A program made the translations under genes and the position numbers. The notes under the pieces were generated by a model. It did not search any database, was not told the DNA's origin, and saw only the letters and a list, made by a program, of their open reading frames with translations. A stretch of DNA of 62,995 bases, counting the filler, from Stramenopiles sp. TOSAG23-2 (taxonomy: Eukaryota), in the NCBI GenBank assembly GCA_900128395.1. It is 39 parts of 39 records of this genome, joined end to end, with 100 filler letters (N's around TTAATTAATTAA, not from the genome) between each part and the next. Parts side by side here need not be neighbours in the genome. Positions count along the whole stretch, not along the records: positions 17,113 to 18,326 come from LT653440.1; 38 more parts are not named here. One strand, written 5' to 3'. Each line of letters starts with the position of its first letter. Within the stretch, counting starts at the first letter, position 1. This document shows, piece by piece, positions 1 to 62,995 of this stretch.

Positions 1-2
1 AA

Positions 3-446
3 TTTTTAAAACATGATTATGAAAAAGTACATCGTTGTATTGAATTACATGGTACATATTATTATAAATGTTATGAAGAAGAAGAAGAGGATCGTAATGG
101 TAATGATGGACATGTTGTCGTTGATGATGATGAAGTATTAAATGATAAATTAGATAAAGGTTTATTTACATTACAAAAAGTCGATTTTATATTGGCTACA
201 TTATATGATGAAAATAGAGATGGATTAAGAAAATGCATTGTTACACAATTTGCAGAGCAAGGTTTTGAATTAGATGAAGTTAGTAAAACGTTGGAAGAAT
301 ATAGTAAGATATTGAATAGTAGTAGTGGTGTTGGAAGTAGTAATAACAATAATGATGATGTAGATGGTACAATTCAAAATAGTAATTCGATAACATTATT
401 TGATAAAATCAATAGTATCAACAAGACATGGAAAGCTGACGACTGA
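3..446 (+). CDS. CTNNBL1: Beta-catenin-like protein 1 (Prp19/CDC5L spliceosome complex), C-terminal fragment, 5' truncated
   Basis: Frame is open from base 3: FLKHDYEKVHRCIELH...KLDKGLFTLQKVDFILATL...TLEEY, matching the CTNNBL1 C-terminal motifs (D.EKv.R..ELH; LD.GLFTLQ). Confidence 0.8.
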   Translation, partial: FLKHDYEKVHRCIELHGTYYYKCYEEEEEDRNGNDGHVVVDDDEVLNDKLDKGLFTLQKVDFILATLYDENRDGLRKCIVTQFAEQGFELDEVSKTLEEYSKILNSSSGVGSSNNNNDDVDGTIQNSNSITLFDKINSINKTWKADD

Positions 447-683
447 AGAAGAAGGAAGAATATACTCATGTAGAAAGGAAGAAAAAAGGTGTTGTGTGTG
501 GGTGTATAAGAAAGTGAAAAAAGGTATTTTTTGACAGAGAATATACAATTGTAAAATGTTAATACGTTTTTAATTACCGCGCGTCTCATATGCATTTCAT
601 TTTCCCTGTCATCTTAGTCTTCTACACGTTATCTTGTTATCTTGTTTATACTAAATAATATGACACTCTCCCCCATGATTATT

Positions 684-1220
684 CTACGAGTCTTTACTTT
701 TTCCAATATTTAGTTCAATTAGTTTACGTAAATTATCTTCATTGGCACCAACAAGTTCATCGATTTTTTCACCATTTGCATAAAGTTGAAAGGTTGGCAT
801 CGCATTTACCTCTGCATCATGTGCTATGTCATCAAATTCATCTACATCTACTTGTAAAAATTCAGCATTATATTCTTTTGCAAATTGTTTAAAAGCAGGT
901 TTAATTTGTTGACATGGACCACACCAAGACGCAGTAAAATCAACGACAACAAGTGTTTTAGACGTTTTTAAAATCTCATGATATTTATCATCTGAATCAA
1001 TGACAACAACTTCCGTATAACGTTTTGTACCACGTAAATTCAATGCTTTTTTTGTTCCTTTAACATCTTTATTATCACTATTCTCTTTGTTCTTTTTAGT
1101 TACACTACTATAGTTAAAAAAATCAACTTTTTCACCTTTCAAATATGCATAACATTTTTGTAAAAACAACAATACAACTGGAAACAACCCCCATATTGGT
1201 ATGCATATTGGGCCTAGACA
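684..1220 (-). CDS. Thioredoxin with N-terminal hydrophobic extension, 5' truncated
   Basis: VVVDFTASWCGPC active site and AMPTF cis-Pro motif. Frame stays open to the contig edge (CLGPICIPIWGLFPVVLLFL...). Confidence 0.93.
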   Translation of the reverse strand, partial: CLGPICIPIWGLFPVVLLFLQKCYAYLKGEKVDFFNYSSVTKKNKENSDNKDVKGTKKALNLRGTKRYTEVVVIDSDDKYHEILKTSKTLVVVDFTASWCGPCQQIKPAFKQFAKEYNAEFLQVDVDEFDDIAHDAEVNAMPTFQLYANGEKIDELVGANEDNLRKLIELNIGKSKDS

Positions 1221-1320
1221 NNNNNNNNNNNNNNNNNNNNNNNNNNNNNNNNNNNNNNNNNNNNTTAATTAATTAANNNNNNNNNNNNNNNNNNNNNNNN
1301 NNNNNNNNNNNNNNNNNNNN
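1221..1320. other. Artificial contig-joining spacer N44-TTAATTAATTAA-N44 (first of 38; others start at about 2540, 3857, 5174 ... 47187, 52463, 57731)
   Basis: The same 100-bp N/six-frame-stop/N cassette recurs between contigs of steadily decreasing length. Confidence 0.98.
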
Positions 1321-1925
1321 TTGTTTGTTTTTAATCCTTCACCAATACTTTGTACATCAGTAATATTATTATTATTTAGGCGCAACCATTTTAATGTATT
1401 ATTTGTTTTTAATGCTTCACCAATACTTTGTACATCAGTAATATTATTATGACCTAGGTCCAATTCTGTTAATGTATTGTTTGTTTTTAATGCATCACCA
1501 ATACTTTGTACATCAGTAATATTATTATTACCTAGGTACAATTTCGTTAATGTATTGTTTGTTTTTAACAATTCACCAATAGCTATTGCATCCTCTTCTG
1601 TGAGATTCTTTCCCTTCAAATCCACTCTCGTCTCCCCATCAAATTCTTTTTCCCACTTATTATTGTTTCCAAAAACAAACACAAATATACCACCAAGTAC
1701 TGCTGCAACGCAAGTAGTGGCAATTTCAACCGTTTCATTCTCCGTTGTAATGATACCAGCTGAAAACAAATAATACATCCCATAACCAGCTGCAGATGCA
1801 CCAAGGGTAGTAAAAGTTAATTTCTTAAGATCTAACCCAAACATCAATTGGACGAAAGCAACAAACATTAATAATCCAACCATGATGCCTTGGTATTGTG
1901 TCATAATATCGTGTACAGTAGGCAT
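1321..1925 (-). CDS. Membrane-anchored RNI/NLRC3-like leucine-rich-repeat protein, 3' truncated
   Basis: Three N-terminal hydrophobic segments, then 26-aa repeats NNTLTxLxLGxNNITDVQSIGxALKT. Confidence 0.85.
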
Positions 1926-2639
1926 TGTATTGTTGTTGTTGTATAAGATGTATAAGTTGTATTATATATATGATGTTCTTCTGTGGAATATATTTAGTTA
2001 TTTCGTTCTTTGTCCCTCTCTATTAATACTATTACTAAAATCTTGGATGATGATTATATACATATAAATTTGGATAATAGGATAATATATAATATGCCAA
2101 CCAAACAATATAATAATAAAACACTATAACCGTAGATATAATTTAACACAATACTATATTTAACTATAACCATAAAAACGCTCTTTTATAAAATGTAATG
2201 TATGTGTCATACATGTGTATGTATTATGTATGTACATGTATATGCCTCTACACGTCTGTAGAAACGCATCTATATCCATTCATACACAATACCATGCATG
2301 CACATACCCATTATCAACTCTCACTCTCTCATCATTACGATAAGAGTAGAAAGCGTTTGGCACACTGTACCGGAAAGAAGCTATAAGTGAAATAAGGAGC
2401 TTAAAGGTGTGAGATATGGAGCTATTGCCTGTATTGGCTGCAAAACCTATTTCTTTTGTAGTCTAAGCATCGAAGAAACTTTGAAAAATATATAAATATT
2501 TTCCTAATATCTCCGTTTTTAATGAAAATATAGAAAATTNNNNNNNNNNNNNNNNNNNNNNNNNNNNNNNNNNNNNNNNNNNNTTAATTAATTAANNNNN
2601 NNNNNNNNNNNNNNNNNNNNNNNNNNNNNNNNNNNNNNN

Positions 2640-3800
2640 GTTTTTGAATACACTTGCATCAATTTTTGATTTACTAATCAAGCAATTAATATTACATATT
2701 TCACAACCGCTTTTTATTGATGGAAACGGAAATGTAATTAATGGCTTATAGACGTCATCGTGGCGTGTTAAATCTAACGTTCTTACTATGGTTTTATCCG
2801 TACAATCAGTGGGTGTAATAACAAATTCAAGTGCATCTTCTAAACTTTTTTTTGCTCCAAATACCATTTGAATTCTCATATTCGTGCCATTATTATCAAT
2901 AATTTTTTGGTTAATGACGACATTCAGGAGAACACGTTTTATAATACCTATCAAACTCGGTGCAACATTTTCAATTGGTAAATTTATTTGCATTATTTCC
3001 CCAAGAACAGCACCTATTTTATCTTTGCTTTCAAAAGCGATGCGAACATCCCATATTGTACATTTTAATCTTAAACCAATGCGAGTTTCATGATCAACAA
3101 GCGGAGAATACATTTCAAACGATATTGTTGGTTGAAAATATTTACGTATGGACTTTAACTTGAACTGGCTTACTGATGTGGATAATAATAATAATTTAGT
3201 GTTTGGTTGAAAGTTTCTCACTTGCATACTTTCTTTATGAAGAAATGCATCTGCATTAGCAACGTATTTTCTTTTTAAATTATTCATATCAGTATCATCT
3301 TCTTCAAATAAATTGTTGTATTGGTAATATGCATTGCAATCTTTACCAATAATAACAATTTGTTGATTATTAATATCTGAATGGTTTTTTAATAATGGGA
3401 AAAAAACTGCGTGCATCTCATTCATTTCTGAATCTTTTAATTGGGGAACATTTATCGATTTCTTCACTTGATTATCTTGTTCTACCTCAAGATGTACAGC
3501 TTCAGATGCTTTATCTTCTTGTTTTTCTTGTTCTTTTGCTAGTTTAGTTTTTTTCTCTTGTGCCTTCTCAAGCTGTACAACTTCAGATATATTACCTTTC
3601 TCAATACCGTGTTCTTCTTCTTCTCTGCCTCCTTCTTCAGGTTTTCTTACTTGATTTTCTTCATCCTTAGATGTCTTATCTTCTTCAATAATTTGCTCTT
3701 GTCCTTCAGGTTGTATTTGTAGCGGGTTGTGAACAAAAGTTTTTTCTTTAATATCAATTTTGATTTCTTTTTTACTTGCTAACTTGTTGTTGTTGGTCAT
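2640..3800 (-). CDS. Hypothetical protein (charged N-terminus, globular C-terminal region), 3' truncated
   Basis: Open frame of about 387 codons; no family recognised. Confidence 0.65.
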
Positions 3801-3957
3801 TTCAATTTCAACGTGTTTGTACGATATTGTTTGCGAGCCACTGTCCGAGATTATAGNNNNNNNNNNNNNNNNNNNNNNNNNNNNNNNNNNNNNNNNNNNN
3901 TTAATTAATTAANNNNNNNNNNNNNNNNNNNNNNNNNNNNNNNNNNNNNNNNNNNNG

Positions 3958-4077
3958 ATATTGGGTATCTTTACCATTTTCATGTTGGTATTATTAATTG
4001 GTTTAGTCTATTTTCCAGAACATGAATTAATGATTAATGCAAGAGAAATGGGAAAGGAATTCGGTATAGAATTGTAG
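3958..4077 (+). CDS. 3' end of a protein with a C-terminal transmembrane helix
   Basis: Open from the contig edge: ILGIFTIFMLVLLIGLVYFPEHELMINAREMGKEFGIEL*. Confidence 0.45.
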   Translation: MLGIFTIFMLVLLIGLVYFPEHELMINAREMGKEFGIEL

Positions 4078-4492
4078 AACAAGAAATGTGTGCGTTCGTA
4101 ACGCAAAACAAATCGTAGTGTTGTTGGGACGGAAAATTATATTATATATCTATATATTATGAGTATTATTATATAAAACTACTCTGTATACTTAGACCAG
4201 AGAGATTTCAACCAACAATATGTGGTAATGCATGAAATTGATACCAAGATATATAAAATAACACTACACACTATTGAGTTTTGCAATTCATATAATATTT
4301 CATCAAAATATATATATATTCACTAAAAAAGTGTTGGTCATACATATTTATCTAATTTTTAACAATAAAAGATATTATATATAAAAAGAGAAACGGTTTA
4401 CAGTGATACGTCGTTCTGCTGTACTATTTTTTTAGTTTGTCCTTCACAAGAATTAAATAATTTGAACACGTTTGCTATAAGCTATCCTGATA

Positions 4493-5173
4493 ATGAACGC
4501 TGCCGATGTCAATGCCATCTATCTTGCGGCAGCACGCCAAGTACCAACTGCTCGTATAATTCGTGCAGATACACATCCTCCCATGGTTGTTGACAGTGTA
4601 TCAGGATGGAGAATGGGTTACAATGAAAATCGAAATTTATATATTTACAAAAATATGTCTAACCCTAATTTGAGATATTGGCAATGCCCTACCCGTCGAC
4701 TAGCGTATGTATGGGAGATACATGAATTCAGAGCGAGAGAAAGGCTTTATTTTGATCCTACTGAAGACGAAAACAACGAGGAAAATAATGAGGAAGAAAA
4801 CAACGAGATTGAAGACGAAAACAACGAGGAAAATGCGAACGCAAACCAGATTGAACAGGATAATGATGAAATACAAGAGCGTCATCTAAATCCTGATTTG
4901 GCCATCATGATTGCTCAGTTTGCACAAAATGCTGAAGATGTTTTAGAAATGCGTGTTTTGCTGCGTAACGAGGGGCAAGCTGTTCTGCGCGTGCTCGATG
5001 AGATTTTGCAGGAGCGCAATTTTTTTAGAAGACAGTATGCAGAAGCGCTACAAAGACTAGCGCCTCAACAGCAGTTATGGGATAACCTTAGAGAAGTGGC
5101 AGCACAATTCAGATATGATCATGCGCGGCTTTTGGACTATACTCGTAACCGTATTGATAATGAGATTCTCCCT
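4493..5173 (+). CDS. Hypothetical protein with a WW-like motif, acidic linker and coiled coil, 3' truncated
   Basis: SGWRMGYNENRNLYIYKN...YWQCP resembles the WW consensus (GW...YY.N...W..P). Confidence 0.55.
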
Positions 5174-5802
5174 NNNNNNNNNNNNNNNNNNNNNNNNNNN
5201 NNNNNNNNNNNNNNNNNTTAATTAATTAANNNNNNNNNNNNNNNNNNNNNNNNNNNNNNNNNNNNNNNNNNNNCAAACAATTCAACATATGAATTATGAA
5301 TAAAATGTGACGGATTAGGATGTAAAAGCACTCTAATAACTAAAAGTATCCATATAAATAATAAATGTATCCATATAATCAATTTTTTCCGAAATAAAAA
5401 TTATATTAATGCTATTTTGCTGCTAACCAACTGGTCACAGAACAGATCAAAATAAACACAACACATCATCAGAACACTATATTCTTATTTAATACCAGAT
5501 TGTACTCTGTATTTATTTCAAATTATATTTAAATTACATACTGTACACGTGTTGTTTCCTTTTTTTGAAAGTATATAAGTATAGCTGCCAGTAGCCAGTA
5601 GCACTGCTGTGTGTATACAGTGTGTCCAAGCGAATTTTATATTCATACATATTTGTAAATACGTCGAATAGCTACTAATTATGAATAACAGATATATACA
5701 AGGCGCTTTGTATCGTATTATATATATTAAAGTAAGAGATATTCTTCCTTCTTCTTCTTTACTCTCATCAAGAGGAATCACGAAGAGTATCAGTGCGAAA
5801 GT

Positions 5803-6069
5803 ATGAAGCAGCATATATTGGGACGTGTTGTATCACCAGATAATAGTGGTAATAGTAATGTAAGGAATATAAATGGCACTATGTATAATAATATTAATAA
5901 TTATATGAATAACTTTAATTATGCGAACGGAATGCGATTAAATGCAGCTACAGTGGCCACTGTTGCTCATAACCCTAACAGGTTTACGACTGGTATTATG
6001 ACACAGATAAATCCCACAAATCCCTTTGTTGCATCTACATTTGTTGAAAAATATAACAATATGATGAGC

Positions 6070-6105
<36 letters not shown>

Positions 6106-6489
6106 TACAACCCGAGTGTTATGAATATAGTTACACCAGTTGGTATGTCTAATATAAGAATTGCAAGCCAACCAAATCGACAGCCAATATTTGTTGCAGT
6201 TTTGAAGGCTCGCTCAAGCTCTAGGGACGCAAATCAAAGCGAATACAAGATTAAATGGCAAGATCCAATAACTTTGAAATATTGTGAGAGATGGGAGAGT
6301 TTTCCTTATTTATCATCCTTAGGACTTATTCATCATTTAAAACAATTTGACCAAGCTCAGCAAATGCCTAATGGAAACAGTAGTAATAACAAAAATAAGG
6401 TGTTGATTGATAGCGAGGATAGTATTAACGAATCCAGTATACGTAGTAGTAGCAGTATGAATAGTTCACTTACAAGAAACATTAATCAA
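5803..6489 (+). CDS. Asn-rich hypothetical protein with a possible chromodomain-like motif, 3' truncated
   Basis: Long ORF with poly-Asn; SEYKIKWQD...ERWES resembles chromodomain YlvKW...tWE. Confidence 0.5.
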
Positions 6490-7238
6490 NNNNNNNNNNN
6501 NNNNNNNNNNNNNNNNNNNNNNNNNNNNNNNNNTTAATTAATTAANNNNNNNNNNNNNNNNNNNNNNNNNNNNNNNNNNNNNNNNNNNNCATTCGTCGCC
6601 GTCGACGATGCCGTTGCCCCCGTCGTTGCACCTGTCAGTGCAGAAAAAAATCCAGACATATTGTTCGGTTAGTCTATATATGTATTTTAATGTGGTTGAA
6701 TATTTTATGATGATATATGCATCAAATGAATGCATCTATGACATCTAATTGTATATTATTTATTTATTTAAATTTAAATCTATATATTATTATTAATAAA
6801 ATGATGTGCAACAACAATAATAAAAATCAAAAAAATTAATAAAATAATACTACTTCTTGATACAAGATAAGGTTTGGATGCTATATATATAGTAATTAGT
6901 AATGGTATGTTACTTGGTAGTAGATAGAATACCATTACGATGCTGTGTAGTGTATATAACCTCAACTTAAGGTGTTTAAATCAGGTGGTGATGAGCTATA
7001 GAAAAAGGATCTATAATACGTTTTACGGGCTGCATTTTGTTGTTGTGTTGCATCATCAGCCGCCTTTTTGTCATATATTATATTATATATAGACATTTAT
7101 TATCTATATAAATATGGTCATTCAATTTATTGATTGATTCGAATCAATCCTATATACCATCATCGAATGCATACATCATATATATATATATATACCTTTA
7201 TGCTGCATTAGTATATAGTAAAAGTGTTCATCAACAAC

Positions 7239-7511
7239 ATGAGTGAAGGTAAAAAAGAAAGCAAATCGGGGAAAGAGGTAGAGCAAACTATTAATTTTGT
7301 ACCGACACATCCAACACTCGTCAATATCCATCCTACGTTAAAAGATGCTATTGCAAAATTATTAAGAAAAGTGGAGAGTGGTGGATTTTTAGAAGGTGAT
7401 GATGTTGTATTCAATGATAGATGTGGTGAGCCATTCAATCCTTTATTATATATTGCTAGATACTTACACCGACATAATCCAAATCAACAAGAGAAGTTTT
7501 CAAAAAAGTAA
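7239..7511 (+). CDS. Small Dpy-30/RIIa-like dimerisation-domain protein
   Basis: ATG at 7239; IHPTLKDAIAKLL...FNPLLYIARYLHRHNP fits the Dpy-30-type motif. Confidence 0.65.
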   Translation: MSEGKKESKSGKEVEQTINFVPTHPTLVNIHPTLKDAIAKLLRKVESGGFLEGDDVVFNDRCGEPFNPLLYIARYLHRHNPNQQEKFSKK

Positions 7512-8366
7512 AATACAAAATAAATGTGTATTGCGACTATTAATCTGCTGTAATATGTTTTACACGCGGGGGAGAAATTTTTTAAAAAAATGTGTGTTAT
7601 ATTTGCACAGTAGAAAATGTAGAATAAAATAAAAATTTTACATTTAAAAAATATTACACTGCCAGACTGAGATGTGCATATATGGTGGTACGAAGTAAAA
7701 AATAATTTTTTTTTCTTTTTATGAAATATTGTTTTTTTTTTGACAAAACACCGCATGATGCACACAGTCTCGCTCTCTTCTCTCTCTCTCTTTTACACAA
7801 CACACNNNNNNNNNNNNNNNNNNNNNNNNNNNNNNNNNNNNNNNNNNNNTTAATTAATTAANNNNNNNNNNNNNNNNNNNNNNNNNNNNNNNNNNNNNNN
7901 NNNNNTGTATATATATACAAATGAGATTTAAATGATGTTGGGTACATTAACTCACAGACGACTGTGAATGTATATAATTTTGATGAAGAAAGAAATATAT
8001 ATTGTTGTTTTGTGTTTTTTGTTTTGTTGTTTTGTTACAATGTAAGGTACAATAATTATTATAGTTTCAACTTTATTTAAATAGGAAAATGTCGTATTTA
8101 ATAGTATAAAAATAGGGAACTAAGTACAAATTGTTTTTATAATCTGGCATTACTATACACATTTTACCAGGATTACGATCAACTCTTTTTCTCTCCGATT
8201 TTCTTTTCCATTTTTTCTTTTTAATCATTTCTCTGTCTCGTTTTCTAGCTCTTTTTCATATTTCTTACATCTTTCAAAAATGATGTATACATATATAATA
8301 TATATTATATATAGATTTTAACCAATATATATATATGACATTTTTATTTTTTGTGTGGGGAAAAAA

Positions 8367-9119
8367 TTATGCCGATGGTTGAGATACAGCTGCTAATAAT
8401 GACCATCCTGGAATTACTACTTTATTAAATGCATCCATGGTTACAGTACCATCCTCACCAGCAATTTCTGCTGCTTTTTTTTCATTTAATGAACCATTTG
8501 ATAATGCAATAGCTGTTGGTTGATCAACTGCAATAAATTTGCCATCTTCGCCTTTTGGCCATGGGCATCCACGTGGATTTTTAGTGTTAAATGCTGCTTG
8601 GAAATCAACATCTTTTTGGTCCATCTTTGCTAACATATCCATCATGCCAAATTGTTTAATTTGCACACGGAAATTATTCATGGAAGAGATCCACCAGTAC
8701 CGTTTACGTTTTTCTGATTCTGGTAAATGTGCATATGAAATTGCACCACTACCAACACCACCTTCTTTAATACATGCACCTAATCCACCATCATGATCCA
8801 TTGTACCTGCTTGCCAGATAGCAGCACCCATTGCAACGTAATAGGTGTATAAAACCATTGTCATGGTGATGTACTCACTTCTGAATTTTTCATAGGTCAA
8901 ATCTTTGTATTTCGTCGTTTTCGTCATGAAAAGATCGTAAAACATTTTTAACACTTCCTCGGTATTCTCAGTGTACACTTCTGGTAAGACGGAACCACTT
9001 GTCATCAAATATGCAAGGTCGCTAGCAATTGGGCCTTGGAAACACAATTGGAAATCGATTGCATACCATTTGGTTGGATCTTGCTTATCAAAAAATAAAT
9101 TATCACCACGTAAATCACC
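8367..9119 (-). CDS. APH/choline-kinase-like (EcKL-type) phosphotransferase, 5' truncated
   Basis: (H)GDLRGDNLFF Brenner motif, then IDFQ and GPIASDLAYL. Confidence 0.85.
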   Translation of the reverse strand, partial: GDLRGDNLFFDKQDPTKWYAIDFQLCFQGPIASDLAYLMTSGSVLPEVYTENTEEVLKMFYDLFMTKTTKYKDLTYEKFRSEYITMTMVLYTYYVAMGAAIWQAGTMDHDGGLGACIKEGGVGSGAISYAHLPESEKRKRYWWISSMNNFRVQIKQFGMMDMLAKMDQKDVDFQAAFNTKNPRGCPWPKGEDGKFIAVDQPTAIALSNGSLNEKKAAEIAGEDGTVTMDAFNKVVIPGWSLLAAVSQPSA

Positions 9120-9545
9120 ATNNNNNNNNNNNNNNNNNNNNNNNNNNNNNNNNNNNNNNNNNNNNTTAATTAATTAANNNNNNNNNNNNNNNNNNNNNNN
9201 NNNNNNNNNNNNNNNNNNNNNAAAACGTTTCCACTTTTGCATTGTTGCTGCTCGTCTTGATATGCCACAAAATGATATTGATTCTTAATTCTTCACTCTT
9301 AATTTATATGTTTCTTTCTTTAGTATATGTTTTGTCTTATTACATCACAATGCAAACATACAGGATTATATATGGATCATGTGTATTTGTATGTATTAAT
9401 CCTTCTCATTTTTTACGTATATATACTACTAATTCATTTTTTTCGTCCCGCACCTCATGAAATCATTTGCACCATCATTTGCACCTTAACCTGCTTTTGC
9501 CACAAGCGGCTCTTCTTTTTCTTCTTGTTGCATTTTTTTGCATTG

Positions 9546-9651
9546 AGATAAAAATGATTATAAAGATAAAAATGATTATACAAGATAAAAATGATTATAA
9601 AGATAAAAATGATCATAAAGATAAAAATGATATTATAAGATAAAAATAATT
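9546..9651. repeat. Minisatellite, about 6 copies of an 18-19 bp unit (AGATAAAAATGATTATAA)
   Basis: Tandem copies read directly. Confidence 0.85.
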
Positions 9652-11237
9652 ATTGAAGAATATTAATTTTAATTCCACATCTTGTGTCAATTCTCTTTTT
9701 TCATCACCTCTTCTTTTGTTCTTTTCTCATATATAAAGTTTTCACTTTAGATTTCTTCTCTCCATCATCAAATTTAATATCATACCAATCAAGGCGAGTA
9801 ATAAATAAATGTAGTACGTACAAAATATTATTACACTGGAATTTTGTTTGATTATTAAAAAGATTAAACGTTAATATAATAATGTATACATAAATATGTA
9901 CATATGTATTATTACTTACTCTTATTTAACTTATTTCATGAATTGAATAACGTGGTGCAACGTAATAAAACTTTTGTTAACGTTCTTCAGTTCAGAGCGG
10001 AGGAGATGGGGAGGTGAACATAGGGGCCGAAACGAAAGTGGTGGAAGAATGCAAAAAGAAGAAATTAAAAAAAATAAATTTAAGGAAATTTCGAAAATAT
10101 ATTACTGTATAGAGTGTTTGTATTATTGTATATATATTTAAATAAATATTTATATTTTGTACGAATTTTAAACCCGCGCATAATAATGCTTCGTAGTATT
10201 TTTTAACTCCCTCCCACATGGCACATCTGTTTTTAATCAAAAGAATGTTTATAATTCTCTCCTTTATTCTCTAATTATCTAAATTTTTTTCTCTGTCCTA
10301 TTTTTTAATATTAGTACTCAACACATCATAAAATAATATTTAATATTTTTTTTTATCACATGATGTGGTGTGTATATATATAAAAATTTTTTTTTAACCC
10401 CATATGAGCGCATGGATCGCGAATAACACAAATAAAANNNNNNNNNNNNNNNNNNNNNNNNNNNNNNNNNNNNNNNNNNNNTTAATTAATTAANNNNNNN
10501 NNNNNNNNNNNNNNNNNNNNNNNNNNNNNNNNNNNNNATCATATATATATATATATATATATATTTTAGTATAATTTCGCAATATAATGATAGATTAATT
10601 ATATATAATATCTATAACTATATGTATATGATACAACTTATACACAAACAGAAATGAATTCACTGTTTTAAATATAATTTTCAAGATAAATAAAACCGAA
10701 GCAATAATAATATACGACTGATACAGTACAACAATCTCTCTCTCTCTTCCACTCTTCTATATGTACATCACAAATGTCGGTAGAGATGACGACTCTTTCC
10801 AATTGAGTGGACTATTTAATAATTATAGCCCTCCACAATTTAATGGCAACATTAAAAATATAAAATTATTATTGTGTATGACCTTGTTGTAATTATAAAC
10901 AGTTTTATATTATGCAATATTATGGTAGTGTTACAGTTACGTTTATATATATAAATGACAATATATGTACCCCCTACACTAACTCCTGTAATTTTGCGAA
11001 GTGGCGTCCCTCACTTTCAATCAAAGTTTGTCCATTTTACTTGATATTTAAAACATATTTCCGGGTATTAGTGAACTTATTTTAGTGCTCATATAGAATT
11101 ATGGTCATATAATAAATAATACAAAAACAAAATATTTTCCAATATGGAATCAAGATTTCAGCGATTATAAAAGAAGCGATTCTTCAGTGTAACAGGTGAC
11201 AGAGGAATTGATGAAAAAATACACCATTTTTTTGTAT

Positions 11238-11492
11238 TCTAATTCCACTTTCAAGTATGAATTATGTCATTTGATAGCATGATATATTATTTATGTGATA
11301 TTGTTCCAATAGTCTAATTCCACTTTCAAGTATGAATTACGTCGTTTGATAGTATGATATATTATTTATGTGATATTGTTTGGTAGTCTAATTCCACTTT
11401 CAAGTATAAATTATGTGTCATTTGATAGGTGAAAATTGAATGTAAGGTATTTTTTCTAATATGTACTCTAATTTCCCTATTTCAAGTATAAC
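11238..11492. repeat. Tandem repeat, 74-75 bp unit starting TCTAATTCCACTTTCAAGTAT
   Basis: Unit starts at 11238, 11313 and 11387, with a degenerate copy at about 11467. Confidence 0.85.
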
Positions 11493-12163
11493 ATATTGAT
11501 GTTTAACAAAGACATGTTTTTTTCATCATAAAAACACATTAAAAATGCACACATACATCACATTACACATGACATTAATGCACATGTAATGCACATGTCA
11601 GTTACCATCAAACATGTGTACAAAGTAAATCAGATCGTGCAGTGTCGATTGCATTCTTTTTTTTTTTTTTATCATCTGATGCTATATCAGAAAGTGTGTT
11701 ATATAATTGTTGAATAATTAGTAGTAGTAGTAGTATCGTTGTATTATTATTCNNNNNNNNNNNNNNNNNNNNNNNNNNNNNNNNNNNNNNNNNNNNTTAA
11801 TTAATTAANNNNNNNNNNNNNNNNNNNNNNNNNNNNNNNNNNNNNNNNNNNNAGATTTAGGCTGATTTTTTATTGAAAAAGACACTCAAAAAATGAGTTG
11901 TACATGTTCGATTGAGCTGCACGCAGGTTAAAATATGTATTTATATGTAAAATGAATATGCCCACTGTTATATATATAAAATATCCCCAGTTGGCTTCAG
12001 TCTTGCTATTTGTTGCATTTTTGACCCTGAAAAAACCTGCATTTTAGTGCTATTCCTATAGTAAGTCGAAATCCAATCGGGAAAATGCTTGTTGATAACT
12101 CAGTATGATTGAATCGTTCAAATTTAAATATATTCGTGCTCAGATGGGCAAATATATGTATTA

Positions 12164-12318
12164 TGAAGCTATTTGATGTGAAATTTGAAAAGCCTGTGGT
12201 TGAAAATATTTTTTTTTACAAAAGCATTTTCTGACTTCAGAGGTGAAGCTATTTGATGTGAAATTTGAAAAGCCTGTGGTTGAAAATATTTTTTTTTACA
12301 AAAGCATTTTCTGACTTC
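12164..12318. repeat. Direct duplication of 75 bp (period 80)
   Basis: TGAAGCTATTTGATGTG...CTGACTTC at 12164 and 12244. Confidence 0.9.
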
Positions 12319-13242
12319 TCAGCGATGCTGGGAAAAAATAGCATGGATATAGCACTAAGCGCTAGTTGCGCTGATTTGCGCTGATTTGCGCTGATGCAGG
12401 ATGCAGGTTGATAAGAAGAATATGATAGGAGTTATGATCATATTTATGTACAACAATATGTAGAGTGACATGAAAACAAGAATGCCTATCACCTATCAAT
12501 AAGCTTTTTTTATACCAACTATACTACAAGATGGATTTTGTCACATTTTTTAATTAAGTCAACCGAAAGAGCCGAAAAATACCAAGAATGCGGCTACTTT
12601 GAAGCCAAAAAACAAACTTTCTATCAAGAATTTGTAAAACCCCAGCATAAGAATATCACTGGAAAAGACAAGAATAGCATATAATTATCATTACATAAGG
12701 TATTTTAATCTGATTTTGCCGGGCCGGGAGAGCCCCGTTCGGGAGACTATATTGCAACTCCCCGGGATCCCGGGGACTGGGACACTAAATGTGTCGGGAC
12801 TGCCAGCTTAGTATGCTATATAGCTTTTACTATTTTTGTAATAGGTAAAAATTTATTGATTAGTAAGTGGTGTAATGCTGTGTTATGTATTATAATGCTA
12901 TGTTCATGTAATTTGGTGGTTTTTCTGTCTGTGAAATTTGGTGTAATGCTGTGTAGTGTATTATATGGCCACTTATACTTTATGTATACTAATTACTATT
13001 GATTACCTATACAATACGATGTAATGCTATGTCATGCTACTGGAAATAGTGAGACCCATTTTCTAATNNNNNNNNNNNNNNNNNNNNNNNNNNNNNNNNN
13101 NNNNNNNNNNNTTAATTAATTAANNNNNNNNNNNNNNNNNNNNNNNNNNNNNNNNNNNNNNNNNNNNTATATATATATTTAAATTGCGCCCTCCTCTAGA
13201 TAAAATATCCGTCATATTACGTACACACCCACACGTGAATAA

Positions 13243-14367
13243 TTACCATCGTCGATTTTGATAGCCAGTATTGGTGTTATTATTTTTTTGTGGACTTTTG
13301 ATTTCATCTTGTTGCACGCAATGTACATAAACAGTATTTTGCATTTGTTGATTAAAGCCTTTTCTACCTTGATGCCAGTCATAACTATTTGCATATACTA
13401 AGATAGATGAAGCAGTATTGTATGCTATTGACGTAATACACGATGGAGTTGGGCATTTTGGAAGGGATTTAATTTTAGTTCTCTCTTTTGTATTCCATAT
13501 ATGTATAATTCCATCTGCACCAGCAGTTGCAACACCATTGTGAGCATTGAAGGAAATTGCATTTACTGGGTATACTTTAGACATTTTACGTCCATTCATA
13601 TTTACTGACTCACGATGACATTTAAATGCAAAACATTCAGCTGCTTTATTACCCGGTTGCGGGTTTAAATATTCTACAGCAACACGACCTTCAATTGATC
13701 CAGCACAAAATCCTGTTGAATCATTCATGATGCTAATACATCGTGGTTGCGATTTCAATTTCGTGTTAACAGTTTTAAATACCTGTTGTGGATTAGCTAA
13801 ATTATACACATTAAATGCTTGGCCGGCACAACCAACTACTAACATTTGTCCTTTTGTATCCATACAATATGCCCTTTCTGGTAATTGGATTTGATATGCC
13901 GGTTGTGGTTGCCTAATATCCCAATATTTAAGAAATTTATCCCATCCAGCAGTGACGACAAGATTGGTCTGACCATTATTTACTTTCACAGTACCTATGC
14001 AACTAACAGGTTGTTGATGCGCGCGAATAGGCGTAGATTTATTTTGTTTGTAATTCCACATAGTGTATGTATTATCACACGAGCCAGTAAAAATCATGTC
14101 TTGGAGTGGAGTATTAGGATGACCCCAGGCACAACACAAAACAGGAGCTTTTTGTTGATGCTGTGGACCAGGTTGCACTTGCACCTGATTACTTTGTTGA
14201 TTTCTTTGTACTGAAAACAATCTCACACTATTATCCCATGATGCACATGCTAACATATCAGGTTGCATATTATTTTGTGATGGTTGAAATTTTACATCCG
14301 ATACTGAATCTCGAAATCCATTAATTGGATGGTCATTACTTCTTTGCGCACCTCCTGCCATAAACAT
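13243..14367 (-). CDS. RAE1: mRNA export factor Rae1/Gle2 (WD40 repeats), complete
   Basis: SWDNSVR, GWDKFLKYWDIRQ, LPERAY, GSIEGRVAV, FAFKCHR, YPVNAISF and SYDWHQG motifs. Confidence 0.9.
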   Translation of the reverse strand: MFMAGGAQRSNDHPINGFRDSVSDVKFQPSQNNMQPDMLACASWDNSVRLFSVQRNQQSNQVQVQPGPQHQQKAPVLCCAWGHPNTPLQDMIFTGSCDNTYTMWNYKQNKSTPIRAHQQPVSCIGTVKVNNGQTNLVVTAGWDKFLKYWDIRQPQPAYQIQLPERAYCMDTKGQMLVVGCAGQAFNVYNLANPQQVFKTVNTKLKSQPRCISIMNDSTGFCAGSIEGRVAVEYLNPQPGNKAAECFAFKCHRESVNMNGRKMSKVYPVNAISFNAHNGVATAGADGIIHIWNTKERTKIKSLPKCPTPSCITSIAYNTASSILVYANSYDWHQGRKGFNQQMQNTVYVHCVQQDEIKSPQKNNNTNTGYQNRRW

Positions 14368-14482
14368 GTTTGTTTTTAAAAANNNNNNNNNNNNNNNNNN
14401 NNNNNNNNNNNNNNNNNNNNNNNNNNTTAATTAATTAANNNNNNNNNNNNNNNNNNNNNNNNNNNNNNNNNNNNNNNNNNNN

Positions 14483-14962
14483 TTTATCAAACGTGGAATT
14501 ATTCGTCAATATTGCATGGGTGCTGCAAAAACCAAATGCAGACATGGTATCCCTACGTTTTGCGGTTTCGTCGATTTTTTAAAACTTGCAGATTATTATT
14601 TTGCCACAGTTGATGGATGTGTTTATTCAACATATGGTAAAGCAAAAAAATTAACACCACAAGTAAACAACATTGGATATGAAATGATACAGTTACAAGA
14701 TGAAAAAAGTGAACCTAGAACAATTTTGATGGCTCGATTAATATATGCAGCATTTTACCCGTTATATCGTCCATCAATAACTATTGATCATTTAGTTGGA
14801 TTGAAACGATTTAATCATTTATTTTTTTTGATCAATACTCCAAAAATGTTCAATCTTCAACATGGAAATAAAAAAGATTCAAACAGATTGAACATGAATA
14901 AAAAATTATTAAATGCAGTACAAGCTCAAGATGATTTAAAATGTTTTTTACCAGCAGATTAA
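14483..14962 (+). CDS. NUMOD4/HNH homing-endonuclease-like protein, degenerate, possibly 5' truncated
   Basis: GCVYS...KKL...NNIGYEMIQL...LMARLIYAAF...IDHLVGLKRFN follows the G.v...GY..v.l...vHRLva.aF...dH..g.k.nN pattern. Confidence 0.6.
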   Translation, partial: FIKRGIIRQYCMGAAKTKCRHGIPTFCGFVDFLKLADYYFATVDGCVYSTYGKAKKLTPQVNNIGYEMIQLQDEKSEPRTILMARLIYAAFYPLYRPSITIDHLVGLKRFNHLFFLINTPKMFNLQHGNKKDSNRLNMNKKLLNAVQAQDDLKCFLPAD

Positions 14963-15093
14963 AAATCAAAATTCTAGTGAGTAGGAATTGACACGGGTAG
15001 AAACGGGTAGAAATGGGTAGAAATGGGTAGAAATAAAAACAATTTTAAAAAACATACACATAATTGTAAAGATAATGTATCACGTTCTTTAAT

Positions 15094-15697
15094 TTAACCA
15101 TTAATAGCTTTCAATTCTGTTTCTATCTTTTCCTTGCTTTCAATTGCTTCCGTTTCCACTAATTCTACTTGTTCTTCCAAAGCACTTACTTCTTCATTGT
15201 GATAAAATTCTATTTGTAGCACATCAGGATCAAATGCTACGATAGGAATAGGGACAACGCCACCAACTTCTAACATGCTTAAAATAGTTGCATTGTGTGG
15301 TGTATCAGTAGCATATTCTGGACCTTCATTAACATTTTCTACATATATTTTAACCATTTCAATCTCTGATGTTAACACAGGATTACCATTATCTGTACTT
15401 TGAACGTTTATTTCATATACTTGTACTTCTTCAAAATCCAATGCAGAATTACCATTGTACTTAATGGTAAAACATGAGGTTGAACCTTGTTTTATCAACG
15501 TAAATGCATTTGTAGCAGGTGACGTACTTGTAATCGCAAACGTATGACTTTGGCCAGTATCTTCATCTTCAGCACAAATATGCTCTTCCGTCGGCGGTGT
15601 AGTAGCACCAAAGATGACACCAGAAGTTCGGCTCAGTGCATCATTAATAGTTGCATTTTCATATAAATATAACGTTACACCATCAGGTAGCTCTGAT
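15094..15697 (-). CDS. Cadherin-repeat protein fragment, 5' truncated
   Basis: YEN...AEDEDTGQSHTFAI...LDFEE...VQSTDNGNPVLTS...VENVNEGPEY...AFDPD: canonical DxD, LDxE and xxNxxP calcium-binding motifs. Confidence 0.85.
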
Positions 15698-15799
15698 NNN
15701 NNNNNNNNNNNNNNNNNNNNNNNNNNNNNNNNNNNNNNNNNTTAATTAATTAANNNNNNNNNNNNNNNNNNNNNNNNNNNNNNNNNNNNNNNNNNNNCA

Positions 15800-16180
15800 G
15801 AATTTGTTCCACAATTTCCTAGGGATGCAAATATCAAAGTTTTAGTTGGGAGCTCAACAGACAAAGCCGATAGAGCATTGCTAGCGAAAACATTAAACGG
15901 AATTAAATTCGACATTGTGGTAGATGATGGTGATCATAATGATTGGTCGCAATACCTAACATTTTCTTTATTAGGATCACATTTGAAGAGTACAGGTGTA
16001 TATATTATTGAAGATAACTTTGTAAGTCACGGTAATAATTGGTACTACACAAGGTGTGGCTTTGATGTTTCTGTACATACAGATATCTCTGGAGAACTCC
16101 TTTTTTTTAAAAAAATAAGAAGGCCTGCACGCCTCCTCTCAGGATTATTTGTTTTTTCCTCGTCGTTTATTGTTGCTTAA
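15800..16180 (+). CDS. Class I SAM-dependent methyltransferase (Methyltransf_24-like), C-terminal fragment
   Basis: GSSTD...FDIVVDDGDH...Q...F...LKSTGVYIIED. Confidence 0.75.
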   Translation, partial: EFVPQFPRDANIKVLVGSSTDKADRALLAKTLNGIKFDIVVDDGDHNDWSQYLTFSLLGSHLKSTGVYIIEDNFVSHGNNWYYTRCGFDVSVHTDISGELLFFKKIRRPARLLSGLFVFSSSFIVA

Positions 16181-16186
16181 GCTTAA

Positions 16187-16320
16187 CACTATTCACTATG
16201 GGAAATATTTATTAAACGTTTTTTAAAATACCAATGTTTTATTTTTCATATATTTGGAAAAATAGCAAATATCCGAAAATATAGAAAAGATGATGAATAT
16301 TTCCCCCATAGTGAATAGTT
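16187..16320. mobile_element. Candidate MITE with roughly 24-bp imperfect terminal inverted repeats
   Basis: Left end CACTATTCACTATGGGAAATATT, right end AATATTTCCCCCATAGTGAATAGT; TTAA sits immediately left. Confidence 0.5.
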
Positions 16321-16845
16321 TTTAGTGTACAGTTTTTGCACAAGAAATTGTTAATGTTAATAATTTAAGTAGGTCCATTCGCAATAATATAGACACAGCA
16401 TTAAATTATAACATCATTGCGATAGACATATTTGTACTTAGCAGAATATGTATGTCACATAGGAACAGATCATACAAATTTTGATAGTAGTAGAAATTGT
16501 TAGTGTTAGTATTTTAAGTACGTCTCTCGCAACAATATATACACAGCATTAAATTATAACACCTGCTATTCCCATATACAAAATCACCAACCCGACGTTT
16601 TAATAAATTTTTTTGAGATCTGCGCGTACGTCTCATTTACAGGTTAAGGTAAATAAAGGAATACATATGCACACACAATAATAATACAATACCCAGAAAT
16701 CAATCAATAAAAAAAGAGATTAATTATAAAAATTGTGTTTGTAATAAGTTCATCGGTAGCTACTCTGATCTTTAGTAAAAAAACAAAAACGGATAAACAT
16801 TTTTCTTTTCTTTTTAATAATAATACAACGACGACGACGACGACG

Positions 16846-17012
16846 ATGATGCATTGTATATATTGTATTATATTAATATTAAATATAACATTTTATGCCA
16901 CTATTCCCACTACCATTTCTTCTTCTTCTTCTTCTTTCTCCTCCTCCTCCTCCTCCTCTTCTTCTATTTTAAATATTGAAAATTATGGTGCAATACCAAC
17001 TTTAAATATATA
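16846..17012 (+). CDS. N-terminus of a secreted protein, possibly a pectin-lyase-fold glycosidase, 3' truncated
   Basis: Signal-peptide-like start, poly-Ser, then LNIENYGAIP, resembling the GH28/GH55 N-terminal Nv.dyGA motif. Confidence 0.45.
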
Positions 17013-17127
17013 NNNNNNNNNNNNNNNNNNNNNNNNNNNNNNNNNNNNNNNNNNNNTTAATTAATTAANNNNNNNNNNNNNNNNNNNNNNNNNNNNNNNN
17101 NNNNNNNNNNNNCGAATGTAAATTTAT

Positions 17128-17190
17128 CTCAAGTAAATTGTGGGGAGATTTTAAAATCTATAGGTTTACCACTTTTAATTTTACTATCAT
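17128..17190 (-). promoter_or_regulatory. SECIS-like stem-loop in the 3' UTR of the UGA-containing redoxin
   Basis: Minus strand reads AUGAU-AGUAAAAUU-AAAA-GUGG...CCAC-AAUUUACU-UGAG: UGAN/NGAN quartet, helix II, unpaired adenosines and an apical mini-stem. The apical part is longer than canonical. Confidence 0.5.
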
Positions 17191-17261
17191 TGTTTTCTTG
17201 ATATTTCTTATTCATTAATCCAAATGTTTGTATATACACCATATATATTGTTCTTGCCGTT

Positions 17262-18290
17262 CTATACTGCTTCTTCTTCTTTCTCTTTATCCAATATAGC
17301 AGCAATTTCATCAGCAATTTTGCTTGATTTATTATTGATTGATTTGCCAAATTTACCATCAACTACTTTTCCATTTTCACCATTCCACCATTTCACAATA
17401 TTACCTTTCTTGTCTACCAATAAACGATTTGGTACAAATTGAACATGTAATGCTCTGACTGCCTTTTCATTTGCCCACATATGTTTCAATGCAGGCCATC
17501 GTGCTAATGCTTGGTTTCCCATACATTCTCCTTCAAATTTATCATCAACATTAATTGCTAAAAAGACTACTTGATCTTTGAATAAATGTTTTTGCAAAAC
17601 TTTAGACGATGCACGTTGATTTAATTGATCGAGGTTGCTTTCACATCCACCACGACCAAGTGGGGATCACGCATCCATACTTGTAAATCTATTTTTACCA
17701 ACTTGACTTAACCAAAAATCAATAACAGCAATTTTACCTTCAATTAAATCGCGTATTTTCACACGTTCACTAGAAAATAAATCTTTAATAATAACATTTG
17801 GTACTTGTCCACTCCAAGATTTTGATCCTCCTAATGGGTCGCGTTTCACTTTGTTTTGCAATTTTTGTTTGTTCATTTCCCGTTTCGCAGATGCTACTTT
17901 TTTATCGTAACTTGATACATTACTATCTCTACTAGCAAATGGTGCGCGTGATATGGAAGATGATGAATATGGTTTTCTGCTACTATTAATACTACCATTG
18001 ATAGTTTTATCACCAGTAATGACACTGTTACTTTTATAATTATTGTTTACATTGTAGTTTTCACCAAATGATAATTCTTTAAATTTTTGTATATGCGCTT
18101 GAATTAATTTATTTTTTTGTTTTGATGCATTGTAATATTCATTTGTTCCTCGTTTTCTAGTATTAATAATATTGCTACGTCTTGCCCTGCTACCTATTTT
18201 ACCCGTAACGTTCGATGGCCTACGTGAAGATGTTGAAGCAGTTGATGGTGCACGATGAAAATGTCCATTGGCTCCAATAACGCATCTCAT
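17262..18290 (-). CDS. Redoxin (TlpA/AhpC-like thioredoxin fold) with an in-frame UGA at 17667-17669; putative selenoprotein of 342 aa
   Basis: ORFs 17667..18290 and 17262..17597 share a frame and are separated by one TGA: GKIAVIDFW...MDA[TGA]SPLGRGGCESNLDQL...VVFLAINVDD...VQFVPNRLLVDKKGNIV. Confidence 0.7.
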
Positions 18291-19363
18291 AATTTTTATA
18301 TTATAATTTTTTATGTAATTAATGTGNNNNNNNNNNNNNNNNNNNNNNNNNNNNNNNNNNNNNNNNNNNNTTAATTAATTAANNNNNNNNNNNNNNNNNN
18401 NNNNNNNNNNNNNNNNNNNNNNNNNNAAAAGTGACATTCCAAAACAGAATCGTACATTATATATTGACTGCATTTCGTGTGGAACTGGGTTGAAAAAATA
18501 TATATAGTAACGAACAACAAAAACAGTAAGGTATGTATTAATTTTAGTATAGCTGCTTGTCAACACGAGTGTGCCCACTTTAACCTTTTCTAGTAATACT
18601 AAAGTATTTTATGAAACGAATATATTACTTGATGTGCATATTAATATATGTTAATATACGAGAAGATATTATTTAAAAAAAGAAGAATAATAATAAAGAA
18701 GAAGAAGAGAAGAGATAAAAAGAAGACGGACTGGAAGACAATCAGGACAACCAGGACAACTGGACAACCAGGACAACAACAACACCACACACTGCCAGAC
18801 TGCTGGACTGCCAGACTGCGGATTGCTGGATTGCCACAGCCTAAAACTCTGCGCTTGCCTGGCTTGCTGGCTTGCCAGAGTAGCTCTCTATTATAGCTAC
18901 TGCCAGACTGCATCAATATTAGCTATTATACCTGGTATTATAACATAAATACACACAAAAAGCTGTGTGCTGATGTGCTGATGTTAATGTGTGCTGCTCT
19001 TTTGAAATAAAAGTGGGCTATTATATTTATATTGAATATTGGAATACACTACCAAGTATGAATTGTGTGCCTGGTGTGAGATGGTTTTTCACATTTTTAT
19101 TATATTATTTATTATTATTATATATTATTATATAAAAATAATCATCTCTTCAGTCCAAGGAAATCTACCGTTTTGATACGAGGAATTAACGCAACAACTA
19201 TAGTTATCTGCACATAATAATCGCCAACACATATTAAGTATTACTTCGTATACAAAATTAATTGTATAAGCCAACCAAGTATTACTAACAATATTAATAA
19301 TAAACAATAATAGAAAGATCATTTACAAAATGCGCAGAGATACATACATATATTAATTCAGCA

Positions 19364-19640
19364 ATGTCGAATAATATTGCAAATCTATGTGTAAGGTTGA
19401 AATTGAAACAGATTATGATTATTTTGATTGCATGTACCATAACAATTAATCTTATTTTACAAAGTTTACACCTATATTCAATTTTTACTATGCCCGCAAT
19501 AATAACATTTTTTAGAGGCTCTAAATATCGTAATGTTGGGTTTTCTAGAGGGTTGAAGATTCCAAAAAACATAATTTGTAGTAAAGGTAAATATAATTGG
19601 AGTGGAACATTTCTCCGTTTTTTTTCTCCACATGTAACTG
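19364..19640 (+). CDS. Possible type II membrane protein, N-terminal fragment
   Basis: Short basic N-terminus plus one hydrophobic helix; frame open to the contig edge. Confidence 0.35.
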
Positions 19641-19740
19641 NNNNNNNNNNNNNNNNNNNNNNNNNNNNNNNNNNNNNNNNNNNNTTAATTAATTAANNNN
19701 NNNNNNNNNNNNNNNNNNNNNNNNNNNNNNNNNNNNNNNN

Positions 19741-20182
19741 TTAATGTTGGTGCTTCTTCAATCATACGTTTAACATCTGAATATTTTCTTGTAAATGGTA
19801 TATCAGCATCATATTCATTTATTTTCCCATTATTATTATTTTGACCTCCATGACTATGTCCATGTCCATCACCACCACCATGACTATGTCCATGTCCATC
19901 ACCACCACCATGGCTATGTCCATGACCAAGCTTTGGTTCATCGGTTTCTACCGTCACATGCTTTGCTGCCATACCAGCATGTCCTTTACGAACATCTTTA
20001 ACTACAATATTCCATTCATTTTTAATATCTTTCAAACCTTCTAACATTAACGTTAAAATGCCTAAATCACAACCAGCATCAATACATGCTGCTAATAACA
20101 TGTCACCCGCTATACCAGTTGGACAATCTAAATATGCTATACGTTTTTTCTTCATGTTGTTGTTGTTGTTTTGGGTCGCCAT
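19741..20182 (-). CDS. larC: LarC-family nickel insertion protein (NPN cofactor biosynthesis), 3' truncated
   Basis: IAYLDCPTGIAGDMLLAACIDAG N-terminal signature plus a His-rich (GHGHSHGGG)x3 insert. Confidence 0.88.
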
Positions 20183-20511
20183 TATTGTTTGTTTTTGTTG
20201 TTGATATATGTTGTATAAGATATATGTTTATATGTATATTTTTTTCTATTTTCATTCACAATTATTCATTTTTAGCTTAAAGAAGGAAGGACCAATAATC
20301 AAACCAACAAAAATACAATTGAAGCTGAACTCTCACAAGAAGAAAAAATAGTAGAAAAACATTTACACACTGAACAAAAGGAACGGAGGATATGGTGTTA
20401 ATGATTGAGATAAACACATTCTAGAATCTATTATCTTTTACTCTTCTCTCACATCACTACATACATACACGTTACATCGTTCTCATCGTCGTGCCCACAT
20501 CTCTCCTCTTC

Positions 20512-20954
20512 TCAAAGGGTTTTATATTTCTGATTCTCCTGTTTCATTTGTTTTTTGTTCTTTTTCATACAACAACAATTGTTCCACCACCACCACCAGT
20601 AAGAAGTAATTTGATTCTTATTTGCATGATGATATGTATGAAATAAATCACGATGATCGTTTTCATCTTCACTTTCATCAATATCATCCGTGGTCAATGT
20701 GGATGTATCATTATTTGTCAATAGACCATCCCTTTCATTTGCATTATCATTTATTATCATTTCCATCATCTTCTTTCCATCTTCATCTTCTTCCATCTTC
20801 TTATTGTTTGTTTGTATTGTTGACGATTTTTTATTATTATTATTATTATTATTAGAATTATTAGATGGTATAATTGTTTGCATCATAGCTTTTACAAAAT
20901 TTTTATCTTTTTTCCTTCGTGTTTTTGCATCACGTAATAATTTTTTAATTTCTT
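20512..20954 (-). CDS. Low-complexity C-terminal fragment of an unknown protein
   Basis: Asn/Asp-rich frame running to the contig edge, ending in a WWWWWNNCCC motif. Confidence 0.4.
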
Positions 20955-21054
20955 NNNNNNNNNNNNNNNNNNNNNNNNNNNNNNNNNNNNNNNNNNNNTT
21001 AATTAATTAANNNNNNNNNNNNNNNNNNNNNNNNNNNNNNNNNNNNNNNNNNNN

Positions 21055-21939
21055 AAATACCCATTTGCAAACTCAATAACTACTTCGATATTTTTTTGAA
21101 TTCTGAATTTAGAATATCTTTTACTTGATAGGATATTGTCACAACGTTCACTTGTAATGTAATAGTATTTGCCTGTAAATTTACCACCTGTCACACGCAA
21201 GGAGATCATTTGTACTTAGACACTATGAAAGATACAACTTTGAGCAAAAATAATTCAGAATTCAAAAAAATATCGAAGTAGTTATTGAGTTTGCAAATGG
21301 GTATTTTAACTATCATTTGAGCAAGTACAACTTATTGCATTTATATAAGTATAAAAAATCACTTTTTGCATCGTTTTCATTCGATATGTGTATATGCCGA
21401 TACATAACGTTTTTCATCAGCATTTAGTAAACAATTCAGAATTCAAAAAAATATCGAAGTAGTTATTGAGTTTGCAAATGGGTATTTTAACTATCATTTG
21501 AGCAAGTACAACTTATTGCATTTATATAAGTATAAAAAATCACTTTTTGCATCGTTTTCATTCGATATGTGTATATGCCGATACATAACGTTTTTCATCA
21601 GCATTTAGTAAACAGCTATTGCAGTGCTATTCGTATACTATTTACCAACACAGCTAAATTCATGAGACAACATAAAAATGTTCTTGAAAATATATCAAAA
21701 TCATTATATTTATTCAAAGTAACTTTAATCATGTTATTATTTTATATAAAAAAAACATACCGTGAAGTATTAACAATCGATTTATACTACTATTTACCAA
21801 CACAGCTAAATTCATGAGACAACATAAAAATGTTCTTGAAAATATATCAAAATCATTATATTTATTCAAAGTAACTTTAATCATGTTATTATTTTATATA
21901 AAAAAAACATACCGTGAAGTATTAACAATCGATTTATAC
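21055..21939. repeat. Cluster of near-exact duplications: one inverted ~55 bp pair, a 181-bp tandem pair and a 152-bp tandem pair
   Basis: 21055-21110 is the reverse complement of about 21252-21308; direct copies start at 21252/21433 and 21638/21790. Confidence 0.9.
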
Positions 21940-22727
21940 ATCTAGCATCCGTTATTTACAATAACTTATGACATTGAATTAAACTAAATTTTTACAAACC
22001 CTATACTCTAACCCGACCAAAAATCGTTAAAATGGGGCTAATTTTCACACCATTATACATATATCGAAATTTAAATGTATTATATATGTGTTGAAAGGTA
22101 TATTTTTGTTTCGTGGTGTGTAAGGGGCAAAGCCTCCGGTATATATTATACCAATATTAAGTGCATGCACAATATGCGTGATAGTTGAAAAAATGTAATG
22201 ATTGTTGAATTTGAAAGTACATAGCCATACCACTGATAAAAAAAAAAGGCCGTCGTTTCAAAAGGTANNNNNNNNNNNNNNNNNNNNNNNNNNNNNNNNN
22301 NNNNNNNNNNNTTAATTAATTAANNNNNNNNNNNNNNNNNNNNNNNNNNNNNNNNNNNNNNNNNNNNTGGTTATTTCGTTCTTACGTAGGAGCGTAGTGA
22401 TGTGTACCCAACAAAGTCTTGCTTCACTAAAATTATTACGACTCGTATATTTTCGTATAACACTTTTATTAGATTTTAACCATCCATTTTCTTTAAAAAA
22501 ATATACGAAGCCGTACGAAGTATATATATTTTAGAGTATAATTAATGCATAAAACTTATTTTTTACGCGTAATTTACCTTATGAAAAAATATTACGAAGT
22601 ACTTCATATATTAAATTATATTTTAATAATATATAAATATGTAAAAAAATACTTTGCAAACAAAAAGAACAAAAACACTTCTTTTCTCTCTTTTTTCTAT
22701 TTTTTTCTAAAAAATCTTCTGTATTTT

Positions 22728-23579
22728 TTAATCCAAATCACCACCGCCACCATCATCTACTATTACTAGCTCTTCTTCGTCATCTTCCTCTTCGTATTGA
22801 GAAATAATTTCATCTACAAATTCTTTTAATTCTACTAATAATTTACTCGAATCTTTGTTAGAACTACTTTGAACCTCATTTACTTTTCCTTTAATCTCCT
22901 CAACATCTTCTTCTTCTATGTCATTCAAAATCTCATCCGTTTCAAGTAATACAAAAATATAATCGTTCAGTTCCGCTTTAGCAACACATGAAGCATCTGC
23001 ATCTTTTGCTGCCGATGATTTAGCATCTGCTACCATAGTTGCAACTTCATCTGCACCGAAAAAATCTCCACCATCAACAATAGTTTGGGTTACATCATCA
23101 ACAGTTACTTCAAATTTAGTACCAGTCTTATCTACTGAAACATTGAAAGTGCAACTTTTCGTTGCATATTCTGCATTCTCCAATACTACTTCACCTAATA
23201 AAACATTGCCATTGGGATCAACACGTTCTCCTACGTAAAATTTCAATTTCAAATCTTCACCGACACCACTTTTCATTGTGATAGTCTTCGAATTTGGCAC
23301 AATAGAACCGCGTTTAAAAACGTCTGTACATAGTCCATTTCTATTTCCAACACTCATTGACAATGTCAATGCTCTTACTTCTCCACTTAAATTTTTTTCA
23401 ATTGATTCACGATCAACATTTGCTTGGCCAGATAGACTAGACAATACGCATAAAATTCCAGCTTGTTTTGCACAACCCAATGCAATTGCTTCTGATGGTT
23501 TGATTTTTGAACCGTCGTCATTGATTAAATTTGGATTTTTGAAATACAACGCCAACGTTCGTTTCAACAATGGCGTATG
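22728..23579 (-). CDS. Divergent Hsp70-family protein (HSPA14/Ssz1-like), C-terminal part, 5' truncated
   Basis: PSEAIALGCAKQAGIL, TLSMSVG, VFKRGSIVP, FYVGER and LLGEVVL match the Hsp70 linker and substrate-binding domain; acidic tail ending DLD. Confidence 0.8.
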   Translation of the reverse strand, partial: HTPLLKRTLALYFKNPNLINDDGSKIKPSEAIALGCAKQAGILCVLSSLSGQANVDRESIEKNLSGEVRALTLSMSVGNRNGLCTDVFKRGSIVPNSKTITMKSGVGEDLKLKFYVGERVDPNGNVLLGEVVLENAEYATKSCTFNVSVDKTGTKFEVTVDDVTQTIVDGGDFFGADEVATMVADAKSSAAKDADASCVAKAELNDYIFVLLETDEILNDIEEEDVEEIKGKVNEVQSSSNKDSSKLLVELKEFVDEIISQYEEEDDEEELVIVDDGGGGDLD

Positions 23580-23680
23580 GNNNNNNNNNNNNNNNNNNNN
23601 NNNNNNNNNNNNNNNNNNNNNNNNTTAATTAATTAANNNNNNNNNNNNNNNNNNNNNNNNNNNNNNNNNNNNNNNNNNNN

Positions 23681-24893
23681 ATAAATTTCATCCAGGTTTC
23701 TTAATACTTTTGGTCTCATTACGATCCAACCATCATCAAGTGTATCATGTTTAATATGTCTTGCCGTCAATTTCGTACGTCTCAATGAGCTTGTAAATAA
23801 CCTCGCATGCATTGGATCACCATCTATGCCATCAATTTTATCAACCAATATGTGTTCATCAACATATTTTGACAATGCCAAAGCATATTCCTCACCTGCT
23901 GGAGAAAGACCAGAATCACCTCCAACTTTTTGCAATTTATTATATTCACTTTGTCCATGCCTTGATAAATAAATTGGCCTTGGATGAAAATGTAAATTAA
24001 TTAAAAATTGTACCACACGTCCAGCCAAAAACCCTTTAATATTATTCATGGTAACTTGCCTTCCCGCATCAACAAGGCGCACCCAGGATAATTCTTCATC
24101 AGAGATTGGTTGATAGATGGATTCATAATTTTCAATTCTTTTTTTGAAGTCTTCAACTGCTTTTTCTGGATTTTCACCTTTATAATCAGGCATATTCAAT
24201 TTCACCGCACGAATATTTTCATTTATAATATCTTCATTATTACAAATACTTTCCACAAATATGATATGTGATTTTGATTCCATAATACCTGCCAATTCTT
24301 GTATAATCCATTCTCTCCGTTCCTTCGTCGTATTTGTTGCATCAAATATCCCGACACGGCCTTTATCATTTTTTTCTTGTAACCATTGTTTAAGATCACG
24401 CATAGCATATTCTGCTGCTTTTTGCCTCTCTGCTAATGATTTAGCATTTTTATTACTAAAAAATGAAGAGCCTACTTTTGCCCCACTAATTTCACGACGA
24501 TAATTACCAACATTAAAAACCTTTGTTGGTGCACCATGGAAAAACTGCAAATATCTTGCAACTCTTCTAGCAATATATGTTTTACCACGGGCTGGCAAAC
24601 CAACCATCACCAAGACCAATTTGTCGCCAGCAGTGCCAACTTCTGCATCTTGAGGTGCACTTCGCACTTGTGGCTTTGGGTTGAAATCTTTACGTGACGA
24701 CCATTTATCTTGGAATGGATTTAAGTATTTCTCCATATGTGGCGAGGATGATATATTTTTTGCATCACGTTTCTGTCTTTTGCTCGGCGAGACAGATGAT
24801 AAAGAAGCAGAATTTGAACCTCCATTTGTTGTTGTCGTATTAACTGACAAAAGGTTTGGATCAAAGTCAACATCTGTATTATTTGGCATAGGT
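23681..24893 (-). CDS. PFKFB: 6-phosphofructo-2-kinase/fructose-2,6-bisphosphatase, truncated
   Basis: VMVGLPARGKT P-loop, FNVGNYRR, FDATNTT and IYLSRHGQS phosphatase motif. Confidence 0.95.
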
Positions 24894-24993
24894 NNNNNNN
24901 NNNNNNNNNNNNNNNNNNNNNNNNNNNNNNNNNNNNNTTAATTAATTAANNNNNNNNNNNNNNNNNNNNNNNNNNNNNNNNNNNNNNNNNNNN

Positions 24994-26206
24994 CACCAGG
25001 ATTATTCTGCAAATTACTGTTACAAGTAATTACAACTTTACTTCCGGCGATGGAGGCACCACCTAAAACTATTGTTAATACCTTATAATCATCGGCGCCA
25101 GCAGTCTCGGAAGCAGTTTGCGTATTGTACCCAAACTGGTGTCCTACACCAGCCGTTCCACTTAGTGAAAGTGTTGCACCGTTGGTCGTAGCTTTGCAAT
25201 CAATCGATGTTGTGTCAAACAAACCTTTATTTGAGTCTGAGTGGGTAGTAGTTAATATAATTTCGTCTGTTGACTTTAAAGCTTTGCCGTGTCTGAAAGT
25301 CAACGTAATCGTACCCGGTTTGCTACCACCGGTTTTCACACCGGGGACTAATGATACCGCCCAAAGACGATCGTTTTTATCAGTCCAAGCGGTCAATTTT
25401 GGGCTCATATAACCCTCGTCCATATGGCAATAGATATCATATTGTGTGTCACTAGGAAGATTTTTTAAAGATACTACATGATCGAAATTTTTCTCCTTTT
25501 CGTCTACAAATGTACTGGCTAAAGACACTAAATCTATATTTTGATCTTCGTAGAGATTAAATGTCGGGGCATGTGGCACTGCTTCGGGAGCTGTGAAGGC
25601 TCCACACGTCAACGTTCCTACGCTCCCCGAAGTTGAAACTGCAACGTCCACGTATGATGCCGTATAGTGTAAGGCGTCGCAGCGAATTTTAGTTATCAGC
25701 CCATTAAGACACGCGCCATTATCTCCGCCAATCCATTCTAATCCAGTTGTAACAACAAAAGACTGGCCGGCACTACTGCATTTTTTTTACGACATTTCGA
25801 GTCATTGTTGCACCTATCGCACCAGTCAACTCACCACCAACCTGTAATGGTCCATCTGGTAGTCCACCAATTGTACATGCTGAACGAATATAGTAAATTC
25901 GTGGCGAACCAAAAGCCCAACCAGCACTAGCAGTATCTGTCCCTGCAACTACTTGGAATGTAACTTCTGTATAAGTGCTTGGATTAACATTTATATTGCC
26001 AGTACATGTAATAACGATGGAATGGGCGGTGTAACCCGCACCATTTCCCCCAGGTGGTGTACAAGTTAAGATTGTCCCTGTTGATCCTGAGGATCCTGAG
26101 ACAATGCAAGTAGGTTCTCCCCCGGTTGGGGTAGCGCCATTGGCCGTGCTTAAACAATGACCAGCTGTTTCGCCATACATATTGATATTAGCCGCCCAAA
26201 TTTGGC
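24994..26206 (-). CDS. Fragment of a large Thr/Gly-rich extracellular beta-sandwich protein with a frameshift in an A8 run (25781-25788)
   Basis: Removing one A joins ...RNVVKK to CSSAGQSFVVTTGLEW...YVDVAVS and merges the two listed ORFs. Confidence 0.6.
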
Positions 26207-26728
26207 NNNNNNNNNNNNNNNNNNNNNNNNNNNNNNNNNNNNNNNNNNNNTTAATTAATTAANNNNNNNNNNNNNNNNNNNNNNNNNNNNNNNNNNNNNN
26301 NNNNNNACAAATAAGAATACTAAATTTTCATAGGTGCCAAGTCCACATCTAGTAGCTGCTCATCTTCACGGCAGTACTATTGTTCTGAAGATCACGTAGT
26401 GTGTGGCAATTTTAAGTATATTTGGCCTATTTCTTTCTATTGCTGGTTGCTATAAAAACCAATGATATTTAGTACCTAGACTGCAATTTGTTTTGCTATG
26501 AAATTTAGTAGTGTAAAAATAGATTGTTTGTAGCAGCTAATATATGGAGACTAGATCTGCTGCGATATTATTATTATACAATTATCATCTAATAATAATA
26601 ATAATAAAGAAACACTAACGACGTATAGAGAATAATCAACAACGAAAAATAGATACAACGAACGACCCAAAAAAGAAGAAGGTACAATTTAGATTAAAAA
26701 GAAGAAAAAAAAAACAAGAAGGTAGATT

Positions 26729-27468
26729 ATGTGTTGGAATATTACTATATCACTCGTATCTGCATCTATTGCTTGGATGGTATGTATATATCTTTTATAT
26801 AGAAAATATTCACCACGTGATGCATGGTATGCACGGTATTTATTTACATTTACATTGACACAATTAACAGATATTGTATTATGGAGTTTAAACGATTCTT
26901 CGGAACACGATGGCTTAAAAGCATGCATACCATATCAAATGCAATTTGGAAGTGCACCACCATCTGATCAACAAGTGAATTTCTACGTTTCTAAATATAT
27001 TATACCTTTAATAGTTTTTTCACAACATGCTATGCAATGCACTTTTCCATCTAAATATTATAAAAATAAACGAAAAGAAATTATATTGCTTCATTTAATA
27101 CCAGTTGCTATTATGTCATTTTGTTTTGCTTGTACACGAATTACGAAAAGTTATNNNNNNNNNNNNNNNNNNNNNNNNNNNNNNNNNNNNNNNNNNNNNN
27201 NNNNNNTTGGCTTATACAATTTGGTGCATGCATGCATTCCGGTTTAGTTGCATTTGTTATGTATCTTTTGTTACCAAAAAAAGTAAGCAATGTACATAAT
27301 TTTGTATTATTATGTGTTGTATTGACTTTATTAATTACAGAAGGTAGAATGGATTTAGGCAGTAAATGGTGTTCATATTGTTTAATTTATTCATTTGTTT
27401 ATTTAAATGATTGCTTTTTAACAGCAAAAGATTTAAAAAATATTGAAAATGAAATGAAAGAGTTATAA
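26729..27468 (+). CDS. Multi-pass membrane protein, DUF5765-like, with an internal sequence gap
   Basis: MCWNITISLVS start, several transmembrane helices, Q..D in an early helix and a C-terminal GSKWC. Confidence 0.6.
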
Positions 27469-27940
27469 TAAAATTTATTTTTGAAAGCGTGGACATATTG
27501 TTGGGGTGATGTTTGGAAANNNNNNNNNNNNNNNNNNNNNNNNNNNNNNNNNNNNNNNNNNNNTTAATTAATTAANNNNNNNNNNNNNNNNNNNNNNNNN
27601 NNNNNNNNNNNNNNNNNNNTAATTCTTACTCTTCAAAAGAATACAATAACTGTGAGGCAATAATATCTAGAATTATTTCTGGGATAATTTTTACCATATC
27701 CATCATTGTTAACAGTAATGTTGCTGTTGGCTGCATCTTTTGGATTTAATTAGGTTATCTTGAACGTGCGTTAACTGGTAACAAGTACTATAAGATAACA
27801 AAGCAAGATCGGGTACAAGCATTACTATAGTTTAAAGAGTAGATTGAAAGAGTCCATGTTAAAACAATTGAAAATTGCTACAAATAATAATACAAATATA
27901 AAAAACCAATCAATGATGTTGACACGAACATGTTCCAATC

Positions 27941-28282
27941 TTGAATAAAGCATCGATTAGTCCATTAAAAAGGAAAGAAAATGTGATTGATATGAATATT
28001 GTTATACATTGCCCATCGTTTACTACTACTAATAATAATACGGAAGAAGAAGAAGAAGTTGAAAATGTCACATTGATATTTGCTGGAAGATATTTTTATG
28101 TTGCATTACCACCATCTCAAAATACATTTCTATTAAGTGATGATGATGATGATGATGAGAATTCTTCGAAAGAGGAAGATCCTCCAATATGGCAATGGCG
28201 AAGCAATCCTATCTTATTGGATCAAATTGCATTTGGTTTCCCAAAAGGTTCATCTATATTAGGTTCAAAGAATAATTATTAA
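27941..28282 (+). CDS. Hypothetical protein fragment (last exon or remnant)
   Basis: Coding-like composition with acidic runs; no ATG at the 5' end of the open frame, which is closed by an upstream stop. Confidence 0.35.
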   Translation: MNKASISPLKRKENVIDMNIVIHCPSFTTTNNNTEEEEEVENVTLIFAGRYFYVALPPSQNTFLLSDDDDDDENSSKEEDPPIWQWRSNPILLDQIAFGFPKGSSILGSKNNY

Positions 28283-28404
28283 TTATGTAAATTGAATTCT
28301 CAATATATATGTTTATTTGATATGACATATGGTCATGGGATCTTATTAAATCTCAATAGCATAGACACAGGGAGTGTTGGATCGTAGGCAATGCTGTATC
28401 CATG

Positions 28405-28464
28405 GTAAATATATTCTAGCATAGGACTACGCCTAAAACCAATAGCATAGACACAATGGGTGTT
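28405..28464. repeat. Dispersed ~60-bp repeat; second copy inverted at 57026-57086
   Basis: TTCTAGCATAGGACTACGCCTAAAACCAATAGCATAGACACA is shared between two different contigs. Confidence 0.85.
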
Positions 28465-28931
28465 ACATTATGGAAATGGTTACGAAACTCACACTTAGGA
28501 TGAAAATAGTACAACAATTATTAGTGTAAATCCAACTTTTACAGTATTACAGGTACTATCAACAACACATTATTAAATGTGAAGATCGGTTAAAAAAATA
28601 CGAGTAAAAATGCTCATATCCATATTCATTGTATATATTCATTGCATCTATGTATATGTGTCCGTGTGGAAATTGAAGAAATGTATATACGTATGTAAAG
28701 AGATAGTAGAATTTATCAATTTGAACACGGTTATATTTAATACATGAAATAAAATATTAAACAAACATTTTATGATTCATAAAAAAATCGATATATCATT
28801 AAGTTTTTATATGACACAAATGTATGGGAAGNNNNNNNNNNNNNNNNNNNNNNNNNNNNNNNNNNNNNNNNNNNNTTAATTAATTAANNNNNNNNNNNNN
28901 NNNNNNNNNNNNNNNNNNNNNNNNNNNNNNN

Positions 28932-28964
28932 TGACTGGAGTTCAGACGTGTGCTCTTCCGATCT
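28932..28964 (+). other. Illumina TruSeq adapter contamination
   Basis: TGACTGGAGTTCAGACGTGTGCTCTTCCGATCT, which produces the spurious peptide RSEEHTSELQS. Confidence 0.98.
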
Positions 28965-30143
28965 AGTCGCTGGTATCGTTGCATCATTTGCAATCGCTCC
29001 ACCATCTTCTCCACCATCTTTTTTCTTTCTCAAAATTCTCTTTTTCTTCCCCGTCTTTTTCGCCGGTACTTCTTCTTTCTTCTTAACGGCAGCAGTCTCT
29101 TTTTTTGTCTGTTTCGTTCTGTTCCTCCTTTGACCCATGGATTCACTCGACGAGGAAAGAGAAGAAGAAGACGATGAATCCGAGGAATGTTTCGAAAGCG
29201 ACGAAGAATCTGAGTCCGAATCATCCGAGCTATTGCTCAAAGCTGCTTCGCCTCGTTGTTTTTGACGGATTTTCTCTAACGCTGCCTCTTTCCTCGCCTT
29301 AATAGATGCTACCGTTTCTTGAACGCGTCGTCTTTTCTCTTCTTTCAGTTTTTCAGCTCGAGCTTTCTTCGCCGAAGCGGTTCCCTCCTTGTCTTTCTTA
29401 GCTTGCTCGGCTTGTTCTATATCTAACGGCGCACCGACGTCGTCGTCCTCGTCCTCCTCTTCCTCCCCGTCTGAAGGAGGAAGTACAAACGCTTCCTTCT
29501 TTGGCGCGATAGCATCATCGAACAAATTTTCCGCCTTCTTATTGTTATTCTTTTTCTTCGGTTTCGTGAGTCCTTCTGCATCGCGCATGGCGTCCATGTC
29601 ATCTTCATCCTCGTCCTCGTCGTCTGGAAATTCAACGTCGTTGTAATCCTCTTCCTCCTCTTCTCCATCAGAGTCATCTGGAAATTCCACATCGTCACCA
29701 ACAATATCATCATCGTCCGATGCACCGCTCTTCCCCTTTCCGTTCTTACTCTTCTTCGCGTTCTTCGTGTTTTTCTTCTTATCTCCTTCATCGTCCTCGC
29801 CTACACCCATCTCCATAAAACTATGCATCGCTCGTCTCACTTGCGCGTTGTTTTTCAACTTCCTGACTCGCTCTAACACCACATCCGGATCCTCGTACGG
29901 ATACATCTCGTGTGCCCAGTTTCTATACATGCCTAAAATCAAAGACATATCGTGCGTCTCGTTCCCCTTCCCTTTTCTTTCTCGATCGAAAGTGTCCGCG
30001 AAGGTTTCGTACACTTTTTGAATTCCATTTGGGCCTAAAACGTGTTCCTCGATGGAAAACTTTGGTTTCCTTTTGGACACTTTTTCTGCCGACGTTCCGA
30101 CCGCATCCGCGTCGACACCATCGCCATTTCCAGTCTCCATTTC
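28965..30143 (-). CDS. TIPIN: TIPIN/Csm3/Swi3 replication-fork protection protein with a long acidic/charged tail, truncated
   Basis: RKPKF...VLGPNGIQKV...KGKGNETHDMSLILGMYRNWAHEMYP matches the Swi3 domain. Confidence 0.82.
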
Positions 30144-30829
30144 NNNNNNNNNNNNNNNNNNNNNNNNNNNNNNNNNNNNNNNNNNNNTTAATTAATTAAN
30201 NNNNNNNNNNNNNNNNNNNNNNNNNNNNNNNNNNNNNNNNNNNACCAGGCTTATACACAAACCAAGGTAGGATATTGTACTTTGGTGATATATAAAAGAA
30301 AGTACGTTCGTATATTAATATGTATGATATGATATATTGATGGTAAAAATTTGTATTACGATTTTCGTATGTACAATTAAATATATGAATATATAAACGA
30401 TATATGATATATGGAGATATATATTTGTATTCTTTCTGGAGAGTATGATAGGAATTATCATGAGTAAATTTAAAAAATACGAAGGTATCATAAGTTATGC
30501 ATTTTAATATTTATTATTTACTATGTACATCATATTGAGATATATTTTAATATAATTATATATATAAAATACGAATACAAAAGTACGCGTATTTTAATTT
30601 TTTATTCCTTTACCCAATGATAATTCCTACTCTCAAAAGAATACAGTGACTGAGCCAATATTTATAAATTTTAACCATCTCTTTAAATTTTATATTTAAA
30701 TAAGAGGCATTTTCCTGTAACAGAAATTACCGATGAGGTAAATATCACAGATGTTATCAACCTTCTGTTGATGAAAAATATGTACAATCAATATCATTTT
30801 ACAGCTCTTTATTTTCGTTATCCCCAGCG

Positions 30830-31453
30830 TCAATCATCAATTTTATCATCGTCTTCATAATCATTTTCCTCTTCATCTTCATCATCTTCCATAGTTTTTA
30901 GGAAATCCTTTGGTACAATGCCAATTTTATTTTTCATGGATGCCGCACCAGCATCGACTAAAAATTTGATAATTTCCTCATGCTTCTCTTCATATGCAAA
31001 ATGTAATGCGGTGTTCCATCTGCCATTGCGTAGATCTAAATCTGCTCCTGATTTAACTAATATCTCAACTATCTTTAAATGCCCCCACCATGCTGCGTGC
31101 ATTAAAGGTGTTGTATCGCGATGATCCTTCTCGTTAATATCTGCTTCTTCTTCAAGTAGTCTTTCGACTTCTTCAGAGTTACCAATCTGGCACATTCTAG
31201 AAATAAGAGGAATTTGCATACGTTCTTTCATTTTTCTAGATATAGATTTTAGCTTAAAACCAGCACTTAAAACACCAAATGAACTTCCTCGTTTCTTTCG
31301 AAAATTGTCACCTTTTTCATCTGAATCAGTTTCTACCACTTCCTCCTTTTCCTCTTCTAATACTACTGGTGGGCGCCATTCAGTAGGTGGTGCAATACCA
31401 TGCTTTGAACAAATATGAGAAAATATCTCCGGGTTTAAAGTCTCAGATTCTGA
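30830..31453 (-). CDS. Ankyrin-repeat protein, C-terminal part, 5' truncated
   Basis: TPLMHAAWWGHLKIVEILVKSGAD and TALHFAYEEKHEEIIKFLVDAGA; frame open to the contig edge. Confidence 0.9.
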   Translation of the reverse strand, partial: SESETLNPEIFSHICSKHGIAPPTEWRPPVVLEEEKEEVVETDSDEKGDNFRKKRGSSFGVLSAGFKLKSISRKMKERMQIPLISRMCQIGNSEEVERLLEEEADINEKDHRDTTPLMHAAWWGHLKIVEILVKSGADLDLRNGRWNTALHFAYEEKHEEIIKFLVDAGAASMKNKIGIVPKDFLKTMEDDEDEEENDYEDDDKIDD

Positions 31454-32867
31454 GCNNNNNNNNNNNNNNNNNNNNNNNNNNNNNNNNNNNNNNNNNNNNT
31501 TAATTAATTAANNNNNNNNNNNNNNNNNNNNNNNNNNNNNNNNNNNNNNNNNNNNTTGTGTTCTTATTATATATCTACAAATGAGTTTCTTATAATGTAG
31601 TAAATAATACTGCTTGCAAATTTAGATAATAACTAATATATTAAATATAATATAAGAGTCTAATATTAATAATAGTAGTGCAATACCAGGAGGAGGAATA
31701 ATAGCAGTTGCAATAATATTATTGTTGAATAATAATATAATAATAATGATAATTTCGAAATAATAAAATATTATAGTACTGTAATATAATACCCACAACT
31801 TGTCTGTTGTTGTTGTTTTTTATTATACCCAATAATATCTCTGCTGGTCTGCTATTATAGAATATAACGACGAAAATTTTAGATACTTATTCAATACTAT
31901 CTGGTATATCTGGCTTGGCTATTCACACCATATGATATTTTTATTTGTTGGGTGCTATTGTTATATGGTCATACTTTAAAGTGACCAACAGATATTTGCA
32001 TAGGGGTAGTATATATTGATGACATGTAATTTTTCTTTATAGGATTAGTGTACGAGGTATCGTATACTGTAGTGTAAAAAAATGGTTCAAGCTTCACAAT
32101 GCAAAATGTTTTTATGATAAAGTACAACCTTCTCTCTCCCCCCATGCTCGGCATGCGAAAGAAATTTAATAGAATGCTATAGAATACTTTCAATCAAAAT
32201 ACTGGACGAAAAGAAAACAATACGAGGATACATACGCCTCGTAACTTTAATGGTAAGTACAACATACTGTAGACTAATATTAATAGTAGCCTTGTACGTT
32301 GGTTGATTGCTGGATTGCCTGGATTGCCAAAAATATACTGTATTGGAAAGAAATTTAAATTGATTTTCCAAAAAAAGAAAAAAGAAAAGAAACTGCAGGA
32401 TAAGACTATGTGAGTTTGTACTTATAAGAATATATACAATCCTATATAATTAACATCTATTAGGAAAGGAAACCGATAAAATCCATTAGCCAGTAAGAGG
32501 AAAGCCTGGAAAGAGGAAGAAGAAAAAGAAGACGTTATTCGTTATTATTGAGCAAAAGATAATGATTAGATTAAAATTATATACGTATAAGATTAAAGGA
32601 TAATCACTTTTACCTTTTTACAAACCACCAGTATTTGTAGGAGATTTAAAATTGAAATACGCGCATAATATTACATGTGTACAAGTTCCTGTTGTAGTGC
32701 AGTTGCTCAGTACAATTTTAAAAAATATAAAATAAAAAAAAATGAAAAAGTATTTTTACGTTCGTTANNNNNNNNNNNNNNNNNNNNNNNNNNNNNNNNN
32801 NNNNNNNNNNNTTAATTAATTAANNNNNNNNNNNNNNNNNNNNNNNNNNNNNNNNNNNNNNNNNNNN

Positions 32868-34079
32868 TACCATCATGTCCATCACGACCATCTTTACCAT
32901 CTTTACCGTTACTTCCATCATGACCATTAGCACCATCTTTACCATCATGCCCATCACGACCATTTGTACCTGGTACACCAGCTACACCTTGTTTACCTTC
33001 AGGTGCTTTGAATTCCACCCAATGACTTTTGTCCAACTCTTCTGATGGAGATTTTAAGGCTGTAAATGCTTTTGCAGCAATATACATTGAATCATGTTTT
33101 GGATCTTTACTTGATGGCGCAAATACATAATCACCTTTATTGTATGTTTGATCTTTAACAAAAGTCTTCAATGTCAATCCAGTACCATCATGTCCATTAC
33201 GACCATCTTTGCCGTTTGCACCATTTGTACCATCATGTCCATTATTACCATCTTTACCGTCAACTCCATCATGTCCATTATTTCCAGGTATACCTTGTTT
33301 ACCTTCAGGTGCTTTGAATTCCACCCAATGATTTTGATCAAGCTCCAACGATGGAACTTTCGTAGCGGTAAACTCTTTTGCAGCAATGTACATTGAATCA
33401 TGATTTGGATCTTTACTCGATGCAGCAAATACATAATCACCTTTATTATATGTTTGATGATTAACAAATGGTTTTAATGTCAATCCAGTACCATCATGTC
33501 CATCACGACCGTCAATACCGTTAACACCATCTTTACCATTTGTTCCATCTTTACCATTAGTACCTGCTATTCCAGGTATACCTTGTTTACCTTCAGGTGC
33601 TTTGAATTCCACCCAATGATTTTGATCAAGCTCCAACGATGGAACTTTCGTAGCGGTAAACTCTTTTGCAGCAATGTACATTGAATCATGATTTGGATCT
33701 TTACTCGATGCAGCAAATACATAATCACCTTTATTATATGTTTGATGATTAACAAATGGTTTTAATGTCAATCCAGTACCATCATGTCCATCACGACCGT
33801 CAATGCCGTTAACACCGTCTCTACCGTTTTTACCGTGATGCCCATTCGCGCCTGGCATACCTTGTTTACCTTGTTTACCTTCAGGTGCTTTGAATTCCAC
33901 CCAATGATTTTTCTCCAACTCTTCTGATGGAGATTTTAAGGCTGTAAATGCTTTTGCAGCAATATACATTGAATCATGTTTTGGATCTTTACTTGATGGT
34001 GCAAATACATAATCACCTTTATTGTATGTTTGATCTTTAACAAAAGTCTTCAATGTCAATCCAGTACCATCATGTCAAT
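32868..34079 (-). CDS. Collagen-like protein: Gly-X-Y segments alternating with four copies of a ~60-aa globular module; internal fragment
   Basis: (GxDGxx)n segments separate repeats of GLTLKxFVxxQTYNKGDYVFA...MYIAAKxFTA...P...HWVEFKAP. Confidence 0.85.
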
Positions 34080-34711
34080 NNNNNNNNNNNNNNNNNNNNN
34101 NNNNNNNNNNNNNNNNNNNNNNNTTAATTAATTAANNNNNNNNNNNNNNNNNNNNNNNNNNNNNNNNNNNNNNNNNNNNGTTAATAATAATAAATATATA
34201 TATATAATACTATAACGATAGCATTGAAACACAGAAAAAACAATACATTTTAAACATGTATTTAACATGAGAATAGCATTAAATTTAAGAACATTTTTAA
34301 ATTTTTTTTATAAAAATTCCAGTTGGACATTTACCATTTTCAAAAATAGTACAAATACTTCCTATATAATTGTAGTCTAAAGGTGTCCGATTTACCATGT
34401 TTGATGTGATTTTGCTGCCAACTTCTTTCCGTGTACCACAACAACAAGGGCACAAGGGTCAAAAAATGTAAATAAAATGATGTAATATAATCAAATAGAT
34501 TGTAATAAGAATAGATGTTATAAATAGTAGACGATTAGATGTAGAATCAATGCATGCGTATATGTGTAGTAGAATCAATGCATGCGTATATGTGTATATT
34601 ATTAATACACGAAGATTACAACAATTAATCACGATTAATACCAAATCCTACCTCAAAAAGACATATTGATTAATCAATTCTACGTTAAAAAAATATTATA
34701 TAATAATCATA

Positions 34712-35391
34712 ATGGAAAAAAGGATGAGAGTATTAATATTATGTAGTTTATTTTTATTTACGTCTGCAACAATAAATATTAAAAATACTACACAATTTGA
34801 TGTTGCATTTGGGGAAGATCCGTTTCTTGTAGTATTAAATTATCGATCAAATATCATTATCGATTGGAATGGACCTGGGACAACATTGAAAACAGCAGCT
34901 GAATCATCTGCTGTTGCTGCATTATATAAATATAAGGAAGCTATTGGTCATGCTGCAGTTTTTTTTCGTAAAGAAAAAAATGGTGACATTTTAGGCATTG
35001 GACAGACAGGTGAAGACCATAATCAAGGTTTACATCTTTTGGAACATGGATTAGGTTTTACATCTATTACGAATATTGTTTATACAGATGGATCATTGAA
35101 TAATTTCACATTTTTGGATACAAAAGCTTATGTTGCAATGGATTACAAATCACATGGTCATCGAGGAGTAAAATTTGCATGGATTGCATTTAAATTAAAT
35201 GATCAACAAAGTACAAATATTCAAACTTATATTGATAAATACATAGCAAGTGGAGCATATCATAATTATGGATTTCCAGTCGATCCATTGAAATTTGAAG
35301 GTGGTGGTTGTACAAGTTTTGCAAATGCTATTGTTACAAATTCTGGACTTGATTTTGATTTAAAAAAATATTGGAAAAGAATTGTACCAAT
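34712..35391 (+). CDS. Secreted hypothetical protein with IGH...EGGGC motifs (possible permuted papain-like fold), 3' truncated
   Basis: Signal peptide; IDWNGP, AIGHAAV, GQTG and YGFPVDPLKFEGGGCTSFA. Confidence 0.65.
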
Positions 35392-35491
35392 NNNNNNNNN
35401 NNNNNNNNNNNNNNNNNNNNNNNNNNNNNNNNNNNTTAATTAATTAANNNNNNNNNNNNNNNNNNNNNNNNNNNNNNNNNNNNNNNNNNNN

Positions 35492-36589
35492 AAATGTACT
35501 ACGACATGGTGTGGTTTTGCAAAAATAACCATTTGCAACAAAACATGCCGCCCACGTTGCATGTAAACCAACAAAAACAATTTTACCTTCATTTTTTTTT
35601 AATAATTTAACATATGGTAAATAATTATGTTGTGATGGAATATAATTAATAATTAAATCAAATGTGTTTTGTGCATTTCGCATTTCTTCCATATTTGATG
35701 ATGCAATATAATGATCAGCCCCAATAGATTTTGCTAATTCTTTTTTTGAATTGGAACGTGATATAACAGTACATGTACATCCAAGCGCCTTTGCTAATTT
35801 TACACCCATAACACCTAAACCACCTAATCCAATAAAACCGACGTTATTACAACCTGGTTTTGCGCCATATTTTATTAATGGCTCATAAGAGGTTATACCA
35901 GCACACATTACAGGGCCAGCTTTTTCTAATGGATAGGTTTTTGGTATTTTAATTGCAAATTTTTCATGCACTACCATAAAATTGCTATATCCACCAATAG
36001 TCTGTCTACCATTTGGTATTTGTCTTGCACGTCCAGAAATATCAACAGAACCATATGTTTGTATCTGATCTTTACATTTTTGTTCTTGATTATTAATACA
36101 AGGAGCACATGTTAGACAAGAATCAACCAGACAACCAACACCAATTNNNNNNNNNNNNNNNNNNNNNNNNNNNNNNNNATGATCACATGTTAGACAAGAA
36201 TCAACCATACAACCAACACCAATTTGATCACCAATTTGAAATTTAGTTTTATCTACTTTATCCCCAATTTGTTTCACAATTCCTGCAAGCTCATGACCAG
36301 GAATAAATGGATAAATTGGTTTCGATAGCATATTATTATGTCCAGCAGCAGAATGTAAATCACTATGGCATACACCGCAAAAATGCATTTCAATTAATAT
36401 ATCATATTCTGTTACCTTACGACGTTTTAATTTTAATGGTTTAAAATGACAAGTTTCATCATCACACCCCATTCCTATAATATCAATAGTTTCATTATTT
36501 AATAATATATTTTCTTCTGGTAATACTTTTTGCACTTCTTTCTTTGTATTATTATTTGATAATGTTTCCGAGTCATTATTATTACTCAT
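35492..36589 (-). CDS. Zn-dependent NAD(P) alcohol dehydrogenase, cinnamyl-alcohol dehydrogenase type; internal gap, 3' truncated
   Basis: CGVCHSDLH, PGHELAG, GVGC.VDSC..C, PVMCAGIT and GLGGLG. Confidence 0.95.
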
Positions 36590-36803
36590 CTTTTGTTAAA
36601 ATTAATATATATATATATTTATAAATATATATGATTGATTATATATTGCACATACAAATATTAATAGAATGAAATAATTATTAATAAATATGTACTGAAC
36701 AAGNNNNNNNNNNNNNNNNNNNNNNNNNNNNNNNNNNNNNNNNNNNNTTAATTAATTAANNNNNNNNNNNNNNNNNNNNNNNNNNNNNNNNNNNNNNNNN
36801 NNN

Positions 36804-37962
36804 AAACCATTCAGAACCAAGCCATTGTGAAGATGAATCCTGTTTTTTCTTTAGAAACCTATTCATTTCCCACAGGGTAAAAACAGACATGTCTTTTGGC
36901 AAATCTATTTTTGGTTGTCCTGCTCGCATCAATTCTAATTCATACTCTTCCTTTGATTTTTCTTTATTACGCTCTCTTGCGAAATACAGGAATTTCACTG
37001 CAAATGTAAAAAAAGCTACACCTATTGAGACGGTTCTACCTAATGCAACAAGGCCTTCCTGTACAAGACCTATACCGGCTGGCGAGAGCATTGCCAGCAT
37101 TCCATGACCTAAAGCAACGGGAAAAATACCAAACACGAAGCAATCTCTAATATATTGATCTAGTTTAGTTAAATATGTTACATTTGGTCTATGCGACCCC
37201 AAAACCACACTAGTTAAGGTAACTATTGACAAAAGTAAAAGCATAAAGCCATAATCACTATCAACAACAAAAGCAGAAAGCCATGAAAGAAACACGCAAA
37301 TGTTGGCAAATGGCATTGTTACGTAAACAGCTGCACCTGGTTTCCGTTTTACACTTATGCAAACATTTAAAGCACTATAAGACGAGGAGGTGAAAGATTC
37401 ACTTTTTGGTGTTAAATCTGTTTTAACTCCGTGGCACTCTATTTTCCACTCCCTACATAAAGGCACATCACCACGTTTTATTCTAGTACCTAAAAAAAAG
37501 ACTGGCTGTCGCCCAAATGTTGCAATATCGCATGGATGCGTAGCTTGTATTATCAATTTTAAATTATGGCGATCGAAGGGATAGGTGCGAGCATCTAATG
37601 GATAATACGTTCTGACCCTTGCGTGTGTTGTTTGTTTGCAAGTACCTGAGTTGGCATTCAATACACGAAATTTATCTGGACGTACACAATGTATGTCAAC
37701 AGCATTTGCTATAAAAAATTGTCTAGGTACATTTTCCCAAAGATCTTTCTTATCTTTTTTCCCCCTTTTTTTTTTTCCCACTACGGCGTCCACTACCATA
37801 GACTTTACCTGTGGCGCCCGTAGTCTGTTCTGGTACTCCTTTTAATGCGGGATCAGAGAAATAAACTAAAACTTGAACTTCCCAAGAAACGTGTAACATA
37901 TCTGGTTCAATATGAACATCCAATACTTGAACGCATATGCTCAACTCTCTTGGCTTTACCAT
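36804..37962 (-). CDS. Divergent pentameric ligand-gated ion channel (Pro-loop, GLIC-like) with a frameshift in a homopolymer tract at about 37755-37780
   Basis: N-terminal ORF has VQVLDV...YFSDPAL; the main ORF has LDARTYPFDRHNL, SYSAL...VKRKP, four hydrophobic helices and PNVTYLTKLDQY. Confidence 0.75.
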
Positions 37963-38114
37963 GATAGATTATAAGGTTGTATTTTAAATAAAGGCAAAGA
38001 GGCTAAGAAACGATNNNNNNNNNNNNNNNNNNNNNNNNNNNNNNNNNNNNNNNNNNNNTTAATTAATTAANNNNNNNNNNNNNNNNNNNNNNNNNNNNNN
38101 NNNNNNNNNNNNNN

Positions 38115-39325
38115 CCATGGTAGAGATGGAAAAGATGGCATACATGGAAAAGATGGCATACATGGAAAAGATGGCATACATGGAAAAACTGGCCCACAAG
38201 GTATTCAAGGTCCAAAAGGAACAGCCGGTAATACTGGGCCGCAAGGTGAGCAAGGGGAACAAGGCCATACTGGCCGTGATGGTTTGAAAGGTCTAAAAGG
38301 TGATGCAGGGAATGATGGCAAGACTGGTGAGAAAGGATCAAAAGGCGAGAAAGGTATTGCTGGTGAGAAAGGCATCAAAGGTGAAGCGGGAAATGATGGT
38401 ATTGGTTTGCATTTGAAAACGTTTAAAGTTGGTGATCGATACAGTAAGGGTGATTACGTATTTGAAAAATCCACTAGAAATGATCATGAAGAGAAAACGA
38501 TGTACATTGCACAAAAATCATTTACAGCAGATGTTGAACCGTATAAAAATAAAAATGGTGCTTGGGTTGAATTCCATGCACCAAAAGGCCCTGCTGGTGA
38601 GAAAGGGGAACAAGGTGTGAAAGGTGAAAAAGGTGAGAAAGGTGAGAAAGGTACAGTAGGTAAAGATGGCGAAAAAGGCGATACTGGCGCTCAAGGTCCT
38701 GCCGGAAGAGATGGCGCTGATGGAACAACTGGTCCAGAAGGTAAACAAGGCAATGTAGGAACAGCTGGTCTACGTGGAAGTACTGGTCCAAAAGGTGAAA
38801 AAGGTACAGCAGGTGAAGATGGACAAAGAGGCAATACAGGCCCACAAGGTCCTAAAGGCGACAATGCTAATAGATGTTGCAAAATGTGCAAAGCAGGAAT
38901 AGCATGTGGGGACACCTGCATTTCAAAAGACGCAACATGCAGTAAACCAAAAGGTTGCGCTTGCAATGCAATAACACTAGATGGCTCTGGCTCAGGCTCA
39001 GGCTCAACACATCCAAGCTACTCTGCTCATGATAGTTATTTACTAGGCTCAGGCTCAGGTTCAGGCTCAGATTTAGGTTCAGGCTACGGTTCAGGCTCAG
39101 GCTCAAGCTCAAGACGTCCAAGCCTAGGCTCAGGCTCAGGCTCAGATTTAGGTTCAGGCTACGGTTCAGGCTCAGGCTCAAGACATCCAAGCTACGGTTC
39201 AGGCTCAGGTTCAGAGAAAGCGGCAGAAGAAGCAAAAAAAGAAGAAGATAAGAAAAAGGAGGAGAGATACAAGAAAGCGGCAGAAGAAGCAAAAAAGAAG
39301 GCGAAAGAGGAAGCGGAAAAGAAAG
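38115..39325 (+). CDS. Collagen-like protein with the same globular module as 32868-34079, a Cys-rich motif, GS repeats and a charged helix; internal fragment
   Basis: Gly-X-Y tracts; GLHLKTFKVGDRYSKGDYVF...MYIAQKSFTA...WVEFHAP; CCKMCKAGIACGDTCISKDATCSKPKGCAC. Confidence 0.85.
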
Positions 39326-39426
39326 NNNNNNNNNNNNNNNNNNNNNNNNNNNNNNNNNNNNNNNNNNNNTTAATTAATTAANNNNNNNNNNNNNNNNNNN
39401 NNNNNNNNNNNNNNNNNNNNNNNNNC

Positions 39427-40636
39427 ACAGAAGTTTATTTTGGAAATCATTGGTCAAAAGAAGCACCAAATCCTGATCTTGCTGCGAAAAATAAAACTAG
39501 TAAACCAGATATGTGTAAACGTGTCAATGCAATTGCTATTATTGACGATAGTACAAAATATGCATATCAATGTGCACCATTTTTAAAAAAAGTAATATTA
39601 TTTGGCAATTATGCATGGAATCAAGATTATAAAAGTAATAATAATAATAATAATTATAACAATAAGAATGATGATGATGAAACAAAACTAATTATTGTTG
39701 AAAACGAATTTGAAAATGTTGTACGTTTAACAACATGGATTGAAGTGGAAAAAGAATTGGAAACTTTATTAGTATCAAGATCTTCTAATCTAGGTAATAG
39801 CAAACAATATGTATATCCATCGAATGTACGACAAATTCATAATGGTTCTTTATTTCAATATACATCCATACCATGTTCATTACAAGCATTTGAATCTGGT
39901 GCAATTGGTTCTAGAAATATTGTCATTATGTTGGGTGGTGTAAGTTTCACTCTATATACTATATATAAATATCATCATCATTGTCACAATCTTCTTTTCT
40001 ATTACTAACACTCATATATTTTCATACACACTACATATATATATATATAAGTTAACAGATGGTTTATTAGCATGTTCGTATGTACCATTATTATCATCCA
40101 AATGTTTACAATATTCATTTGCTTTGATTCAACCAATTTTACGTAGTAGTTATTGTCAATTTGGGACACAAACATTGGATACGGATGTGGAAGATTTAAA
40201 TAATCTTGTTAAATTTCTAAAAGAAACACGTGGAAATGATATACAAGTATCTATTATTGGACATTCAACTGGATGTCAAATTGCTGTACATTTTTGTAAA
40301 ACTTCCCAGTTTGCAAAAGATTGTATTGAAAAAATTATATTACAAGCACCTGTAAGTGATCGAGAAGCTATGGTAATGGAAACATCTGGTGAATATGTTG
40401 AAAAATTAATTTCGAATGCAAATAAATGTGTTGAAAATGGAGAAAGTGATCAAATAGTACATATGTTATATGGTATTGCACCATTAACTGCACAACGAAC
40501 ATTAGATTTATATAGTAAAAATGGATTAGATGATATGTTTAGCTCTGATTTAACTTTAAATGAATTGAATAGTCGATTAGATCATATGAAATCATTTCAA
40601 ACATTAATTTCTATTTCATTAGAAGATCAATATGTT
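39427..40636 (+). CDS. Two-exon fusion gene: NT5C-like HAD phosphatase C-terminus plus DUF1749 alpha/beta hydrolase; truncated at both ends
   Basis: Exon 39427-39939: KPDMC...IIDDS...LFGNYAWN...VRLTTWIEV...IVIMLGG. Exon from 40052: LTDGLL...LRSSY...GHSTGCQ...LQAPVSDRE...DDMFSSDL. Confidence 0.85.
39940..40051 (+). other. Spliceosomal GT-AG intron, 112 nt, phase 0
   Basis: GTAAGT donor, TACTAAC branch site at 40003-40009 and AG acceptor. Splicing restores the conserved GGLTDG motif. Confidence 0.9.
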
Positions 40637-40736
40637 NNNNNNNNNNNNNNNNNNNNNNNNNNNNNNNNNNNNNNNNNNNNTTAATTAATTAANNNNNNNN
40701 NNNNNNNNNNNNNNNNNNNNNNNNNNNNNNNNNNNN

Positions 40737-41947
40737 TTTTAACTCCAGCGGCAACCCCATTAAATCGTATTCAATAGTCGCATGTCCAAAGTTGGGTATA
40801 TAAACCCATGGGTATTCTGATGGATCTCTAACGATTAAAGGTAAAATCGGGTTCTCTAATGTACCATTTAAAGTACACGGAATTTCTTGTATTTCTGTTT
40901 TCAGCTCATCTGAATACGAATGGCAAGATTTTAGCGTATTGATATATATTTGAGGTCTTCGATTCACATGCAATGCTTTTTTGTAACCTTGGATACCATC
41001 GTAAAGCGGATTTTGCCCCCATTTGCCTTTTATCCAGCGATCTCCTACCACTAATTGGGCATCGGATGGGACTTGTGCTATTCTATATATTTTTGCCATT
41101 TCCAATTTCAACGACGTTGTCGGCCTAGCAAAAGGTTCAGTCCTACCTGCTTCAAATCGTGGCTCATAGATTAGCACAACGTCGTCCTGGCGGATAGGAC
41201 AGAAGTAAGGCAATGGATCATCCTCAACTTTAAACGTTGCAGCTCCTACGTTACCAAACATATTCTTGTACATTGGGATGTTGTTTGACGCGCATGTCCA
41301 ATCGATAATGCATGCCGCTGCGGAGAGCGAATTGGTATCTGACTTTGTACCAGTTGGGCAAAGATAGTCTTCCCAATTAATTTTACATTCAAACGTCGAT
41401 ATTTTAAATGGTAGAACGACGCCAGATTGATCCCGCGCTTCGCACCTTTCTTCATCGCAGTAGTAATCACCAGAGCCATCCGTTTGTTTATTTTTGACCC
41501 TCAAAGTATGTCTTGTAGAGCATAACAGTAGCTGATCTCTAGCTTTATTCGCCAATTTATACCCAACACATCCTTTTTTAAGGCAGAAATTATTCCGTTG
41601 ATATGTAAGAGATGCACATGTTGCATATGACGCATATTGGCCTGTGCATAGTGGCACATGATTTTTAATATTTTTTATTACAGAAAATGAAATTTTCTCA
41701 AAATCTATTCTACTTTTCAAGTTTCCTTCAGCGTTCACCTTTGTCCCGTATTCAATTTGGTGGCACGACTTTACATTTTGTGGACTGCACATAACAGAGT
41801 ACGGCCCTAGAATCATTGTCACATAATATAATGCTGAATCTGGATCAGGTTCATAATTAGCCAGTTCCAATTGTATCCTAGCCAGTTCCGTCTCTTCCTC
41901 CGTTGTTGCCAACTTTTCATATCCTGTGCAATTCACCCATTCTACAC
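40737..41947 (-). CDS. Internal fragment of a large Cys-rich, probably extracellular protein
   Basis: About 400 codons open across the contig; family not recognised. Confidence 0.6.
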
Positions 41948-42072
41948 NNNNNNNNNNNNNNNNNNNNNNNNNNNNNNNNNNNNNNNNNNNNTTAATTAAT
42001 TAANNNNNNNNNNNNNNNNNNNNNNNNNNNNNNNNNNNNNNNNNNNNGTGCCATGTCAAGTCATTTCCAAAT

Positions 42073-43257
42073 TTACCCCCCAAATGACGTAGCATTGATT
42101 ATCAACGAGAGAGACTGATTTTCTGCACAGTCTCCGGAAACACGAATGCCACAGTCCAGTATAAACTTTGTCGATATATGAACTGTATGATTCCCTGGAC
42201 CCACAGCATTAACCCGAACAAAAGGCTTACCACCACATTCCTCCAGCTGATATCTGTATTCATCCTTTGAAATGACATCAGGGTGAATCTGATTGTTAGC
42301 TGGCGAAACACCCGTGAACAGTAACGGCTTTCGATATCCGCTTCGATTAGAAGGAAACACCAGCGGCGTCGTTTGCAACAACGAGCGATTGAATGAGAAC
42401 TTGGGGGGCTGAAATAGAAAATATTCTTTATCATGCGACTTTTTTTTATTTGTGATCTCCATACAATTAGACTTCCCACCGACACTACATATATTCTTGC
42501 GATCTAAAATAAACGGAACACGATCACCCATAAACATCAAAAAGATATCACTCTCTGAGTCTTTTGGGCCAAGATTCAAGGAAGTCTGGGGCATGGGGTT
42601 CACACACACAAATTTGTCGTTGCCATCACCTAAGCCAATGGTAGCACCATTGCTTATACGTACCAAATCTTCAGCATACATTACATCGTTACCGGCATGT
42701 GTGTAAACTACAAGGGTTTTCGATCTCACACCATGTGCAAAAATTTTATCGCTACTACCACCTAATGACAAATGAAGGTGTGTTGTCGCTCCTCCGTACG
42801 CAACAGCACACGCGGCACGATGACACACGTCTCTTGCAAATGCCTCTCCAATCGTGCTGCAGAACGCTTTTGTTGGCGGAGGAGACGAAGACGAGTGTTG
42901 TGTTGCGAAGATGGATCCTCTAAGAGGATAAGCAGGTATAATATTTTCAATATCAGCATGGTTGATGCATCCATCATCTATGCTAAAATGTTGTGACGGT
43001 GCTAAATGGGAGGAGCCAGATATAAATGTAACGTTCGTCGTGATAGATGTACTTCCTGCGATTGCAAGCATAGACTTCGCACCACGTAGAGGATGTTCTA
43101 TGCAATTGAGACCATTTTTTGCACAATCGTTTTCACGAACAGTGTGGGAACCCATTGGAAGTATACCGATGTGAACCTCGTGGGCGTTAAAAATGTAGGT
43201 TGGTGCTGTGTATCTTTCTACATAAATAACATTTCGTAGCGACACCGGTTTGGCGTA
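42073..43257 (-). CDS. Fragment of a large protein with RTX-like/beta-roll motifs
   Basis: Long ORF containing GGSSDKI, THAGNDVMY and GLGDGNDKF. Confidence 0.5.
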   Translation of the reverse strand, partial: YAKPVSLRNVIYVERYTAPTYIFNAHEVHIGILPMGSHTVRENDCAKNGLNCIEHPLRGAKSMLAIAGSTSITTNVTFISGSSHLAPSQHFSIDDGCINHADIENIIPAYPLRGSIFATQHSSSSPPPTKAFCSTIGEAFARDVCHRAACAVAYGGATTHLHLSLGGSSDKIFAHGVRSKTLVVYTHAGNDVMYAEDLVRISNGATIGLGDGNDKFVCVNPMPQTSLNLGPKDSESDIFLMFMGDRVPFILDRKNICSVGGKSNCMEITNKKKSHDKEYFLFQPPKFSFNRSLLQTTPLVFPSNRSGYRKPLLFTGVSPANNQIHPDVISKDEYRYQLEECGGKPFVRVNAVGPGNHTVHISTKFILDCGIRVSGDCAENQSLSLIINATSFGG

Positions 43258-43357
43258 NNNNNNNNNNNNNNNNNNNNNNNNNNNNNNNNNNNNNNNNNNN
43301 NTTAATTAATTAANNNNNNNNNNNNNNNNNNNNNNNNNNNNNNNNNNNNNNNNNNNN

Positions 43358-44567
43358 AGCATTGCCGAAACTTTGTGCAGCTTTCATTTGTTATAACAAG
43401 TTTAAAATACATTGCAGCTGGTTTTATTGTATATCGTGAAAATACAAATTCTGCAGTTGAGCAAATGCAATTTAGAGGACTTCACATTGGAGAAGCTTTG
43501 GTAGGATTGGACATTTTTTTAATAGTTTCAGCTGTGATAGTTGGTGTGCATGCCATATTCGCATTGAAAAAAAAAACGTCAAAGCCGAGTATGACCCAAA
43601 TCTTAGCAGCAAGGCGAAATTTTAGCAAGGGTATTACCAAAGTAGTGCCGACAACAGAGCGAAAACCAGGTGCTGACTTGGAAGCATTGAAAGCCGTAAG
43701 AAATAAACATGGGGCGCATTCTAACGAATATAAAGCAGTGTTACAAGAAATCAGCGCTATGAGAAATATGGAAAAAAAAGCCAAAGAAGCAAAGGAACTG
43801 TATGAACCAAGAGGATCTGAGGAAGACATCGGAGTTTATACCGATATAAAATGTGGTAAAAATCATGGATTGGTGCGATTCACTGCTGACGATGACGATT
43901 ATGGATGCGATGTATGCCAAAGTACCATTGAAATGGGAACATACGTTTACGGGTGTGATAAATGTGATTGGGATATGTGTAGCAAGTGCGAAGAGAAAAA
44001 ACAAAAAGAATACGACATTAAATATGGTGCCCATACTGACATGAAATGTGACAAGGGTCATAATATAATCAGATTTGAGACACGTAGTGCTCATAGTGCA
44101 TGCAGTATATGCAACGCCAATATACCTCATGCAACATACTTATTGAATTGCTGGAAATGTAATTGGAATATGTGCCTAAATTGTGAAGAAACAAGACACC
44201 AGAAGATTAATAAAGAAATTGATGTGAAAAATCAAAAAATAGCGGACGGAATAAAAGTTCGAGGAAGTAAGGATGATGTTGGTGTTCACACTGATATGAA
44301 GTGTCTTAAAAATCACGGGCTGATACGACACATGGTACATGATGACAATACAACTTGTCATGTTTGTAAATCAAAGATTGCAGCAGGGACATTTATAGTT
44401 GGATGTGACAAATGTAATTGGGATATGTGTTTTAAATGTGAGGAGAAGAAGCAAAAAGAAACTAACGATCCTGGGGAACATACAATTCTCCTAGATGATA
44501 AAGGCCATAAACTAGTGAAATATATAGCACGTATTCATAATCAGTGTGATGTTTGTAATGAACATGT
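43358..44567 (+). CDS. Membrane protein fragment with tandem ZZ/DC1-like zinc-finger repeats
   Basis: Hydrophobic helices, then three full copies and one partial copy of C..xH.L...CxxC...GCxxCxWDMCxxC. Confidence 0.75.
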
Positions 44568-44961
44568 NNNNNNNNNNNNNNNNNNNNNNNNNNNNNNNNN
44601 NNNNNNNNNNNTTAATTAATTAANNNNNNNNNNNNNNNNNNNNNNNNNNNNNNNNNNNNNNNNNNNNTGCTACGTAATGCTAGCATCTCTAACCCTAACG
44701 TAAATGATCAAAATGCACAATATTTTTAGTAAACATGGTTCTACAGTTAAACTCCCAAGACCACGAGCTACAGACATTGTATATGTAATAAGTGACGGAT
44801 ATGCAACGTTTCAAAGTCTAATTTGAATAACTTCAATGAATATTTCCAACCTTTCCTGATTTTCACCATTTCGATGAAAAATGCTCTAATACTAACTCCA
44901 TGCTAACGTGCGATTAAAATATTTTTTTCAGCACTTTTCTTTAAAAACATAATTATACATG

Positions 44962-45642
44962 GAAACTCTCGGAGAAAAGTTAAATATATCACCTAAGATA
45001 TAGAAACTACAACATTTTATCAAAATTTTTTATATTGCATGTTCAAAATGAAGATTTGTAGCTCTCGTTAAAATGTATGTGAACAAAAATCGATTTGGAA
45101 TTCTAGGCCTTTTTCAAGCATGTTGACATATATTGTAAAATAGGGTATAATCGACACAATATATCTCAAGTCAATTAAAATATTAGTACAAAAATAGGTT
45201 CGATTCTTATTTCCACATGTATAGTGCCAAACCTAAGAGTAAGTTGACGACAACTGAGTGTCAGGAACATACTTTACTAACGACGTTTCAATTGCATGTA
45301 AATAGAAACTCTCGGAGAAAAGTTAAATATATCACCTAAGATATAGAAACTACAACATTTTATCAAAATTTTTTATGTCTCATGTTTAGAATGAAGATTT
45401 TTAGCTTCATTTAGAATTTATGTGAATGAAAATCAATCTGGAATTCTAGGCCTTTTTCAGGCATATGAAAATACATTGCAAAATGGGGTATAGTCGACAC
45501 AATATATCTATGCTCAATCAAAATATTAATACAAAAGTAGTATGAGATCTCATTTTCCCATGTATAGAGCCAATCTTAAGAGTAAGTTGATGACAACTGA
45601 GTGTCAGGAACATAGTTTACTAACGACGTTTCAATTGCATGT
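44962..45642. repeat. Diverged tandem duplication, unit about 343 bp
   Basis: GAAACTCTCGGAGAAAAGTTAAAT...ACGACGTTTCAATTGCATGT starts at 44962 and again at 45305. Confidence 0.9.
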
Positions 45643-45977
45643 TAAAGTACCCTTACTATGGAATAGGCTTGTAAAACCTTAATAAAAGTGACCAAAAATG
45701 TGCATTTTTTAGTGAAAAGTCATTTTGGGTCTAGCGTTTCATGTAAATGTAATATTTATTTTGGTTGGAGTTTAGAGATACAAGTTATATATATAAAAAA
45801 AGGATGTGGAACTTTATATGACTTCAAAATGTTGGGAATGATGTTTGGAGGCGTAATGCAAATTTGATATATCTGATNNNNNNNNNNNNNNNNNNNNNNN
45901 NNNNNNNNNNNNNNNNNNNNNTTAATTAATTAANNNNNNNNNNNNNNNNNNNNNNNNNNNNNNNNNNNNNNNNNNNN

Positions 45978-47181
45978 TGTTACAACTTGATCTTGTCTGC
46001 AAATATGTACATGATAAAACTGTTCGGCTAACGGGATAAACAGCATAAGCACCATCGCATACTTCATCTTCTTCCCATTTTAAACTTTGTATATATTTGT
46101 CCCGGGAAGAACATGACGCGTCTCTCCTAAATATGCCACTGCAATCAGTAAATATCGTTCTAGTGCTTGGGCAAATCGTAGTGTTTTGATTCATATGTTT
46201 TCTTTTACTGTAGGTACCAGATAATCCAGCAATAATCATTTTTCTATTCATGTTATTTACTAACGTTTTTATGGGTTCTTCCAAATTTGAAGTATTTAAA
46301 TAATAAGCATCTCCATCATTAATGGTATGTTTATATTCAACGCAGCACATTGGGTGCGTAATGTCAGTGATTCTAGTTTTGCTTTTTATCAGATGACTTG
46401 AAGTGATTAACTTGCCATAATTTTGTGGATAAAGAAGCGTGACAAATCCATTGATAGATATATCAAGAATTCCTGCACCATTTTTTCCACTTGTCGCACC
46501 AATCTTTGTACCCCAGAGTGTTGTCATTTGTATGAATAGATCCTCGTAATACGATTGGTTCGCCAAATATGCTGCAACATAATTGTTGTAATCACCATAA
46601 CTTGTAACATCGTTGTAAAACGTACTCCCTGAAATTGGCATGGATTCTTTTAATTCTTCACTTGACGCAAACTCATAATCAATATCGAGTTTTCCATTGG
46701 TACCAAAACATTTTTCCGACGCATCATTATACTGTGGTTGCACTTCAAACCATACCATACTGGATTCTATTGATGTTTCGTGTTCCCTTTGACCTGGCAT
46801 ATTAAGTCCAGCAGTTCGAGCTGGTGCTTTCGTCACGTTTGGTGGCCAGTTGGTAACATTATATTCACATGATTCGGTTCCACCTGGAGAGTATGCACCA
46901 TCTGTTATATTTTTTCCTACTTCAAAGTAGTTGTAACAATCCCGACACATTGGTTGTTTACTAGTGTCTATTTTCCAAGTACATCCATCTACAAATTTTC
47001 CATCTCGATTGTAACATCCATTGGTAAGACGCTTGTATGGACCAACGTAAATATTATTTGAAGGACAAGTTGATATATTAGTATTCCCGGATCCCCATAC
47101 TTCATTTCCTGCTCCTGGCCTTAGTTTGGAGTCTCCCGCAACAGCTTGTTGACAACTACCTACGTAAACGTATCCAAAATG
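45978..47181 (-). CDS. Fragment of a Cys-containing, probably extracellular glycoprotein
   Basis: About 400 codons open with several N-x-S/T sites; family not recognised. Confidence 0.6.
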
Positions 47182-48274
47182 TTAAANNNNNNNNNNNNNN
47201 NNNNNNNNNNNNNNNNNNNNNNNNNNNNNNTTAATTAATTAANNNNNNNNNNNNNNNNNNNNNNNNNNNNNNNNNNNNNNNNNNNNTATATAGGAAAAGT
47301 TTCACGCTTAATAGTATGTTATTTTTGTACTCAAAATAGTAGGTACACATCATGTACCATACACATAGGCAGGTTTTAAAAAGTAGGTACACAGCAGGTG
47401 TTAGTAGTGTGTGTATGTATTAAATACCATATGCACAGCATTAAACATTCTACATATTTACTCCCTGCTATCTCCATATGTAAAATTACATGTATTTTTT
47501 TTTCAATAGTGTGTAGTTATATTAAATTTTATGGATATTAAATAAAATATTATACTGATATGTATAATTCTTACCATAATCAATATAGTGATTATTTACT
47601 ATAATTACCTTAATTAAGATATCCTATATATTATTCTCTTATCTTCATTATTGATAAATAACATCCATATTTACTTGTTTAAGGATTATTATACATTAGT
47701 AACTAAATTTACATTACAAAAACTTTTGGTTTAATTGGATTTCTTTTATTAAATTTTTTTCTCAAATCCACGCATCACTGCCTTCTAAAACTTGCTGCTA
47801 ATGAGGTGCTAAATTAACAGAAAAATTTGTTGTAAGTTAATACAAAAAAATTTTCGTTAATTTTTCGTTGTTCTATTAATAGAATTGCTTTTTGATAGGA
47901 CCCGTGTAGTAAGAACATTCAAATACTAAAACGTATAGGAAAAAATGGATAGTTTCAAAATACATGTATAGAGAATGGTATACTAACGATTTGTGCACTG
48001 CGAGATCTCAAATTTTATTATTAGTTAATATCTTTCGTTCTTGCACTCCTGCTAGATCTAGCTACTGCGTACATGCCAGCATGCCTGGCATGCCCACAAC
48101 AATTAGGAATTCTTCTGAGCGCAAGCAACATACCTACATTCAACAATAACAAATCAAAAATACATAGATCCAAAAATCACAAAAAGACAAAATTAAAAGA
48201 AATCCAAAGTCATACAAAGTCACCATACAAAATAGTAGCCCACAACATACAATAATATACCAAAGAAAAACAAA

Positions 48275-49543
48275 ATGCATTTTAAAAGTTTCACTTTCAA
48301 CTTTTTAGTACTAGCATTCATCATTTCTTCAATTAGCATTAACATCCAAATAAATGCATTAAATAATGGTCTGGGATACTTACCACAAATGGGATACAAT
48401 ACATGGTATGATTTACAATGTAATATTGATGAATTGATATTGAAAGAAACAATTGATAAGTTTGTTGAATTAAAATTACCAGAATTAGGATATAATTATT
48501 TCAATTTAGATGATTGTTGGGCAACTAATCGTACAAAAGACGGGATATTAATAGCAGACCCAAATAAATTTACTGATGCCTCATTAAAAACACTAGCTGA
48601 TTATGCTCATTCCAAACATTTAAAATTTGGTACCTATACGGATCGTGGACCAACAACATGTGCTGGACGTCCAGCTGCAAAAGGATATGAAGAATTAGAC
48701 GCAAAAACATATGCATCATGGGGTGTAGATTATTTAAAAGAAGATTCATGTAATGCACCAACTGATCATGAAAGTGCATTTGAAGAATATGGAAAAATGC
48801 GTGATGCTTTAAATGCAACAGGACGTAAAATCTTCTTTTCTTTATGTGGATGGAACGGTTGGTATGCACCAAAAGGATATGAATTAGGAAATAGTTGGAG
48901 GATTGGACCAGATGATACAAATTGGAATGGTTTACTAACAAATATTGATATAAATGCTGGTTTATATAAATATGCTAGTCATGGTGGATTCAATGATCCA
49001 TGTTTATTATTAGCAGAAGAATCAAATGGTATACAACGTGTAACAGAATTACAAACACGATTCCAATTTTCAATGTGGGCAATTATGACCTCACCTTTAT
49101 TGATAAGTGGAAACATTCGTAATATGTCTACAATGAATTTACAAACATATATGAATAAAGATGTCATAGCTATTAATCAAGATCCATTAGCAAAACAAGG
49201 TATGCGTATTGTTGGTGGTAATTTACAATTTCAAGATGATACATCGATTAATGTATGGGGTAAACCATTATCAAATGGTGATGTTGCATTAGCATTTGGA
49301 AATGCTGGACCGATTGATCAAGATATAGAATGCAATGAAGGTTGTTTAACATATGCATTTGATATGATTACTATTCATAATGGTGTACAATCAACAATAA
49401 GTGATGATAAGAATAATATGATATGTGGATTCAATATATGGGATAATAAGAAATTAACTTCATTTTCTATTGCAAATGGTTATGTAGCTAATAGTGTAAA
49501 AGCGAATGGTGGTATGGTTTTATTACGTCTTCATAAATGCTAA
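48275..49543 (+). CDS. Secreted alpha-galactosidase, glycoside hydrolase family 27, complete
   Basis: Signal peptide, LNNGLG..PQMGYNTW, NLDDCW, WGVDYLKEDSC, NSWRIGPD and INQDPL. Confidence 0.95.
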   Translation: MHFKSFTFNFLVLAFIISSISINIQINALNNGLGYLPQMGYNTWYDLQCNIDELILKETIDKFVELKLPELGYNYFNLDDCWATNRTKDGILIADPNKFTDASLKTLADYAHSKHLKFGTYTDRGPTTCAGRPAAKGYEELDAKTYASWGVDYLKEDSCNAPTDHESAFEEYGKMRDALNATGRKIFFSLCGWNGWYAPKGYELGNSWRIGPDDTNWNGLLTNIDINAGLYKYASHGGFNDPCLLLAEESNGIQRVTELQTRFQFSMWAIMTSPLLISGNIRNMSTMNLQTYMNKDVIAINQDPLAKQGMRIVGGNLQFQDDTSINVWGKPLSNGDVALAFGNAGPIDQDIECNEGCLTYAFDMITIHNGVQSTISDDKNNMICGFNIWDNKKLTSFSIANGYVANSVKANGGMVLLRLHKC

Positions 49544-49768
49544 GTGTGTCGGGGTTTGTGTGTGTGTGTATAAAATAGTCTAAAATAATAGTTTTTTTCC
49601 AATATTATTATTTGATTTTCCCTTTCCAGCTTTCTTCATTCAAAATAAATATAAAATAATACAAACAATGTAAAAATAGAAAACATAATAATATCCATCG
49701 CATCATATATATATATACATATACAGAACTTAATTTCGCTCAATCACCCACCATCAACACAAATATCA

Positions 49769-50506
49769 ATGGCATCACCTACCCGCTCTATCAACACCTC
49801 CAATAACACCAATTCCAACAACAACAACAACAACTTTGCAGCACCAAATAATGTGAAACAATTAGATATAGGTAGTTGGTTAGAATTAACAGATATTAAA
49901 CATAGATATGGAAAATCATTAATGAAATATTATCGATATTGGTTGATGTATGAAAAGGAAGAGGAAGACGAAGATTTTTTCAAATGGTTGGATGAAGGTG
50001 GTGGTTTACATCGTGATTTACCATGGTGCCGACGGAAAGCATTGGAACGGAAACGTGTATTATATATGAATGATAGTGAAAGAGAATTATTTGAAGTAGA
50101 AATTACAGATGGTATTTTACGTTTTAAAGATAGTGGTGAATTGGTCGATACACGTCGTTGGGGTTGTGTTGGTGCATGGCAAGCTGGTATGAATTTTGGG
50201 AATGGTATCTGGATATTTGTCGTATCACCACAATATCAATTGTACGTAGCACGTAAAATAAAAGGTAGATTACATCATTCATCGTTTCTAGCAGGGGAAG
50301 CTACATTAGGTGCAGGAAATATTGTTGTTAGTAAAGGTAGATTATTATCAATTTCACCAACATCTGGTCATTATAAACCATCACCGGAAAATATTCAAGG
50401 AATGAATGCATGGTTAGAAGAATGTGGTGTTGATATTGGTAAAGTCGTATGGTTTGGATATCATGTCAATGTATTGAAATTGTGTAGTTCATTTTGTGTT
50501 TATTGA
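49769..50506 (+). CDS. IQM-family-like protein (conserved core; no IQ motif seen)
   Basis: WLELTDIKHRYG, FFKWLDEG, WIFVVS, HHSSFLAG and SGHYKP. Confidence 0.85.
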   Translation: MASPTRSINTSNNTNSNNNNNNFAAPNNVKQLDIGSWLELTDIKHRYGKSLMKYYRYWLMYEKEEEDEDFFKWLDEGGGLHRDLPWCRRKALERKRVLYMNDSERELFEVEITDGILRFKDSGELVDTRRWGCVGAWQAGMNFGNGIWIFVVSPQYQLYVARKIKGRLHHSSFLAGEATLGAGNIVVSKGRLLSISPTSGHYKPSPENIQGMNAWLEECGVDIGKVVWFGYHVNVLKLCSSFCVY

Positions 50507-50714
50507 ATGTGTGGGGGGGAATTCCTTCTTGTATACGTAGAATACAACTTTTACCTTTTTGTGTGTGTGTGCCCCGTCTTTCTTGTCTCGTGTGTGTGTG
50601 TGTTTGTAAATTTGATTCAGTATAAGATTTGTAATTTTATTTAAATAATTCAATATATTTTAATACGAACGTAAATTTTACTCAAAAATACACTAAAGCA
50701 CCCAACTCCTCCTC

Positions 50715-51467
50715 TCAATCTTCTTTGACTAAATAACAACCTAATAAACCTCTACCATCCCATTTAGATGGTATTAAAATCAAATCGATCAAATCTGTGC
50801 CACGTAATACAACCATAAGAATTTCTTTATTTTCATTTTCCATTAAATGTTGTGATAAACGTCTTAAATCTTGCATTCCACCAATTGTACGTAAAATAGT
50901 ACCAAAGGAAACAATACGATCACCAACACGAAGTCCAGCTAATTCACCAGGACTATTTACATCCACTTTTTCAACTCTTGCAATTGGATATTGGATATTA
51001 TTTGCAATGGATATACTGTTGTTGCTGCTGTTTGTGGAAGACGTTGTTGTCGTTGTTTTCTTTCTGGATGGGGTTAAATTATTTTTTTTATTATTATTAT
51101 TGTTCGACGTGTTATTTGCTTTGTATAATGCATGTAACTGTGGCAATAATTTTTCAATTGCTTTCATATTGTTTTCATGATCCGTTTGTAAATGTGCTAA
51201 ACGATTGCGTTGAATTCTAATTTGATGTATATCCAAATCCGCACGTGGAAAACCTTCAGAATCGATTAAACCCCCTTTCAATCCTGGTACAGCACCAGAT
51301 GGTTGTGGTGATAATAAATAATCATTAATACCAGCAATTTCTTGCTCAATTTCTTCCCTTTTTTTATTTAATAATAATAATATTTGTTGTAATTTTTCTT
51401 GTGGCGACATGTTTGCCACGTCGTTTTTTTGGTTAGGCAATGCATTGCTTGCGATTAATGATGCCAT
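50715..51467 (-). CDS. PSMD9: 26S proteasome assembly chaperone p27/Nas2
   Basis: LIDSEGFPRADLDI (Nas2_N), PDZ-like SPGELAGLRVGD and WDGRGLLGC. Confidence 0.93.
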   Translation of the reverse strand: MASLIASNALPNQKNDVANMSPQEKLQQILLLLNKKREEIEQEIAGINDYLLSPQPSGAVPGLKGGLIDSEGFPRADLDIHQIRIQRNRLAHLQTDHENNMKAIEKLLPQLHALYKANNTSNNNNNKKNNLTPSRKKTTTTTSSTNSSNNSISIANNIQYPIARVEKVDVNSPGELAGLRVGDRIVSFGTILRTIGGMQDLRRLSQHLMENENKEILMVVLRGTDLIDLILIPSKWDGRGLLGCYLVKED

Positions 51468-51809
51468 GTTTTGATTTGTATATATATCTATCTATCTAGT
51501 GATTTATATCAATCAATGTTGTTATATATATGTATATGTTCTCTGTATATTCATTTCTTTTAACTAAGAACAAAACTCAACTTATTAAAATATATTGAAC
51601 ATCAAATTCTTTTTGATTATTCTATGTATATGGACGACTAATAAGAACGATTAAGGTGATTTTGATATTCAGATGATGGAAAAAACGAGACTAAGAATGT
51701 GACAAATAGACGACATGTTGTACAAAAAAATACAAAAAATATTAATTTTTATTTTTAAAAAAGAATGTAAAAGTATTATTATAGAATTCACAATGACATA
51801 AGATAAATT

Positions 51810-51966
51810 TGAAAACAATAAGAAAGCAATTGAAAAATTATTGCCACAGTTACATGCTTAATACAAAGCAAATAACACGTCGAACAATAATAATAATAAA
51901 AAAAATAATTTAACCCCATCCAGAAAGAAAACAACGACAACAACGTCTTCCACAAACAGCAGCAAC
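51810..51966 (+). repeat. Inverted 157-bp copy of PSMD9 coding segment 51021-51177
   Basis: Reverse-complement match with about 4 substitutions. Confidence 0.9.
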
Positions 51967-52200
51967 CCCCCCCCCCTAATTCCATTATATAAATAAAAGA
52001 ACATCCAACAACAAGCAACAGAATTGACACAAAAACGAATGCCAAATAAACAACAACGAGATCACCATGCAAAACGTGGAGTGCACGTAAAGGATCCAGG
52101 TAAATTTAATCCCACGTTGTATTTATCAGCCATGGTAGATTTAAATAGGAATGTTGTCAATGTAATGGATGGATCTTGTCGTTTGTTCTAGTACATATAT

Positions 52201-52233
<33 letters not shown>

Positions 52234-53115
52234 TTATTCTATAATTGTGTTTTATGTATGTTGTCATGTTGTCCAACCAACATCTTCTTCACATCTCAAT
52301 GGTACCATCAGGTATACCTTGTAAATGAGAAGGATTGTTAGTGCATTTCAAAATGGAAGTTAATTTAAGTACTAATTTAGTGTACTAATTTATGTATATT
52401 TGATAGGGAGGTATTGGATATTACAAAAAATCCAAAAACAACCAATAGTTATTTTGATGAATNNNNNNNNNNNNNNNNNNNNNNNNNNNNNNNNNNNNNN
52501 NNNNNNTTAATTAATTAANNNNNNNNNNNNNNNNNNNNNNNNNNNNNNNNNNNNNNNNNNNNGCCAAGACTAAGATCCTATTTAAAAAGTGGAAAAACAC
52601 TAAAAAATATGAAAAAAATAACACTATTCATAATGGATGTTGGCGTTCTGGACCAGAGTAGCTGTGGGTGCCTGGTTGCTTTTTTTAGCTATAGTCGTCA
52701 ATTTATAGGAATGTGACACTTTTAGAATTTACCGATAGCATAGACACAGTATTATATAAGATTTCCATGGAATATCTTATTTTTTTCATGGCACCATACC
52801 ATGCCTTTGCTGGTTTGCCCATCATGGTTTCCAGGTTTGTTTCTATAATTTCAGCACATCATTTTTCAGCATATGCATACCATCAGCATAGTAGCATAGT
52901 AGCAGCATCAACATATTATATTGTTATTGTTGCCGATTGTTACAACAAAGATATTATCAAATGTACAATTCTAACATATGGCTAGATAGAATAGAATAGA
53001 AGAATCAAAATACTTTAAATTTATTCCATAAATAAATTACAGCATTATATATATATATATATAACATATTAAAAGCAAAAAGGATATAAACATTACAACC
53101 AAACAAAAAAGAAAC

Positions 53116-53991
53116 ATGAAGATTATATTATTAGCAATTATTGCATGTTTAACATTTTCTAGTGTTGTACAGGAAACACAAGCAAGCTGGAAATCAGTTA
53201 CAAAAATTTGTAGCAAAAGATACAAGACCTATTCGCCTGAATGGGATGAATGTTGTATCCAGGAAGTTGAAAAGCAAGTTGAAGAGAAAAAAAAGGAAGG
53301 AACCTTTGATGAATATAATCGCCCTCCTTGCTTTGGTTACGGATGTACCAAAGAATCTTTGCCTCCAAATAGAACCTACCCTTGCTTTGGTTACGGATGT
53401 ACCAAAGAATCTTTGCCTCCAAATAGCAGAGAATTTAGGTTTCCAACTCCATTTAACTTTGATGAAAGTGATGAAGATGTTGATCGTTGTGATGCTGGTT
53501 ATTACCCTGGGCGAGCTCCGGGAAATAGTCTTTATGAAGTTAATGAAGATTGTTACGATAAATGCTACCAAGTTTGTTTTGATCGTGGCAACAATGGCAA
53601 AGTTCCTGGCTGGCGCACACAACCTTGCCGTAATAACTGCGAAGAACAGTGTAACAGGTGTAACAAATATGTTTATGATCGGCTACCTAAAATACGAAAT
53701 TGCCCTGTACCAGAATGCTTAATCAAAGATGAAGCTTGGAATAAATGTGTAAATGATGTACTTTCTTATGTAGGTGGTACAGGAACACAATATTTTGATC
53801 GTGCTCTTAAAATATTAAGGCGTAATGGTATTTCCACGGATCAATATAAAATATCATATTTGTACTGTCGTTGTGCCACCCAAGGATCCACTGAAGAAGC
53901 ATGTCAATATTTTCCACCACCAATAAAAAAACGTTCAATGCTCCGTTACAAAAAAAGAAGATCCCGTTACAGAACAACGAGATGGAATTAG
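53116..53991 (+). CDS. Secreted Cys-rich hypothetical protein with an internal 18-aa duplication
   Basis: Signal peptide MKIILLAIIACLTFS; PCFGYGCTKESLPPN occurs twice (54-bp period). Confidence 0.75.
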   Translation: MKIILLAIIACLTFSSVVQETQASWKSVTKICSKRYKTYSPEWDECCIQEVEKQVEEKKKEGTFDEYNRPPCFGYGCTKESLPPNRTYPCFGYGCTKESLPPNSREFRFPTPFNFDESDEDVDRCDAGYYPGRAPGNSLYEVNEDCYDKCYQVCFDRGNNGKVPGWRTQPCRNNCEEQCNRCNKYVYDRLPKIRNCPVPECLIKDEAWNKCVNDVLSYVGGTGTQYFDRALKILRRNGISTDQYKISYLYCRCATQGSTEEACQYFPPPIKKRSMLRYKKRRSRYRTTRWN

Positions 53992-54249
53992 AATTATTGG
54001 AATAGGAAGGACAAGGAGCTGGATTTGGTTTCAATGCTAATCCAGGTCAAATAAAAAGGTTCAAAAAAACTATCTTTGGAAGATTAGAACAAGTCAAGAT
54101 AAATTATTGTACATAATCCTGGTCTTTGTAATTTGAGTGTAAAACCCAATCATCATACTACGGAGTGGAATAAAAAAACGTGCATCATATCATATTTAAT
54201 ACGACGCTTCGTATAATTAATTCGTACTTCTCGATATAACCATACTCGC

Positions 54250-56232
54250 TCAACCTTGTCGTATGGATTCTAAATACATTGCTTCTTCGATGTACACAAC
54301 AAATTTTAATTTCGATTTATCACCACATATTCTTAGTAACTCATCTTTTATTTGTTTTGCGCTTAATGTGCACATCCCATCGAAATATTTTGCATCTTGA
54401 TAAAATTTAACAACGCGATCGTATGTTTGTCGTCCTAATGCAGCAATTGCTTTTGTCTTTTTAGCATTTCCAGCACGAGTAGCTTTTCTGATACTTGGAC
54501 TACCAGGTGCCTTTATTGTATTTAAACTATTAATGTTACTAGTATTAATGGTATTAACATGATTGTTATTACCATATCTATTATTCCGTAATGCATTTAT
54601 AGCACTTAATTGCTTCTTTGTTGGCGTTACCATTTTCGTTGATGTTTTAATAGTCTTGCTATTTGTACGATTGACATGATCTTCATCTTCTCCATAATCT
54701 TCTTCCTCGTCGCTTTCAAAATCACTACTATAATAATCATCATCCCCATATGTATCATCCTCCTCCTTATGACTAAATGCTTCTACAGGGTCCAACGTGG
54801 ACGCTTCGAATGCCAATTGGATATCCTTAGGTTCAAAATAGGAAGCAGGATTTACCATGGCGCCGATCGAATGGTTAACAGAACTTGGCCGAAATTGCTG
54901 TGATGCGCGATTTTTAGCCAATATGCGATCTTGCTCTGCTTGCAATGTATGTTTCTTTAATTCTTCCAAACGTTTTGATTGGCGTAATTCTTCTCTACGC
55001 AATTTATCTTCCTTGATCATGTCCGCCCTTGATTTACCTGAGACAATAGGTGATGCCATGGAAGATTTAGATAAACGTGGTGGTGATTTTTTTCGAATTG
55101 ATTTATTAGTTGTTCTTTCAAGCTGAACACTATTATGATTTAACGGTGTTGGTATTGGTCGTTTGTAAATATTTTTTTGAGTTGATGGTTTCTGATCTTT
55201 ATTGTTATTACCATTCTTATTGTTGTTCTTGCTATACTTTTTTTTTATATTGTTGTTATTATTCTTATTGGACGATTGCGGTTTTTCCGTCTTTGTTGGA
55301 GGTTTCACTTTTAATGGTGGTGATCCAGGTGGTGGTGGTGGTGGTCGTCGTAAAGACTCCTCGTTACCACTACCGACAACTGGTGTTAATACTTCTAGTA
55401 AATCTTTTGATGTTGGACGTTGAGATGGACTTTTTGACAATAAAGTATTTACAATTTCACGCAATAACTCATCGTAAATAGTTGGTATATCTTCATATGT
55501 TTCTTGAACAATTTTATATACCAATCCCAATAAATTATTCGAATGAAAAGCACGTTTCAATGTGCACATTTCATAGACAATACATCCTAATGCCCACATA
55601 TCAGATTCAAAACTATATGGCTTATTCGAACATACTTCTGGAGACATGTAATACGGCGTGCCAATGACGGTCCGCGCTTGCTCCAATGTGCCATCTAAAA
55701 TTTTTGCTATACCAAAATCACCTAGTTTCACTTGTCCATTACCAGTTAAGAAAACGTTACTTGTCTTTAAATCTCGATGTAATATTTTACGTTGGTGTAA
55801 ATAATCAACCGCCATGGCAATTTGGAAGGTCCATTCTAATATTTGGACTTGGGAGAAGTATTTCTTAACTTTCTTCTGTTTCTTTTTATTATTGTTATTC
55901 TTCATGTTTTTCGACAATGTTCGTAGTTCTAACTGCCGTTTGATTCTTGCTGCCATATCGCCACCGTCACAATATTCCATAACAATATGTAACGTTTCAT
56001 CTTGTAAAAAATCACCTAAATAATTGACAATATGCCTATGCGACAACGATTTCAACACTTGCACTTCCTGCCTTGCACTATCTTTCTCCTCCTCATTCAG
56101 CGATACTAATGGTATTTTTTTAACGACTAAATTATGTTTCCCATCCCTACTCTGTACTAAATGTGCTGTCCCATAATTTCCTCTACCAATACGACGTACA
56201 TGTATAAAACCAGACATAGAAAGGGATGCCAT
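54250..56232 (-). CDS. NIMA-related (NEK) Ser/Thr protein kinase, complete
   Basis: [35 protein letters not shown] and GTPYYMSPE, followed by a coiled-coil tail. Confidence 0.95.
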
Positions 56233-57367
56233 ATTTATTAAAAATGTAATGAAATAGACTAGTGTGTGTATTATATCTATGTAGATCTATAGATTAAAAT
56301 CTCCTTTATATTATATATAAATAAGACACAATAAATATTCTAGATCAAAGAGAAACAATCAATGGATTATTATATTTGGAAATTGTTATATTTTTTTTAT
56401 AAAAAAGAGAGTGAAGTTGTCGTCTATGAATCACTGAAATTATATTTATTATTATTAATGTCACATTGTCTATATTTTTTGTCGTTAATTCAATCATTTT
56501 TGGCACAAGAAGAAGAAAAGTGGGTCGGCTATGAGAAAAGTTTAAGGAGGATGATAACATTAAGTTTTATTTATATCCTAAATATATATCAGGTAGGTTA
56601 AAACAGAGAGAATGTTAAAATAGGTACACAAATCTACGGAAAGAGTCTGACGACGCAGACTAACACAAATCAACAAAAATCGATTAAAGACCTTATAATT
56701 TAGCGTACACGAAAACACTTGATTTATGTACCTATAATATAAATAAAATTACTTAATGTTATTTATTTACGGATCATCCTCACAGTCAACTTTTCCTAGA
56801 TATGTTTGTAGGATAGATCAACAATGTTGGTGTAAAATCCAGTAATCTTTTATCTGGTAATATTCCTATCTTATCGTTACTTATACTGTTGAGAACAAGC
56901 GAACAAGCATTTGATGGAAATATGGAAATGTTACATTTTTTTGATCCCTATCAAATTTAACATATATTAGTACAATATATAATAGTCTAAATCGTTTGTT
57001 CCAAATCCAAAGCCAAATTGAAAATAACACCCACTGTGTCTATGCTATTGGTTTTAGGCGTAGTCCTATGCTAGAATAATATTTACAATTGAGGACTGTC
57101 CAGCTGTCCAGCTGTCCTTTGGTTGCAAACATGTATTAGTATAGATTAGTAAGAGCTATGCCACCAATTATTATTGGTTGGTTGCTTTGCTATTGCATTT
57201 ATACACAATTAAGAATACAGAAAAATTATAAATGAAAATAGTGCATTATATATGGTAAAGCAATAATCAGTATATAACTGTATAAAAAGATATCGATATC
57301 TTTAACAAATATTAGTTTTTATCGCGAATAGCTAGCGGATCGTAAGTCTATTATTTCAAATTATTGA

Positions 57368-57730
57368 TTGGCGCCGTTGATTATGGATATACGAGGGGTA
57401 TCTATGGATAATCTACAAGATATTGCATCTAAATTAAATAAATTTGCCAACAGCGAGCGGTACATAATAGATGGTATTAGTGGTGTTCTTTTAGAAGAAC
57501 TTACCTTTCAAGAGCGAACTCTTGATTCCAGAAATCGAATAGTTCGAAATTCGCACAAATTGACAAAAAACGAAATCGAAAATTTAGTGCAGCTAGATGC
57601 GGCTGTGGGTGACCGTGTTTGGATTAATTTAGATGGCAACAGAAAAGAGATTGGAGTAGTAACTTCAGTAATGAAAAAGACTAATGGTGCATTTGCTTAT
57701 AAAGTTACACTGTTGAAACAAAGTGAAAAG
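57368..57730 (+). CDS. Hypothetical protein fragment, possibly with an SH3/Tudor-like barrel
   Basis: VGDRVWI...GVVTSV...YKVTL pattern; frame open to the contig edge. Confidence 0.4.
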
Positions 57731-58092
57731 NNNNNNNNNNNNNNNNNNNNNNNNNNNNNNNNNNNNNNNNNNNNTTAATTAATTAANNNNNNNNNNNNNN
57801 NNNNNNNNNNNNNNNNNNNNNNNNNNNNNNTTCACAAACATCAGAAGTCCATGATTGATAGTTATCGTGATTACAACCCTTGCCCTTTGCTATGCCCCCT
57901 TCAATTTCAGTTTTTGTACATAAACGAAACTATTTGTCGATAATATGCCGTCTGAAATAGGCGGCACCAATAATTTATATTTTTTAGTCGATATGCACCT
58001 TGACATGATACACTGTCCCCCCGGAAAGCCATAAGCGGCCTAAAATAGGTATCTTAGAAGGCGATGCAACAAATTCACATGGGGGGACGTAT

Positions 58093-60873
58093 ATGGATCA
58101 AACATTTTTACCCTGGGAAGAGAATAATGCAACGTTTGTAGCTGGTGTTAGTCTAAATACTTACCGGGGTACTATGATAAAGAAAGGGCATTTGAACCTT
58201 ACTTTTGAGGTTGCGATACACCACTGCGATGGTGTAATGATAGCTTCCAACCCTCGTCTTGCAAATGAATTGCCTACTTTCCAAGTTAAACACCCTTACC
58301 CAGATATCACGGACAATAATGTTAAAATTAATATCGATTCGTCCAGCTCTAAATCATGGAATCCTCGTATGTTCGGTGCAAACTCTCAATTTATATTTTA
58401 TGGTACAGGAAGCTATGAAAATCCACGTGTTGCTAGCCTCTTAGAAAAAGCTCGTTTGCCACAATTACGATTTCCTGGAGGAAAAGGTGCAAACTATTAC
58501 AATTGGAAAACTGATCGATTATATGACGATGAATGGACTCGCGAAGAGCCGGCGCGATCAAAAGCGGTGGATAATAAATTTAATTTTAGTTTTGCTGAAT
58601 TTTGTAAGACACAGGTGGCACTTAATTCAAGTGGAATATTGGTGTTTAACGTTATCAAAGATAGTCTTGCCGATGCCGTGGGACGTTTGCAAAATCGATT
58701 GGCATGTGGGATAAACATCGACTATATTGAGCTAGGCAATGAAAATATGTATATGACACAAGCACAGGGACATGCGGGACAGGGAAATGCAACAAAGTAT
58801 GCCCTTTGGACGAGCAAAATAGCAAATGCATTGTTGCAAGTGAAACCGGATTTAAAATTTTCTGTTCCAGTGCATCATCACAGCTCATATTCCGAAGATG
58901 GTTGGAATGGCATTTTAGCAAAACAAACGTATTACCATGCCGCATGTATGCATCCCTACCATACTACGGAGACAAGCATTTATGATAGTTTTACTGTGCA
59001 ATTATTATTTAATGCCAGACTATCTTTGGAGCATTACGTAAAAGACTATTTAAAAGGTGGTTTTAAAGGAGTTCCGATGATTTTTTCAGAGTGGGGGATT
59101 AATTATGGCAATACAAATCCTTGGGGAGTAGCAGGGAAATGGGCGATGTCTCTTGCTGAAGCAGATATGTTTACAAAAATTTTGGAGCTTGCACATGAAG
59201 GGCTAGTAGACCAAGCAAGTAAACATATTCTTGCAACTAATGGAGGACACGGATTTTATAAATTTGACGTTTCAGCTGATTCTTTTGTTGCTACACCACA
59301 TAGTGTTTGGTACCGTAAATTTCTAAATGCAGCCCGCGGTAGCAATTCCGTAAAAGTAAATGTTACATCGCCCATGTTTAAGGAGTTATTGCCTGCCGTG
59401 ACAGCTGTTGCATTTGAGCAAGGAAGTGACAGTGATCGATATAAAGTATTACTCGTAAATAAACTTCACAAGGAAGCAAATATTAATGTAACAGTTGATA
59501 AGAAAACGAAGTATGGTGCAAATGTTGAAAGAACATGTAGCACACAGTTTTACAAATTAGAACTGGATCAATGGGAATTCTACAATCTGGAATCTGATGT
59601 TTGGTCAACCGCTATAATTTCAAACTGCAGTAGCGTTCGGATTCCAAATATTTCAGTGGCTGTCACAACAGTGTTGTCGAAACCGGTAGATGCCAAATCA
59701 ATAGCAACAACAACAACAGTTGCTCCTACTTTGGCTCCAACGCAGGAACCAACACAGCAACCAACGCAGCAACCCGCACCTGCACCTACGCCAACAGTGA
59801 CAACAACAAGTGCTCCAGCACCTGCGCCTGCACCTACGCTAACAGTGACAACAACAAGTGCTCAACCAACACAGCAACCAACACCATCAACAACACCATC
59901 AACAACAACTTTGTATCCTGAGATTCCACAAGGTAGGGTGAAAGTTAAACTAACTTTATCTTATGCTGATAATGGTAATAACACATCACCAACTGTGGAG
60001 GATTTTCAATCTCCAGTGATGCAAGCAGCCATAAAAGCCGATTTATCATTGTTGTTGAACATTCCAGAAAACAAAGTCATTATTCTTGCAATATATGAAT
60101 GCCCAGGGGATGATCGATGTTCTTCATCGCGTAGAATGCGCCACCGAAATTTGTTGCAAAAAAGTAGATCAAAACAAATTGTAATTGTATTTGAAACATT
60201 CGAATTGTCAAAGGAAGAAGTGGAAACAATTACAGACCAAGTTACTTCAAATGCATTTCCAACAAATGTAGAGGACAAAGTTGAAAGTTCACTCAAGACA
60301 AACACAGGGAAGACAGTTGATATTACTGCCAGCAAACCTACAATTGTAGAGGGGAGAAATGCCCCTGTTAAAGATAATGAGGATGACAAAACAGCTGTTG
60401 TGGGTAAAAATGACAATGAGTGGAATGTTAAATTGGTTGAATATGTTAGTATTGGTGTATTTAGTGTTATATGCTGTTTAGGATGTATTATTATCTGTGT
60501 ATGTTGTAAACGCAAAAATGAAAGAGATAAAAAGATTATTAAAGGAGGGAAGAAACGGCCAAGCGTAGCAATATTGGAAATGCAACAGAATCCTATAAAT
60601 AATTCGGAAAAGATAATATATTCACATAATCCCATGAAAAATCATCGAAAAAAGTCATGGTGGAAGATAGAGGAACCATCTACAAATGGGGAAAAGAAAA
60701 AGAAGAAAAAGAAGAAAAAGAAGAAGAAAGGCAGTGGAGTAGTCGGAGAAAATACTGACAACAAAATAATTGTCAGGGGTAACGTATGGAAAATATGTGT
60801 AGATCCAAATACTGGGAAATCGTATTATTGGAATAAAAAAACAAATGTAACACAATGGCATAAACCTGTATAA
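58093..60873 (+). CDS. Clan GH-A glycoside hydrolase (GH79/GH51/GH44-like) with Pro/Thr stalk, TM helix and cytoplasmic WW domain
   Basis: LRFPGG, IELGNE (acid/base) and FSEWG (nucleophile); PTQQP repeats; TM helix with a Cys cluster; WKICVDPNTGKSYYWNKKTNVTQWHKP. Confidence 0.8.
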   Translation: MDQTFLPWEENNATFVAGVSLNTYRGTMIKKGHLNLTFEVAIHHCDGVMIASNPRLANELPTFQVKHPYPDITDNNVKINIDSSSSKSWNPRMFGANSQFIFYGTGSYENPRVASLLEKARLPQLRFPGGKGANYYNWKTDRLYDDEWTREEPARSKAVDNKFNFSFAEFCKTQVALNSSGILVFNVIKDSLADAVGRLQNRLACGINIDYIELGNENMYMTQAQGHAGQGNATKYALWTSKIANALLQVKPDLKFSVPVHHHSSYSEDGWNGILAKQTYYHAACMHPYHTTETSIYDSFTVQLLFNARLSLEHYVKDYLKGGFKGVPMIFSEWGINYGNTNPWGVAGKWAMSLAEADMFTKILELAHEGLVDQASKHILATNGGHGFYKFDVSADSFVATPHSVWYRKFLNAARGSNSVKVNVTSPMFKELLPAVTAVAFEQGSDSDRYKVLLVNKLHKEANINVTVDKKTKYGANVERTCSTQFYKLELDQWEFYNLESDVWSTAIISNCSSVRIPNISVAVTTVLSKPVDAKSIATTTTVAPTLAPTQEPTQQPTQQPAPAPTPTVTTTSAPAPAPAPTLTVTTTSAQPTQQPTPSTTPSTTTLYPEIPQGRVKVKLTLSYADNGNNTSPTVEDFQSPVMQAAIKADLSLLLNIPENKVIILAIYECPGDDRCSSSRRMRHRNLLQKSRSKQIVIVFETFELSKEEVETITDQVTSNAFPTNVEDKVESSLKTNTGKTVDITASKPTIVEGRNAPVKDNEDDKTAVVGKNDNEWNVKLVEYVSIGVFSVICCLGCIIICVCCKRKNERDKKIIKGGKKRPSVAILEMQQNPINNSEKIIYSHNPMKNHRKKSWWKIEEPSTNGEKKKKKKKKKKKKGSGVVGENTDNKIIVRGNVWKICVDPNTGKSYYWNKKTNVTQWHKPV

Positions 60874-61316
60874 AAATATTTTTGCATCATATATTTAAAT
60901 ACAATTTTATTTATATTTCTCAATATAATTATCGATGGTTTAAAATCTTAAGTTCTCAATATATATATATATATGTATACTGTTTCGATATTAAATATTT
61001 CACCTTACTCCTCAAAAATCCCTTTCTCCTTCATTTTATATACGACATACTAACACCATCTCAATTTTTCATTCCGTCTCAGTCCCTTTTTTACCTCCTT
61101 ATAATAAAATTTCATAACCAAGCCAGCAAGCAGCTATTATAGCTATTATTAATATATATATAGCCATAATGCTAATTATAATAAATGTATTAAAAAATGT
61201 AAATGGAAAAACAAAAATTACAGTTGAAGTAACAACAAAAGATGAAGATATAGACGTCGTTCATAACATCATATGTATATATACATATACATGTGTATTA
61301 TAAATAAAAAAGAATA

Positions 61317-62672
61317 ATGAATGACAATGGAAACAACGACAAAATAGATGCCGATAATATTAATGATAATACTTTTAAATATTTATCACATGGTGGAAAA
61401 CATATCATTTTTGAAATTTGTAATAATACAAAATATATATTACGTTGTAGTCGTTCTTCTGCTGTAAATAATAATAGCAACAAACCAATAAATAACTATG
61501 TACGTTTTTCTACAGACATTTTTGAAAAGATATTAGGTACCACGACATATTCAACATTAATGCAAAGTCATGGGAATAGTATTATGAAAATTAATAGCAA
61601 CACTTTAAAAAAGTTAAATAATGAAATATTATCAAAGTACAATAGTGATAATAATAAATATAATACTATAACTATTGATAACCCATATGTAAATATAGAG
61701 TTAAATGCCCATTATTCAAAGGAAGTGAATGATTTTCTGCAACAACAAACTTCAGAAACCAATGTAAATAAATATCATCGTTTTTCTATTGAAATAAAAC
61801 CAAAATCTGGAGTTTTATGTCGTAGTAACTTAATTTCAATGAAAAATAGAATAAAGAAAGAAAAATCAATTTATCAACTTCAACAAATATTAAAGCTAAA
61901 AAAAAAGAAAATTGATCAAATTAGTAAATATGATCCAATTGATTTCTTTCATTTTATTGATGATGACAAACAAAATGTTAATATGAAAAAGGCACTAAAG
62001 AATTTATTTGATAATCCACAAAATAATATGAATATATTTTCCATTGAAAATTCAACCGTAGAAAATGTCTCTACTACAAATTTCAAGGAATATTTTAAAT
62101 CGAATAATATAAATAATTATGAAAATATTATTAATCATTTAACAAATATATTAATGAGTAATAAATCACAAATATTATTGAAACAAATATACAATATACA
62201 AGCGATGGATGATTTTGATATTGAAGGCCTTGTTAAGTTAAAATTACCAACATTTGCATTAAATACGGCAAATGCTTTGAATTTTAAAGTAGACAATATA
62301 ATAAATGATGTAAATAATGATGGAATCGATAAAACGTTTGGAAAAATTGGATCAATGAATATTAATTCAATTATAAATGAAAAAATTAAAGAAGACGACG
62401 ATCATGATAATAATAATGTACTTAGTAATTCAGAAAAAATAAAAATTATACGTCGATTTTTATTGAGCAAAACAGCAAAAGATTTGTCATTGGTAATAAC
62501 CACAATATATCCAATAGACAATGAAACTGTAAATGCAGATGAATTGGAAACATTACCATTTTCTATAAAGATTATTGATACAGATTTTAAACCTATTGAT
62601 AAATTTAATGAATGGATACAAAAAGATTTGAATATCATGAATGCATATTTCGAGGAGAAACAAGGGAAATGA
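61317..62672 (+). CDS. IPK1: Inositol-pentakisphosphate 2-kinase
   Basis: YLSHGGKHIIF, IEIKPKSG, YDPIDFF, PQNNMNIF, FLLSKTAKDLS and IIDTDFKP. Confidence 0.88.
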   Translation: MNDNGNNDKIDADNINDNTFKYLSHGGKHIIFEICNNTKYILRCSRSSAVNNNSNKPINNYVRFSTDIFEKILGTTTYSTLMQSHGNSIMKINSNTLKKLNNEILSKYNSDNNKYNTITIDNPYVNIELNAHYSKEVNDFLQQQTSETNVNKYHRFSIEIKPKSGVLCRSNLISMKNRIKKEKSIYQLQQILKLKKKKIDQISKYDPIDFFHFIDDDKQNVNMKKALKNLFDNPQNNMNIFSIENSTVENVSTTNFKEYFKSNNINNYENIINHLTNILMSNKSQILLKQIYNIQAMDDFDIEGLVKLKLPTFALNTANALNFKVDNIINDVNNDGIDKTFGKIGSMNINSIINEKIKEDDDHDNNNVLSNSEKIKIIRRFLLSKTAKDLSLVITTIYPIDNETVNADELETLPFSIKIIDTDFKPIDKFNEWIQKDLNIMNAYFEEKQGK

Positions 62673-62995
62673 TTCTCTTTAAAAAAAGTTTATATTTTTA
62701 ATATATATTAACGACATTACGTGTATAGATATAAAATACGAACTCGTATATGAATTATGATAGAAATAATAAATTATACACAAATATAGCTTAATCAGAA
62801 AACAAACAACACTCTTACTTACATTAGTGCATAAACTATTTCTTATTCTTCCATTTTCTTTTTCTTCAAATAGAGTGAAATAATAAAACTTCTTTTTTAC
62901 AAATTTTTACCAGTTTTTTTTATATTATAATATATATTGAATTTCTACTACGTGTAGAGATATACAAACCGCGATTATTAAGACTTGCGCCTGTA

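Follow-up and report, generated by a model that had tools for sequence, protein, structure and literature searches.

Does a TGA codon in the middle of a thioredoxin-fold domain end one gene, or does it specify selenocysteine (Sec) within a longer one? The question is posed by a locus in a 62,995-nucleotide stretch of DNA (the window) from Stramenopiles sp. TOSAG23-2 (assembly GCA_900128395.1). The window consists of about 41 contigs, most of them around 1.2 kb, linked by 38 linkers of the form N-run/TTAATTAATTAA/N-run. The TGA-interrupted gene is the sole gene of its contig (17113..18326; 1,214 bp; 31.8% G+C), so that it has no gene neighbourhood and its 3' UTR is limited to 148 nt. An initial annotation, made from the DNA alone, had joined two separately listed ORFs into one frame and proposed a 342-residue selenoprotein with a long amino-terminal extension and an expanded active-site loop. 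The analysis reported here favours that reading, at a probability of roughly 0.8: an intact, single selenoprotein gene in which UGA codon 208 encodes Sec, and in which the carboxyl-terminal 180 or so residues form a thioredoxin-fold domain descended from the TlpA/ResA proteins.

Direct translation bears out the single frame. On the minus strand, it runs from ATG 18290 to the TAG at 17264..17262, joining the ORFs 17667..18374 and 17262..17666 across a single TGA at 17669..17667 (codon 208). With TGA read as Sec (U), the product has 342 residues, and its frame contains neither a frameshift nor a further stop. Use of the ATG at 18290 is supported by the amino terminus, MRCVIGANGHFHRAPS, which is common to five orthologous pieces (the more distant P0020 has MRVTVGASGHFHRAPS); the first ATG downstream of the TGA is M260. 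The translation contains, in order, IAVIDFW; LSQVGKNRFTSMDA-U-SPLGRGG-C; ESNLDQL; VVFLAINVDD; FVPNR; and LVDKKG. Among these are VVFLAINVDD, FVP, and LVDKKG, from which the initial annotation had taken the remainder of the thioredoxin-fold domain to be intact. The amino-terminal extension (residues 1-160) carries three short conserved motifs, GHFHRAPS, VTGKIG, and SRAPFA.RDSN, and matches no family in a Pfam search. Coordinates are collected in Table 1.

Table 1. Features of the TGA-interrupted gene, and TGA-ended genes elsewhere in the window
Feature	Position	Strand	Basis
CDS of the 342-aa protein, TGA read as Sec	17265..18290	-	Frame and shared N-terminus MRCVIGANGHFHRAPS/MRVTVGASGHFHRAPS
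N-terminal extension, residues 1-160; basic, Ser/Asn-rich	17811..18290	-	Homologue pieces
TlpA/ResA-like thioredoxin-fold domain, residues 161-342	17265..17810	-	hhalign, BLASTP, PDB profile
Expanded active-site loop, L194-C216	17643..17711	-	Three alignments and column conservation
In-frame TGA, codon 208, proposed Sec codon	17667..17669	-	14/14 N-terminal pieces end before it; 2/2 crossing pieces have W
FVPNR, residues 285-289, aligned with the bacterial Pro loop	17424..17438	-	V, P, and R nearly invariant
C-terminal motif WW(D/N)G..G.V..G.(H/F)G.S..N.S, residues 301-322	17325..17390	-	Family pieces
Stop codon TAG, after ...EEEAV	17262..17264	-	Direct reading
3' UTR up to the contig end, 148 nt	17114..17261	-	Sequence
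Candidate SECIS-like hairpin, 71 nt past the stop	17128..17190	-	Hand-defined pattern; unrecognised by Rfam
Kinase, TGA-ended	54253-56286		Pfam
Nas2/PSMD9, TGA-ended	50718-51491		Pfam
IPK1, TGA-ended	61308-62669		Pfam
Ankyrin protein, TGA-ended	30833-31453		Pfam

What do relatives of this protein carry at codon 208? Residues 150-342 were run exhaustively with phmmer against 1.84 billion cluster representatives, and 48 matches came back at E<=1e-3, 20 of them at E<=1e-10. Six of the 48 stop exactly at the residue preceding the TGA, 39 start at least 10 residues downstream of it, and two (P0014 and P0033) span it, both with W at the site. (A 750-aa repeat protein among the 48 was judged spurious.) Pooled with word-index searches, the collection amounts to some 57 pieces: 14 amino-terminal and 43 carboxyl-terminal. 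Each of the 14 amino-terminal pieces, all of which reach the site, ends in (T/I/V)SMDA, and the stop codon that ends them is presumably the same TGA. Their identity to the query lies between 98% and 25%; they come from AT-rich as well as from Ala/Gly/Arg-rich proteomes; and the homologue clusters have up to 37 members. This spread of identities, proteome compositions, and cluster sizes argues that truncation at the TGA is not a read error.

The sequence on the far side of the codon is conserved as well. The 43 carboxyl-terminal pieces retain F.A.N.D, RWP.L.H, FVPNR, and WWDG..G.V..G.HG.S..N.S; 33 are of the WWDG type, and ten belong to a second type with GPWASSVKNPS. Two of the carboxyl-terminal pieces are MMETSP transcript ORFs. 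Both halves of the protein are conserved down to 25-45% identity. Immediately after the TGA, the sequence SP.G(R/K)GG is kept in P0033, and another ten pieces open with, or shortly ahead of, (R/K)(G/N)(G/S)..L.EL, whose frame is that of the conserved domain downstream. By this pattern of conservation, the stretch directly 3' of the TGA reads as coding sequence. The prediction that gene callers would split such a gene is thus borne out: 14 pieces end in ...SMDA, 43 hold the other half, and the phmmer, word-index, and longer-protein searches found no whole protein across the site among relatives. A dedicated search for longer or fused forms also found none, which is weak evidence.

The initial annotation had proposed comparing homologues at the UGA column. 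That comparison gives a stop in 14 of 14 pieces and W in two of two, with both flanks conserved and no Cys form within the family at E<=1e-3 among the 1.84 billion representatives. A few pieces call for separate mention. In the alignments used (A4, of the carboxyl-terminal pieces, and a mafft --addfragments alignment of the fragments), P0029, P0034, and P0045 place a stray Cys in the Sec column of the fragment alignment; their flanks are unaligned, and they were left out of the count. P0045, which begins ...AACKGPKKRGGG, is a possible Cys form, and its next 36 or so residues are absent.

The two pieces that cross the site differ in their distance from the query. P0014 (92-94% identical) reads ...MDAWSPLGRGGCES, and the distant P0033 reads ...IDAWSPEGKTG. 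A third piece, P0007, indicates how their W may have arisen: where this gene has its TAG stop, P0007 prints Q and runs on into the translated 3' UTR. The protein collection thus contains calls made under non-standard tables, and such calls explain a W at a TGA. The W in P0014 and P0033 probably represents TGA printed by a TGA=Trp table, a true TGG being possible in principle.

The fold was assessed by several methods. Pfam Thioredoxin_8 matches residues 231-298 only, with E 0.0043 and 17.8 bits vs a cut-off of 27; scores range from 17.8 to 18.4 bits, and at E<=1 the model is matched by four of the 30 family members. Among NCBIfam models, ResA alone responds, with E 0.017 and far below its cut-off. 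A search of the PDB with the family profile gives thiol-disulfide oxidoreductase 2lja as best match (E 0.014), along with ResA chains; a single-protein sequence search of the PDB yielded chance matches only. A prokaryotic genome scan with the single protein found seven bacterial loci, whose proteins contain ...GKIAVIDFWA(S/T)WC.PC... and are labelled ResA/TlpA-like by NCBIfam. Alignment of the family with four such bacterial TlpA/ResA-like proteins by hhalign gives 97.4% (E 1.2e-11); a deeper, 53-row family profile gives 98.3% in global mode (E 1.2e-13) and 97.7% in local mode. BLASTP against bacterial TlpA/ResA-like proteins gives E 5e-07, with 28% identity over 128 columns. By these alignments, the carboxyl-terminal domain is homologous to the bacterial TlpA/ResA thiol-disulfide oxidoreductases. 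The earlier placement of the TGA inside a thioredoxin fold is backed by the hhalign result (97-98%); by Pfam alone (17.8 bits vs 27) it is weak.

In the hhalign, MAFFT, and BLASTP alignments alike, for which U was entered as C (a choice that favours its pairing with Cys), U208 and C216 pair with the two cysteines of the bacterial C-x-P-C motif, and P210 with its proline. The motif is stretched to U208-S-P210-(LGRGG)-C216, the five residues inserted within it lengthening the region of the first helix. Between DFW and the site lies an insertion of 11 residues, GKNRFTSMDA and U. Farther on, FVPNR aligns with the bacterial FPT/IPQ/IPN loop.

The bacterial CxxC spacing, with two residues between the cysteines, is thus absent from the query, which has U-x7-C. 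Is this wider spacing a property of the family? Ten other pieces reach the column of C216. Only the near-identical P0014 has Cys there; the others have R, E, Q, or S, and the residue of P0033 in this column is P. The expanded loop U-SPLGRGG-C described in the initial annotation is therefore real in three alignments, but its C216 is not a family feature: by column conservation, the U-x7-C arrangement describes this lineage rather than the family. With C216 unconserved, Sec would be the family's one conserved redox residue.

Could UGA be decoded here as something other than Sec? Ribosomes might read through it with a near-cognate tRNA (inserting Trp, Cys, or Arg), or the lineage might use UGA for Trp. 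This alternative, although improbable, is the best-surviving rival, and three observations lend it some weight: both site-crossing predictions print W; Rfam recognises no SECIS; and the window contains neither tRNA-Sec nor other Sec machinery. The Q that P0007 prints at a TAG shows that non-standard tables were in use, which explains W at a TGA. The claim that TGA is an ordinary stop in this DNA also holds, provided that the contigs share one genome. TGA terminates eight of the 21 stop-to-stop ORFs of at least 150 aa in the window; one of the eight is the amino-terminal ORF of this gene, and among the other seven, four contain Pfam domains (Table 1). Nor does the position of the codon fit: the lone in-frame TGA sits precisely on the column of the TlpA/ResA catalytic Cys. 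Finally, all 14 amino-terminal pieces, from lineages that differ widely in composition, have a stop in this column, which is unlike a lineage-specific change of code. Together, the comparative data favour Sec as the residue that would occupy the site.

The SECIS element and the decoding machinery bear on the same question. Rfam's SECIS search gave no match on the contig (E<=10), in the 148-nt UTR alone (E<=10), or in the whole window (gathering scores). The UTR does contain a candidate hairpin, 17190..17128, with the following elements: AUGA-U; a helix of 8 bp that contains a single bulged A; an unpaired AAAA; a GUGG...CCAC stem with an inner hairpin; and U-GA-G. The pattern that defines it was composed after the hairpin had been spotted. 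A scan of 118,222 nt gave three matches, and the pattern also occurs in 25 of 5000 dinucleotide-shuffled UTRs. The other two matches, at 27454-27518 (+) and 61060-61115 (-), follow no TGA-interrupted ORF and seem fortuitous. The 3' core of the hairpin is UGAG vs a published consensus given as KGAW (PMC3753652), the last base being G where W is expected. The hairpin does not form helix I, and the contig ends 14 nt beyond the core. Its constrained fold reaches only -3.9 kcal/mol, and the UTR as a whole is less stably folded than shuffled versions of it (z +1.81). RNA structure after the UGA shows nothing notable (z -1.26; 23 of 200 shuffles fold equally well).

Failure to recognise a SECIS is not fatal to the selenoprotein reading: a fungal survey had a detectable SECIS in only five of 16 selenoprotein genes (10.1101/314781). 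The machinery results are to be read in proportion to the DNA covered. The window, about 60 kb of a fragmented assembly, yielded no tRNA, tRNA-Sec included, and none of its 141 ORFs matches a Pfam family of the Sec machinery (EFSec, SBP2, PSTK, SecS, or SPS); a stretch of some 60 kb says little about a whole genome.

A second way to dispose of the TGA is to splice it out. The initial annotation saw no plausible GT-AG intron, and in this it was too sweeping: in-frame GT..AG pairs spanning the TGA do exist, and the shortest defines a candidate intron of 33 nt (17670..17638), with GT and AG in place and a length divisible by three. Its removal would drop U-SPLGRGGCES and fuse ...SMDA to NLDQL.... 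Each of these GT..AG pairs would delete conserved residues, however. The 33-nt segment encodes SP.G(R/K)GG, a sequence that P0033 retains and with which the ten other pieces begin; U208 and C216, the counterparts of the two cysteines of CxPC, would be lost with it. The segment is also 54.5% G+C, above its neighbourhood, in a contig of 31.8% G+C. Genes with Pfam support in this window are mostly single long ORFs. Splicing of the TGA is accordingly very improbable.

Equally remote is the idea of two separate genes, of a pseudogene, or of an error in assembly, for which the two ORFs of the public gene calls and the shortness of the contig might speak. Against it, all 14 amino-terminal pieces break at one and the same residue (with clusters of up to 37 members), the frame has no frameshift and no second internal stop, both halves are conserved to 25-45% identity, and no ATG follows the TGA before M260. 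The break would also cut a single thioredoxin fold, after its first strand and ahead of its first helix.

The selenoprotein reading, then, accounts for the frame as well as for the comparative evidence at the site, and the 342-residue selenoprotein with its long amino-terminal extension is sustained to that extent, Sec itself being inferred. It also suggests a chemistry. Sec insertion at codon 208 would place selenium at the position of the attacking, amino-terminal Cys of C-x-P-C, in a remodelled loop. As the presumed nucleophile, the selenolate would attack an oxidised substrate (a disulfide, a peroxide, or a sulfenic acid) to yield a selenenylsulfide or a selenenic acid. In this lineage, C216 may act as an optional resolving Cys. 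In members that lack this Cys, which is to say most of the family, an outside thiol would have to recycle the enzyme, much as in the chemistry of 1-Cys peroxiredoxins and glutathione peroxidases.

How new is such a protein? Selenoproteins of TlpA type are already known: in prokaryotes; in the N-domain of SELENOP; and in the algal 'TlpA'. In the main texts searched of the protist-selenoprotein literature, no description was found of the U-x-P-x5 loop or of this family. It is possible, though the suggestion is a tentative one, that the protein represents the first whole member of an undescribed, Sec-only protist family. The family would be an offshoot of TlpA/ResA in which 11 residues were inserted ahead of the site and C-x-P-C became U-x-P-(5 residues)-X; it would conserve one redox residue only and have a carboxyl-terminal motif of its own.

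Such a family would be a blind spot of current search methods. Homology-driven selenoprotein finders (PMC3753652, PMC7539508) need a Cys or Sec match flanking the TGA. With no Cys homologue, and with every public call cut at the Sec codon, they would miss it. Annotation routinely loses selenoproteins, and the case in hand would be about 57 publicly available fragments from a protist family of wide distribution, all truncated at one codon; the window provides the full reading frame that joins both halves. If the reading is true, the range of Sec active sites extends to a long loop, in which the CxxC spacing grows from two to seven and the partner Cys becomes dispensable. The case has a bearing on the extent of remodelling that a thioredoxin-fold active site allows after a change from Cys to Sec. 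A family without Cys forms could also mark dependence on selenium among marine and AT-rich protists.

Comparison with known systems begins with the bacterial TlpA/ResA proteins and their C-x-P-C motif. The query has in common with these the GKIAVIDFW strand, the proline of C-x-P-C, a second strand VV.L..NV, and the Pro loop. The protein described here differs from them in several respects: Sec would stand in for the first Cys; 11 residues are added before the motif and five inside it; the second Cys is retained only in this lineage; and the protein is eukaryotic, with a 160-residue amino-terminal extension and the carboxyl-terminal motif WWDG..G.V..G.HG.S..N.S.

Prokaryotic selenoproteins of TlpA type include a cd02966 'thiol-disulfide isomerase-like' protein with UxxC and a 'UGC-containing TlpA disulfide reductase' (PMC13188914). 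They share with this protein the location of Sec in a TlpA/ResA-like fold, and differ in their compact UxxC or UGC motifs and in their use of the bacterial Sec system. The NCBIfam model NF041054 (ResA-like WAxxUGC) draws weak matches from the bacterial relatives and none from the query.

Among eukaryotes, a related description is that of the algal 'TlpA' (thioredoxin-like) selenoproteins, which Jiang et al. 2020 state to be about 80% Sec form (PMC7539508). By that description, theirs is likewise a selenoprotein of microbial eukaryotes with a TlpA-like domain, mostly in the Sec form. The same paper reports that the algal TlpA selenoprotein has a hemerythrin domain (PMC7539508), whereas the 342-residue protein has no such Pfam match; its main text gives neither a sequence nor a motif, and the two families are compared by description only. 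Selenoprotein lists for Ostreococcus and Thalassiosira include a 'thioredoxin-fold protein' along with hypothetical ones (PMC2375036). None of these texts offers a motif that could be matched to the query.

The N-domain of SELENOP adopts a TlpA/ResA-like thioredoxin fold with Sec as the first residue of its redox motif (PMC2397514). SELENOP differs in its compact UxxC, its Sec-rich tail, and its nature as an animal plasma protein, and no search in this analysis produced a sequence match to it.

Last come the peroxidases. The peroxiredoxin active-site motif is given as PxxxTxx(C/U) (PMC13188914); the corresponding stretch of the query, KNRFTSMDAU, differs in having Thr five residues before U and no Pro at -7. 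Prx/Redoxin look-alikes in the ESM Atlas (0.94, with 165 shared features, below the mark of 170) are leads only. The likeness to glutathione peroxidase and 1-Cys peroxiredoxin is rather one of design: a thioredoxin fold; a single redox residue; and, in those members without C216, probable recycling by an outside thiol.

Five pieces predicted in close relatives (P0008, P0009, P0010, P0014, and P0033) diverge from the conserved sequence that the gene of the proposed TlpA/ResA-like selenoprotein encodes at 17265-17666 (minus strand), and do so at varying points: the break comes after ..KFEGE, ..NNKSSK, ..GKSI, or ..VVD. This variation suggests read-through into introns in the relatives. The contig that carries the main gene is uninterrupted, and the Pfam-supported genes of the window are mostly single long ORFs. 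A further piece, P0007 (98% identical), prints Q at the main gene's TAG stop (17262-17264, minus strand) and continues into translated 3'UTR; the public protein collection therefore includes gene calls made with non-standard codes.

The family also includes sequence variants. In a second subfamily of ten pieces (P0021, P0022, P0029, P0030, P0052, P0056, P0057, P0059, P0060, and P0063), GPWASSVKNPS takes the place of G.HG.S..NGS. Most of these pieces contain Cys within ..NCD.. and ..EC.., possibly a different resolving Cys. The 98-residue P0045 begins ...AACKGPKKRGGG, which loosely resembles A-U-S-P-L-G-R-G-G with Cys replacing Sec; after this start it lacks about 36 residues present in all other pieces. 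The resemblance may be fortuitous, or P0045 may be a Cys form or reflect a skipped exon.

The amino-terminal extension is of low complexity, and short motifs within it are conserved among orthologues (see table). One of them, VTGKIG, is found even in the distant P0033. These motifs possibly serve in targeting or form a binding site.

Features within the window, with positions and strands.
Feature	Position	Strand	Basis or content
N-terminal extension, orthologue-conserved motifs	17811-18290	-	MRCVIGANGHFHRAPS, VTGKIG, SRAPFA.RDSN, KRDPLGGSK.W.G.VPNV
SECIS-like pattern match	27454-27518	+	
SECIS-like pattern match	61060-61115	-	
G+C-rich one-ORF stretch	38116-39324	+	G+C and ORF
G+C-rich one-ORF stretch	32869-34074	-	G+C and ORF
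G+C-rich one-ORF contig	24994-26206		G+C and ORF
G+C-rich one-ORF contig	28932-30143		G+C and ORF
G+C-rich one-ORF contig	42048-43257		G+C and ORF

The hand-defined SECIS-like hairpin pattern matches at two other places in the window. No TGA-interrupted ORF lies upstream of either, so both matches probably reflect chance.

The window chains about 41 short contigs, descending in size from about 1,220 to about 1,209 bp, after which come three of about 5.2 kb. Their joints are linkers of the form N-run/TTAATTAATTAA/N-run (for example, 17057-17068 and 18371-18382); because separate contigs are joined in this way, adjoining "genes" are not genomic neighbours. The first contig holds an ORF (687-1220, minus strand) that is unrelated to the main gene and encodes a thioredoxin domain of the classical type (PF00085, E 3.4e-28).

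Several contigs, each spanned by a single ORF, have a G+C content of 38-47%, versus about 30% in the remaining ones. These contigs may be foreign DNA (phage, bacterial, or viral) within the assembly. Two of them encode collagen triple-helix repeats; one of these two encodes NlpC/P60 as well, and shares 26-30% identity with tail-fibre proteins of phages.
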